NCBI GenBank assembly: GCA_014905635.1
Contig: JABVCE010000016.1
Span: 186,001-250,000 of the forward strand
Length of the DNA stretch: 64,000 nt
DNA from: Scenedesmus sp. PABB004
Taxonomy: Eukaryota
Direction of reading: 5' to 3'
Shown piece after piece: positions 1 to 64,000 of this stretch (position 1 is its first letter; each line of letters starts with the position of its first letter). Made by a program: the position numbers and the translations under genes. The notes under the pieces are model-generated. The model did no database searches. It saw only the letters and a program-made list of their open reading frames with translations, and was not told the origin of the DNA.

Positions 1-127
1 CAGGCGAGGGCGGCGGCGGCGCCGCGCTCGGCGCCGCCGCCGCGGCGTCCGCAGCCGCCGCGTCCGCAGCCGCCGCCGCCGCCCTGCCACGCCGTTGCCG
101 CGCCCCCGCCGCGCCGCGCGCCGCCAG

Positions 128-954
128 GTCCTCGCCGCGCCCGGCGCTGCAGAGGCGGGGCTGGAGGCGTCGGTCTTTGCCGACGCGGCGAAGCTGCACC
201 TCACCCTCGTCATGCTCAAGCTCTGCAGCGACGCGGCGCGCCACGCCGCCGCCGAGGCGCTGCGCGGCCTCGCGCCGGCGGCGCGCGAGCTGCTGGGCGG
301 CGAGCCGCTGCGGGTGCGGCTCGCTGGGCTGGAGGTCATGCGAGGCGACCCCAGCGACGCGCACGTGCTGTACCTGAAGGTGCGCTGGTGCCGGCGCTGG
401 TGCCAGCCAGTGCTCTGCAGCTCTGCCCGCCGGCCGCCCGCGCCGCGCGCCGGCCGGCGGCGGCGCGGCCCAGCGCCCCGCGCCGTCGCGCGCGCAGGTC
501 GCCCCGGAGCCTGCCGGCGACGGCCGGCTCGCGCGGCTGTGCGAGCTGGTGGTGGCCGCGTTCAAGGCGGCCGGGCTGCTGCAGCCGGTGCGCGCGCGCG
601 CGGCGTGCGCGCGCCGCCGCGGCACGCGCGGCAGCCCGTGCCCACCCGCGCGGCGCCCCCTCGCCGCCGCCGCTGCCTCCTCCTCCCCTTCCGCCGCCGC
701 GGCCGCAGGGCCAGGCTGAGCACGTGAAGCTACACGCCACCGTCATCAACACGCGCCACCGCCACGTGCCGGGCGGTGGCCGCGAGCGGCGCGAGCGCGT
801 GGGCGTCGACGCGCGGGCGCTGCTCAGCGAGTGGGGGGGCCTCGACCTCGGCGAGCTCACCCTCGCGTCGCTGGAGCTCAGCACGCGCGGCGCGTCCGAC
901 GCGCGCGGCTACTACGCCGCCGCGGCGACGCTGCCGCTCCTCGACGGCGTGTGA
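128..954 (+). CDS. 2H phosphoesterase, ASCC1/AKAP7-like; 5' end lies upstream of the window. Exons 128-379, 498-587, 709-954
   Basis: Spliced product has both HxT motifs (KLHLTLVML, KLHATVIN) plus GLEVMRGDPSDAHVLY and a terminal GYY, typical of ASCC1 C-terminal domains. GT-AG introns restore the frame. Confidence 0.75.
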
Positions 955-1267
955 ACCCCACGGCCAGGCCCTGCTCGGCGGTTTGAGCGACCCGGCGACC
1001 GCTCCGGCGAGGGAGCGCCCTCCCACGCGTGCAATCCTTCGCGCCGCCGTCTCCGCTGCTCTCCGGGAGCGCAGGCGGCTCTGCGCGCTCGCGGCCGCCG
1101 TCGGCAGCAGCAGCGGCCGCCGCTCCCGCCCGCGCGCGCGTGCCGGCGCCTGCTGGGCAGCCCGGCGGCGCGTCTTGCTGGCAGGGCGCGCCCTCACCGA
1201 CGGCCGGTGCAGCCGGGGCTGACCGTCCCGCCAGCTGGGCGCGCGGAGCGGCCACACTGCTGACCCG

Positions 1268-4200
1268 ATGGCGGCCAAGAGCTTCACCGTGGGCGGCGTC
1301 GGGGCGGCGCCGGGCGTGGACGACGTCGCCCGCATCGCGCTGGGTGGGCAGCCGGTCGCGCTGGACGCGGCGGGCGCGGAGCGCATCAAGCGCGAGTCGC
1401 CGCCCCCCAAGGCGTTCGAGCCGGAGCCGGAGAGCCCCGCGCCGGCCGGCGGAGGCCCGGCGCTGAGCGCGCAGCAGGCCAGGGCGGTGCTGGCGACGCG
1501 GCTGATGAGCCTGATGGCCGGCAAGAGCGGCGTGCGGCTCGCCGTCGCTGACTTCCTCGCCGCCCTGCTCAACGCCGGCCTCCCGCCCGCGCTGCCCGCC
1601 GCCGACGACGCCTCCGCGCTGGGGGCGCTGGCGGACGCCTGCAAGGGCCTCGGCGGCCTTGCGGCCGACCCGGCGCGGCCGCTGGCCGCCGCGGCGGCGG
1701 CGGCCGGGCTGTCGCCGCCGGGGCTGAGCGCGGCCGAGCGCGCCGCGATCTCCGCGGGCGCGTCCGCCTCGGCGGGCGTCGCGTCGCTGGTCATCGTCGG
1801 CACGCGGCAGCTGCTCGGGGCGGTCACCGCGGTCGCGGCGCTCGCGTGCGAGGCGGCCGGCGCGCAGGTGCGCGCGCGCCCGCCGCCGCCGCGCCACGCA
1901 CCACGCGCCGCGCGCCCCGCCCTGACGCCACCGCCCGTCCCTCGGCGCGGCGCAGACCAAGGCCTTTGACGCGGAGCTGGTCGAGGCGCGCGGCTACAAG
2001 GGCGCCGTCGCCGCCGCGGACGAGCTGCGCAGCCTGCTCGACGGCTCGCGCGCCGCCGGCGGGCGCAAGGGCCTGCCGCTGGACGCGCAGGCGCCCTTCA
2101 GCAGCCTGCCGCAGGTCCGCCGGCGCGGGGCCCGCCGCCGCAAGCAGCGGCCGACCGCGGGCCCGGCGCGGCGCCGGCGCGCGGCACGCCCGCGCGCCTC
2201 ACGCCGCTGCGACCGCCGCCGCTGCGTGCTGCAGGCGCTGGGCGCCGCGGCGGACGCGGTCACTGTTGCCTACAACAACGTGCGGCCCGAGGTGCAGAGC
2301 GCGGCGCTGCCGGCCAAGGTGCGGCGGCCACGCGTGCGCGTGTGTGTGCCCGTGTGTGTGCGTTGCACGCTGCCCAGGGCTCGCGGCGCGGCCAGCGCGG
2401 GGACGAGTGAGCTTATCCTTCTGACACCTCTTGTGCGAGGGCCCGTCACACGGCTCGCTGAACGCAACGCAGCTTCCAACAACTGAGCGCCCCCGCCGCG
2501 ATCCCTGCGCGTGCTGCGTGTGCGTGCGCGTGCGCTGTTTGCGGGCTGACGTGCTGTGGCTGAGCTCGGTGTGCTGATGAACCAGCTTATCCTTCTGACA
2601 CCTCTTGTGCGAGGGCCTCTCACAGGGCCCGCTGAACGCAGCAAAGCGACTCGAAACCTGAACACCGCCAAGCAGCGTGCCCCTCCTGTCTGCGTGTGCG
2701 TGTCGTGTGCGCGGCATGCCGCCCAGCCGGCGGGTGCGGTGAGGAACCAGCTTATCCTTCTGACACCTCTTGTGCGAGGGCCTCTCACAGGGCTCGCTGA
2801 ACGCACCACAGCTTCCTTTTGCCTGAGCACCCCTGGCGTGTGTGTGGGTGTCTGTGGGAGCTGAGTTTGTGGCGGGCGGCTGGCTCACCCCGCCGCCTCT
2901 GCCGCCGCTGCCGCTGCCGCCGCAGGCGGGCGTCAGCGGCGCCGCGCCCAGCCCGACGCTGGCGCCCGCGCTCGTCGACGCTGCGCGCGCGCTGCTGGCC
3001 CTCGCGCACAGCTGCGTGAGCCGCGTGCACGTGCTCGCGGGCGCGTGCCCCTCCGCTGCGGCGGCGCTGCAGCAGCAGGCGGCCGCCGTCGCGGACGGCA
3101 TGCTGGCCGCCGCGCAGCAGCAGCTGGCGGCGGTGGGCGGGGAGCTGCTCGGCCCCGCCGGCGTGCAGTGGCGCGCCGGCGGGCCGGGCCCCGAGCTGCG
3201 CGCGGCACTCGCGGCGGCCGCGGCGCTGGACGCGCTGCAGACCGCGGCGGCGCTGGAGGGCCTCGCGGCCGTGGCGGTGCTGCGGCTCGCAGAGGTGCGA
3301 GCCTGGCGCGTCGGCGTGGGCCGCCCGGCCGCGCGGCCGGCGGCAGCGCCCCTCTGACGCGCGCCGCCGCGCCCGCCGCGCAGGGCCCCGCGCCGGAGCC
3401 AGCGCCCGCCGCGGACGCGGCGGCCGGCGAGCAGCAGCAGCAGCAGGACGGGCAGCAAAAGGGCAAGGGCGACAAGAAAAAGGACAAGAAGGCCCAAGGC
3501 CTCGGCCTGGGCAGGGGCACCGCCGTCGTGCGCGCGCACCTGGAGCGCGCGGTCGCGGCGGCCGCCGCCGCCGGCGCCGCGGTCGGGCCGTCCGGCACGC
3601 TGCAGGTGCGGCGGCCGGGCCGGGGCCGGCGCGGGCTGCGGCGCAGCCGCGGCGCGCGCGCGGCCGCCCACGCCCACGCCGCGCCGGCCGCGCAGGTGCT
3701 CGACGGCCAGCTGGGCGGCGCCGACGCCGTGCTCGGCAGCGCCGCGGGGCTGGACGCCGCGGCGGGCGTGCTCAGCGCGCACGAGGCGGCGGCGGTGCAG
3801 CTCGCGGATGACCTGCGCGCCGTGGTGGAGGCCAACCAGGCGACGCGCAAGCCCAAGGTGCGCGGGCGCTGCGCGGCGCCTCCCGCGCGCGCGCGCGCGG
3901 CCTGCACGCGCCCCGCGCCCCCCGCGCCGACCCCGCCGCTCGCGTCCCTGCCCAGGTCGCCAAGGGCGCGCGCGACTTTATGCCCGACCAGATGGCCATC
4001 CGTGAGGCGGCGTTCAACACCATCACCGGCGTGTTCAAGCGCCACGGTGCGCCGCCGCCGGCGGTCCCGCCGCTGGCGGCGCCGCGCCGCGCCGCGCCGC
4101 GCCGCGCCCGCTGTGCCTCGCCGCGCGCGGGAGGTGCATCACGACCCGCCGCCGCCGCCGCCGCCGCCGCCGCTGCCGCTGCCGCGTCGCTGCCGCGTAC

Positions 4201-6633
4201 GCGCGCGTGCAGGCGCGGTGTCGATTGACACGCCCGTGTTTGAGCTGCGCGAGACGCTGATGGGCAAGTATGGCGAGGACTCAAAGCTCATCTACGACCT
4301 CGCAGACCAGGCGCGCCGTCGTGTTTTGTGTCTCTGTGTGTTTGTGTTTGTGTTTGTTTGTTTGCAGGGGCCTCCTCGTCCTGTTGCACGCACGCGCGCG
4401 CGCGCACGCGGCCCACCGCCGCCGACGCGCCGCCGCGCGCCCGCCGCCGCCGCGCAGGGCGGCGAGCTGCTGAGCCTGCGCTACGACCTGACCGTGCCGT
4501 TTGCGCGCTACGTCGCGGTCAACGGCGTCGGCAACATCAAGCGCTACCACATCGGCAAGGTCTACCGCCGCGACCAGCCGCAGCTCGCGCGCGGCCGCTT
4601 CAGGCGCGCTGGCGGCTGCGCTCGCGCGCGCATTCATTTTTGCGCATGCGTGCGCGGGCGGGCGGGCGCGAGGGGCGAGGGGCGAGGGCAGGAGAGCCCG
4701 GGCGCCGCCGGCCGCGCCCTCGCTGCGGCCGCCGACCCGCCGACCGGCGTCGACCCGACCCGCGCGGACCCGCGCTGTGCAGGGAGTTTTTCCAGTGCGA
4801 CTTTGACATCGCGGGGTCGTACGCGGCGATGGTCCCGGACGCCGAGGTGCTCGCGGTGGTGGTGGAGATCCTGACGTCGCTGCGGCTGGGGCCCTTCACG
4901 GTCAAGCTCAACCACCGCCGCCTGCTCGACGCGATGCTCGCCATCGCGGGCGTGCCGCCCCAGAAGTTCAGGCCGATCTGCAGGCGAGCCCAGCGCGCCG
5001 GGGCCCTGGCTGGCGCGCTGGGGCGCGCTCGCGCGGCGGCGGCGGCGGCGGCGGCGGCGGGGCGGCTCGCGGCGGCGCGCACGCCCACCTGAACGCGCAC
5101 GCGCACGCGGCACACGCGCGCACGCGCCCCGCATCGCGCCGCGCAGCGCGATCGACAAGCTCGACAAGGAGCCCTGGCCGGTCGTGCGCGCGGAGATGGT
5201 GGAGGAGAAGGGACTCCCCGGGGACGTGGCCGACGCGATCGGGCAGTTCGTGGTGCTCAAGTGAGCGGCGGCGGCGCTGGGGTTCTGTTCTTGTGCCAGT
5301 CGCGCCGCTGCCGCGCGCTGCCGCTGCCGCGTTGCGCGCGTTGCGCTGCCGCGCTGCGTCGCCGCGGCGCCGCGCGGCGCGGCGCCAGCGGCCGACCCGC
5401 CGCGCCCGCGCCCGTGCGCCCGCGCCTTCCGCCGCCGCAGGGGCGCGCCGCGCGAGCTGCTCGCGGCGCTGACGGCGCCGGGGCACCCGCTCGCGGCGCA
5501 CCCCGACTCGGCGGCCGCGCTGTCGGAGCTCCGGAGCCTGTTCGACTTCCTCGACGCCCTCGGCGCGCTCGGGCCGATCAGCTTTGACCTCAGCCTCGCG
5601 CGCGGCCTCGACTACTACACCGGCGTCATCTACGAGGCCGTGCTCGACGGCGGCAACGTCGGCTCCATCGCCGCGGGTGCGGCACCCGCGGCGCGCCGCG
5701 CGACTGAGGCTGCGGCTCGCTGCGCGTGCGGCTGGCTGCATGGCGGCTCGGCCGCACGGCGAGGCGCCGCCGCTGACGACGCGCGCCGCTGGCCGCCGGC
5801 GCGCGTGTGTGTGTGCCGCCGCACAGGCGGGCGTTACGACAAGCTGGTGGGCATGTTCAGCGGCAAGGACGTGCCCGCGGTGGGCGTGTCGATCGGCATC
5901 GAGCGCGTGTTCACCATCATGGAGGCGCAGGTGGGTGGGCTCAACCCTGGGGCTGCGGGGCCTCTGGGGTTTAGGGTTCAGGGGTTGCGCGGCAGCAGGA
6001 GAAGAGCTGGGGGGCGGCGCGCTCGCGGCGGCATGACAGGCGCCACGCCGCCCGCCTGAGCCGCGCCCCACCGCCACGCCGCCGCGCCGCCGCAGGAGCG
6101 CGCGCGCGCCGCCGAGTCGGGCGCCGCGATCCGCGCGACGGCGACGCAGGTGCTGGTCGCGAGCATCGGCAACGGCATGCAGGTGCGCACCTTGCAGGCC
6201 GCGCGCCTGGGCGCCTGGGCGCCACGCGCCCTCCGCCGACGCCCGCGCGCCGCCGCGCGCGCAGGCCAAGCGCATGGCCGTCGCGTCGCGGCTGTGGGCC
6301 GCCGGCATCGCGGCCGAGTTTGGGTTCAAGCCCAACCCCAAGATGGGCGACCAGCTCGGCTACGCGCTGGAGCAGGGCATCCCCTTCCTGGTGCTGTTCG
6401 GCGAGGACGAGCTCGCCGCGGGCCAGGCGCGCCGCGGCGCGCGCGCGGCGCGGGCGGCGCTGCTGGCGCGGCGCGCGGGCGTGGTGCGCCCGCCGCGCGG
6501 CGGCCGACGCCGCGGCCGGCGGCGCGCGCGCGGCGCGCAGGTCAAGGTGAAGCACATGGCCGCGAAGACGGAGGAGACCGTGCCGCTGGAGGGGCTGGTC
6601 GACGAGCTGCGCCGCCTGCTGGCAGAGGCGTGA
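1268..6633 (+). CDS. HARS: Cytosolic histidyl-tRNA synthetase with N-terminal histidine ammonia-lyase-like domain; multi-exon
   Basis: [69 protein letters not shown] and [10 protein letters not shown] are reconstituted across GT-AG and GC-AG introns. The long Ala-rich N-terminal region resembles the HAL-like extension of plant cytosolic HisRS. Confidence 0.95.
2395..2490 (+). ncRNA. Intronic box C/D snoRNA-like RNA, copy 1 (degenerate C box)
   Basis: Terminal stem GCGC/GCGC, C-like box GGGACGA 2400-2406, D' CTGA 2421-2424, D CTGA 2483-2486. Core is near-identical to copies 2 and 3. Confidence 0.6.
2567..2667 (+). ncRNA. Intronic box C/D snoRNA-like RNA, copy 2
   Basis: Terminal stem CGGTGT/ACACCG, C box TGATGA 2575-2580, D' CTGA 2595-2598, D CTGA 2658-2661. 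Confidence 0.75.
2732..2832 (+). ncRNA. Intronic box C/D snoRNA-like RNA, copy 3
   Basis: Terminal stem GGGTGC/GCACCC, C box GTGAGGA 2739-2745, D' CTGA 2760-2763, D CTGA 2823-2826. Confidence 0.72.
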
Positions 6634-6910
6634 GTGGGCGGGGGCGCGCTGCACCTGGGAGGGCGGGCTGCACAGGGCGGGAAAAAGACGATGATGAGCA
6701 AGTGACGAGCGCGCGAGCGAGAGACGTGTGCCGCGCGCAGCCGCCGCCGCTGCGGCCGTGCCTGCCGGTGGCCTGTGACGGCCGCGCCAGCAGCGCCCCG
6801 GGGCCCAGCCGTCAGCGTCGCCCGCGCAGCAGAGCAGCGTGCGCCGTGCCGCGCCGGCGCCGCCGCGTGCGGCCAGTCCGTGCGTCCAGGCGCCTTCTCA
6901 CGCGTGCAGG

Positions 6911-9592
6911 ATGCTCCGCGCGCTCGTCGTGACGCTGTGGATGCTGGTCGCAGCCGGCGCGCTGCTCGCCGGGTGCGAGCGGACTGCCGCCGCCGCTGCC
7001 CGCGCGCTCAGCCCCAGCTGCTCCGCGCGCTGGCGAGCTCCAGCAGCTCATGGAGCAGCCCCCGTGGCCAGCGCTTCAGCTGCGGGGCCGCGCCACGGCC
7101 GCGCCAACCGCGCGCGCTGGTCCGCCGCCGCAGGCCGTGCACTGCGGCGCGGCGCGGCGAGCAGCCCGGGGACCGGCAGCTCTCTGGAGCGGAAGAACAG
7201 CTGCCACCGCTGCCGCCGCTGCCGCCTCTTGAGCTGGCGTCGTCAGAGCTGGTGGCGGACGCGCCGGCGGCAGCGCCCGTGAGGCGCCTGCTGGCCGCCG
7301 GCCCAGCGCTGGCAGCCAGCGGATGCGGCAAGCTTGGTCAGCAGATTGCCCCGCCACCCAGCCTGCCCGACGGCTCGCTGTTTGGCGTCTCGCTCGCCGC
7401 GTCCGCTGACGGCGCGGTCGCGGTCGCGGGCGCGCCGCTCGGCGGCGCCGCCGCCGCCCCGGGCCGCGCGCTCGTGCTGCGTCGGGGCAGCGCGGCGGCC
7501 TGCGACTACGTGCCGGCGCCGCTCGCGCCGCCGGCCGACGGCAGCGCGTCACGCGACTTTGGCGCGCAGGCCGCGCTCTCGGCCAACGGCGCGACGCTGC
7601 TCGTGTTGGGCGGCGCGGAGGCCGCCCCGGGCGCCGGCGCCGCCGCGGGCGAGCGCCCCGTCACGCACGTATACCGGCGCGCAACGGGCGGCGGCGGCTA
7701 CGCACACCTGCAGCGCCTGCCCTGCGCGCCGCGCGCCGCGCCGGTCGGCGCGCTCGCGGCGTCGGTCTCAGCCCGCGGCGAGGTGCTGGTCGTCTCCTTC
7801 GCCATCGGCGGCGACGGCTCCACGGACCGCCGCGGCAGCGCGCAGGTGTTCGTGCAAAACGGGACGCGCGGGTACGTGCTCCTGCAGGACCTGGCGGAGC
7901 TGAGCATGCCCGCGGGGCCGTCCCGAGAGTTTGGCGCCGCGTCCGCGATCAGCGCGGACGGCGGTGTGATCGCGGTCGCGGCCGCGTCGGCCACCGACCC
8001 CGCGGTCAAGCACACCTACCTCTACCTGAGAGACGCCGCGACAGGTGGGTGTGGCGCGCGCTCCGGGCAGCCGCGCCGCCCTCGGCGAGCTCTCACCAGT
8101 CGGTCGGCTGCCGGCGCGCTGCGGGCGGCGGCGCTGCAGCCCCTGACCACGCTGGCCGCGCCGTGCCGCCGCAGGGCGCTTCAAGACCGTCTTCTCCCTG
8201 CGCCACGCCCCGCTCGCCAGCGCCGCGAGCACGCTCGGCCGCGGGGCCAGCCCGACCGACGGCGGCGGCGCGCTCGCGCTCAGCCAGGCGGGCCGCTTCC
8301 TGCTGCGCAGTGAGGGGCCGGCGCTGGCGGTGTTCGAGTCGGCGCGCGCCGGCGCGGCCGCGACGTGGCTGCGCCGCTGCACGCTCGCCGCGCCGCCCGG
8401 GTTTGACCTCCGCGCCGGTGAGCGGGGCGCCGTGGTTCAGCGTCGCCGGGGCCTCTGCCGCTCCCAGAAGATCCGCTGGACAACATTACACGACGCGCGC
8501 CGCCCCGCCGGCGCGCGCGCAGGCGGCTACGCGCTGAGCGCGGTCGAGGCATCGGGCAGCCGCGCAAAGTTTGCCGCGGGCGCGGTCGCGGCCGACCATG
8601 GCGCCGGGGCTGCCGTGCTGTGGCATCTGGACGTGAGGCCGCCCCTCCCGGGGGGCTGCGCGCTGGCGCGCTGCGTGCTGTGCGCCTGCTGGCCCCGCGC
8701 CGACGCGCCGTGCGCGCTCCGCCGCAGACCTCCAAGCCCGGCAGCTGCCCGTGGCGTCCCGCGGAGGTGCACATGCTCAGCGGCGACCCGCTCGCCTCCT
8801 TTGGCGCCGCGGTCGCGCTCAGCGGCGACGGCAAGCTGCTGCTCGTCGGCGCGCCGACGGCGCCCGACGGCGGCGCCGCCGGCCGGCGGGCGGGGGCGGT
8901 CTACGCCTACGATGTGACCGCCGCGGCCGACGACGGCCTGGTCGCGCCCGCCGACGCGAGCGCCGCCGCCGCGGCCAGCGCCGACCCGGTGCGCGCGCGC
9001 GCGCGCCGGCGCGGTGCCGCGCGCACTGGTGCGGTGCCGCGCGCGTCTGCCGGGCGGCTAGGCCGCCCAATGCGGCGGCTGTTGCCTCACACACCGTCCT
9101 CGGGCGCCGCAGGGCTGTGTTGGCGGGCTGGACGCGTCGGGAAATCCGTGCGTGGTCGTCGTCGTGGTCGGCGCGCGGCCGATCACGGCGACGGGCGGCG
9201 TGGTGGGGTCGGCGATCAGCACCCCCGGCGGCGCCACGACGTCCGCGCTGTCGGCGTCGACCGTGCTCGCGTCGCGGTCCGGCGGCTTTGTGTCGCTGGG
9301 CGCAAACGCGTGGGCCACGCCGAGCACGGGCGTGACGGGGCTGGCAACCAGCGTGTTCTTCGGCGCCAGCGGCGCCGGCGCACGCAGCGGCGCGGCGGGG
9401 TCTGCTCTGAGCGGCGGCAGCGGCACGGGGGCGCTCGGCGGCGGTGGCGGCGCGGCCAGCGCGGCCGCCGGCGGCACCGCCGGCAGCACTACTGGCGGGC
9501 GCTCGGCGCTGGGGACGATCGGTACCCTGCTCTCGGGCATGGGCGTGCTTTTCAGTGCGCTGGGCACGCGGGGGGCGGCGACGGGGGGGTGA
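6911..9592 (+). CDS. Secreted FG-GAP/beta-propeller repeat protein. Exons approx. 6911-6972, 7134-8044, 8175-8632, 8728-8988, 9113-9592
   Basis: Signal peptide MLRALVVTLWMLVAAGALLAG. Repeats FGVSLAASADGAVAVAGAP, FGAQAALSANG, FGAASAISADG and FGAAVALSGDGKLLLVGAP. Gly/Ser/Thr-rich tail. Confidence 0.7.
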
Positions 9593-9933
9593 CCGGCGCA
9601 AGCGCGCCGCCGGCGGCGTGACCGGGTCGGGCGCACCGCCGGCAGAGTGACCGGGTCGGGCCTGGAACTACGCCAGTTGTCTGAGCCCGGACTCGTTAGA
9701 CCGCGGAGAGACAGCGCACCACGCGCAGAGTCCCGGGCTCGCCGCGACGCCGCGGTCTTGCGCGCGCGCAAGACCACGACCGCGCGGTCGTGTGCCGCCG
9801 TCGCCTGCGCCAGCGGGGGCACCAAAACTGTTCGCTCTCGACAACCGCCGGTCCACCTAAGTGCAAGCTCTCTCCTGACTGCCGCGCGCCGCCCACAAAA
9901 CAGCAGCACGCGGCCGGGCGCGCGACAGCAGCG

Positions 9934-12149
9934 ATGGCGAGCGGGCCGGTGCTCGCGTTTGTGAAGGACATCGCCGCCAAGCGGGTGCGGACGTGCGCCG
10001 GTGGTGGTGCTAGCACGCCTCACGCTGGCCGGCGGCGTGCGCTGACGCCGGCAGGCGCCGCAGACGGCGACAGCAGCTGCGCCGCCGCCGCCGCGCCGCC
10101 GCGTTGACCAACCTGCTGTCCGGGTGTGAATTTGCCCCCACATCACCCTCCCCGTGCAGGTCACGGCAGTGGCTGCGCGCCTCAAGGCCAAGGAGCGGCC
10201 CAACCAGCGCTACGTTGACCCGGCGCGGCAGGGCCTCGCGTACGCGCTGCTGCACCGCGCGGCCGAGGCCGGCAGCCCGGAGATCGTGCTCCTGCTGCTC
10301 CGCGCGGGCGCCGACGCCAACGCGCGCGACAGCCGCGGCCGCACGCCGCTGCACTGGCTGGCGGCGCACGCGGGCGACGCGCATGCCAAGGTTGTGGGTG
10401 CGCACACCATGCGCGCGTGCCGCTGAGTTGCTGGCGACTGGTCTCGGGCGCCTGCGCGGCGCACACACCGCCCGCACGCGCGCACGCGCAGAGGCGCTGC
10501 TCAAGGCCAAGGGCGTCGACCTGCAGGCGCTGAGCGACAAAAAGGAGACGCCGGCACACGAGGCGGCGGCCGCGGGCAACGCGCGGCTGCTCGGGCAGCT
10601 GCTCGCGGCCGGCGCGGACGCAGGCGACGCGAGCCCCGGGCACACGCTGCTGCACGCCGCGTGCCAGGGCGCCCCCGACTGGGCGGCCGCCGGGCCAGTG
10701 ATCAACGCGCTGCTGGCCGCGGCGCCGGGCGTGCTGGCGCAGCATGTGTGTGTGTATACGCGCGCCCGTGGCGCGGCGCGCCGGCGGGTGCATCGCCGCT
10801 GGTGCGGCCCCGAGCCTGACGCGCCGCCGCCGCCTGCACAGGACGCCGCCGGGTGGACCCCGCTCATGCGCCTGCTGGGCTGCGGCTGGGCGGGCGCCGC
10901 GCGGGAGCTGCTGGCCAGGGGCGACTGCGGCGTCAACGCGCGGGTGCGCGGCGGCAGCGGCGGCGGCGACGCGCGGCGCCGCGGCTGGCGACGGCACTGC
11001 CGGCACGCGCGCGCACTGGCCAAGGCGCAACGCGCCCTGGCCGCAGGCCGCGGGCGGAGAGTCGGCGCTCCTGCTCGCGTGCGGCGCGGCGGCGCCCGAC
11101 GCGCAGCTCGTCGAGGCCCTGCTGGCGGCGGGCGCGGCGCGCGGCGCGCAGGGCGGCGCGGGCGGCGACACGCCGCTGCTGCTCGCGGTGAAGCGCGGCG
11201 GCGCCGCCGGCCTCGCGCTGGCGCGCCAGCTGCTCGGGCCGGGTGGTGACAGCAGCGGCAGCGGCAGCTGTGGCGGCGGCAGCTGTGGCGACGCGTGCGG
11301 CATCAACGCGGCCGACGCGGCGGGCGGCACCGCGGTGGCCCTGGCGGGCGCGGCGGCGTCAGCACCCAGCGCGGGCGAGCCCGCGCTGCAGCTGCTGGGG
11401 CTGCTGCTCGCGCACCAGGCGGCGTTGCCGGCCGAGCTCGGCGCGGACCTGCTGCGGCGCGGGCTGGCGCGGCAGCTGCCCGACGGCGTCACCGCGCAGC
11501 TCTTGGCGGCGCTGCCAGGCGATGCCGTCGCGGCTGCTGCGGCCGCGGCGGCGGGGCTGGCGCAGCCGCTCAGCTTTGAGGGGCTGGTGCACGCAGGGCT
11601 GCCCCGCACCGCCGTCGCGCACCTGCTCCGCGCCAGCGGGGGCGCGCCCGGCGACCCGCAGGACGGCGCCGGCAACACGCACCTGCACTCTGCTGTGGCG
11701 GGGCCGGACGACGCGCCCGAGCTCGTGGCCGCGCTGCTCGCGGCCGGCGCGCCGCCGGACGCGGCCAACGCCGACGGCGACACACCGCTGCACGTCGCCG
11801 CGCGCCGAGGGCACGCCGCGGCCTGCGCTGCGCTCGTGGCGGGCGGCGCCGACGTGCTGCGCCGCAACCAGAAGAACCGCTCGCCCGGCGGCCAGCTCAA
11901 GGTGCGGGCGGCCGGGCTGCGCCGGCGCCGGCGGCGGCCGGGGCGGGCAACACCCCCTGCTCGCGCGGGCCACGTCAACCCCGCCGCCGCGCACGCGGGC
12001 ACCGCCAGCTGCCAGAGGCCACGCGGGCGCTCCTGGCCGAGGCGGAGGCGGCGGCGCGCGCGGCGCGGGCCGAGCGCGACCGCGGCACCTGGGGCGCGGG
12101 CATCGCGGCGGCGCAGACGGCGAGCGCGGTCTGCATGCGCGTCGCGTGA
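9934..12149 (+). CDS. Ankyrin repeat protein; multi-exon
   Basis: Repeats LLHRAA..GADANARDSRGRTPLHW, ETPAHEAA, GWTPLM, GDTPLLLAV, GNTHLHSAV and DGDTPLHVAARRGH. Last exon 12009-12149 is inferred. Confidence 0.8.
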
Positions 12150-12519
12150 GTCGGGCCGCGGCTGCGGCAACCGGGCGCTCAGCGGTGCGAGCTGGGGTCC
12201 AGCGGGCGTGCGCCCTGGCGGCGGCTGCGAGCTGGTGAGCCATGCCCCCCGGCCAGCCTGTCGCTCCAACCACAGCTGCAGGGCGCCCCGTGGCGGACCG
12301 CACAGCCGGCCGAGCCGCCAGCCGCCAGCCGCCGCTGCGCACGTCGCTGCCGCCGCCGTCGGCCGGGGCTCCGCGGCCTCCCAGGGCGCGTCGGGCGAGC
12401 TCGCGCGAGCGACACTTAGGGTCCTCGCCCCCCGCGCGGCCCGCGCGAGCAGCGAGCGCGGAACAGCGCCCCGAGCGCGCGCCGGCCGGCGGCCGGAGCT
12501 GCGTAGCGCCCCGCGCGCC

Positions 12520-15500
12520 ATGGCCAAGGCACGAATGCTGCTCCTGGAGTGGAGCCAGGCCGCCGCGGCGGCCGCCAACGGCATGGTCTGCGCGCTGGCA
12601 GGCCCGATGGCGTGCAGCAGAAAGGAGCCCGTGGGCCACGGATTCCACTACAAGGTCCTCCTCCAGGCCGGCGTCATAGGTGAGGGGCGAGCCGGCCAGC
12701 TGCTGTGCGGGCCCGCGGGCGCCGCATGCCGGCGCGCGGCCCGCCGCGCGGCCAGCCGGCAGCGTCGTGGCGCCGGGTGCGGCGGCTGGCTGGCGCGAGC
12801 AGCCGGCGGCTGCCGGCCAGCTCCCCAGCTGCCCAGGGCCCACTCCCAGCACGCCTCCCAGCACGCGCGCGCCGCGCAGCCAGCGCGCGCCGCGCGGCGA
12901 GCCGAGCCGCGCCCGCCGCCGCCGCCGCCGCCGCCGCTCGCAGAGCTGCCCGGCGAGTCGAGCAGCAGCGGCAGCAGCGACGACGACGGCGGCGACTCGA
13001 CCGACGCGAGCAGCGCGCGCGGCATGCCGGGCAGCAGCAGCGTCGGGAGCAACCTGGACGACCTGCAGCCGCCGCCGGGCGTGTCCTGGAAGAAGAGCAA
13101 GGCCAAGAAGAAGCAGGCGCGCCCCGCGGCTGGGCAGGCGGCCGCGGCCGGGGCGGCTGGGCAGGCGCCGCGGTCGCGGCGGCTGGGCGGCGGCGGGCGG
13201 CGGCTGGGCGACGGCGGGCGGCGGCGGCCGCCGCTCCGCACGGGCGCCGCGCCGGGCTCGCCGCCCCGCCGACATGCTGCACCCCGCGCCGCGCCGCGCC
13301 GCGCCGCGCCGCGCCACGCCGCGCCGCGCCGCGCCGCAGGCCAAGGCCAAGGAGGAGGTGGATTACTACGCGCTGCTGGGCCTGCAGCACGAGCGCTGGA
13401 TGGCGACCGAGGCGCAGCTCAAGCAGGGTGCGCCGCGCCGCCGCCGCGCCCCGCGCCGCCGGCCACGGCTCTCCGCGCCGGCGTCCGCACGCGCCCGGCC
13501 GGCCCGCGTGCCGACTCTCTTCTTCGCCGCGCCGCGCGCCGCTGCGGCGCCCGCCCCGGCGCGCGCCGCAGCGTACCGCAAGGCCTGCCTGGAGCACCAC
13601 CCCGACAAGAAGCTCGTGGGCATCGACTGCGAGGTCGCCAAGGGCGAGGCTGAGGAGCACTTCAAGGCGATCCAGGCCGCGTACGACACGCTCAGCGACC
13701 CCGCGAAGCGACGCGAGTACGACTCGGTCGACGAGTTTGACGACTCCCTCCCGCTCGACTGCGACCCAGCAGACTTCTTCAAGGCGCGCGGAGTGTGGGG
13801 TCCGCTGGGGAGCAGCGCGGGCGGAGTGCAGCGCGCGGGCGGCGCGACCGGCGCGGCGGCGGCACTGACGGCGCGTGCCTGTGCCCGTGCCCATGCCCGT
13901 GCCCGCCGCGCACGCAGGTCTTTGGCCCCGCGTTCCGCCGCAACGCGCGCTGGAGCTCCGAGCCCGCCGTGCCCGAGGTCGGCGACGAGTCCACGCCCTG
14001 GGAGGAGGTCTCTGCCTTCTACGACTTTTGGTACGCCTTCCGCAGCTGGCGCGAGTTCCCCCACCCCGACGAGGAGGACGTGGAGGGCGCGGAGAGCCGC
14101 GAGCACCGGCGCTGGATCGAGCGGTGCGCGCGCGCGTGCGCAGCGCGGCGCGCACCACCCCCGCGGCGGCACGCCGCGCGCGGGCGGCGCTCGCGCGCGC
14201 CCTTCCGCGGCCGCCGCCGCTCAAGCTCTCGCTACGCCGCGCGCCGCGCAGCATCAACTCCAAGCTGCGCGAGAAGGGCAAGAAGGAGGAGGGCCGGCGG
14301 CTGCGCGAGTTTGTGGACGCGGCGTACCGCGTCGACCCGCGCGTCGCGGCGCGGCGCGAGGCGCAGGCGGCCGAGCGGTGCGGCGCGACGTGCGGCCCGC
14401 GTGCGGGCGCGGGCGCGGGCGCGAGGCCGCGGCCCTGCCCGCGCGCCTCCGCGCGGCGCTCCGCGCGCCCCACATGGCGCTGGCGCCGGCGCTGACACGC
14501 CGCCTGGCGCAGGGAGCGCAAAAAGAACGAGAAGGCCGAGGCGCGGCGCGCGGCGGCAGAGGCGGAGCTGCGGAAAAAGGAGGAGGAGGAGGCGGCGCGG
14601 TGCGCGCGCCGGCTGTCGCGCCGGGCGCGCCGCGGGGGCCCGCGCCCGCCCGCGCGCGCGCGCCTGCCTCACGCCCCTGCACCTGCGCCCGCTCGCCCGC
14701 GCGCGCGCGCGCGCAGCGCCGCCGAGGAGGCCGCGGCCAAGGCGGCGGCGGCGGAGGCCAAGAAGGCACGCGAGGTGGAGAAGCGCGCCGTGAAGAAGGA
14801 GCGCCAGCGGCTGCGCAGCCTCGCGGCGCCGGAGGGCGTGGAGCGGCTGCTGGGCGTGGGTGCGCGCCGCAGCACGGCGCCGCCCGTCCGCCCGCCCGCC
14901 GCGCCGCGCCGGGCGGGGCGCCGCTCACGCGCCGCCTTCACCCTGCGCCGCAGACGACACCGAGCGCCTGTGCGCGTCGCTGGACCTGTCCGCGCTGCAG
15001 GCGCTCGGCGACGCGGCGAGCGCGGAGGGTGTCGACCCGGCGGCGCGCGCGGCGCTGCTCGCGGCGGCGGTGGCGGGGCTCGACGCGCGCGAGGAGGACG
15101 AGGCGCGCGCGCGCGAGGCGAAGAAGCGCGAGGCCGAGGCCGCGCTCAAGGTGGGCACGGCACAGCGCGCGGCCGCGCCGCGCCCACGTTGCCGCCCACG
15201 CACCGCGCGCGCTGCGGCGGCGCCGCCGTCTGAGCACCGCCGCCGCCGCCGCCACCGCCGCCATGCTGCACCCTGCAGACGATGGCGGCGCGCGACCACG
15301 CGCGCAAGGTCGAGGCGATGCGCGAGTGGGACGACGACGAGCTGCGCATGCTGGACAAGGCGGTCAAAAAGTTCCCCACCGGCACGCCGCGCCGCTGGGA
15401 GCAGGTGCGCGCACGCGGGCGTGGGGCGGCGCCGGTGGCCCAGTCGTGGGCGCGCGCGGGCGCGCGGGCGCGCGCGTGCCGGGGCGCGGCCCGTGCTGAG

Positions 15501-16148
15501 TCGCCGCCGCGGCGCGGCAGGTCGCTGCGTACGTGCGCACGCGCACGCTGGAGGAGGTGCTGCTGATGGTCAAGGAGCGCCAGGGCGCGTCGTCGACGCG
15601 CACGCGCGCGCAGGAGGACTGGAAGGGCGCGGCCAAGAAGCGCGCCGAGGTGACGAGCGAGGCCGACACGCGCGACGCGGCGTTCACGGACGTCGAGGTG
15701 CGCGCCGTCGCGTGCGCCGGCGCGGGCGGCGGGGGAGGCGGGGCTGCGCCGCCGCCGCTCACGCGCACGCACGCGCGCCGCCGCCGCCGCCGCCCCCGCA
15801 CGGCAGGTCAAGGTCGCGGCCGAGGCGGCGGAGCGGCTGGCGAGCAGCGGCGGCCGCGCCGCGCCCGCCGACAGCAGCAGCAGCACAGCCACCGCCGCAG
15901 GCGCGGCGGGCGGCGGCGACGGCGCAGACGCGCCGCCCAAGAAGGTCGTCGCCGCGGACAGCGGCGAGTGGGGCGAGGAGCAGGACCGCGCGCTCGTCGC
16001 GGCGCTGAAGCAGTTTGGCAAGGAGCTGCCCGACCGCTGGGAGCGCATCGCGGGCGTCGTGCCGGGCAAGGGCAAGGCGGCATGCTTCAAGCGCTTCAAG
16101 GAGCTGCGCGACGCGGTGCGCAGCAAGAAGGCCGGCGCCGCCGAGTGA
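12520..16148 (+). CDS. DNAJC2: DnaJ subfamily C member 2 (zuotin/MPP11/GlsA-like): J domain plus two SANT/Myb domains
   Basis: EPVGHGF N-terminus, DYYALLGL..HHPDK J domain, FYDFWYAFRSWREF zuotin motif. SANT repeats WDDDELRMLDKAVKKFPTGTPRRWE and WGEEQDRALVAALKQF..DRWERIA. Confidence 0.93.
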
Positions 16149-16193
16149 ACCGCCGGGCCGGCAAACGAGCGGTCGCGGCGCGGTTATTCGGCG

Positions 16194-16198
16194 TGTAA
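16194..16198 (+). promoter_or_regulatory. TGTAA polyadenylation signal of DNAJC2
   Basis: Chlorophyte UGUAA motif about 45 nt after the stop codon, in sequence that is otherwise very AT-poor. Confidence 0.6.
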
Positions 16199-16340
16199 CG
16201 CCGTCCCGTGCCCTGGGACGCAAACCTGCGCGTGAGCGTCATACAGCGCGACCGGCTGGCGACCGGGCAGGCGGCGGCGGCGGCGGCGCGAGCGGCGGCG
16301 GCGGCAGCAGCGGCGGCAGCAGCGGCCGCGGCACGCAGGC

Positions 16341-17982
16341 ATGGCTGCGCAGCAACAGCAACCGGAGCAGCAGCCGGAGCAGATCGACATCGCCGCGGCC
16401 AAAGCAGCAGGAGACGCGGCCTTCAAGGCCGGGCAGCACGCGGAGGCGGAGGAGCACTACAGCGACGCGCTCGTCGCGAGCGAGGCCGCGGCCGACGCGA
16501 CGCACCTGCGAGCGATCTATTCGAACAGGTGCGCGCTGCCTGCATGCACAGCTGCCTCTCCTGCCCACCTGCGCGGCCGCCCGACCCCCTCGCCGGCGCG
16601 CGCGCAGGGCGGCGGCGCGGCTCGCGCTTGCGGACTGGCGCGGCGCCCTGGCGGACGCGCAGGCCTCGGTCGCGGTCGACGACGGGTGGGCAAAGGGCTG
16701 GTTCCGCTCCGCCAGGGCGCTGCAGCAGCTGGGCCGCCCCGCGCTGGCGGCGGCGGCCGCGGCGCGCGCGGTCGCGCTCGCGCCCGGCGACCGCGGCGCC
16801 CTGGAGCTGCTGGCAGCGCTGCGAGCGCAAGAGCGAGAGCAGCAGTCACAGTCGCCGTCGCAGTCGCAGCAGCAGCCAGGCCCGCCGGACGACCCGGCGC
16901 CCCTCCTCCCGTGGGCGCAGCTCTGCCGGCTGCGCGCGCGCATGCCGCTGGCGCTGCTGCCGCCGCCGCTCGTGGCGGGCAGCTGCTACCTGCCTTCTCC
17001 CGACGGCGTCAACGCAAACCTCCTGCTGCTGCTCCACGGCCTGGGCGACACGCCGGCGGCCTTCACAGGTGCGCACGCCGCCCGCCGCGGCGCGCCGCGG
17101 GCCGGGCGCGCCGCTCAAGCCGCCGCCGCCGCCGCCGGGCGCAGCGCTGGCGCGGCGCATGGCGCTGCCGCAGACCGCGTGCCTCGCGCTGTCGGGGCCG
17201 CTGCGCGTGCCGGAGACCCACGGCGGGCGGGCCTGGTTTGAGTCGTTCGAGGCAGACGGCGAGCTCATTCAGGTGCGTGGTCAGCGCCTGAACGCCCGAC
17301 CACGACCAGTCCTGGACCTGGCATGCCCGGCGCGCCTTCTCGCGGGGCACGCCGGCGCCGCTGCCCTTGCGCCTCGCCAGCGCGCCCTGTCACCTCACCC
17401 CGCCGCCGCCGCCGCCGCCGCCGCCGCTGCCAGCCGCGGCCCGGCGACACGCGGCGACTTCACTCGCTCGCGGCGACCGTGTCGCTCGTCCGGCAGCAGC
17501 TGCTGCCGGCGCTGAGCGCGGCGGGCGGTTGGGCGCCGGAGCAGTTGCAGCTGCTCGGCTTCAGCCAGGGCGGCACCGTCGCGCTAGAGCTCGCGCGGGC
17601 GTGCCGCGGCGCCGCGTGCCGCCTCGGCGGCGTCGTCGCGGTCTCGGCGGCGCTGCTGGAGGAGGCGCTCGACCAGCCGGGCAGCGGCGGCGGCGGCGAC
17701 GACGCTGGGGGCGGCGGTGGCGGCTGCGACGCGCTCATCACGCACGGCGACGCCGACGCGGTCGTGCCCCGGCCGCTCGTGTCGCGCAGCGTCGCCGCGC
17801 TCGCCGCGGCGGGCTGCGCGGCGCGGCTCGTGCCGGTGCCGGGCAAGGGCCACGGCATGATCGGCGGCGAGGCCGAGATACGGGCGGTCATGGAGTTTTG
17901 GGGCGCGCGGCTGCGGGCGCGGCCGGTCGCGGCGGACGCGAGCTTCGTTGAGGTGCCGGGCGGCGGCCGCCCTCTCGGCTGA
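16341..17982 (+). CDS. TPR domain fused to phospholipase/carboxylesterase (alpha/beta hydrolase). Exons approx. 16341-16528, 16608-17068, 17145-17272, 17434-17982
   Basis: TPR: AKAAGDAAFKAGQHAEAEEHYS, YSNRAAA, WAKGWFR. Hydrolase: LLLHGLGD, GFSQGG nucleophile, HGDADAVVP, GKGHGM. Confidence 0.82.
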
Positions 17983-18187
17983 AGCGCGGCGCCGGGGCTT
18001 GAGCGGCGCAGGGCTCAGCGCGGCCGGCTCGCGTGGGTGACGAGCAATCGGCCCCTCGCCTGAACAGCCCGGCCCCCTCCTGCGCCTGCGCCTGCGCCCG
18101 CTCTCCGCAGCGCCTCCGCACGCTGCCGGCAGCGCCGGGCGCGGCAGCCGCCGCCGACGCTGCCGGCGTCTGCCCTCCGCGCAATCC

Positions 18188-19848
18188 ATGTCGCGCCAGC
18201 AGCCCCTGCGCCTGCTGGCGGCCTGCCAGGCGCTGTCTGGCGGGTGGCAGCCGGCAGCAGCGGCCGCCGCGGCAGCGCACGCGCAGCTGGGCTCGGCCCT
18301 CGCCGCGCCAGGCGGCCAGGCCGACGTCTGCTGGAGCGGTGATGACGATCGCGGGCCGGGCAGCGTGCCGCCGGCACGCCAGCGCGAGCGGCGGCACCAG
18401 CAGGCGCAGCAGCAGCGCATCGCCTGGCCGCCGCGCCCGGGGCCCTGCTGCGCGCCGCGTGGCGGCGGCCACCCGCTTCCCTGGCACCTGCACCACCTGG
18501 TAGCGGCGCGCGGGCTCGCGACGACGGGCGCGGGCGCTGCAGGCGCTGGCGCTGCCGGCACCGGCGCGCCTGCGGCGACGGGCTGGGTGCAGCGCTGGCT
18601 GCCGGCGGCGGCGCAGCCCTACGCGCAGCTGATGCGGCTGGACAAACCCATCGGCTCCTGGCTGCTCGCGTGGCCGGGGCTGTGGTGAGGCGCGCGCGCG
18701 CTGCTCGGCGCTGGCGCACGCGCGCGGCCGCACCGGCAGCCGCGTGCCCAGCTTGCCGCGCTCACCGCCGCGGCAGGTCGATCGCGCTCGCGGCGCCGCC
18801 GGGGCACCTGCCTGACCCCTGGCTCACGGCGCTCTTCGGCGTCGGCGCCGTGGTGCGCCGCGCGCCTGGGCGCGCCACCCCCGTGCGCGCGCCGCCGCCG
18901 CCGCCGCCACGGGCCGCGGCTCGCGCGCCCGGCCGCTGACGCGCGCCGGCGGCGGCCGGCGCGCAGGTCATGCGCGGCGCGGGGTGCACCATCAACGACC
19001 TGTGGGACCGCGACATCGACGCGCGCGTGGCGCGCACCGCGGGCCGCCCGCTCGCGTCGGGCGCGCTCTCGCCGGCCGCCGCGCTGGCCGCGCTGGGCGC
19101 GCAACTCGGCGCCGGGCTGTGCGTGCTGCTGCAGCTCAACGGGACGACCCAGGCGCTCGGCGTCGCGAGCCTCGGCCTCGTGGTGGCGTACCCGCTGATG
19201 AAGCGCTTCACGCACTGGCCGCAGGCCTTCCTGGGGCTGACCATGAACTACGGGGCCATCATGGGCTACGCCGCCGCGGCAGGGACCCCCGACTGGGCGG
19301 TCGTCGCGCCGCTGTACGCCGCGGGCGTGTGCTGGACGCTGGTGCGGGCGCGGCGCGGGGCGCGCCGCGCGGCTGCGGTGGCGGCCCGCGCCGACCCGCG
19401 CGCGCACGCACACGCTGCCGCTGCCTCTGCCGCCGCGTCGTGCCGCTGCTCGCGTGACCACCATCTCTGCCGCGTGCCGCGCGCTGCCGCGTGCGCCGCC
19501 ACACAGGTGTACGACACGATCTACGCCCACCAGGACAAGGCCGACGACGTGGCGGTGGGCGTCAAGTCGACCGCGCTGCTCTTCGGCGACCGCACCAAGG
19601 CCTGGGCGGCGGGCTTTGCGACCGCGCAGGCCGCCGCGCTGACCGCCGCGGGCGCGGCCGCGGGGTGCGGGCCGGCCCTCTTTGCCGCGGTCGCCGCCGG
19701 CGCGGCGCACCAGGCGTGGCAGGTGTGGACGGTCGACCTCGACGACGGCCCCGACTGCAACGCCAAGTTTGTCAGTAACGCCTGGTACGGCGCGATCATC
19801 TACGCCGGGCTCGTGGCCGACCGCCTGCTCGCCGCCGGCGGCGCGTGA
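18188..19848 (+). CDS. COQ2: 4-hydroxybenzoate polyprenyltransferase (UbiA family), mitochondrial
   Basis: [79 protein letters not shown]. Confidence 0.95.
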
Positions 19849-20018
19849 GCGGCGGCGCTCGCGCGTGGGCGGCGCAGCGGCGAGCTCGTCGCTGCCTCGA
19901 GGCGCCGTGGGCAGCTGGCGTGCCGCGTTGTGGGCCGGGCGTGTGGGCCGGGCCGCGGGGGCGCGTAACACGGCGGGCCGCCAATTGGCGGCAAGGCGCC
20001 AGCCCCCCGCCGCCGCGC

Positions 20019-21853
20019 TCACAGCCGGCTCGGCCCGGCGCGCCCGCCGACGCCGCCCTCAAGGATTGCGACGGCCGAGGCAGAAAAGACGCCGCCGTTG
20101 GCGTAGACGAGCGCGTGCCGCGCGCCGGCGACCTGCCGCCCCGCCGCCTCGCCCCGCAGCTGCGTGACCGCCTCGACCAGGCTGAACGCGGCGGGCGCCT
20201 CCCACGGCGCGCCGCCGCCGAGCAGGCCGCCGTGCGTGTTGACGGGCCACACCGGCGCCGGCGCCCGCTCGTCGCCACCGCCGCCGCCCGCCGCTGCGCA
20301 TTCGAGCGGGCCTGCTGGGCCCAGCAGGCGCGCGTACTGCTGCTCCACGTACCGCCCCCCGTCCGGCGCGAGGCCCACCGCCTCGATCGCTCTGCGCGGC
20401 GGCGGCGCGACGCGTCCAGCCACCCCGCGCGGCCGCGCGCGCGCCCGGCGCCAGGGTCGCCCCCGCCCCTGGCCTGCCCTGGCCCAAGCCGCCCAGTCCG
20501 TGACCCACCGCACGAAGCAGACTGGGAAGCAGTCGTACAAACCCCAATGATCGATGTCGCTCGGCGCCAGCCCTGCTGCCGCGTACGCGGCGGCCGCCGC
20601 CGAGGCGGCCGAGAAGCACTCCTCGCTCAGCTGCGCCGGCGGCACGAGCGGGCCGCTGCCCTCGCCGCCGCCGAGCACCGACACGCCTGCGGCGCGGCGC
20701 GGCACGGGGGCGTCGTGCGCTGGCGCTGGCGCGCCCGGTGTGGCGCGCCAGCTGCTGCGCGCGGCGGCGCCCGCCGGCGCTGCCCTCGGGGCCTGCTGCG
20801 CGCTGCGCCGGCGGTGCGTGCTGCGCACGCACCGCGGGGCCGTCGCAGCGCGACCCCGCCGCGGCGACAATGAGCGCGGCCGCGCCGTCGGCGCGCCGCG
20901 CGCACTCGAGCTTGGTCGTGACTGACGCCACGGGCGGCGAGGCCAGCACCTCCTGCGGCGCGGCGCGCGGCGCTGCAGCTGCGGCAGCCGGGTGCAGCTC
21001 ACGTGCGCGCGGCCGCGCGCCAACCGCCCGCCCGCCTCACCGCGAGCGGGCGCGGGCGCCGCTCGAGCGCGCCGGGGTGGCGGCTGGCCTGCAGCGTCAT
21101 GAGCGACGCACACATCGCGAGCTGCTCGCGCGTCGTGCCGCGCGTCGCCATGTGCCACGCCGCGACGCGGTCGTACAGGTGCGGTATCACCGGCGACGGC
21201 ACGGCCGCGACGCCGCCCTCCCGCGGCCGGCACGCCGCGTCGGCGCGGGCAAGAAACTCGGCCGTCGGCACCGACGCGACGGCGTCGCCCGCGACGACCG
21301 CGACTGCGCGGGGTGGTGGCGGGGGCCGGCGCAGCTCTGTGTGTGCGGCCGCGTGACGCGCGCTGGCCGCCGGCCGGTGCGAGGCGCCCGGCGGCGGCCG
21401 AGCGCGCACCCGCGGCGCGGCCTTCATGCTGCACCGCGCGCGCCGCCGCGAGCAGCGCCGCGACGGGGCCCGCGCCGCCGACGTCGAGCGTCCGGCAGAG
21501 CAGACCGCGGCGCGGCGTGAGCCCTGCCTGCGCGCGCGCGCCGCGCGTCGGGGGCCGGCGGTGGGGGGCACGGCGCCGCGCCAGGCCCGCCCTGTCCGCG
21601 CCGCGCAGGCGCCAGCCAAACCCCTCACCGCCTGCGCGACGGCGTGCGCGGCCATCATGTGGCCGCTGCCCATCAGCGGCGGCAGCGCGATGAGCGTGTC
21701 CAGGTCGCCCAGCGCCATGCCAGCGTCGTCCAGCGCAGCACGCAGCGCTCTCACGCACAACCCCACCGCGTCGCCGGGGCCGCCGCGCGCTGGGCCGGGC
21801 CCCGTCAGCGGCGTCGCGCCGGCGCCGACGATGCGCGCCGCCGCGGGCCGCAT
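20019..21853 (-). CDS. Thiolase-fold protein (SCP2-thiolase/Ltp2-like), atypical active site; multi-exon
   Basis: ECARRADGAAALIV, GLAPSDIDHWGLYDCF, PVNTHGGLL, EAVTQLRGEAAGRQVAGA. Confidence 0.8.
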
Positions 21854-22412
21854 AGCCAGCGCTCTCGCGGCGGCAGCAGAAGCGGCGCCGCTGGCGCGGC
21901 GTCAGCAGCAGGGGGCGGGCGCGGCGACAGCAGGAGCACAGGGAGGAGTGTCGTGCGGTGCCGGGCGGGCGGGCCGGGCGGGCCGGGCGGGTTTGCGGGC
22001 AGTGACCGCAGCCGACTGGCCTCGAACGAGCGGCCCGTCGCGACGCGGCGGCGCAGCGCGCGGCGCGGGGAGGCGCGCCGGCGCCGCCGCCGCTCGTCCA
22101 CAACGCGCGCGCCTTCCTGGTCCTCGTGCGCGGCTGGGAGGCGCATGCTGCGCGGCCTCATGCGCCTGCAGCAGCAGCAGCAGCCGCGAGCCGCTGCGCG
22201 AACAGCCCGCAGCGCCAGGGTGCACGCGCGGCCGGTGGGTGCACGCCAGGCATGCGCAAGCGCCTGGATTACGGCCCGCACGCGCCTGGGCGCGCCGCAG
22301 CGGCGGCCGCCGCTGCCGCCGCCGCCCACGTCGCGGCGCTGCCCGCCCCCCCCCCCTGCAGGCGGCCTGCGCCAGCCGCGGGCGCTCCCATCAAGCAGCA
22401 GCTGGCGGCTCG

Positions 22413-23749
22413 ATGGTGGTGGCCGACGACGCGGCGCCCGCGCAGCAGCACGCCGGCGTGCGGGACGCGGCTGCGGCGCTTGCGGCGCTTGCGGGCCGCA
22501 GCGCCGCGCGCCACGGCGCTGCCGTCAACGGCGCGCAGCAGCGGCCGGGCGGGCTCGCCACGCAGGTGCTGCGCGTGGACCCGGCGGCGCTGCCGCCCGT
22601 CGCGGCACCCGACGCGGCCGCGGCGGCCCTGCTGCTGGCGGCGCGGGAGCCGCCCGACCTCGGCCGCGCCAGCTGCCCGCACCTGTACTACGACCTCCCG
22701 CCGGCAGCGGCGGCGGCGGCGGCAGCAGCAGCAACGGTGGACGCCGGCGACGCTGCCAGCAGCAGCTGCAGCGGCGACGCCAGCCGCGGCGACGCCAGCG
22801 GCGGCGAGGCGCAGGTGCAGGCGCAGGCGGCGGCGCTCGCTGCGCTCGCGCGCGGCGCGGCGCTGCTGCGCGCCGGCGCGGCGGTGGCGATGCCGACCGA
22901 GACGGTCTACGGCCTCGCCTGCAGCGCGCTGCGCGGCGACGCGGTGGCCGCGGTCTTTGAGGCCAAGGGCCGCCCCGCCGACAACCCCCTGATCGTCCAC
23001 ATCAGCGACCTCGACATGCTCGACGAGCTCTACGCCCCGCCGGCGGGCGGGCCCACGGACGGGGCGGCGGCGGGCCCCACGGATGGGGCGGCGGCGGGCA
23101 GCAGCGACGGCGGCGGCGGCGGCGGCGGCGCGGCGCGGCGCGGCCCCGCCGGCGCGGCCGTGCCGGAGCAGTACCGCCGGCTGCTGGCGGCGTTCTGGCC
23201 AGGCCCGCTCACGGTGCTGCTGCCGGCGAGCCCGCGGCTGGCGCCCGCGGTCACGGCGGGGCGGCGCACGATGGCGGTGCGCATGCCGGCGCACCCCGTC
23301 GCGCGCGCGCTCATCGCGGCGGCGGGCGTGCCGCTCGCCGCGCCGTCGGCCAACACGAGCGGCCGGCCGTCGCCGACGACGGCGGCGCACGTGGTCGACG
23401 ACCTCGGCGGCCGCGTCGCGGCGGTCGTGGACGGCGGGCCGTGCGGCTGCGGCGTCGAGAGCACCGTCCTGGACGGCCTGCGCGCGCCGCCGGCGGTGCT
23501 GCGCCCCGGCGGCGTGCCCGCGGAGGCGCTCGCGGCCTGCCCGGGCATGGAGGGCCTGCAGGTCTATGCGCTCGACTTCACTGACGCCGCGCTCGAGGCG
23601 GCGCCGAGCACGCCCGGCATGAAGTATCGGCACTACAGCCCCTCCGCGCCGCTGCTGCTGATCGACCCGGGGGCCGGGCCCAGCCCCCCGCGCGCACGGG
23701 CGCGGGCGGCGGCCGGCGTGCAGCAGGAGCAGGAGCGGCAGGTGGAGGG

Positions 23750-23792
<43 letters not shown>

Positions 23793-24353
23793 CGGCAGCA
23801 GCAGCGAGAGCAGGCGCAGGCGCAGCAGCAGCGCGAGCAGGCGGGCGGCGGCGACGCACTGGCGGCGAGGGTGCGCGCCGCGACGGCGGAGCTGCTGGAG
23901 CAGCTGGGCCACCAGCTGCCGGCACAGCCGGAGTGCGCCGCGCCGCGCCGCATCGTGCTGCTCAGCACCTGCCCCGGCGCCAGCGCCAGCGGGGCTGCGG
24001 CGGAGCCGGCGGTCGGCTGGACGCCCGCCAGCCTGGCCGCGCTGCCGCCGGGGCTGCGCGACGACGAGCAGCAACGAGAGCAGCCGCAGCAGGCGCTGGA
24101 GCAGGGGCAGCAGCGAGGGCCACGCCCCGCCGAGCCATTGCTACGCGACCCGGGCGGCGTGCAGGTGCTGGAGTACGTGCTCGGCAGCTGGGCACACCCG
24201 GAGCTCGTGGCGCGGCAGCTCTTTGCGGGGCTGCGCGCGGCCGACGGCGCCGGCGCCGCCGCGGTGGTCGTGCAGGGCGTGCCGGCGGTCGGGGCGGGGC
24301 AGGCGGTGATGAATCGGCTGGCCAAGGCCGCGAGCGTGCGCCTGGCGCTTTAG
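22413..24353 (+). CDS. SUA5: Threonylcarbamoyl-AMP synthase (YrdC plus Sua5 C-terminal domain), apparently intronless
   Basis: MPTETVYGL, KGRPADNPLIVH, FWPGPLT, AVRMPAHP, AAPSANTSGRPSPT, GVESTV, TPGMKYRHYSP, AVMNRLAKAA. Start codon is uncertain. Confidence 0.93.
23753..23788 (+). repeat. CAG microsatellite encoding poly-Gln within SUA5
   Basis: Uninterrupted (CAG)n tract translated as a Q run. Confidence 0.9.
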
Positions 24354-24780
24354 GCCGCGCGCGAGGCCTGTAAAACACGCGCGGTTCCAGCGGCGGGGCC
24401 TGGGTGGCGGCGCTGACGGGAAAGGAGCAGGACGCGGCCGGCCGCCCCCACAGGGCTGCCTCCCGCCGCCGCTGCGCGCCACAGCTCCGCTCCGCTGCCG
24501 GCAGCGACGCGGTGCTGCTGCCGCTGCCGCCGCCGCCCGCGTCCCGCATGACCAGCATGCGGCTGCGGCGACGGGCTCCGTGAAGCTTGGGCGGGCTCGT
24601 GATCGGGCCGCGGGCGCTCGTCCGCGCGGCTCTGGCCAGCAGGGGGGCTCCAATCAAGCTGGCGGCACTCCGGCGCCAGCAGGCGTGCGGTGGCCGCGGC
24701 GCGGTGCTCCAGCGGTAGCTATTGCTTGGTTCGTGCTGCATCTCGGCGCCCGCTGCCGGCTGTCCCGCGCCGGCGCCGCC
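24272..24780 (+). repeat. Direct repeat copy A (~0.5 kb): SUA5 3' end, 3' UTR and downstream intergenic region
   Basis: Matches 27219-~27730 (offset 2947), with only a handful of substitutions in the first ~450 nt and decaying similarity after that. Confidence 0.95.
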
Positions 24781-24829
24781 GCTGCTGCTGCTGCGGCGGC
24801 GGCGACGGAGGCGCGGCGACGGAGCCAAC

Positions 24830-27107
24830 ATGAGGCAAAAGAAGGATCGCCGGCGCGAGCTGCTGCTGGATGCGGAGCGTGAGTACGCAGAGGCGCGGGC
24901 TCGCGTCGACTCGCTGCAGGACGAGCAGGTGCGCGTGCGGCGGCGCGGGGCACCGCCGCTGTGCGCCGCTCGCGGGCCGCCGCCGCGCGCATGCGCCTCA
25001 CGCCGCGGTCGTCCGCCCCCGCGCCAGGTCCGCCTGCGCACGACGGAGGCGCTGCTTCTGTCCATGATCGAGGGCATGCGGATGCTGGCGACCTGCGTGC
25101 GCGAGCGCGAGAGCGCGCTCGCCGGCGCCGGCGGCGCCGCGGCGCCGGCGGCGGTCGCGGCGGCGCAGCTCGAGGCGCGCATCGCGGCGCACCTGCAGGC
25201 CTTTGCCGGGCTGCGCGCGCGCGCGGGCGGCGACGCACCGCCGCAGCTGGCCAACATGGCCATGGCGCAGCGGCTGTTCGACCCCGGCTTTGTCGCCCAG
25301 GTGCGCCGCGGGGGCGGTCCGGGCGAGCGTGGGGGAGCACTCTAGGGCTCAGGCCCAGGCGTCCGCCGCGGCCGCAGCTGCACAGCCGCGGCCGTGGCGG
25401 CGGCCGAGCGCCGCCCGCGCGCCCGCGCCGCCGCCGCAGGTGCTGGCGATGCCGCTGGAGGCGATCGTCGCCCGGCTGTGCGTGCTCGCCGGCAAGTGTG
25501 CGATCCTGGTTTTCCAGGCCCCCGCCGCGCGCGAGCTCTGGGCCGACGGCGGCGGCGCCGCCGGCGGCGGCGACGCGTGCGCCCCCGACCCGGTGCTGCA
25601 GCGCTGCGCCGCCGCCGCGCGGCAGGCGGGCGGCGCCGGCAGCGTCCCGTCCTACGGCGCGTGCAGCACGACGGCTGGCGAGGCCGGCGGCGCCCCGGCG
25701 GCGTCGCCGGCCGCGGAGGCTCAAACAAGCGTGTTTGAGCCTGCTGTTGAGTTCACGAGCCTCATGTTTGCGATCATGCTCTTTGACGAGCCGCGCTTCG
25801 GTTGCATCGTCAGCACCAACCTCGAGCTCGGCACGGGGCCGATGCAGCTGCCGGGTGCGCGCCGTGCCGCGCCGCCGCCGCCGCCGCCGCCGCGCCGCGC
25901 CGCGCCGCCGCCGGCGCGCCCGCGCGCTCACGCACGGCGCCGCCGCCCCTCGCCGCCCGCCGCCGCCCCGCGTCCGCCGCCGCCGCCAGCGTCGTTCTGG
26001 CTGCTGGTGCTGGAGAAGCTCCACCTCAGCGCGGAGCAGCTCCGCGCGTTTGAGTGCCTCCGCTCGCAGCACTTTGCGTCGCTCGACGGCGTCTTCAGCA
26101 ACCTGCGCGTCGCCTCGGCGCAGCACGAGCGCTCCAGCAGCCGCCTCGCGGCGCTGTGCCGCCAGGCGTCGGGCGTGTCGGGCGACGCGGCGGCGCCGCC
26201 CGCCGCGCACGCGCACTCGCTTGCGCGCCAGCTGAGCGGCCTGCGTGTGCACGAGACGGGCGCGCTCATGGCCGAGTCGGCGGAGCTCCTGCAAGCGCAG
26301 GGCTGCATGCTCACGACATGGAAGCTGCGCAGCCTCAACCTCGGCCTCGCCACGCTCGCCACGCTCACGCCGCTGCAGACGGCGCTCTTCATCGCTGGTG
26401 GGACGGGCGGGGCGCCGCTGGGGCGCCGCGCCGCGCCGCGCGGGCGCGCTTCCTGCGCGGTGCCGCTGGCTGACTGCGCCCGCCCACGCCCACGACGCCT
26501 CGCGCCGCGCCGCGCCGCAGCGAGCTTCCCACTTATGCCTCGCATGGACCTTCTGCTGGCGGCGATCAACGAGCGCACGCAGGAGCAGCACGCAGCGGCG
26601 GCGGCGGCGGCGCCGGCACCGGCGCCCGCGCCCGCGCCCGCGCCGGCGCCGGCGCCGGCGCCCGCGCCCGCGCCGGCGGCGCTGCGCGGCGGCGGCAGCT
26701 CGCCGCGCGGCTGGGGGCGGCCGGCGCTGACGCCGGCGCCGGCGCCGGCGCCGGCGCCGCGCCCGGCAGCGGGACGTCGAGCGGATCGAGCTCTGAGCCG
26801 ATGGCCGTTGGCGCCTGACGCGGCGCTGGCGCTGTGCATGAGCGCGGTGGGCGCCTGCTGCGGCCGGCAGGCGCGTGCTCTGTCCCATGGTGTGCACGCT
26901 CGGTCTCTGCACGCTGCGCATGCTTCGGTTGCAGCTGGCCTGGCAATGCGCTGCCGGGGCTATGAATTCCATCGTCAACCGGCGGCGCTGGACGGGGATC
27001 GCGTTGGCGGGTGTTTATCGCGGAGTCAATGCAGCGGGGTGTCACAAGCCTACTCGCTGTTGGCTGCGACGGCGGGCCATCGCTTACAGCGGTCCAAAAC
27101 GCCGTGA
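24830..27107 (+). CDS. Green-algal bZIP-like protein (basic/coiled-coil N-terminus); multi-exon, 3' end uncertain
   Basis: MRQKKDRRRELLLDAEREYAEARARVDSLQDEQVRLR basic region plus heptads. C-terminal FWLLVLEKLHLSAEQ and LTPLQTALFIAASFP motifs recall algal bZIP-associated domains. Canonical GT-AG introns. Confidence 0.5.
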
Positions 27108-27218
27108 CGTCTGCGGGGGTCGGGGTGGTGCGCCGTTGCTGCGGCGGCCGCCAAGTTGACTGAGATTTGCCATGCGTTCACTGCTTGCGCCAAACTCTGC
27201 GCACAGTTGTGGCCGGGC

Positions 27219-27730
27219 GCAGGGCGTGCCGGCGGTCGGGGCGGGGCAGGCGGTGATGAATCGGCTGGCCAAGGCCGCGAGCGTGCGCCTGGCGCTTTAG
27301 GCCGCGCGCGAGGCCTGTCAAACACGCGCGGTTCCAGCGGCGGGGCCTGGGTGGCGGCGCTGACGGGACAGGAGCAGGACGCGGCCGGCCGCCCCCACAG
27401 GGCTGCCTCCCGCCGCCGCTGCGCGCCACAGCTCCGCTCCGCTGCCGGCAGCGACGCGGTGCTGCTGCCGCCGCCGCCGCCGCCCGCGTCCCGCATGACC
27501 AGCATGCGGCTGCGGCGACGGGCTCCGTGAAGCTTGGGCGGGCTCGTGATCGGGCCGCGGGCGCTCGCCCGCGCGGCTCTGGCCAGCAGGGGGGCTCCAA
27601 TCAAGCTTGCGGCACTCCGGCGCCAGCAGGCGTGCGGTGGCCGCGGCGCGGTGCTCCAGCGGTAGCTGAGGCTTGGTTCGTGCTGCATTCCGGCCCGCGC
27701 AGCCGGCTGTCGCGTGCCGGCGCCGGCGCC
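27219..27730 (+). repeat. Direct repeat copy B, including an orphan SUA5 C-terminal fragment
   Basis: Encodes the same QGVPAVGAGQAVMNRLAKAASVRLAL* but has no upstream SUA5 sequence. Ends just before the SMYD ATG at 27758. Confidence 0.95.
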
Positions 27731-27757
27731 GCCGCCGCCGCTGCCGCCGCCGTCGCC

Positions 27758-30700
27758 ATGCTGCGCGCGCTGGCTGCCGCCGTGGAGACGGTGCCGCTCC
27801 ACGGCGCAGCAGCCGAGGACGGGGACCTGGATGCCGCGCTGGCAGCGCTGCAGGCGTCGCCGGCGTGGGCGGCTGCACTCGACCAGCTCATCGCGCCCGG
27901 CGTGCAGGGCTGTGTCAAGGACGGCGGCGCGGCGGCGGTGCACAAGGCGCGGGGCAGCGCCGCCGTCGCCGCTGGCGAGCTCGATAAGGCGGCGCGCCTG
28001 TACTCAGAGGCGCTGCAGCTGCTGCCGCCGGGGGAGCCGCTGGAGGCGGCGAGGCTGCACGCCAATCGGGCGCTCGTGCTGCTGCGGCTCGCCGCGGCCA
28101 CAGCCTGCGCTCGCGCCTGCGACCGCTGCAGCGGCGGCGCTCGCAGCAGCCAGGGCGGCGCGCTGCTGCAGCCCTGCCCTGCAGCGCGGCTCCGGGAGGC
28201 GGCGCAGCAGGACTGCACGGCTGCGCTGGTGCTGCTGCCGCCGGGCTCGACCCTCGAGGCCAAGGTGAGCTGAGCGCCTGGCGCGGCAGGCCGGCTGGCT
28301 GCCGGCTGCGGCGCGCGCGTGCACAGCGCGGCGCCCGCTGCTGCGCGCGCACACAGGTGCTCTTTCGGCGGGCCTCGGCGAGCCTGGGGCTGCAGCAGCA
28401 CGCGGCGGCCGCGGCCGACGCCGGGGCGGCGCTGGCGGCGGCGCGCGCGGCTGGCGACGCGCGTGCGTGCAGCGACGTGCAGGCGCTGCTGACTAGGGCG
28501 GAGCAGGCCGCTGCGGCGGCCGGTGCTGACGGCGGCGCCGCGGCGGCCGCGAGCACTGCGGACGCGGTCGAGCTGCTGGGCCTGGGCGGCTCTGGCGCGC
28601 CAGCGAGCCGCAGCCCGCAGCAGGAGCGAGCGGAGCAGGAGCGAGAGCAGCCGACAGCGGGCCCGAGCCTGGCGGAGCTGGACGTGCTGCTGGACCACCA
28701 GGCGCGCCAGGCGTGGCAGCTGGTGCGCGAGCACCTCGGCAGGGGCGGCGGTGCAGCGGCCAGCGCGGCCGGCGCGGACGCGGGGCCGGGGCTGGCGCCC
28801 GGGCTCGGCAGGGTGCGGAGCCGCTACACGCGGCGCGCCGGGCGGCACCTGGTTGCCGCGGTGGGTCTCCCGCCCGGCGCCCTACTGCTGGCAGAGGACG
28901 CGCTTGCCGCCGTGCCGCTGGTGGTCAAGGGCGGTGCGCGGCGGTGCGACTGGTGCTGCGCGGCGCTCGGCCCCGCGCCCTGGCCCTGCTCGCACTGCGC
29001 GCTCGTGAGCTTCTGTTCAGAACCGTGCCGTGCTGCGGGACTGTCTGCCGCCGGCGGCCATGCGCCTGGCGGCGCCGAGTGCGGGCGGCCCTGGATGCGG
29101 CTGCTGCCGGAGCACGCCCGCCTGGCGAGCAGGTGCCGGGCTGTGGCAGCAGCAGCGAGCAGCCCCGAGCAGCCGGGGCGGCACGAGGCTGCGCACGTCG
29201 AGCGGCTGCGGCTGCGGCTGCTTGGCAGCCTCCAGCAGCACGCGTGGTCTGGCGACGCGCAGAGCTATTCCGGCGCCGCCGCCGCCCAGAGCAACAACAG
29301 CGGCGGCGGCGGCAGCGCCGCCGACCAGCTGCGGGAGCAGCTGCTCCTCGCGCACCTGGTTGCGCACGTCGGCGCCGCCGCGCCCGCCGGCAGCGGCGGC
29401 GGCGGCCACGCCGCAGCGGCGCAGCGCGCGCTCGCCTGCCTCGGGCAGATCGTCACCAACGGCGTGGCGCTGCGGCCGCTGCTGTCGGCCGGGCCGGAGG
29501 AGCGGCGGGGGCTGGGGCTCTTTCCCGTGGCGGCGCTCCTCAACCACGACTGCGACCCAAACTGCAGCATCAGGCGAGCGCGGCGCCGCCGCGACGCGGC
29601 GGCGCGCGGCTGTGCGTGCGCACGCGCGCGGCAGCGCTGACGGCGCGCCAGGGACCTCCCGCGCCCGTGCCGCGCGCGCCACAGGTTTGTGGGCCGCACG
29701 CTGCTGCTGGTGTGCGTGCGCGGCGCCCGGGCGGGCGAGCCGCTCACCATCAGCTACGGCCCCCAGGCCGGGCGCGCGCCGGCGCGGCAGCGGCGGCGGC
29801 GGCTCGCGGCGCAGTATGGCTTCACCTGCGCGTGCGCCGCCTGTGTGGCCGCCTGCGCGGAGGCGCAGCAGCGCGAGGCAGCCGCCGCGGGCCTCGCTTG
29901 CCACCGCGGCGGTGGCGGCGGCGGCGGCGATGGCACGGCCCCCTGCCCCGGGGTCGTGCCCGCCGGTGAGCTGCCGGCGGGGCTGGTGGCGGAGCGCCCG
30001 GCGGTGACAGAGCGCGCGGCGGCGGCGGCCAGCGACGGCGCTGCAAGCGCCGGCTCCGCGCCCTGCAGCGCGTGCGGCTGGGCCATGTCGCGCCAGCAGC
30101 TGCTGGCGGCGCTCGAGGCGCTCGAGGGGGCCGCCGAGGCAGCCGACGCGGCGGCGCGCATCATGGCGCGGCGCCAAGCCGCGCCGCCCTGCGGCGGCGG
30201 TGCGCCAGCAGCACCGGACGAGGTGGCGCGAGCCGCGGCGCTGCTGCACCAGGCCGCGGCGGTGCGGCAGCAGCACCTGCACCCACGCAACCAGCTGCTG
30301 GGCGCCACCCATCACCGGGCGGCCGCGGCGGCCGCGGCGGCGGCGGCGCTGGCCTGCTGCTCGGGCAGCGGGAGCGGCGCGAGCGCCGCGCTGGCGGCGC
30401 TGGAGGGCTGCCTCGGGGCGTGCGAGGCGCCCGAGCTGTGGGCGCTGGTGCTGCAGGCGGAGGCGAGCCTCGCGGACCTGCGGCGGCGGGGCTCGTGCGG
30501 CTGCGGCGCGTGCGCCGCGGCCGGCGCGCCGCCGGCGCCGCGGCAGCGGGCGCTGGCGGCGCTGCTGGAGCAGCCGTGCGGCTGCTGCAGGGCCGCTCGC
30601 GCAGCGGACGAGGGGGCGCACGTGCAGCAGCAGCAGCAGCTCGCGCGCGCCGCGCAGCACTTTGCCGCCAGCGCGGCGGTGCTGGCGGCCAACCAGGCAG

Positions 30701-30942
30701 CGGACGCGCTGGACGCGGCGCTCGAGCGGCTCTGCGGGGGCATCGCCGGCGCGGCGCTGCTGCACGCCGGCCGCGGCGGCGGGGCGCGAGGGGGCAGCAG
30801 TGACGTCACCACCAGCGGCGCGGCGCGGTGCTGCCGCTGCAGCGGCCTGCTGGCGCTGGCGTCGCAGGAGTGCGCATGCGCGGCGCGCACGATCGCCCGG
30901 CACCTCGGCGTCGCCGCGGGCGGCGCGGTGCTGTGCCTCTGA
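27758..30942 (+). CDS. TPR + MYND + SET domain protein (SMYD4-like lysine methyltransferase). Exons 27758-28264, 28357-29573, 29685-30942
   Basis: TPR LHANRALVLLRL, split SET AGRHLVAA..PGALLLAE, MYND CDWC..CSHC..FCSEPC..H..EC, LFPVAALLNHDCDPN, LTISYG, YGFTCACAAC. Confidence 0.88.
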
Positions 30943-31265
30943 GAGCGCGCGCGCGGCCTGGGCTGGCGTCGGTTACTGCGGCGGTCCGTGCGGCGTGCAC
31001 CCAGCACCCAGCCGCTCGCTGACAGCTGATGGATGAGTACAGTGCAGAGCGCGCGATCACTGACAAGCCCGCTGTCACACCCAGCGCCCCCTCGCCCGCC
31101 AAAACTGGTGCAAAACGCCAACGACAGCTGTGCACTCGCGGCCGGCAGCAGCTCGCGCAGTCAGGGCGTGCTGCCGCAGTTCAGAGCAGCGACCAGAACT
31201 CTGTGAGCGCCTGTCGCGGCGCGCCCGAGGCCGCAGCGGGAGGCCCGCTGCGGCGGCGCGGCCTC

Positions 31266-31933
31266 TCACAGCAGCAGGAGCAGGATGGAGCCAGCGGCAG
31301 CGGCGCCGAGCAGGGAGCCGGCCGCCACGCTCGCAGCGGCGCTCTTCGTGCCGGTCAGCGCGGCGGCGGCGGAGGCGAGGGCGCCCGTCGTCGCGTTCGT
31401 CGCCGTGTCGAGCCCGCCGCTGACGGCGCTCGTGGCCTTGGTTGTGGTATCGGCGACCGCGCTCGTGGCGGTCTTGGTCGCGTTTGTCAGCGTGCCGCCG
31501 ACCTTGGCCGTCGCGTTGCCCACCGCCTCGGTGAGCTTGTCGAGCGGGCCCGCGCGGGCGCCTGCCGCGGGCGGCAGCGCGGGAGGCGGCGCGGGGTCGG
31601 CGCGGGCGGCGGCGCGGGGTCGGCGCGGGCGGCGGCGCGGGCGGCGGCGCGGGCGGCAGCGCGGGCGGCGGCGCGGGGTCAGCGCAGGCGGCGCGCCGCG
31701 GCAGCGCCCGCGCCCAGCACGGCGCTCGGGACGCTAGGTCTGGGCCGGGGACGCCCGTGGGACCCTCGGATCAGGCCGCGGTTCGCCGGCACCGGCGCCG
31801 GCGGCGCCAACCGCTGCTGCCGCGCCGGGCTGTCGGCTGTCGACCGCCCAGGAACCGCGGCCGCAGCCTCACCCGCCGCGAGGGCGATGACCAGGAGGGC
31901 CGCCAGCACGAAGAAGGCGGTGGAGCGGGCCAT
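31266..31933 (-). CDS. Small secreted, probably GPI-anchored Thr/Ala-rich protein. Exons 31933-31873, 31561-31266
   Basis: Signal peptide MARSTAFFVLAALLVIALAAG, phase-consistent GTGAG..CAG intron, three NAT sequons, hydrophobic C-terminus SILLLLL*. Confidence 0.7.
31578..31690. repeat. GC-rich minisatellite (GCGGGCGGCGGC-like units) in the intron
   Basis: Tandem ~12-nt units interspersed with GCGCGGGGTC. Confidence 0.7.
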
Positions 31934-32520
31934 GGTGGTGCCTGCGCGCGGCGGGCGGGAGTGAGAGAGATCGCGGCCGGGCCGTCCGCCGCGCCGGGCG
32001 AGCGGGCGAGCGCGGCCGCGCCCGATCCGGGCGCGGCAAGCTGCGGGCACGGCGCAGCCAGCCGCTCGCAAAGGCCGCGTCGGCAGGGCAGCCCAGCGCT
32101 CGCAGAGGCAGCTCACCGTGCGAGCTCTTGCTTGCGCGTCGGGGATGTCGAGGTGGGCGAAGGGTGGCGTCACGAGATCAGCCGGGCGCTGTTTGCGGCG
32201 GCGGCGGCGGTGCGCGGGAGTTTGAACGCGGTTCAACGGCCGCGCCGAACGCGGCTCGCTCGTCTGTGTGCGTTGCCACGTCGTGGTGGCACGGCGCGGC
32301 CGGCACGGGAGCTGCTGCGCCCCCGCGACGGTGCCGCCGCCGCCGCCGGGCGCTGGGCCCGGGGCGCTGCGCCGCCGACACGCCGCCCGCCCCGCGCCGG
32401 CCCCGCGGCGGCTGTCGCCCCGCCTGCCCGCCGGTGCGCCACACCTCCTCCACGCCCCCACACCCCGCCCTCTCCACCCTCCTCCCCCGCACGCCGCTGC
32501 AGCGCCCGCCGCACCACACC

Positions 32521-33634
32521 ATGGCCCTCTCCATGATGCAGGCGCGTGCGGGCGGCCTCCACCCAGACGTTCAGACGCGCGCAGCACGTTGCGCCCGCGC
32601 TGGCCCGGACCGCGCGGCGCGGGAGGGGGGCAGCGACGCCTTGCGCTGCTCCCGCCCCGCGCTCGCGGCCCCCCAGCGCGCCCGCCACGGCGCATTGCGC
32701 GGCGCACGGCCACAGCTTTTCGCTGCCTGGCTCGCCCCGCGGCGCCGTGAAGGGCCCGCGCTGCGGCAGCGCCCGCGACCGCGCGGCACCAGACAGGCGC
32801 CCGCGGCCGCGCCGCCCGCCCGCGAGCGCGCGCCACCTCACGCCCGTGAATCACACGCCCTCGCCGCCGCCGGCGCCGCGCGGTCCGACGCGCAGAAGCG
32901 CGCCGTGGCGCCGGCGCGCGCCGGCCGCGCCGCGCGCGTGGCCGTGGTCGCCCGCGCGAGCAGCAGCCCCAGCAAGACCGCGACCGGCCTCACCGTCCTC
33001 GCCAAGATCGAGGAGCTCGGCCTCCTCTCCAAGGCGCGCGGGCGCGGCGGCTCGCGGCGGCGCTGCGCCGCGCGCGCTCGTGCGCGGCCCGCTCCGGCGC
33101 GCGCCACGGCCCAACGCTGGCCGCCGCCGCGCAGGTGGAGGAGCTCGGCCTGCTGAGCAAGCTCGAGTCGAGCGGGCTGACGCTGAGCCAGATCGAGAAG
33201 AGCGGCCTGCTCAGCAAGGCGGAGAAGAGCGGCCTGCTGACGCTCATCGCCGACAAGTGAGACCGCGCGCGCGCGGAGGGCTGGTCTCTTGCCTCTCCCT
33301 TGCTCTCTCTTAGGCCAGAGAGCCTCTGGGAGACGGGGAGAGGGAGCCTGTCCTGCTGCGGCGGGCGATTCCAGGCGGAGGGCTGGCGCCAGCGCCCGCC
33401 CGCCCTCACCCCGCCGCGCGCCCGCGGCCGCGGCGCACGCGCAGGAGCACGCCCGGCCTGCTCTCGACGCTCGGCCTCGTCGCTGCGGTGGGCGCTGCTG
33501 GCCTCGTGTACGCGATCCCCGACGACAGCCAGGCGCTCGTGGCGGCGCAGGTCGTCGGCGCCGCCACGCTCGGCGGCGCCGCGATCGCCGCGTTTGTCGG
33601 CTCCAGCATTCTCGGCTCGCTGCAGAAGGTCTGA
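32521..33634 (+). CDS. DUF1118 family plastid membrane protein. Exons 32521-32541, 32896-33033, 33135-33256, 33445-33634
   Basis: Transit-like MALSMMQKRAVAPARAGRAARVAVVARA, repeated E.LGLLSK / GLTLSQIEKSGLLSKAE, then two TM helices around YAIPDDS. Confidence 0.8.
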
Positions 33635-33987
33635 GCGGCGGCGGCGGCGGCGGCGGCGGCTGCGAGTTGTTGTGTCGAGCGCGAGTGCGTGTGGCGAGCG
33701 GGCGAGCGAAACAACGCGGGCAGCGGGAGGGCGCCGGTGCGTCAGCGGCAGTGCCGCCGCTGCAAGCGCCCGCCCTGCACTTTGTTACACGCGCGGCGGC
33801 CAGTCCGTTGCGCCCAACCACGAGCCGCGAGCCGTGAGCAGCCGCAACGCAAGCAGCCGCAGCCGACCGCGTGCAGCAGCAGCGGCCGCCGGCGGCTCAA
33901 AGCTCGAGCCCTCCAGCGGCTGCGCGCCCTCCCTGAGCTGCTCACCGATCCATCGCACGCACCGGCCTGCCGCGAGCCCTCCCGGGC

Positions 33988-35547
33988 ATGGCGGCGGCCA
34001 GGGGCCGCCCTGGGACGCCCGCCGCTGCCATGCGCGGCGCCGCCGCGCGCGCCCTGGTGTCTGCGTTCAGCAGGCAGCCAGGGCGCCAGCGGTGCTGCAG
34101 CGCCGGCAGCCGCCGGCTGGAGGGCACGCCGCTGGACGCGGCGCTCGCGCCGTCGGGGCTGGCGCTGATGCGGCAGGTGGGCTGCCGCACCTTGTTTCGG
34201 GACGGCTTTGCCGCGGGCACCGCCGCGCTCGCGCGCGCCGTGGGTGCCGCGACCGAGGCCTGCGCGACGACCGCGATCGGCGGCGGCGACTCGGTCGCCG
34301 CGCTCAACCAGCTGCGCCCGCGGCCAGCGGTCAGCTTTGTGGGCACCGGCGGCGGCGCCAGCCTGGAGCTCATCCAGGGCCGGCTGTTGCCGGGCCTGCG
34401 CGCGCTCGCTGATGCCGGCCGTCCCCTCGCTTGACCATGGCGCTCACCAGCAGCACCGCCGCGCCGCGCAGGAGTTTGCGGTGGCCGGGCGCGTGCTCGC
34501 GCTCATCACGCCGGCCGACGTCGACGCCGTGCTCGACTATTTCATTGCCGAGGGCGTCGACGGCGACCCCTACTGGTGCGGAGAGCTCGGCAGCGAGCCC
34601 GGGCGGCACCGCGCGCTGGCCGGCGCCGGCCGACGCCGCCCGGCCGCCCGCGCGCGCCCGCGCGCCCGCGCCGCAGGTGCCGCGTGTGGCCGTCGGCGAT
34701 CGCGCTCGCGTCGCAGCTGCTGGCGCGGCCGGCGCTGGTCGCGGGGAAGCGGGTCGCCGACCTGGGCGCGGGCCTCGGCGTCGCGGGCATCGCGGCCGCG
34801 CTCGCGGGCGCGGCCGAGGTGGTGCTGCTGGACCGGGAGCCGATGGCGCTGCAGTGCGCGCTCATGAGCGCGGCGGCCTCGGGCGTCGCCGGCGTGCAGG
34901 GGCTCGAGTCGGTCGCGCTGCGCCCGCTGGGCGCCGCCGGCGCGGCCGGCGGCGGCGGCGACGCGGCACGCGCGGCGCCCGAGGGGCTGCTCCAACTGGC
35001 CGAGCTCTACGCGCAGCAGTCGCGACTGCTGCAGCAGTCGCAGCCGGCCCAGCAGTCGGCCCAGCAGCCGCGTGCGCAGCTGGCGCCGCAGCCGCTCGCG
35101 CCGGCGGACGCGCGCCGCGGCGGCGGCGGCGGCGTGCTGCGCGGCGAGCTGTTTGACTGGAACGCGCCGCCCGCCGGGGAGGGGTTTGACGTCGTGCTCG
35201 CCTGCGACGTGCTCTACGAGGACAGCGCGGTCGCGCCGGTCGCCGCGGCGGTGCCGCGCCTGCTGCGCCGCCGCGGCGGCGGCGCGCTGCTGCTCGCCGA
35301 CCCGCCCAACCGCACCGCCGCGAACCGCGCGCGCTTCGCCGCGCTGCTCGCGGCGCCGCCCGGCGGCGGCGGCGCGCGGCTGGTGCTGGAGGAGTCGGCC
35401 GTGACGGCGTGCGACGTGGAGCAGCTGGACCCGGAGATGGCCGGCGGCGTGGGCAGTGCGGAGAGCGTGCCGGTGCAGCTCATGACCTTCCGCGCCCCCG
35501 TGGGCAACGACACTGTCGGCCTCAAGCTCGACCCGCTCGGCGCGTGA
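33988..35547 (+). CDS. METTL21/Methyltransf_16-family SAM-dependent methyltransferase. Exons 33988-34176, 34472-34575, 34677-35547
   Basis: DPYWCRVWPSAIALA (across a splice junction), VADLGAGLGVAG, LFDW, FDVVLACDVLYE, LLADP. Confidence 0.85.
34177..34434 (+). pseudogene. Phosphoglycerate kinase C-terminal fragment inside methyltransferase intron 1
   Basis: FAAGTAALARAV..TTAIGGGDSVAAL..VSFVGTGGGASLELIQGRLLPGLRAL matches the conserved PGK C-terminus. The rest of PGK is absent. Confidence 0.8.
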
Positions 35548-35835
35548 CCGGGCCCACGCCGAGGCGTGGCGGCGGCGGCGGCGGCTGAGGGGGGCCGGCG
35601 CGGCTGGCGGCGCCGCGCCGCGCCGCACTGTGAGCGTGCGGCCAGGCCTGGCAACAACGTCGCCGTTACCCGCAGCGCAGGGATCGTCCGTCCTCCCGGC
35701 CGCGCGCGCGCAAAGAAGCATCCTGCGTCTAGGGTACACTCCAGCTCCCTCCCTGCCCGCGCGCCCGCTACTTGCGCAGTAGCTCCGGCGCCGGCCCGCA
35801 CGCCGGCCGCGCGGGGTCGCTGCAGCTGCAGCCGG

Positions 35836-36429
35836 TCAGAAGCAGCAGTCGCAGTCAAACGGGCACAGCGCCGTGTCGCCGCCGTGCTTGGCGAGGCCGA
35901 GCTCGTCCTCACGGTAAATGGCGTACCCCTCCTCGGTGCGCTTGCGCGCCGCGCCGCCGCCCTCGCCAAAGATGTCGTCCTTGCTGCCCACGACCTTGGG
36001 CCGCTTGCCCGCCGCCTGGCGCGCGGCGCGCGGCGCAGCGCAGGGTCTGGCCCGGCCCGCGCCGCCGGCGAGCCGCGCCGGGCGCGCCGCGCGGCAGCAG
36101 CAGCGGCGGCGCACCTTCTGCCGCGCCTCCGCCACCTCCGCCGCGACGCCGCGCAGCTCCGGGTCCAGCTCCGGCGCCTTCTCCGGCTCGGCGCGCTGCT
36201 TCTTGGCGCCGCCAAAGATGGCGTCGATCTCCTCCTTGGCACCGCGCTTGGCGCCGGCGGCGCCGCTGCTGCCCGCCTGCGCGCCGCGCGCCGGCGCCGC
36301 CGCCGCCGCCGCCGGTGCCGGGTCGCTCGCCTGGCGCGGCTGCTTGGCCGGCTTCTGCCGCGCGCGGCCGGGCTGCTCGGCCGCCGGCTGCGGCGCTGCG
36401 GCCACGGCGGCCGCCTCCTTCTTGCCCAT
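35836..36429 (-). CDS. DUF1764 family eukaryotic protein. Exons 36429-36115, 36015-35836
   Basis: EIDAIFG and RKRTEEGYAIYREDELGL..GGDTALCPFDCDCCF*. Confidence 0.9.
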   Translation of the reverse strand: MGKKEAAAVAAAPQPAAEQPGRARQKPAKQPRQASDPAPAAAAAAPARGAQAGSSGAAGAKRGAKEEIDAIFGGAKKQRAEPEKAPELDPELRGVAAEVAEARQKVRRRCCCRAARPARLAGGAGRARPCAAPRAARQAAGKRPKVVGSKDDIFGEGGGAARKRTEEGYAIYREDELGLAKHGGDTALCPFDCDCCF

Positions 36430-36845
36430 CGCTGCCGCCGCTGCGGCTGCCGCCGGTGACGTGGCTGGCGGCCCGCCGGAAGAGCGGCCGGCCGCCGCGG
36501 ATCGCGCACAGACCACTGTGCGCCGGCGGCGCCGCTCGCTCCGTCGGCGTCAGCTCGTCGCATTGCGCCCCGCGCCGCGCGCCGCAGGGCCGGCAGCGCC
36601 GTGCTCGCCCGACAATCGCCGCTGCCGCAGCGCACGCCCGGGCACAACCGCGCGGGCCCACACTTGGCAGCAGCGGCGGCAGCAGCGGCGGCCTCTCGCG
36701 CCGCGTGTGCGCCGCGCGGCCCGCGCCCTTTCAGTCTGCGCCGTTCGTGGTGGCCGCGGACATCATGACATCGAGGGGGCGTCACGCCCGCGGCCGCGCG
36801 GGGTCTCTCGCGCTCGGGGGGCCCGCCTGAGCTCCCAGCCCCAGG

Positions 36846-39800
36846 ATGTCGCCCCGCCGCGCCGCCGCCGCGGCGCTCCTGGCGCTGCTGGCGACCGGTG
36901 CGGTGGCCCAGCGCCCGGCGGCGCCGCTGCCGGCGGCCCAGGGCCCGGCGGCGCCTGGCACCGGCGGCGCGCGGGCAGCAGCGGCGCCGCCGCACCGCTG
37001 CCCCGGCGTCGTCGCGGGCGTGTGCACCGCCGCGTGCCAGCTGCACACGTGCGAGGCGCTCGCCGCGATCTACAAGACCTCCAACAACGTCAGCGACCCC
37101 TGGGACAACGAGCGCGGCTGGGCCGCCACGACGCGCGCGCCGTGCTCGGCGCTCGTCGCCGCGCCCGGCCCCGGCGGCGCGCCCGCATACTGCGCCTGGT
37201 TCGGCGTGAGCTGCTGCGCGCCGGCCGACGTGCGCGCGGGGCGCTGCGCGACGGCGGGCGCGGTGCGGGGCATCGAGCTCCCAATCAACAACCTCAACGT
37301 GAGCCTCAGCGACGCGGCGCTCACGGGCGCGCTGCTGGACGTGCACGCGTGCGGCAGCCTGCGCGTGCTCAACCTCGAGGCTAACAACCTGGCCGACGGC
37401 ATCGACGCCGCGTGGGGCGCGCTGACGGGCCTCGAGACGCTCAGCGTCGGTGCGCGGCGCGCGGCGGCGCGCGGCGGCGCGGCGCGCATGCGCACGCGCG
37501 CGCTCGCGCGGGGCGGCGCGGCGCTCACTGACGGCCGCCTCAACCCACCACCCCACCCCCGCGCCGCGCGCGCGCGCCGCGCAGCGGCGTGCTGGATGGC
37601 GGGCACCGTCCCGACGGCCCTGCGCTCGCTGCGCAACCTCACGTCGCTGGACCTCAGCAACAACTGGCTCAACGGCACGATCCCCACCTGGCTCAACGAG
37701 CTGCGCGCGCTGCAGGCACGCGCGGGCTGCGCCGGGCGCGCGCGCGCGCGCACAGCGGCGGCAGCGGCGGCGGCGCCCCACCCGCGGCGGCGGCCCACGC
37801 GCGCGGCGCGCGGCCGCGCGCACGCGCGGCGCAGGTGCTGCGCATTGGCGTGCAGTTTGGCGGCAACGAGGGCAGCGACGCGCTCGGCCTGACCGGCACC
37901 GTGCCGCGCGAGCTCGGCGAGCTCCAGCGCCTGCGTGACCTCAACCTCGAGATGAACTCACTCACAGGCGAGCGCGCCGCTGAGCGCCGCTGGGCGCCGC
38001 GCCAGGCCCGCCATCCGCCGCACGCGCTCACGCCGCCCGCCGCCGCCGCCGCCGCCGCGCGTCGCGCGCAGGCTCGCTGCCCTCGGACCTCTGCAGCGGC
38101 GGTGCGCCGCGGGGGACCGCGCCCGCAGCGCCGCGCCCACGCGCCGCGCGGCCGGCGGCTCGGCCTGGCCGCCGGCGGCCGCCGGTCCCCGCCGCCGCCC
38201 GCGCGCTCACTGCCCGCGCCGCCCGCCCGCCGGCGCCGCGCCGCCGCCGCCGCGCAGCGGCGAGCACGCTGGTGTCGCTCAACGTGCGCGCCAACCAGCT
38301 CGAGGGCGATGTGGCTGGCGCGGTGGAGCCGTGCCACAACCTCATCACGCTACAGCTGGGCTACAACGCCTTTTCGGGTCGCCTGCCCGCGGGGCCGGCG
38401 TGGTCGCAGCTGGCAATCTTCTCCGCGCCGTCCAACCGCTTCACCGGGCCCTTCCCCCGCGCGCTCGCGTCGTACGCGCGCATGCTGCAGCAGCTCGACG
38501 TCGGCGGCAACGCGCTCACGGGGCAGCTGCCCCCGCAGGCGCGCGCGTGCCGCCGCCGCCGCGTGCTGCCACCGCGCGCGCGCTCTCCCTCTCCCTCGCC
38601 CTCTCTCACTCTCGCCCTCACCCCGCGCCGCCCGCACACAAACAAACAAACAACAAACAGATCACGCTAATGAGCTCCCTCGCCACGCTGATCATTGCGG
38701 GCAACCGCTTCGCCGGCACGCTCAGCACCGACCTCTACTACCTCCCAGCGCTCGCGCGCCTCGACGCGAGCCACAACGCGTTCGTGGGCACCATCCCGGC
38801 CGCGATCGGGTGCGGCGCGCGCGGCCCGGCCGCGCCCGCCCGCCCGCCGCGCCGCGCCGCAGGCCGCGCCCCGCGCGCCGCGCGCCGCCGCCGACCGCCC
38901 CGCGCGCCGCCGGCGCGTGGCCGCCGCCGCGCCCGCCCGCCGCCGCGCCCGCCGGGGGCCCGCAGGCTGAGCTACAGCCTGGAGAGCGTGGACCTGTCGG
39001 GCAACGAGGGCGTCACGGGCATGCTGCCGCCCGAGATGGGGCTGCTGCTGCGCCTGAACGTCTTTCGCGGCCGCGGGACGTCACTCTCCTGCGCCGGCGT
39101 GACGCGGCCGTACACGGTGACGACGAACTCGAGCTGCAGCGACCCCACGGCCTGCAACACGCCCGTCGTCACGAGCGGCGACGCCGACGGCGTGTGCGCG
39201 ACCGACGCGCTGCTGCCCTGCTTCCTCACCTTTTCAAACGACTACCTGCCCCGCGACGACGCGAGCAACATGCGCTGCCGCGCGATCGTGCGCGCGTCGC
39301 CCGACGCCGCGGAGGCCGCGTGCGCCGGCACCGGCCCGACCGCGCTCGGCGACCAGGTCGGCCTGCTGCCCCCGCCCGACGCGGCGGCCAACAGCGAGCA
39401 GACCTGGGTGATCGACCCCGCGTACTTCCAGTTTGCCGTCTGCGAGTGCCTGCTGGTGCGGGCGCCGCGCCCGCGCGCCACGCCGCCGCGCGCCGCGCAG
39501 CACCGCGCCGCCGCTCACGGCCGCCGCCGCCGGCCGCCGCGCCGCTCACCGCCGCCGCTCACCGCCGCCGCCGCCGGCCGCGCATGCGGTCGCGCGCCAC
39601 AGGGCTTTGACGAGATCTGGCGCGAGAACCACACGATGCTGTCGTGCGTGCCGAGCCCGCCGGCGCGGGACAACAAGCTCCAGATCGGCGTGCTCGGCGG
39701 CGTGTTTGGCGCGGTCGTGCTGCTCGCCGCGCTCGTCGGCTGGGCGATCTACCTCCGCACGCGGCCGCGCTGGCTGCGCGAGCGGCGCATGCAGGCCAAG

Positions 39801-41630
39801 CGCATGCGCGGCGCGCCTGCGCCGAGCGGGCGCTCGCACGAGCGCCTGCCGCTGAGCATCGCCGTCACCGACGTCAAGGACTACACCGCGCTCACGCGCC
39901 GCCACCCGCGCCTCATGACAAAGGCCATGGGCGCCCACAACCAGGCGCGGCGCCGGGGCGCCGGGTGCCCGCCGGCGTTCGCGCCGGGGCGCTGGGCGCC
40001 CGCCGGCGCGCCGCGCCGACGCGCGCGTGCCCGCGTGGACCCGCGCGCCGCAGATCCTGCGCAAGGCCTGCCACACGCACGCCGGCTACGTGCTGGACCA
40101 AGAGGGTACGCCGCCCGCCGTGGCGGGCCGCGCGCGCGCGCCGCCGCCGCCGGGCGAGCCGACCGCGGCCGCGCGCACGCACCCGGCCCGGCCGCAGGCG
40201 ACTCCTGGGTCCTCGCCTTCCACGAGCCGCTCGACGCGGTGGCCTTCAGCCTGCAGGCGCGCGCCTGGCTGCTGCGGCGGCGGACGCCACCGTGGGCGCG
40301 GCCGCGGCGCCCTGGCGCGCGCGCGCGCGCGCGGCGCTGACCCGCGCCGCCCCGCGCGCGTCTGCGCCGCCGCCGCAGGTGCAGCAGGCGCTCACGAGCC
40401 GCGTGTGGGGTTTCAAGGCCAACGAGCAGCTGGACGGCTTCCTCGTGCCGCCCAAGCCGCACGACAACATGCCGCTCTCGGTGCGCCTGTGGGGCACCGG
40501 CGGCTCACGCGGCAGCGTGAGCTCCGCGTCGGCGCTGCACGGCAGCAGCGTGCACTCCGGCGAGTCGCCGGCCGCCGCGCCGCAGCAACGCGGTGGCGGC
40601 GAGGACGCGGACGAGCAGGGGCTGCTCGCGGCGCTGCGCAGCGGCGTGGGCAAGAGCGCGAGCTTCACCGCGGCGCGCAGCGGCGGCGGCAGCTTCACGC
40701 ACAGCAGCCGCAGCGGGCTGCACCATGACGTCGAGGAGGGCACCACGATCGGCAGCGGCATGGGGAGCTTCACGACGAGCGGCGGCCCGCACGCGCGCGT
40801 GGCGCCGCCGCCCGCCAGCCTCGGCGACGCCGCCTGGGAGGTCGCGCCGCTGCCGCCGGTGTACGGGCACCGCCTTACGCAGCAGCCGAGCGGGCAGAGC
40901 ATCGGCGGGTCGTCCACGCAGCCCGGCAGCTTTGGCGGCAGCACCACGGGCAAGGCGTCGACGATGGAGAGCAGCGGCGGGCGGCTGTGGAGCGCCACGG
41001 CCGGCGCGCTCGCGCGGCGGCTCTCGCGCGCCCGCCCCAGCGCATCGGGGCAGCTACTCCCCGGCGGCGCGCCCGGCTCGCCCGACGGCGAGGCGACGCT
41101 GATTCGCCTCGAGGTGCGCATCGGCGTGGCCACGGGGCACCTCCCGCCCGGTGGTGACATCAACTCCTGCTCCGTCAAGGACCGCGCGCAAGGTGCGGCG
41201 CCGCGCGCGCGCCGGGTGCACCGGGCGCCCGCGCCCGCGCCCTTGGTGCCCGCGCCCACGCCCGCCGCGAGCCCACCCGCCGCCGCCCCGGCGTCGCGCG
41301 CGTCCCGCAGAGCTGGTCAGCGACGTCGCCAACGGCGGACAGGTGCTGCTCGACGAGGCGACCTTCCTAGAGGTCAAGGACAGCCTCAGCGTGCTGGGCA
41401 CGGTCAACGAGGCGGGCTACGACGACGACCTGCTGCAGCAGCTCATGCAGGCCAACGTCGTCGCGGGGCTGCGCCGCCAGGTCGGCTTTGCCGCGCCGTG
41501 CATGCGCTCGCGCGGCGACTCCTTCTCGAGCTCTGTGCTGCTCGGCGGCAGCGCGCGCGACCCGCACGAGATCGACAGCGAAGCGCTCGTCGCGCACATG
41601 GGCGGCTTCCGGCTGCCGCCCAACTCGCCC

Positions 41631-41675
<45 letters not shown>

Positions 41676-44116
41676 CGCGGCGGCGCGAGCAGCGGCGGCG
41701 GCGGCCGCGCGGCGCGCGGCGACGACGCCGACAAGGCCAACGGCGCGACCGCGGCGGACGCCGTCGCGGCTGCGGGCGCCGGTGGGGGCGCGTCGTTCAC
41801 GTCCGTGACCACTGACCGCGTGGAGCGCCAGGCCTCGGTGGCGGGCCTCGCCAACGCCGGCGCCGGCGGCGGCGCCAGCGGCGGCGGCCGGCGCGAGCGG
41901 CACGCGGCCAAGGCCGACGTCGTCGTCGTCGGCGGCGGCGGCGACGACGACGGCAGCCCGCGCGACGGCAAGGCCGCGGCGCAGGGCGGCGCGGGCGGGG
42001 CGCAGGTGCTCCACCTGTTCAGCATCGCCGCGCCGGGCATGCGCGCGGCGCCGACGCGCACGCGCGACCTCGCCGCGAGCTGCGCGTGGACACTGCCTGT
42101 GCGCGCCAAGCCCGGCTGGCAGCAGGTGCAAAAAGGCTTCTTCGAGGCGCCAGGTGCGCCCGCGGCGCGCGTGCCCTGCCCAGCGCCGCCGCCCCGCGCC
42201 GCCTCCCTGCTCACGCAGCAACGCACGCACGCGCGCCCGCGCGCCGCCCAGGCGCCCTCGCCATGGACCTCTCGCCCGCCGCGTCGCGCAACCGCACCGG
42301 CGCGGCGAGCCACACCGTCGCGCTGCCGGACGTGACGGTGGTCTTTGCGGCGGTCGAGGACGCGCACGCGTTTGCCGCGCGCCGCGGCCGCGGCGACCTG
42401 GCCGAGCTCAGCCGCGCGCTGCGCAACTGCCTCCTGGAGCAGCTGGCGGCGGTCCCCGGCGGGTGCGCGCCGCGCAGCGCTGCGCTGTGGTGCCGTGCGC
42501 GGGCGCACGCACCGGCAGCGCCACCGCGCCGCGCCCGGCCGCGCCCGGGGCCGCCGCCGCCGGCGCGCGAGCCCTCGCCCCGCGCGCGCCCGCCGCCGCC
42601 CCTCGACCGCTGCCTCCGGCCTCGGCCGCCGCCAGGGACGGCTACCTCTGCCGCTGCCGCGACTCGGAGCTCAAGTTCATCGCTGCCTTTGAGGAGCCCC
42701 ACCGCGCGGCGGCGTGGTGCATGCTCGTGCAGGCGCGCGCGCGCTCGCCGCCGCGCGCGCCCGCGCGCCGCCGCCGGGCGCGCGCCGCGCCATGCCACCG
42801 CACCCGCCACAAGCCCCGCCGCGCCGCGCGCCGCCGGCGGCGCCGCCGCGCAGGAGGCGCTGCTGTACATCGACTGGCCGCCGGGCGTGCTGTCGCAGCC
42901 GGGGTGCGAGGAGGTGCTGTCGCCCGACACCGGCGCGCCGCTCTTCCGCGGCCCCCGCTTGCGCATGAGCCTCGCCGAGGGCAAGCCGAGCGCGGTGCTG
43001 CCCGACCACACCGGCCGCGCCACGTTCTACGGCGACGCGGTCAACCGCGCCGCGCGCTACATGGACGCCGCGGCGCACGGCGGGCAGGTGGTCACGGACC
43101 TGGAGCTCGCGCGCCGCCTCGCCGAGCGCTGGGCGGGCGAGGGCATCGCCGGCGCGCGCGCCGCGCTCGCGGCCGGCCGCGAGCAGGGCGGCGCCGCCAG
43201 CCCCGAGCGCCTGACCGAGCGGCTGCTGCGCCGCGCCGAGGCGGAGGTGGTCGCGGCGCTCGTGCTGCAGGCCGACGCGCCCGCGAGCGCCGCCGCGCCG
43301 CTGGCGCAGCCGCCGCGCCGCGGCATGGGCTGGCGCGGCGGCGGCGGCGTCGGCGGCGCCCGGCGGGGGCTGGGCCGGCCGCGGCGGCTGTCGGACGAGG
43401 AGGAGGACTGGGCTGACCCGGGCAGCCTCACGCTGGTCGGGCGGAGCATGAGCGAGACGGCGGCGCGCAGCTACGGCGGCGGCCGCGAGCCGCTGCGCCC
43501 GCACGCGTGGGGCCGGCCGCTCGGCTCGGCGCTGCGCAAGGCGCCGCCCGCGACGCTGCGCGAGGAGGCGCAGCCCGGCGACGCTGCTGAGGACCACGAC
43601 CTCGCGCCGCGCACGCGCAGCTTGACGGCCGCCGGCGCGCTGCCGCCGCTGCCGCGCGCGCAGGCGCGCGGCGGCGAGGCCGCCGCGGCCGCGCCGCACG
43701 CGCCGCTCGCGGGCGCCGGCGGCGGCGCCGGCGACGGCGCCGCCGAGCCCGACCAGGACGACGCGGACGCGGCGGACGTGGAGCGCGTGCTGACGCAGCA
43801 CCTCGGCACGTTTGGCTTCAAGGGCAGCGGCGTGTTTGAGATGGTGCAGCTGCTGCCCGCGAACCTGGCGGCACGGCCGTACCCGGCGGAGCCGCCGCGC
43901 GGCAAGGGCGGCCGCATCGCGGCGCTCAGCGGCCCCGTGGACCGCCTGCCGGAGGTGCTGCTGCTGCTGCCGCCGACGCTGCTCGCGGCGCGGCGCGCGT
44001 GGGCCGCGCAGCACGCGCTGGACGGCCCGCCGGCGGCCGCGCCGGCGGCAGCGGCGCCGGCGGCGGCGGCGCCGGCGGCACAGCCCGAGTCGCCAGAGTG
44101 CGCCCACCCGCAGTGA
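36846..44116 (+). CDS. LRR receptor-like membrane protein with two class III adenylate/guanylate cyclase domains; multi-exon
   Basis: Signal peptide, plant-type LRRs (LDLSNNWLNGTIP, LNLEMNSLTG, LQLGYNAFSGRLP), Cys-rich stalk, TM at ~39680-39755. Cyclase 1: IAVTDVKD..QEGDSW..VRIGVATG..GGQV. Cyclase 2: GPRLRMSL..YGDAVNRAAR..HGGQV..LGTFGFKG. Confidence 0.85.
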
Positions 44117-44750
44117 GCGGCTGGGCTGGGGGCCTGCTGACCACCCTGTGGGCATCCTGAGTTTCTGTCAGCGGGCATTCTGGGATCGGTGCCACGTACG
44201 CTTTGCTGGCCGGCGCGCTTCGGGCAGGCCCCTGGTATTGCCGGCGGCGCGCGCGTGCGGAGCGCGCGCACCGTGACCCGCTCGCGTGCGCAACGAACGT
44301 GCCTGAAGTTACGAAGTTACGGACGCCAGGAACGGCGCGTGTGATCTTGGGATGCCAGCGGCGCGGCCGCCCCGGACTTTGCGCAGGGCGCACGCGCTCG
44401 CGGGCTGCCGCAGCAGCGGCGCCGGCGTGTGGGGCGCGCCGCCGCTTAGTAGCCTCGCATGCCTTGGCGCTCGGCAGATCGCTTTTCAGCACTGGGCCCC
44501 CGCGCACGCCTATCCTCCCCAACCTGTTGTTGCCGTCACGGTCACATGCGTTGTTCCTTGGGCACGTAGGGCCGTGCGCCGCCGCTGCCCGTTCACCCTC
44601 GCACCGCCGGCGCACATCACGAGCCGCGAGCGGCGCGCCGGCGCGTGCGGCCGCGCGGCGCGGGGGAGGCCGCGTGACCCGGGGCGTGGGCGTCGCGCGC
44701 AGGGTTGGCTTGTACACTTTTACACTTTTAACTCATCTCCCGGACCGCCG

Positions 44751-46489
44751 TCAGCCGCCGCCGCGCGACGCCGCGCCCGCCGCCGCGCCCGCCGCCGCGC
44801 CCGCCGCCGCGCCCCGCCGCGCGCGCAGCCGCGCCGGCGGCGCGGGCGCGGGCGTGACGCGCCAGCGCGCGCGCAGCTCGTCGAGGTCCTCGTCAAAGTG
44901 GCGCTCGTAGTAGATGCACATCAGGTCGGCGCAGCGCAGCCCCGTGCGCGCGGCCCAGGGGAGGTAGGCCGACCACAGCAGCGCGCGGTCGGACGGCGAG
45001 AGCTTGAACTGCGCGCCCACGACCGCCATGCCCGCCATCGGCAGCCCCGTCTGCGCGCGCGGGGCCGCGGCCGGGCGGGAGGCGCGTCGGCGGGCGGCGC
45101 GGCGGCGGCGAGGCGGGCGGGCGCGGCCCGCCCGCGACACCTTCTCACCTGCACAAACTCCAGCGCCTTCAGCGCCAGCTCGCCAAACACGTTGGTGTGG
45201 CAGCCGAACAGCACGTGCCAGAAGTCGTGCACCTGTGCGGCGCGCCGGGCAGCGGGAGGGCAGCGTGACGGCGGCGCGCGCGGCGGCGGCCGCCGGGGCT
45301 CGTGCGCCGCGGGCGGGCGCGCGTGTTGGGCGGCTTGGGAGTGCCGGCGCCCACGGCGGTGGGGCGCCGGCCCTTGTCTGCCGCCCGCGCGCTGTCGGGA
45401 GGCGGGCGCCGGGGCGGCCGCCGCTGGGGCGCCGCCGCCCGCGCGAGGGCGCCCGCGGCCCGGGCTGCGGCGGCCGGCAGCGCCGGCGCGCCGCGCGGCG
45501 CCCACCCCGGCGCCCCGCGCCGCGCGAATCCCCCGCGCACCTCCCGGGCGCGCTGGACGACGTACGCCAGCTCCTCGTCGTCCACCAGCCTGGCGCGGCG
45601 CCGCGCGGCGCCGTGTGTGGGGCGCGCGGCTGGCGACGCGGCAGCGCGTGTGCGGCGTGCCGCGGGCCGCGCACCGCACGACGGGGCGATCGTCCGCCCT
45701 GAAGCCCCGGGCGCCCATGAAGGAAGCATAGGCCCCGCCAAACGTGCTCTCCGGCAGCTCCCAGCACCGCGCGACGGCCACGTCCTGCACGCGGGCGCGC
45801 CCGGGCGAGGCGCCGCGCTCGCACGGCCGGGCCGGCGCGCCGCGCCGCGCCGCCGCCCACGCGCCGCGCCGCCGCCGCCCGCGCGTGCCAGGCGCTGCCC
45901 ACCGTCACGCGCGGCCGCTCCGCCAGGATGGCACGGCCGGTCGGGCTCGCGCGCATGCGCTCCGCCATGCGCCGCACCGCGGCGTCGCCCCACGTCTCGC
46001 CCACCACCGCCACCAGGTCGCCGCGCGCGGGGCTGCGGCGTGCGTGCGTGCGGGCGGCGGCGGCGGCGGCGTGAAGGGCTTGCGCGCTGGCGGCGCGGAC
46101 GGGCAGCGGCGGCGACGCCCGGCTCACCGCACGAGCGCGCCCACCGCCGACAGCACCGCGACGGCGCCCTTCTGCACCGGGTGGAGCGGCACGTGCGTGG
46201 CGTACAGCGGCGGCGGCTGCTGCGGCGGCTGCTCCCTGCGCGGCACGCACGCGCGGCGTGAGCGACTGTGAAGCCCGCGGCCCGGCTCGGCCGCGCTCCG
46301 CACGCGCCGGGCGGCGCACCGCGGTGGCTGCTCCACGCCCGACGCCAGCGGCGCCGAGGCGTGCAGCGCGCGCAGGCCGGCGAGGGCGGCGGCTGCCGCC
46401 GGCGGAAGCGGCTGCTGCGCGGCGGCAGCGACAGCAGCGGCCGCTGCCCGTGCAGCCGCCGGCCCGCCGCGCGCGGCTGCGCTGCTCAT
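44751..46489 (-). CDS. COQ4: Ubiquinone biosynthesis protein COQ4; multi-exon
   Basis: PARGDLVAVVGET, GRAILAERPRV, RAREVHDFWHVL..GELALKALEFVQTGLPM (HDxxH-x11-E), LMCIYYE. TGTAA on the minus strand at 44720-44724. Confidence 0.93.
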
Positions 46490-46761
46490 GGCGGCTGCAG
46501 CAGGCTCCGCGCGGCAGCGGCGTGTGGCGTGTGGCGGAGCCGGCGCGGGAGCACCTGGCGCGGCGTGGAGATACACAGAGACAGCCCCCTGTGAGCGCGC
46601 GCGCGTGTTCCAGCAAGAGCGGCAGCGCCGCTGTCGCGACGCCCGGATCGCGTCGCGCAACGCACACGACCGCGCCGGCGGCGCTCTCTCCGCCGCACAA
46701 CGCACCGCAGCGACCCGCCGCATCCTCTGGGCACGGCCGCGGCATCGACCCTGGCGCCACC

Positions 46762-49092
46762 ATGCTCGCGCGGCGCGGCTGCTGCCGCTGCTGGCGGCTC
46801 GCCGCGGCCGCCGCGGCCGGGGGCCCGCCGGCGCGCGCCCTGTGCAGCGGCGGGACCAGCGGCGCGCCGCTGCGCACTCACCGGCGGCAGCTGAGCAAGC
46901 TGGAGCGCGCGGCGGCGATTGGGCTGGCGGCGCTGCAGCAGCAGGAGGCCGCGGCGCGCGGCGCGGCGGCGCGCCCGGCGGCGGCCGGCGGCGGCGGCCC
47001 GGGCCCCGGCGGCGGCGGCTCCCCGTTGCCCGGCGGGCCACTGCCGGCGGTGTCCAGCCTGGAGCAGCTGCAGTTGCTCGCGCCGGCGAGGGCGCGCAAG
47101 CGCGTCGGTGCGCGCCCCGCCGCGCGCGGCGCAGCGGGCGGCCGCGTGCCGCGGCGCGGCGCGGCTCTGCTCACGCGGCAGCGCCCCGCGCCCGCGCAGG
47201 CGCGCTGCAGCGCCTGCCCGTCATCCCGCCCGCCGACGAGCTCGCCGCGTCGGCGCTCAAGCGCGCGCTGCGCGTGCAGCCGGCGGCGGGCGTCAAGAAC
47301 GAGGCCGAGCGCGAGCGCAGCCGCGCGGCAAAGCAGCTCGACACGCACATGAAGGTGGGCCCACGCGCGCGCGGCGCGCCGGAGCCTTTGGGGCGGCGCG
47401 GCAGCGCGGGGGCTCACCCGGCTGCCGCGCGCGCGCGCGGCCGGCGCGCGCAGGAGCTGTCGGTGCCGCTCGGCCGCTTCGTGCGGTCGTTCCCGTCGGC
47501 GGCGGGGCTGCACCCGTTTGAGGCCGCGCTGCTCGACCTCACCGTCGGCGCCGCGACGTACGCGAGCGTGTTGGCCAAGGTCGACGCGCTGCGCAAGGCG
47601 CTGCAGGAGGTGCGGCGCTGTCAGGGCTGCGTGGGACGCGCCAGCCGCGCGGGCGCGCCTGCGCCGGGGCGGCAGCGGCGGGGGCAGCCGCCCCGGCACG
47701 CTGGCAGGGGCGCCGAGTGCTGAGCGGCGCCCGCCCGCGCGTGCGCACGCGCAGACCGGCAAGGGCTACGCCAACCGCGCCGCCAACGCGGCGAACAAGC
47801 GCGCCGCCGCGGCGCTCGCGGAGGAGGGCAGCGCCGCGCTCGGCGCGCTGTTTGACCGCGGCGCCAAGGCGATGGAGGACCTCAAGCGGGTGGGCGCGCC
47901 TGCTCCACGGCCCCGCGGCCGCGCGGCGGCGAGGGACGCGCGGCGCGGCGCGGCGCGCTGACCCGCCGGCGGCGCCGCTGCGCGGCAGGTGTCGCGCGCG
48001 CTGCGTGGGCTGCCCTACGTCGACCCCTCGCTGCCGACGCTCGCGCTCGTGGGCGCGCCCAACGTGGGCAAGTCCAGCCTCGTGCGCGCGCTCAGCAGCG
48101 GCGTGCCCGAGGTGCGCGGAGCGCCCGCGCAGCGCCTGGCCACGACGCCGCGCCGGTCAAACGACCAGGTGTGCGCGCGTCATCTAACAGTGTCATTTTT
48201 GACTCAAAACCGCCCCGCGCCCCGGCCAGGTGTGCAACTACCCCTTCACCACGCGGAGCATCAAGATGGGTCACTTCTACGTCGACGCCGCGCGCCACCA
48301 GGCGCGCCCGCGGCGCGGCGGCGCAGCCGCAGGACACGCCGCCGCGGCGCGCCGCGGCCGGCGCCCACGTGCGCGCGCGCGCGCGCCTGTCCGCGCGCAG
48401 GTCACCGACACGCCCGGCCTGCTGCGCCGGGAGGACGAGCACCGCAACGCGATGGAGCTGCTCACGCTCGCGGCGCTGCAGCACCTGCCCAGCAGCGTGA
48501 TGTTTGTGGCAGACCTGACCGAGGACTGCGGCACGAGCGTGGCCGACCAGTGGGCGATTCGCGCCGAGCTGCGCCGCCGCTTCCCGGCCAAGCCCTGGGT
48601 GCGCCGGGGCGGCGGGGGTTGGGACCGCACGCGAACATATGGGAGGGAGAAGCAGCCAGCCGCGGCCGGGCGCCCGCTGCCGCACTGCCTCATGCCTGGC
48701 GACCGCGGCCGCTGTGTGCACAGGTGGACGTGCTGTCCAAGGCAGACATGCTGGGCGCCGTGTGGGCGGCGGCGGACGGCCTGCAGGCGCAGGCCGCGGC
48801 CAGCGGGAGCAGCAGCAGCAACGGCGGCGGCGGCAGCAGCGGCGGCAGCAGCCAACCAGGCAGCGAAGCGAGCAGCGTGCTGGCCGCGCCGCCAGAGGTG
48901 CAGGACGCCGTGGAGTATGCGACGGCGCTGCCGGGCGCGGTGCGCGTGTCGACGCTGGACGAGGCGGGCCTGCCGGACCTGCAGCGCGCGCTCGTGGCGA
49001 TGCTCGCGTCGCCAGAGGCGGCGGCCAAGGCGGCGGCGGGCGCGGCGCTGCTCGGCGGCGCTGGCACTGACGGCGCGGCGGCGCCGGCGTGA
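46762..49092 (+). CDS. NOG1-like Obg-family GTPase, likely organellar; multi-exon
   Basis: LHPFE helical domain, G1 GAPNVGKSS, G2 NYPFTT, G3 DTPGLL, RNAMELL, G4 SKAD. Confidence 0.88.
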
Positions 49093-49341
49093 TCGCAGCA
49101 ACTCTCGCTCGCACCGAGCCGCGTTCAGGGGGCCGCATGCGCGGTCGACAGCTCCCTGCAGCTTCTGCAGCTGCGCGGCCAAACTCCCCGCCGCACGCCG
49201 CGGCCGTGACGGCCTCGCTCAGCACGCTCCTGCACAACTGCTCCTGCGCACGCACATACGCCACGGCTCCACCACTCGGCCACGACGACGACGCTCAGCT
49301 CAGCTCGCCTCCAGCTCGGCTCCAGCTCGGCCCAGCTGCGC

Positions 49342-51170
49342 TCAGATCTGGCCGCCCGTGCCCTCGACGTACTTCACGCCCTCAGTGCCCAGCCCCGCGA
49401 CCAGCAGCGCCACCGCCAGCACCTCCACGACGCTGCCGCCCAGCAGCGGCGGCAGGCCGTGGCCTGCGGGGCGCCGAGAGCGCGCGCGCGGCGCGCGGGG
49501 GCGGGGCGTCGACGGCGCGCGTGCGTGCGCCCCCGCCGCCTGCGCCCGCCCCGCCCCCGGCGCGCCGGCACGCACCCGTGGCGGCGTGCACCGCCGCCGC
49601 GGCCGTGACGACGGGCGCGGCAAAGAGGGCGGCCTTGCGGTTGACGACGTACCAGCACCCCTTGACGTCCCCGGCCGCCAGGTTGGCCATAAAGCTCTCC
49701 CAGTTGTTCGTGGGCACGCGCGCGGCGGGCTTGAGCAGCCGCGCGACGACCTGCCCGGCGGGGCGCGGCGCGGGGCGGGGCGCGCGGGCGCGCGCGCGCG
49801 CGCGTCGGCGGGGCCGGCTGGGCGCGCGCGTTGAGGGCCGCACACGCGGTGGCGCAGGCGGCGGGAGGCCAGCCGGCGCACCTCGCCCGGCTCGCTCGCC
49901 CAGCGCTCGATGTGCTCCACTACGACGCCCCGCGCCCCATCGATGACGTGCGTGGTGGAGCCTGGCGGCAGGCGCGGACCGAGACGCGGCGGCGCGCCGC
50001 GCTGAGCGCTGCCAGCCGCCCGCCGCCGGCCTCCGCCGCGGCGCGGGCGCGGCGCCCCGCGCGCGCGCGCGCGCGCGAGCACCGCCGCGCACCCGCCGCC
50101 GCGAGGCGCGGCCGCCAGGGCAGCGCCAGGATCGCGCTGAAGCGCCAGTGCGCCTCCAGCGTGTTGCCCGCGACCTCCCACCGCGTGATCTGCAGGTCGA
50201 CGTCGGAGCTGCGTGCAGGCCGCAGCGCCGGGCGCGGCCGGGTCGGGGCGGGTCGGGGCCCGCGCGGCCCGGCGCGGGCACGTGGCCGCTCCCCACCCCG
50301 CCGCGCTGCGCAGCGCAGCGCGCACATGAGGGCGCCGAGGTTGGAGACGTTCTTTTTGAACCGCTCCGTGCCGCGGAACGACACCTGCGCACACGCGGCG
50401 CGGCGCGGCGCGCGCGCGTCCGTGCGGCGTGCGCAGGCGGCGCGGCGCGGGCGCGCGCGGCCCCTCGAGAAGCGCGCCGGCGCGCGGCGACGGCTCACGA
50501 AGGGGTCTGCGAAGAGGCAGTCCGGGTCATACTGCGGGGGCGCGGGGGTGAGGCCCAGGGCGCGCGGGAGGGGCGCGCGGCGCGGCAGGCGGTGCGGCGC
50601 TCGCGCGGGGCTCACCGCGGTCATGTCTCCCTTGCCGCTAATGAAGTAGTCAGCCGCATAGTCGGCGCGGATGGCCTCCAGCACGCCTGCGAGCGCCGCG
50701 TCGCCGGCGCCGGGCGCCGCGGCGCCGCCGCCCGCCGGCAGCGACGACGCGGGCGCCGCGGGCTGCTGCTCCTCCGGCTGCTGCTTCTTGCCGCGCGCCA
50801 TCAGGTCGCCGAGCGCCTCGGCCGCGAACCAGGTGGCCTTGAGTCCCACGCCTGAGCGCGCGGCGGCGCGGGGCGGGGTGGCGCGCCGCGCTGCGCACAC
50901 GCCGCCGCTCGCCGGCCGGCCGCCGGCGGCGCTTGCCGTCCGCATGCGCGCACCCAATTCCTTCTTGCGCACGGCGCGGTTGTCGCCGGCGAGCGGCGCC
51001 TCCGGCGGCGGCGCGCCCTGCTGCTGCTGCTGCTGCTGCTGTTGCTGCTCGCCATCCCGCTTCGCTGCCCGCAGCCGCGGCGTCGCCCGAGCGCGTGGCC
51101 GTGTCGCGCCTGCGGTCGCGCGCCTGGCCAGCGGGCCGCGCGATTGGAGGCCCTGCCGCGCCAGCGCCAT
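49342..51170 (-). CDS. DUF2358/SnoaL-like plastid protein with C-terminal TM segments; multi-exon
   Basis: Transit peptide, DYFISG..YDPDCLFADPFVSFRG..FKKN, WRFSAILALPWRP, VVEHIERW. Confidence 0.82.
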
Positions 51171-51476
51171 TTTCTGGGGCTGCTCTGTGGCCGAGCAGGG
51201 TCAGCGGGGTGCTTGACGGAGCCTGGAGAGCTGCAATTGCGCGTGGTGTGGCGGCCAGGGAGCCGAGCGACTCTCGCCGCCGGCGTCCCGAGAGCGCGCT
51301 TGCGCCGCCGCGTTTTCGCCGAACCCCAGCGCGCCGCAGTTCGCCGAGCACGCTCTCGCCCGCGGCCACCGACGACAGACGCGCCCGTCGGGACGCGCAG
51401 CGCTGCCGTTGCGCGACGCGCGCGCGCCAACCGCCGCTGCAACCGCTGCCTGCGCCCCCACTCGCCGCCCCGCGCG

Positions 51477-54400
51477 ATGCAGCGGCTCGCGGCCGGCGAC
51501 CGCGTCGCCGCCGGCGCGGCGTTTGACGAGTTTGCCGCCCTCGCCGTCGGCGTCGCGGCGGCGGTGTGGGCGGCGGCGCAGCTGCCCGCGGTCGCGCTCC
51601 CCGAGCGGCGCTGCTCCTGCTCGCTGGCGCGGCCGCGGGCGCCGCCGCGCTGCTGTGCGCGGCGGCGGTGCTGCTGTGGGCCCTGACGCGGCCGGCCGCC
51701 GGCTGGCCGCCGCGGCGTGGCGCCCACCCCGGCGCAGCGGCGGCCGCCGGCGCGCACGCGGCCGCGCACGCGGCCGCGCACGCGGCCGCGCCGCCGGCCG
51801 GCGGCCGCTGGCCCGCGCTGGCGCGGCGCGGGCGCTTCCGCGGCGTCCTGACGGTGCTCCCTGCGTCGGCGTGGGACGGCGCGGCGCTCGCCGACGCGCC
51901 GCCGCCCGCGGCCGCGCGCTGGCTCGCGTCCTGCGAGCGCGGCGCGCTGGAGCTGGTCGCGGCGCCGGACGGCGGCGCCCCGCAGGCGGCAGCGCTGCGC
52001 GTCGCGCTGGCGGGCTGCGACGTGTCGGTCGCGGCGGGCTGCCTCGGCGGCAAGGGGCCGTTCTGGCCCAAGGCGCCGCTGCTGCTCAGCCACGCCACGC
52101 GCGAGCTCCTCGGCGGCGAGCGTTCGCTCGTGCTGTTTGCGGAGCACGCGGCCGCCAAGGCGCAGTGGCTCGCAGCGCTGCGCTGGGCCGCCGGCGGCGT
52201 TGCGGGCGCGGCGCTGCGCCGGCAGCACCGCGCGTTTGCGGCGCTCTGCCGCCAGGCGCGCGGCGACCTGGCGGCGCACCTCGCGGGCGGCGGCGGCGGT
52301 GCGGCGCCGGCGCCGGGCGCGGTGCCGCCGCAGGACGTGGAGGGACTGTGGCGCGCGCTGCGCGCGGACGGCAGCAGCGACTGCGTGGTCGTCGCGCAGC
52401 GCGCGGGCGGCGGCGGGGCCGGCGGCGCGGCTGCCAAGCCGCCGCCGCAGCCGCAGCAGCAACAGGAGCCGCGGGCGGGGCGCGCAGCGGCCCGGCGCTC
52501 GGCGGGCGGCGCGCCGGGTCCGGGGCCGGGGCCGCGGGGCGGCGCCGCGGGCCACGCCGCGCTGCTGGGCGTCAACGCGCTGCTCGCACGCGCCGCCCAC
52601 GAGCTGCTGCAGAGCGACGCGCTGCAGGCGCGCCTCGCGGCACTGCTGCAGCGGGCGCTCGACGGCGTGCGCCGGCCGGCGTACTTGCAGCGGTGAGCCC
52701 TCGCGCGCAAGCCCCGCGCGCGCAGCCGATTGATCCGCCTTTGCGCGCCTCGCGCGGCCGCCGCCCCATGCCGCCGCCGCCCGTGCTGCCCCGCGCGCGC
52801 GGCCGCAGGATGCAGCTCGCGCGCCTGGAGCTCGGCGCGGCAGTGCCGGTCGTCACCGGCCTGTCAGCCGCAGCCTGCCCCGGCACCGCGTCGGGCGTGC
52901 TCACGCCGCTGCTGGAGGTGTCGCTGTCCTTCCAGGCGCGCCGCGCCGCGCCCCGCGCACGGCGGGCCGCGCGCGCGCGGCAGTGCACGGCGCTCAGCGG
53001 GCGACTGGCGCGCCCGCCGCCGCGCAGGGCTGCGCCAGGCTCTGCATCGACACGGCCGTCGACCTGCAACGCGCGGGGCCCCCGCAGCCCGCGCCGGCGG
53101 CGCCGCGCCACGCGGCGCCGCAGGACAGCGACGAGCAGGCGGACGCCATGCACGAGGCCGTGGCCAGCACGCTGCGCTGGGAGCAGGGCCTCGCCCCGCA
53201 CGCCCCTGCGGTGGGCGGCAGCGGCGGCAAGCTCCTGAGCGTGCTGCGCCTGCGCCGGGCGGCAGAGGCGGCCCTGATGAGCGCGCCCGCGGCGCTGCGC
53301 GTAGTTCCCGTGCAGGTGCGGCGGGGCCCGGGGGAGGGGGCGCTGCGCGGCACGCAACGGCCCAGCGCCAGCGCCGCCGGCGCATGCCGCGCGCCCGCAG
53401 CTGGAGCTCGAGCTGTCTCGGCTGGAGGGGCGCCTCCTGTGCTGGATGGCGCCGCCGCCGTGCGACCGGCTGTGGATGACGTTTGCAGAGGCTCCCGTAA
53501 TCGAGCTGGCGGTGCGGTCGCCCGTGGTCGCCGGCCGGCAGCTGCGCTGGCCGGTGCTCGCCAGCCGCGTCTGCGGCTGGCTGCAGGGCCGCGTGCTGCG
53601 TGCCGTGAGCGCTGGCTGCGTGTTCCCCGCCGCCGCGGACGTGCCGCTGCCGCTCTTGATGAGCGCGCTGGCGCCATGCGCTGCCGGCGGCGCTGGCGCG
53701 GCTGCGGCCGCCGCGGCCGGTAGCAGCTGGCAGCGGGCTGCCGCGGGGACGACCCCGAGGCCAGCAGCAGCGGCACCAGCAGCGAGCTGGAGAGCGGGCC
53801 CGAGGCTTGGGAGGAGGAGCCGGCGCAGGCCTGGGCCGCCGCGGCTTGGGACGAAGCGCCGCTCCGACTGGGCAGCATGCCTGCTCTTGGCGCAAGCCCC
53901 GAGCCGCACGGCGGCTTGCAGCAGCGGCTGCAGCACCTGGGCGCGGCGCCGGGCCCGCGCGCGCGGTCGCTGCCGCCAGGCCCGCCCGCCTGGGGCGGCG
54001 CGGCGGCGCTGCGCCGCGGCGCCGAGGCGGCAGGCACGTCGGAGGGCACGAGCGCCGGCAGCGGGCCGTCGTCGCTCGCGTCTGCGTCGCCCCACTCGCC
54101 GGGCGCCGCGGGTGCCGCGCAGCAGGCCGGCGGCCCGCGGCCGGGGCCCGGCGCGCAGCAGCAGCCGGTCAGCGGCAGCGAGCGCTCGCTGTCGGAGCTG
54201 CTGAACACCAAGCTGTTCAGGCGGCGCCGCAACAAGACCCGGAAGCGCCTGCTGCAGGCGCGGCGGGGGACGCGCGCGGCACACGGCTGCCGCGCAGGCG
54301 CCGGCCCGCCCACGGCTGCCGCCCCGCCCTCCGCGCCGCGCCGCCAGGCCTTCACGGACGCGCGCGCCCACAGCGCCGACGAGGCTGACTTGCGGGAGGG

Positions 54401-55530
54401 CGGCGCAGCGGCGGCCGCGCGGCGCGGCGGCGGCGCGTGCCGCTCGCCCGGCCGCCTCGCCAGCAGCCCGGGGCTGCACCGCCCCGGCGGGCGGTCGCGC
54501 AACGGCCTGGCGCTGGGGGAGCTGGGCGGCGGTGCGGCCTCCGACTCCGACGCGTCCGCGGCGGAGGGCCGCGGCAGCTGGTGCTTGCAGGGCTCGCCGC
54601 GGCTGGCCGTGCAGCCCAGCTGCTCGTCCATGCCCAGCCTGGTGCACCTGCGGTGAGTGGGCGGCTGCTCTCGAGCCGGTGCCACAGCCCTGCCCGGCGC
54701 CCCGCCGTCGCAGCCCCGCCCCACCCGGGCGCGCCGCCGCCGCCGCCGCGCCGTGCAGGCCCGCTGTGGAGGGCTCGCACGGACCGTGGGGCGCGTCCGA
54801 CTCGGACGCCTCGGCCTCGGCGGTGCCGAGCCCGACGTCGCGGCTCTCCGCCGTGAGCAGCAGCTTCAGCAGCCTCAGCGCGGCGCCCGGCGCTGGCGGT
54901 CAGTGGCGCGCCTTCACGGACCGTGTGGGCGAGCGGCTGGGAGGCATGGTGCAGAGCGCCGGCGGCGGCGCCCGCGCGCGGCACAGCGCGAGCCCCGACG
55001 GGGGCAGCCAGGGCGCGCAGCGCGCCGCGCCCGGCGTGGCGCCCAGCGGAGGCTCCGCGAGCAGCAGCAGCGGCAGCAGCGGCGCGCCGCGCCGCGCGGC
55101 GCCGGGCCGCCTCGCGCTCCACCTGCCGGCGCCGCTGGAGCTGCCCGTGCTGTCGCCGGGCGTGGCCGCGGCGGGCCAGCCGTCGCTGCGCGCATGGGGC
55201 GCGCACGAGCTGGCGGCGCGCGGCAGCGCCAGCAGCAGCGCCGCCGACGCCGACTCGGCCCTGGGCGCCCCGGCGGCGGCCGCCGAGCTGGGGCAGGGGC
55301 CGGCGGCGAGCAGCGGCGGTGGCGCCAAGCGCGCAAAGCAGCACCGACGGGGGCTCAGCTGGGCCGAGGTCGGCAGCTGGGCGTCGGACGTCGCTCTGAG
55401 CCTGACCGGCAGGGAGGGCAGCCCGGCGGGCGGCGGCAGGGCGGGCCGGCAGGGCGCGCGCGAGAGCGGCGGCGACGGGGCGCGCGCGAGCGCCGCGGGC
55501 CACGCGCGGTCGCGCTCGCTCTTTGGCTGA
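51477..55530 (+). CDS. TEX2/Nvj2-like TM-PH-SMP lipid-transfer protein, with two apparent frameshifts
   Basis: N-terminal TM, PH-like LAGCDV..LVLFAEHAAAKAQWLAAL, SMP VNALLAR..RPAYLQRMQLARLELG..LEGRLLCWMAPPPCDRLWMTFAEAP, long disordered tail. Confidence 0.72.
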
Positions 55531-55632
55531 CGCGGCGGGCCGCCGCGTGAAACTGCCGCACGCGTGCCCGCCGCGCGCGCGCGCCGGCCGAGCTCGAGCG
55601 GGCGCCGTGCCACCCACACACGCACGCACCGC

Positions 55633-57319
55633 TTACACCGCCGCCGCCGCCGCCGCCGCACCGGCGGGCGCGCCCTCGGTGTGCTGCCGCGCGGGCGCGT
55701 ACCACGTGTCGGCCCCCGCGCGCGTGATGAGCCGCGCGGGCGAGACGAACATGTCGGAGTACTCCCCCTCGGCGAGCCAGCCCGGCGGCGCGTCGTCGCC
55801 GACGCACACGATGGTGCTGCCGCTGCCCGTCATAAACACCGAGTCGAACCGCCCGCCGACCTCCTCCGCGAGGCGGGCCTTGAGCGCGGCGAGCGCCGGC
55901 AGCGAGTCAAACGCGGGCTGCTCGAGGTCGTTGACCACGAGCGCCGGGTCGGCGCGCCCCGCCGCGGCCATGCCCGCGAGCAGCGCGCGCGGGTCGGCGT
56001 CGCTGCGGCGGCCGAGGTCGAGCGCCTTGAAGATCGCGGGCGTGCTCAGCCCCACGGGCGGCTTGACGAGCAGCAGGCGCGTGTCGAGCGGCAGCGGCGG
56101 CGCCACGTCCTCCACGACCTCGCCCCGCCCCGTGCAGTACGCGGCGCCGGTCGAAAAGAACACGCTGATGTCGCTCCCAATCGCGCCCGACCACTCGAGC
56201 AGCTCGGCGTTGCTCGCGGGGCGCCCCGTGAGCGCGTTGGCCGCGTACAGCGTCGTCGCCGCGTTGCCGCTGCCGCCGCCAAGGCCCGCGCCTGCGACGC
56301 GCGGGCGTGCGCGACGAGCGGCGGGTGGGCGCGCGCGGGCACGGCCGCGGCCGCACGCACGCGCCCGCGCCTGCGCGCGCTGGGCCCGCGGGGACGGCCA
56401 AGGCGGCGGCTGCGGCGCGCACCGTGCGGCACGCGCTTGTCGAGTGTGACCTCGAAGCACTCGGCGCGGCCCGTCTTGGCGCGGAAGAGCTTCAGCGCCT
56501 GTGCCCCCCGCGGCGGCGGCGGCGGCGGCGGCGCGCGCGTCGGCCGCTGCGCGCGCCGGGCGCGCCTCGGTCCTGCGGGCCAGCTTGGCGACCGACCGCA
56601 ACCACAAGGATCATTGAAAGCAAACAAACAAACAGCACATAGACGCTCGATCGATTGCGCGGCGCGCACCTTAATGACCAGGTTGCTGTCGTCGTGCGGG
56701 ATGGTCGGGTCGCTGCACACGAGCACGTCCGCCGCCGCGCCCGGCGGCAGCACCCGGAACGTCATGTTGTCGCCGAGGTCGATGACCTGAGGGGGAGGGC
56801 GGCCGGCCGCAGCGGCGACCGCGGCATGTCGGCGACGGGCGCCGCGGCGGCGGCGGCGGCGGTGGGGGCGGGCCGGCGCCAGCCCATGATGTGCGGCCGC
56901 GGGCGCGGGCGCGGGCACAGGCGCGGCCGCGGCGCACGTGGAAGAGGGAGGCGAGGTCGTGGTAGCCGTCGTCGCGGCGGCGCACGACGCGCAGGAAGAG
57001 GTTGAGCTGCGCGTTGCACCGCAGGAGGGGCCCCCGTCGCGCGGTGAGCAGCGGCGTGGCGCTGGCGCTGCGTGCTGGCGCTGCGGCGCGCAATGGAGCG
57101 AGGGCCAGGGAGCAGCGCGGTGGGAGCGGCGTGCGCGCGCACCTTGCTGGGCGAGAAGAGCGCCAGGCTGCCGTCGGCGCCGGGCGCGTCGCCCGCCGCC
57201 GCCGCGGCGCGCGGCCGCCACCGGGGCTGGGGGCGCGCGTGTCCCGCCACGCGCGTGGGCACGGCGGGCCGGGCGGCGCCGCAGGGCGCGAACGCCCGCG
57301 CCCGGGCGCCCAGGAGCAT
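55633..57319 (-). CDS. ispE: 4-diphosphocytidyl-2-C-methyl-D-erythritol kinase (MEP pathway), plastid; multi-exon
   Basis: FSPSKLNLFLRV..DGYHDLASLF, SNLVIKA, KRVPHGAGLGGGSGNAAT, IGSDI, GRGE, NDLE, MTGSGS. The TAA stop overlaps TGTAA (55633-55637). Confidence 0.95.
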
Positions 57320-57842
57320 GCTGCTCTTTGCCTGCTGCTGCTGCTGCTGGCCGGGCGGGCGCGCTCCGGATGGCCGCGGCCAGGCGCGTCACGTGTGGTG
57401 CGTTCGGTCAGCGGTGTGCGGGAGCCGCGGCACGAGCGGGCGGTGTAGGGGCAGCGCGGATTTCAGGGCCAAACACCGCGATGTGACAGGTGCTCGGCGA
57501 GAGCGCGCCCCCCCCCCTGGCCGACCGCACAGACTCCCAGCGACCGTCCCTCCACCCCTCAAGCCCGCATCTCACGCCACGCCGCTGCTGCGCGCAGCCA
57601 GCGTCTTTTTGCACCCCTCCCGGCCTGCGCACACGTCCCAGCGCCGCGCGGGCCCTCCCGGCATCGTCTGGAAACTGCCCTCCACCTCTCGCGCACGCGC
57701 AGCGCCCTGCTGGCCCTTCCACGCGCCGTCGTGCCCGCGGGCCCGCGCCTGCAGCGCCCGGGAGGCCCCCTGCCGCAGCCCCTCCGCACCACCACGCTGC
57801 CAGCACTCAAGGCGCGCCGCCCGGCCGCGGCCGCGGGCCGGC

Positions 57843-58684
57843 ATGGCGGACGAGGCGGGCCTGGAGAGGCTGGCCCCCCAGTGGCTCAAGCACGGCCTGG
57901 CGTCCCCCAACGGCGCCGGCAGTGGCGCGAGCGGTGAGCGGGGCAGCCGGGGGGTGGGCGCCCAGGCGGCGGCGGCGCGCGGCGGGCCCGCGGCGGCCGC
58001 CGGCGCGCGGGGTCGCGCCGCGCGCTGCTGTTCTGCTGCTGCTGCACCGCCGCCGCCGGCCGCCGGCCGGCTGTGCGTGCGTCCTGACGCTCCCCCCCGC
58101 GCCGTCCGCTGCGCAGGGGCCTCGCGGCTCGCGGACGCGGCGCGCAGCAGCGCCCGCGGCGGCGGCGGCAGCGGCGCCCGCACGCCCGTGCCGGATGAGC
58201 GCCCGGCGGGCGGCGCGTGGAGCCCGCGGGCGGGCGCCGGCGGCCGCGGCTTTGGCGGCCGCCCGAGCGGCAGCGGCAGCGGCGGCGGCGGCGCGGCGCG
58301 CGTGCTGCTCAAGGACCGCCACCACGCGCCGCTCAGCCCCACCGCCGCGGGCGGCGGCGCGCTGGCGCCGAGCTGGGTGCGCGGCGGCGCCGGCCCGCGC
58401 GCGCCCGAGCCGCCGCCGCCGTCGCGGTTTGTGAGCCTGCAGCGCACGGTCAGCGACGGCGCCGCCGACGACCGGCCGCAGCGCCGCGAGGGCAGCGGCG
58501 CCGGCGGCGCCGGCAGGGGGTCGACGCCGCTGAGCCCGTTGGACTTTCCCACGCTCAACGCGGCGGCCGCGGACGGCGCCTACACGCCCAGCCTGGCGCC
58601 CTATCGGCAGGGCTTCCTCGCCTCGCGCGCGTCGGCGGGCTGGACGTCCAAGCTCGCCGACGTGCCGACCGAGCCCGCCGCCGG

Positions 58685-58718
<34 letters not shown>

Positions 58719-59999
58719 CCCGGCGCGGCGCCGCGCGGCGTGGGCGCGGTGCTGCCGGCGTCCGCGCTCGGCGGCGGCGCCGGCGGCGCGGAGCGCGCGC
58801 CGGCGGCCGCGCCGGCCGCACCAGCTGCCAGGGCGCCGGCGGCCGCGGCGGCCGGCGGCGGGCCGCCGAGCCTCGCGGAGACGCTGAAGCAGGCGGCCGC
58901 CGCGGCGGCCGGCGGCGCCGGCGCAGCGGCGCCGGCGGCCGCGCCACGGGCGAGCAAGACGCTCGTTCCGCTCATTCCGGGGGCCAAGGCGAAGCAGCAG
59001 CAGCCCGGCGCACCGCCGCGCGCGGGCGCGGGCGCGGGCGCCGCGGCGCCGCGGCCGCTCGAGGTGGCCAAGAGCGCGGCGCCGGCGGGGCGCAAGGCGG
59101 GCGCGGAGCAGCTGGCGTCGCCGACCGGCCCGGCGCCGCCGTCGCTGGTCAAGCTGGGGCACGGCCCCGCCGCAGAGGCGGCGGCGGGCGACGGCGAGCC
59201 CGGCGCGGGCCAGCTCAAGCTGCCCGGCGGCGTCGGCAGCGCGGGCGCCAGCGAGCAGCGGCAGGCGCTGCGCGACCGCAGCAGCTTCTTTGCCGTGCTG
59301 CGCCGAAAGACGAGCGGCCTCGTGGGCGGCGGCGGCAGCGGCGACGGCGGCGCGGAGCCGCCCGCCGCGCCCCAGCAGGCGGGCGGCAGCGCCGACGCCG
59401 CGCACAGCGGCGGCGGCGCGGCGGCAGACCAGGACGCCAGCGGCGGCGGCGGCAGCGCCGGCGCCGGCTGCGGCGCCGGGCAGCGGGAGGAGCAGCAGCC
59501 GGCCCAGCAGCACCCGGACCAGGGCGAGCGCGCGGCGCAGGAGGCCGCCGCCGGTGCCGCCGGCAGCGCGGCCGACACCGGCGAGCCGCGCTGGGACGGC
59601 GCGCCCGAGGAGGAGGAGGCGTTCCTGCGCTCGCTCGGCTGGACGGCGCTGTCGTCGGACGACGACGAGGAGTGGGGCCTGACCGCGGACGAGATCGCAG
59701 CCTTTCAGGCCGCGGCCAACGCGCGGGCGGCGGCGGCGGGCCAGGCGCCGCGCCCGGCGCAGCCGCAGCGCGCGCACCGGGCGGCGGCCGGCGCGCTGCA
59801 GGGCGGCGATGCCCTGCTCGCCGCCAAGCGGCTCGCCGCGGGCGGCGGGCTCGCGCTCGGCGCGGGCGGCGCGGCCGCCGAGGCGCAGGCGTGCGGGCTG
59901 CTGCTGGGCCTGTACCTGCCGCCCGCAGCCGAACTGCTGGGCCTCGGTTTTGGGGCCTACGACGACAGCGGGAGCAGCAGCAGTGACGACGAGGAGTGA
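57843..59999 (+). CDS. Disordered protein with vasculin/GPBP1-like short motifs; intron 57934-58116
   Basis: LAPQWL, DFPTLN, DRSSFFAVLRRK, EEEAFLRSLGW..LTADEIAAF, terminal SSSSDDEE. Confidence 0.62.
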
Positions 60000-60337
60000 C
60001 GCGGAGCGAGGACGGACTTGCATTGAGTTGACTGCGCGAAGAACAGGAATCGTTCAACACATCTTCACCAAGAATGCGGCTCGAGGAGGCCCCCGGCGGC
60101 GCGCGAGAGCGCGCGCAGACTTGTACAAAGTGGGGCGTCGGGAGGGCCGGCGCGTGTATACCTCAGAGCCGCGGTTGACTGCCGCCGCCGTTGGCGCCGC
60201 CGTTGGCGCCGGGACCATCTGTTGCTGCGCGGCGCGGCGCCGGGCCCGCGGGCATGGCATGTAACCGGGCGAATCGGGGAGTGGAGCGTGCGGGCCAACA
60301 CGGGAGCGGCAGAATGGGTTGCGCCCGGCGCACTCGC

Positions 60338-61333
60338 TCACGGCGGCAGCTCCTCGCCCGCAGCCAGCCCCGGCGGCGGCGGCAGCGCCCGGTCTCCGCT
60401 CCCGCCCTCGTCGTACGACAGGGCGGCACCAGGCACGTTCAATCCGCTTTTCAGCGCTTCTTTGCCAGTGCTGACCCACCTGCGAAGTGTCGTGCGGTGC
60501 CGTCAGCGCGTGCCAGCGGCAGGGCGAGGTCAGTCGGGCGGTGCGAGCAGCGCCTGCCCGCAGCACGGGCCGGCCCGCACGCACCGCCCGGGCGGCGGCC
60601 GCCGCTTGCCCGACGGCGACCACACCTGCGCCCGGCGCGGCGGCGCGGGCGGGCGCAGTGTGGCGCGGCGACGCGACTGCCTGCGGCTCGCCAGCAGCTC
60701 GGCAGCGGGGCCGAGGCCGGGCGGGCGCGTCTGCTGCGGCCCCCACCTCGCTCCAGCCGGCATAGCCGCCCTCCAGCTTCACCACGCTCGCAAACGCGGC
60801 GCCCGCCAGCTCCGCCAGCGCCGCCTCGGACAGCGCGCCGCCGTCGGCGCACATCTGCGCGCAGGTGCGGGAGGCCGCGCAGCACGTCGAGCATGAGCGC
60901 CCCTGCGCGGCCGCGCTTGGCGCCGCCGCCGCCGCCGCCGCCGCTGCGTGCGCCGCGACAGGCGCAGTGCCCGCACCACAAGGAGCTTCGCGCCCCTGCC
61001 CGCCACCGCCGCCGCGTCGTCCGCGAAGCCCGGGTTGCGCGTCGCGCCGTCGTCGAGCACGGCCGGCGCGTTGACGCAGCAGCGCACGGGCTTGGTGATG
61101 TGGCCGCGGTCGTACTCACGCGCAGACCTGATGTCAAGTATCTTCCAGCCCTCCCGGTCGATCAATCGCCTGGCCTCCTCCGCGCCCACGCTGCCGCCGG
61201 CCGCGGCGGCGCAGCGCAGCGGCGCGCGCGCGCGTGGTGCCGCCGCCGCTGGCGCGGACGCCCAGGAGCAGCGGCGCGCCGGTGCTGCGGCGCCTGCGCG
61301 CCGCTGCTGCGGCCGGACGCCCAGCTGCTGCAT
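60338..61333 (-). CDS. Rhodanese-like domain protein, plastid; 4 exons
   Basis: ILDIRSAREYDRGHI, LLVMCADG, LEGGYAGW, transit-like N-terminus. Confidence 0.82.
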
Positions 61334-61874
61334 CACGCTCCTCAGCTTGGGGGTCCGCGCGTTGCCTGCGCGAGCTGGGCGAGCACCGGACGCGGCGGCA
61401 GAGGCGGCGCAGCAGATGGCGAGCAGCGGCGAGCGCGCGGCCGGCTGGGGCGCAGGACGGGTCGCGCGCTGGTCGCGTATGGACGAGAGCGAAGTGCCCG
61501 TGCCTGGGGCGAACGCGCAACCCTGGGCTGCTGCGGTTCAGGGCCAGGCGCCGCCGCTGTGCCGCGACCGACCGCCCGCCGGCGCCGGGACAGTAATTGG
61601 TCGCCCGCTGCTGCCCGCGTGGTGCCAGAGCTCGGAGCCGGTCACAGCTGCGCAGCAGGCGGCAGCGCGGAGCCGGCCGACCGCGTTGCCTCGCGCCCGC
61701 GCGCCAGCCCGCCTCACCCCCGGGAGCGGCTCGAGCGCTCCCCCTGCCCCCGCTCCCGCCCGGCCGCGCGCACCGCACGCGCCGCGGCGCCGCCGCCGCG
61801 CGCCCGCAGCACGCCCGGCGCGGCCGGGGTCCGGTGTCCCGCGCAGCCACGCGGGTCCGACGTTCACATGTCGG

Positions 61875-62259
61875 TCACGCGTACTGCTCGTGCAGCGCGG
61901 TGATGACGTAGAGCGAGCTCCAAAAGGTCGCCATGACGGCGAGCGCGGCGCCCGGCGCCGAGCCCCACGCGAGCGCGGCGAGGCCCCAGACCGTGAGCGC
62001 GCTGCCGACGTACTGCGGGTGCGCCACGGCGTCAAACGGCCACCCGTGCGCCCAGGGAATGACCTTGCCGAGCTTGAAGCCGTAGTACACGCCGTCGTGG
62101 CCGATCGCTGCAAAGGTGCCCACGTTCAGGCTCTGCCCGAACGCGGCGAGCAGCAGGAAGGCGAGCCAGCGCCAGAGCGGCACCGCGCCGAGGTCGAGGC
62201 ACAGCCCCCGCGCGCGCAGGCCCGCGAACCAGAGCAGCACGAACGACGCCTGCAGCACT

Positions 62260-62302
<43 letters not shown>

Positions 62303-62576
62303 TCGTTCGCCGCGGCGGCAGCGGCGGCAGCGGCGGCGGTCCGGGCCGCGCCCCCGCCGCCGCCGCCTCACCCTTGCCCAGCGCGCCCGCTTGGGCGAAG
62401 CGATCGACGGGCTGCTTGGGGAAGAGGGACATCCAGAGGGCCGGCCGGAACCAGATCAGCGCGTAGAGAAAGTGCGGCGCCGCGACCGCCATCATCGTCG
62501 CCAGCGCGCTCGGCGCGAGCAGCTCCGGCCGCTGGCAGGTCGCGAGCCGCACGAGGTCCTCCGTCACCGCCTCCAT
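61875..62576 (-). CDS. PLMT: Phospholipid N-methyltransferase (PEMT/PLMT family); one intron approx. 62371-62258
   Basis: PHFLYALIWFRP, GQSLNVG..IGHDGVYYGFKLGKVIPW..WPF..HPQYVGS. Confidence 0.88.
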
Positions 62577-62917
62577 GGCTGCTGCGGCGGCTCCCTGCCA
62601 GGCGCTCGAGGATGCCGCCGCGCCGCCGCTGCCGCCGCTGCCGCTGCCGCTGCGCCGGCGCGCTCGGGCCAATCGCAGGGGCTCGCTGCGGCTGGCGGGT
62701 CGCGCCGCGCTGTGCGTGCGAGGCGGCGGGGATCCTGAGAGCGGGAGCCGCAGCGGGCAGCGCGGCGCTGGACCGCCAGGGGTTCGCACCGACGCCACGC
62801 GCGTTCGTCACTCGGGCACGCCCACCGCCCCGCGCGGCGAAGCTGCCCTGACTCCTTGTGCACCGTGCGCGCCTTGCGACTGGCGCGCCTGCACACACGC
62901 GCGCACCACCACGTGCC

Positions 62918-62995
62918 TCAGCGCGCGGCGGCCGCGCCTGCTGGCGCGCGGCGTTGCAGCCGGAACGCGCGCCAGTCCTCCTCGTCGCTGCTGCT

Positions 62996-63050
<55 letters not shown>

Positions 63051-63919
63051 CCTGCGGCCAGCGCGTGCGACTCGACGCCAGGCCGCCCCGCCGCCGTGAT
63101 GATGCGCTCGGCGCCCGGCTCGGCGCCCGCGGCGGTGCGCTCGCGCAGGTCGAGCGCGACGGTGGGCCGCTCGGGCTGCCACACGCGCAGGACGAGGCCC
63201 TTGGCGCTGGCCGCGCCGCCCCTGGCGCCGCCGGCCGGCGCCGGCGCGCCGAGGCTGCCCGCCTGGCGCGGCGGCGACGGCGACGACGCAGCGCGCGCCC
63301 AGCGCGGCGTGTAGCTACAGGCGGGCGCGGGCTGCCGCGCACCCGCGTCCTGCGGGCACGCGCGCTGCTCCAGCTCCCGCGGCGGCGCCGCCTCCGCCTC
63401 CGCCTCCGCCTCCGCCTCCGCCTCCGCCTCCGCCTCCGCCTCCGCCTCCGCCTCCGTCCCCGCGTCGCGTGCGGGCGCCGCGGCCACGCCCGCGCTGCTG
63501 CTGCTGCTGCTGCTCCCTGCCGCGCCCGCCCGCGCGGCTGCCGCCGCCAGCCGCAGCAGCAGGCCGTCCAGCTCCCTGTCGGGCAGGCCGCCGCGCAGCA
63601 CCAGCGGCGCGCCCTGGGCCGCCGCTGCGTCGGCAGCCGGCGCCGCCGGGGGCTCGGCGCGGGCTCGCGCGCCTGCGGGCGCTGCCGGCGGGCTCGCGGG
63701 CGCCGCGCCCTCCGCGGCAGCACGGCGCGGCGGCGATGTGGGTGCGGCCTCGCGCGGGCCGCCGAGCGCTGGCACCGCCTCCCCCTCGGCTGCGAGCGCC
63801 TCCAGCGCCTCCGCCGCCGTGCCCGCCAGGCCGGTCAGCAGCGGCCGCGGGCTGCTGCCCTCGTCGTCGGACGAGTCGCTGGCGGCGCCGGCGAGCGAGG
63901 GCAGCGCGCCGGGGAGCAT
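62918..63919 (-). CDS. Hypothetical low-complexity protein, probably the 3' part of a gene starting beyond the window
   Basis: Open frame with acidic patches, (EA)n and (DG)n tracts and coding-like composition. No recognised domain. Confidence 0.5.
62997..63046. repeat. (TCGCCG)n hexamer microsatellite, encoding (DG)n
   Basis: Perfect tandem hexamers. Confidence 0.9.
63388..63455. repeat. (GCCTCC)n hexamer microsatellite, encoding (EA)n
   Basis: Perfect tandem hexamers. Confidence 0.9.
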
Positions 63920-64000
63920 GCTGGCGCCCGCGCCGGGCGAGCGGCGGCAAGCGCCGGCGGCGGGGCCGGCAGCGCGCGTGGGCTGGCGGGGCGGTGCACC

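Follow-up and report, generated by a model that had tools for sequence, protein, structure and literature searches.

The window, by which we mean the whole 64-kb stretch of algal DNA that was analysed, carries a HAL-like/HisRS fusion gene whose exon model spans positions 1268-6633. Exon 1 (1268-1867) gives a match to PF00221, and the exons at 4784-4981 and 5442-5675 give a match to PF13393. Taken jointly with the whole explanation that we favor below, the host is very probably a chlorophycean cytoplasmic HisRS gene with snoRNA units lying in sense orientation in its third intron. The predicted ends of this intron (GT at 2319-2320 and AG at 2924-2925) are consistent with the in-frame exon model. 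The features of the intron are as follows.

2319..2925, + strand: predicted host intron 3 (607 nt, GT..AG), from the exon model of the HAL-like/HisRS fusion gene
2395..2490, + strand: unit 1 (u1), predicted snR48/SnoR1-type box C/D snoRNA gene; RF00345, 32.6 bits, E 6.1e-05
2395-2398/2487-2490, + strand: u1 terminal stem, GCGC/GCGC, 4 bp
2400-2406, + strand: u1 C box variant, GGGACGA
2419-2434, + strand: u1 guide, followed by D' GCGA at 2435-2438
2435-2458, + strand: u1 D'-C' hairpin, with C'-like CGCTGA at 2456-2461
2467-2482, + strand: u1 variable segment, followed by box D CTGA at 2483-2486
2491..2566, + strand: spacer u1-u2, 76 nt, TG/CG-rich; the flanks of the units are mutually unalignable
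2567..2667, + strand: unit 2 (u2), predicted snR48/SnoR1-type box C/D snoRNA gene; RF00345, 27.1 bits, E 0.0018
2567-2572/2662-2667, + strand: u2 terminal stem, CGGTGT/ACACCG, 6 bp
2574-2580, + strand: u2 canonical C box, CTGATGA
2593-2608, + strand: u2 guide, followed by D' GCGA at 2609-2612
2609-2632, + strand: u2 D'-C' hairpin, with C'-like CGCTGA at 2630-2635
2641-2657, + strand: u2 variable segment, followed by box D CTGA at 2658-2661
2668..2731, + strand: spacer u2-u3, 64 nt; the flanks of the units are mutually unalignable
2732..2832, + strand: unit 3 (u3), predicted snR48/SnoR1-type box C/D snoRNA gene; RF00345, 32.3 bits, E 7.2e-05
2732-2737/2827-2832, + strand: u3 terminal stem, GGGTGC/GCACCC, 6 bp
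2739-2745, + strand: u3 C box variant, GTGAGGA
2758-2773, + strand: u3 guide, followed by D' GCGA at 2774-2777
2774-2797, + strand: u3 D'-C' hairpin, with C'-like CGCTGA at 2795-2800
2806-2822, + strand: u3 variable segment, followed by box D CTGA at 2823-2826

A preliminary description of this DNA had reported three units of ~100 nt within the intron, and every motif string that it listed was found in place. Its picture of three box C/D snoRNA genes arranged in tandem, on the same strand and within one intron, with one common D'-side guide, holds, as does its observation that the units are of lower GC than their surroundings (0.60-0.69, vs 0.75-0.93 in the flanking exons and introns). In each unit a C box lies near the 5' end, a D box near the 3' end, and a short terminal stem encloses both. 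Box D is CTGA in all three. The C box that had been claimed for every unit is canonical in u2 only; compared with RUGAUGA, the variant in u3 departs at one position and that in u1 at two, with the GA dinucleotides kept in 3/3 units. A three-way alignment gives a mean column identity of 89%, and the invariant core runs from AGCTTATCC through CGCTGAACGCA. As had been noted, the 16-17 nt that precede the terminal CTGA differ between copies.

Each unit was also said to have its own closing stem in which pairing is kept despite sequence change, and this was borne out: three of the six terminal-stem columns are changed on both sides. One of the three pairs of the inner hairpin is compensatory (G-C in u1; C-G in u2 and u3), and for the terminal stems and D'-C' hairpin together, changes on both sides keep pairing in 4/14 pairs. 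Stem cells are paired in 92.9% of cases, vs 21-50% when the partner is slid, and the stem-pairing score was reached by 16/500 shuffles, a weak result from only three sequences. Folding stability exceeded that of shuffles in none of the three units (z +1.24, -0.77 and -0.23); this is common among box C/D RNAs and lends the assignment no support.

The element that carries the assignment is a 16-nt sequence, TTCTGACACCTCTTGT, which occurs once per unit directly 5' of GCGA. Allowing three or fewer mismatches, its core has three copies in the 64 kb vs 0.03 expected, and 0/100 shuffles gave three. TTCTGACACCTCTTGT pairs 16/16 with eukaryotic LSU rRNA, up to the GCGA. Its antisense partner was found in an LSU rRNA fragment (L043), which Rfam scores as LSU_rRNA_eukarya at 946 bits. 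The target was assessed on rRNA of other sources, and its conservation across loci is partly by construction, the target sequence itself having been used to retrieve them. With a 25-mer that contains this sequence, 57 metagenome loci were obtained, and complete LSU, SSU and 5.8S rRNA genes were present in all six of those examined with Rfam. A search for rRNA in prokaryote genome contigs gave at least 115 stretches, which together with eight viral ones make up the 123 loci listed; rRNA context was seen in one of the 123, L043. The eight matches in viral contigs were due to chance, and 0/8 had any Rfam family.

The guide had been taken to be AGCTTATCCTT, with a CTGA D' box at its end. This reading fails, as the CTGA in question lies inside the 16-nt antisense element and is followed by a degenerate D'. 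Judged from the sequence, the real D' box is this GCGA, directly 3' of the guide; D' boxes of an unusual kind are typical for the snoR1 family. Counting five nucleotides upstream from it falls on a G, as it does with the AUGA of the snoR1 consensus. Each unit has an antisense element of at least 10 nt directly upstream of D/D' with position 5 opposite the nucleotide predicted to be modified. When a guide contains a CTGA that looks like the consensus, boxes can be wrongly assigned. Accessory pairing with the 460 nt of LSU rRNA around the site was sought for the pre-guide, D'-C' and D-side segments, and none was significant after nine tests. The best accessory duplex joined the u2/u3 pre-guide CCAGCUUAU to GUGAGCUGG, ~156 nt downstream (-14.3 kcal/mol), a score reached by 11/300 and 21/300 shuffles. 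A pairing of UUAUCC and CCAG with rRNA GGATAACTGG was seen by eye and set aside, duplexfold not having chosen it.

All three units align end to end with the RF00345 model of snoR1 (model positions 1-93 of 93), with the highest identity over GCUU..UUCUGACACCUCUUGU. In the guide core they do not differ from the snoR1 consensus, and the model aligns the internal CUGA as a conserved part of the guide. E-values are 6.1e-05 to 0.0018 on 651 nt and 0.006-0.007 on 64 kb; at the latter scale the only Rfam matches at E <=0.05 are snoR1 on these units, with u2 absent. The scores (32.6, 32.3 and 27.1 bits) do not reach the RF00345 gathering score of 49 bits, a threshold tuned on land-plant sequences. Homology searches for snoRNAs between land plants and green algae mostly fail (PMC5122169), and the Ostreococcus supplement holds no SnoR1 or snR48 entry.

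The family so matched is well described. Yeast snR48 is reported to guide modification of G2791 and G2793 in helix 88 of 25S rRNA through its D' guide, and its unusual D', which is without CUGA, to let a single guide methylate two G's one nucleotide apart (PMC5389607). For Arabidopsis SnoR1, PMC8053127 calls it the snR48 orthologue, assigns it G2792, considers G2794 to be probably guided by the same RNA and leaves box C' unassigned. AtsnoR1 and snR48 are treated as serving one conserved LSU modification, snR48 being RF00471 in CL00066 (PMC3511168). For Neurospora, Nc CD8 is listed with a D' guide and with the homologues snR48 and U60 (PMC2780460). In the algal units we likewise find a D'-side guide directed at the LSU site in helix 88, with equivalence of numbering inferred from the model alignment, a non-consensus D' (GCGA) and a poorly defined, CGCTGA-like C'. 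What is directly observed comprises the motifs and stems, the perfect complementarity and the match to the family; the units are very probably three tandem paralogues of the snR48/SnoR1/U60 (SNORD60) box C/D snoRNA. The suggestion that the shared guide might be an orphan is overturned by its perfect antisense match to LSU rRNA at the snR48/SnoR1/U60 site and by the match of the units to Rfam snoR1; this is a known family in a known algal/plant intronic-cluster layout, not an orphan RNA family.

Arabidopsis SnoR1 (RF00345, clan CL00066) is the closest comparison. It shares with the algal units the full-length model alignment, the guide core UUCUGACACCUCUUGU and a non-CUGA D' after the guide (AUGA in the consensus, GCGA in the alga); at ~93 nt, this box C/D RNA has been assigned a target on the D' side alone (25S G2792, probably also G2794). 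The algal units differ from it in scoring only 27-33 bits, in the sequences of the D'-C' hairpin and of the segment before box D, in the stretch from box C to the guide (AGCUUAUCC vs GCUUuuau in the consensus) and in their genomic setting, with three isoforms sharing a single intron of a protein gene. Yeast snR48, for its part, stands as an independent, non-intronic gene. It resembles the algal units in its D'-side guide to the same LSU region (helix 88, domain V) and in a D' without CUGA, although its D' is a conserved 6-nt AUGUUA (PMC5389607) and that of the alga is GCGA(GG). Human U60/SNORD60 and Nc CD8 are named in PMC2780460 as snR48 homologues that use one D' guide for the equivalent LSU G; Nc CD8 is marked there as 'IR', taken to mean intergenic, unlike the algal units. 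The layout has its parallel in Chlamydomonas and plants, for which PMC7671301 describes intronic, sense-strand clusters of snoRNA isoforms arising by local duplication and processed from a polycistronic precursor. Tandem isoforms in one protein-gene intron, as here, are reported from Chen et al. (2008, Genetics 179:21) by the same source.

Expression, processing and methylation by u1-u3 are inferred, as follows. The intron would be spliced from the Pol II host transcript, the units would be separated within the spacers, and exonucleases would trim the pieces until halted at ends protected by the terminal stem and by the kink-turn of boxes C and D, bound by the core proteins Snu13, Nop58, Nop56 and fibrillarin, leaving RNAs of ~95-100 nt. 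The u1-u2 spacer is presumed to be a site of endonucleolytic separation and exonucleolytic trimming, and the u2-u3 spacer would have a similar processing role. The u1-u2 spacer carries four of the five differences from near-identical metagenome DNA contigs, which are short and come from three DNA runs. Each RNA would pair TTCTGACACCTCTTGT with LSU rRNA ACAAGAGGTGTCAGAA, and fibrillarin at the degenerate C'/D' (GCGA, hairpin and CGCTGA) would 2'-O-methylate the G opposite the fifth guide nucleotide upstream of D'. This would be the first G of ACAAG (ACAAGAGG), equivalent to G2791 of yeast and G2792 of Arabidopsis; as in yeast, a second methylation may fall on the G two positions further along. 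Both D' (GCGA) and C' (CGCTGA) are degenerate.

Other readings of the cluster were weighed against this one. That the internal CTGA is the D' box after all, with AGCTTATCCTT as a shared guide to an unspecified, possibly non-rRNA, target, could draw on the consensus D' sequence of CTGA, on the invariance of AGCTTATCC in the three units and on the recurrence of the AGCTTATCCTT segment against AAGGATTGGCT(C) in 31-32 of 56 rDNA loci. The duplex with AAGGATTGGCT, however, contains an internal mismatch and a G-U pair, and shuffles reached the observed count for AGCTTATCCTT against the 56 rDNA loci in 26/40 (u1) and 28/40 (u2) cases at 11 or more pairs and in 6/40 (u1) and 39/40 (u2) at 12 or more. 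The same CTGA also sits inside a 16/16 antisense match to a documented methylation site, and the snoR1 model places it within the conserved guide, and we hold this reading to be very unlikely. Tandem repetition by itself would speak for a repeat, either a dispersed one (SINE or MITE) or a tandem one arisen by chance, rather than for RNA genes, but the three copies in intron 3 are the only ones in the 64 kb, and one specific snoRNA family accounts for their boxes, stems and rRNA antisense element, making such an origin extremely improbable. It is rather unlikely that some copies are decaying duplicates, with u2 the working gene and u1 and perhaps u3 poorly assembled or unstable. The C boxes of u1 and u3 are off RUGAUGA at two and one positions, respectively, and the u1 stem has only 4 bp; on the other hand, the box C GA dinucleotides are kept in 3/3 units, and all three units preserve the guide, D', hairpin and C'-like region, either unchanged or through compensation, while the spacers have diverged beyond alignment. 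Conservation of the units alongside diverged spacers argues for selection on every copy, although gene conversion could mimic this pattern. Given the non-consensus C boxes of u1 and u3 and the 4-bp stem of u1, not every copy need be functional.

The variable segments could also be real, distinct guides gained after tandem duplication on top of the common D' guide, directed, for instance, at snRNAs, tRNAs, mRNAs or lineage-specific rRNA sites and giving up to four methylation sites. Their size (16-17 nt) and their place next to box D are guide-like, and a near-invariant scaffold around a differing stretch would fit diversification. For u3, anchored duplexes of at least 11 pairs on rDNA numbered 181 vs a shuffle mean of 75.7, a count that 0/60 shuffles reached. 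This excess stems from a few conserved purine-rich rRNA sites, for example of the ACGAGAGGAACC and GCAAGACGAAGC type, that are recounted in many loci. Each has a mismatch or G-U pairs, and the nucleotide to be methylated is itself in a G-U pair; at the GCGAAAGGAAATTG site that nucleotide is in an A-U pair, but one mismatch and two G-U pairs occur at other positions. The u1 and u2 segments did no better than shuffles, which reached the observed count against the 56 rDNA loci (at least 11 pairs) in 14/60 and 15/60 cases, and the best recurrent D-side duplex spans 14 positions with one mismatch and two G-U pairs. In the 64-kb window, the only complementary sites that reached 14 pairs were the segments' own antisense. 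The accounts of this family in Arabidopsis and Neurospora assign it a D' target only (PMC8053127, PMC2780460). No convincing target of the variable segments emerged from the 56 rDNA loci (anchored duplexes vs shuffled guides) or from the window, and we regard distinct guides as unlikely. The fuller form of the idea, that after triplication the D' guide was kept under strong constraint and the D-side segments became three different working guides with lineage-specific targets in variable rRNA regions or outside rRNA, is quite unlikely; if true, it would mean that the birth of new methylation specificities has been caught inside one intron. Under the snR48/SnoR1/U60 assignment, the variable 16-17 nt most likely have no target and would serve to keep the length constant, as a spacer whose sequence has drifted from copy to copy.

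The main value of the result is one of annotation, and it opens no new question. A deeply conserved family, snR48/SnoR1/U60, is placed in a chlorophycean alga; in that group, a published survey could detect hardly any homologues of the snoRNAs of land plants (PMC5122169). A comparison of the three isoforms shows constraint on the guide, the D'/C' motif and the stems (kept by compensation), and drift in the unused D-side segment. Five columns of the variable 16-17 nt are invariant in the three units (C, AGC and C), which speaks against full drift.

Three box C/D snoRNA genes (u1, u2 and u3) are carried in a single intron (2319-2925) of a lyase-HisRS fusion gene, within a window that is extremely GC-rich throughout. 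The intron begins with GT and ends with AG, and the exons on either side are open and in frame.

Host gene and snoRNA units (closing stems included in unit coordinates)
1268-6633, + strand: host gene, in which an N-terminal lyase-like domain (PF00221, the family of histidine ammonia-lyase) precedes a complete HisRS in the same frame
2395-2490, + strand: u1, stem GCGC/GCGC
2567-2667, + strand: u2, stem CGGTGT/ACACCG
2732-2832, + strand: u3, stem GGGTGC/GCACCC

The alignment of the units has a mean column identity of 89%, with a block that is invariant from AGCTTATCC through CGCTGAACGCA; the copies diverge in the 16-17 nt upstream of the terminal CTGA, and their flanks and spacers do not align with one another. 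GC content is 0.60-0.69 in the units versus 0.75-0.93 in the surroundings. All strings listed in the preliminary description, including each unit's own closing stem, were recovered from the window sequence. When the terminal stem and the two-part D'-C' hairpin (14 pairs) were scored, 92.9% of cells were paired, falling to 21-50% with the partners slid, and 4 of the 14 pairs had changed on both sides. The observed pairing score was matched by 16/500 shuffles and, with three sequences, the support from pairing and covariation is suggestive, not strong.

No match was obtained at Rfam gathering thresholds across the whole window. In E-value mode on 2300-2950, u1, u3 and u2 all aligned end to end with RF00345 snoR1 (clan CL00066), at 32.6, 32.3 and 27.1 bits respectively (E = 6.1e-05, 7.2e-05 and 0.0018; gathering score 49); over the full 64 kb, u1 and u3 gave the only matches to any Rfam family at E ≤0.05. 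By predicted function and sequence core, the units are members of the snR48/SnoR1/U60 family. The strongest stretch of the snoR1 alignment is GCUU..UUCUGACACCUCUUGU, and therefore the internal CUGA, which the preliminary description had named as the D' box, is placed inside the conserved guide of the family. The guide anchored on that CTGA (AGCTTATCCTT, 13 nt with upstream bases) was scanned for anchored duplexes with at most one mismatch and at most two G-U pairs in 56 rDNA loci (357,836 bases). The shuffle comparison lent it no support, nor did its recurrent site, AAGGATTGGCT(C) in 31-32 loci, which has one internal mismatch and one G-U pair.

Duplexes of the CTGA-anchored guide (unit; minimum pairs; observed; shuffle mean; shuffles reaching observed)
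u1; 11; 78; 96.7; 26/40
u1; 12; 45; 23.3; 6/40
u2; 11; 55; 70.2; 28/40
u2; 12; 2; 16.3; 39/40

The shared D' guide is instead the 16-mer TTCTGACACCTCTTGT, of which each unit has exactly one copy and the rest of the window none, with up to three mismatches allowed (expected count 0.03; three copies in 0/100 shuffles). Searching prokaryote genome contigs for this 16-mer gave at least 115 stretches, nearly all chance matches. The context of 123 loci, the 115 listed and 8 chance matches in viral contigs, was inspected, and one locus (L043) reads ...ACAAGAGGTGTCAGAAaagttaccatagggataactggcttgtgg..., pairs with the guide at 16/16 Watson-Crick positions and is identified by Rfam as LSU_rRNA_eukarya (946 bits, model positions 1891-3399). 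A 25-mer from this fragment retrieved 57 metagenome loci on 56 contigs with conserved LSU context, a number that does not measure how widely the target is conserved since the loci were retrieved by the target sequence itself; complete LSU, SSU and 5.8S genes were present in 6/6 of these loci examined by Rfam. The target is thus, from the metagenome loci, normal eukaryotic LSU sequence. Directly 3' of the guide the algal units have GCGA, whereas the snoR1 consensus has AUGA; counting five guide nucleotides upstream from GCGA gives a C, and its partner in the rRNA is the first G of ACAAG. Together with the hairpin and CGCTGA, GCGA makes up a C'/D' motif whose degeneracy is usual in this family.

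Yeast snR48 is reported to use a single D'-side guide to direct Gm2791 and Gm2793 of 25S (helix 88, domain V), and is described as lacking a recognisable CUGA D' and as having an unusual C'/D' motif that permits two-site methylation (PMC5389607). Arabidopsis SnoR1, its apparent orthologue, is assigned to G2792, with G2794 probably modified by the same D' guide, and is listed without an assigned box C' (PMC8053127). AtsnoR1 and snR48 (CL00066) are tabulated as one conserved LSU modification (PMC3511168), and Neurospora Nc CD8, whose guide is on the D' side, is given snR48 and U60 as homologues (PMC2780460). The 16/16 antisense match, the snoR1 alignment and the known snR48/SnoR1 site together displace the earlier suggestion of an orphan guide.

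The genomic arrangement of the cluster is of an already known kind, intronic or polycistronic clusters with several isoforms having been described as usual in Chlamydomonas and plants, where a polycistronic precursor is cleaved and trimmed exonucleolytically up to the assembled snoRNP (PMC7671301). The u1-u3 precursor would be processed by the same cleavage and trimming, after which fibrillarin bound at C'/D' would methylate the LSU G.

The variable D-side segments were scanned in the same manner, against the same loci and with shuffled controls.

Duplexes of the D-side segments (columns as before)
u1; 11; 34; 31.2; 14/60
u1; 12; 6; 11.0; 43/60
u2; 11; 54; 42.3; 15/60
u2; 12; 14; 14.1; 22/60
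u3; 11; 181; 75.7; 0/60
u3; 12; 66; 24.6; 2/60
u3; 13; 16; 7.2; 4/60

The D' guide, as positive control, gave 83 sites of at least 13 pairs, a result by construction. The u3 excess is not independent evidence of a target, because a few conserved purine-rich rRNA sites are recounted in each locus. Of its example sites, ACGAGAGGAACC recurs in about 40 loci and GCGAAAGGAAATTG in 7, with GCAAGACGAAGC-type sites as a third kind; every one contains a mismatch or G-U pairs, and the predicted methylated position is G-U at ACGAGAGGAACC and the GCAAGACGAAGC-type sites and A-U at GCGAAAGGAAATTG. Within the window, no D-side complementarity of at least 14 pairs was found beyond each segment's own antisense, and extra pairing to a 460-nt stretch of LSU surrounding the site was not above shuffles (best reached by 11/300 and 21/300). 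Because five columns (C, AGC, C) are invariant among u1-u3, and because targets may lie elsewhere in the genome, a second function of these segments keeps a low probability. Our reading is that the D-side segment is an unused spacer whose length is constrained, because no target stood out in the 56 rDNA loci or the window and because the targets assigned to the Arabidopsis SnoR1 family member (PMC8053127) and to Neurospora Nc CD8 (PMC2780460) are, in those accounts, on the D' side only.

At 2636-2647 of u2, from C' into the D-side segment, GAACGCAGCAAA has sense (not antisense) identity to 12-13 nt of rDNA; such words occur in 12 rDNA loci, six per variant (e.g. L124, L126, L132 and L149), and correspond to the conserved motif of 5.8S rRNA. 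All units have GAACGCA, seven of these 12 nt, in common, and the identity may be due to chance.

Nearly identical DNA covering 2487-2837 is present in short contigs of three freshwater-metagenome runs from two studies; its depth is low and, as DNA, it has no bearing on expression. Five differences are listed, four of them in the u1-u2 spacer (2538 T>C; 2549 A>G; 2556 G>C; a 5-nt insertion behind 2558). In one run, 2629 C>T changes u2 GGGCCCGCTGA to GGGCTCGCTGA, as in u1 and u3.

The intron with the snoRNAs interrupts the lyase-like portion of the host gene. Exon 1 (1268-1867) matches PF00221, aromatic amino acid lyase (E = 4.6e-16), the downstream exons match PF13393, HisRS (E = 1.2e-07 and 6.2e-04), and the exon model between the two is uninterrupted by stop codons. 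A protein search with exon 1 returned 15 proteins at E ≤1e-3, eight of which, all from Chlorophyceae-type algae, combine PF00221 and PF13393: these include a Tetradesmus obliquus 'Histidine--tRNA ligase, cytoplasmic' (65% identity) and proteins of Chlamydomonas incerta, C. schloesseri, Pleodorina and Sanguina. Judged by protein similarity, the host organism is a chlorophycean alga, with Tetradesmus the closest among the 15 matches, and the fusion is a feature common to the lineage. AGASASAG in exon 1 sits at what we take to be the position of the lyase family's Ala-Ser-Gly cofactor triad, and the lyase-like domain may be non-catalytic. Among the HisRS exons, the intron at 4983-5146, after ...ATCTGCAG, has a GC start (GC-AG) as judged by reading frame only. 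Another intron contains a TG-rich microsatellite (4321-4365; TGTTTG/TGTG runs), and similar TG/CG runs occur in the snoRNA spacers and at the intron ends (2339-2360 and 2839-2860).
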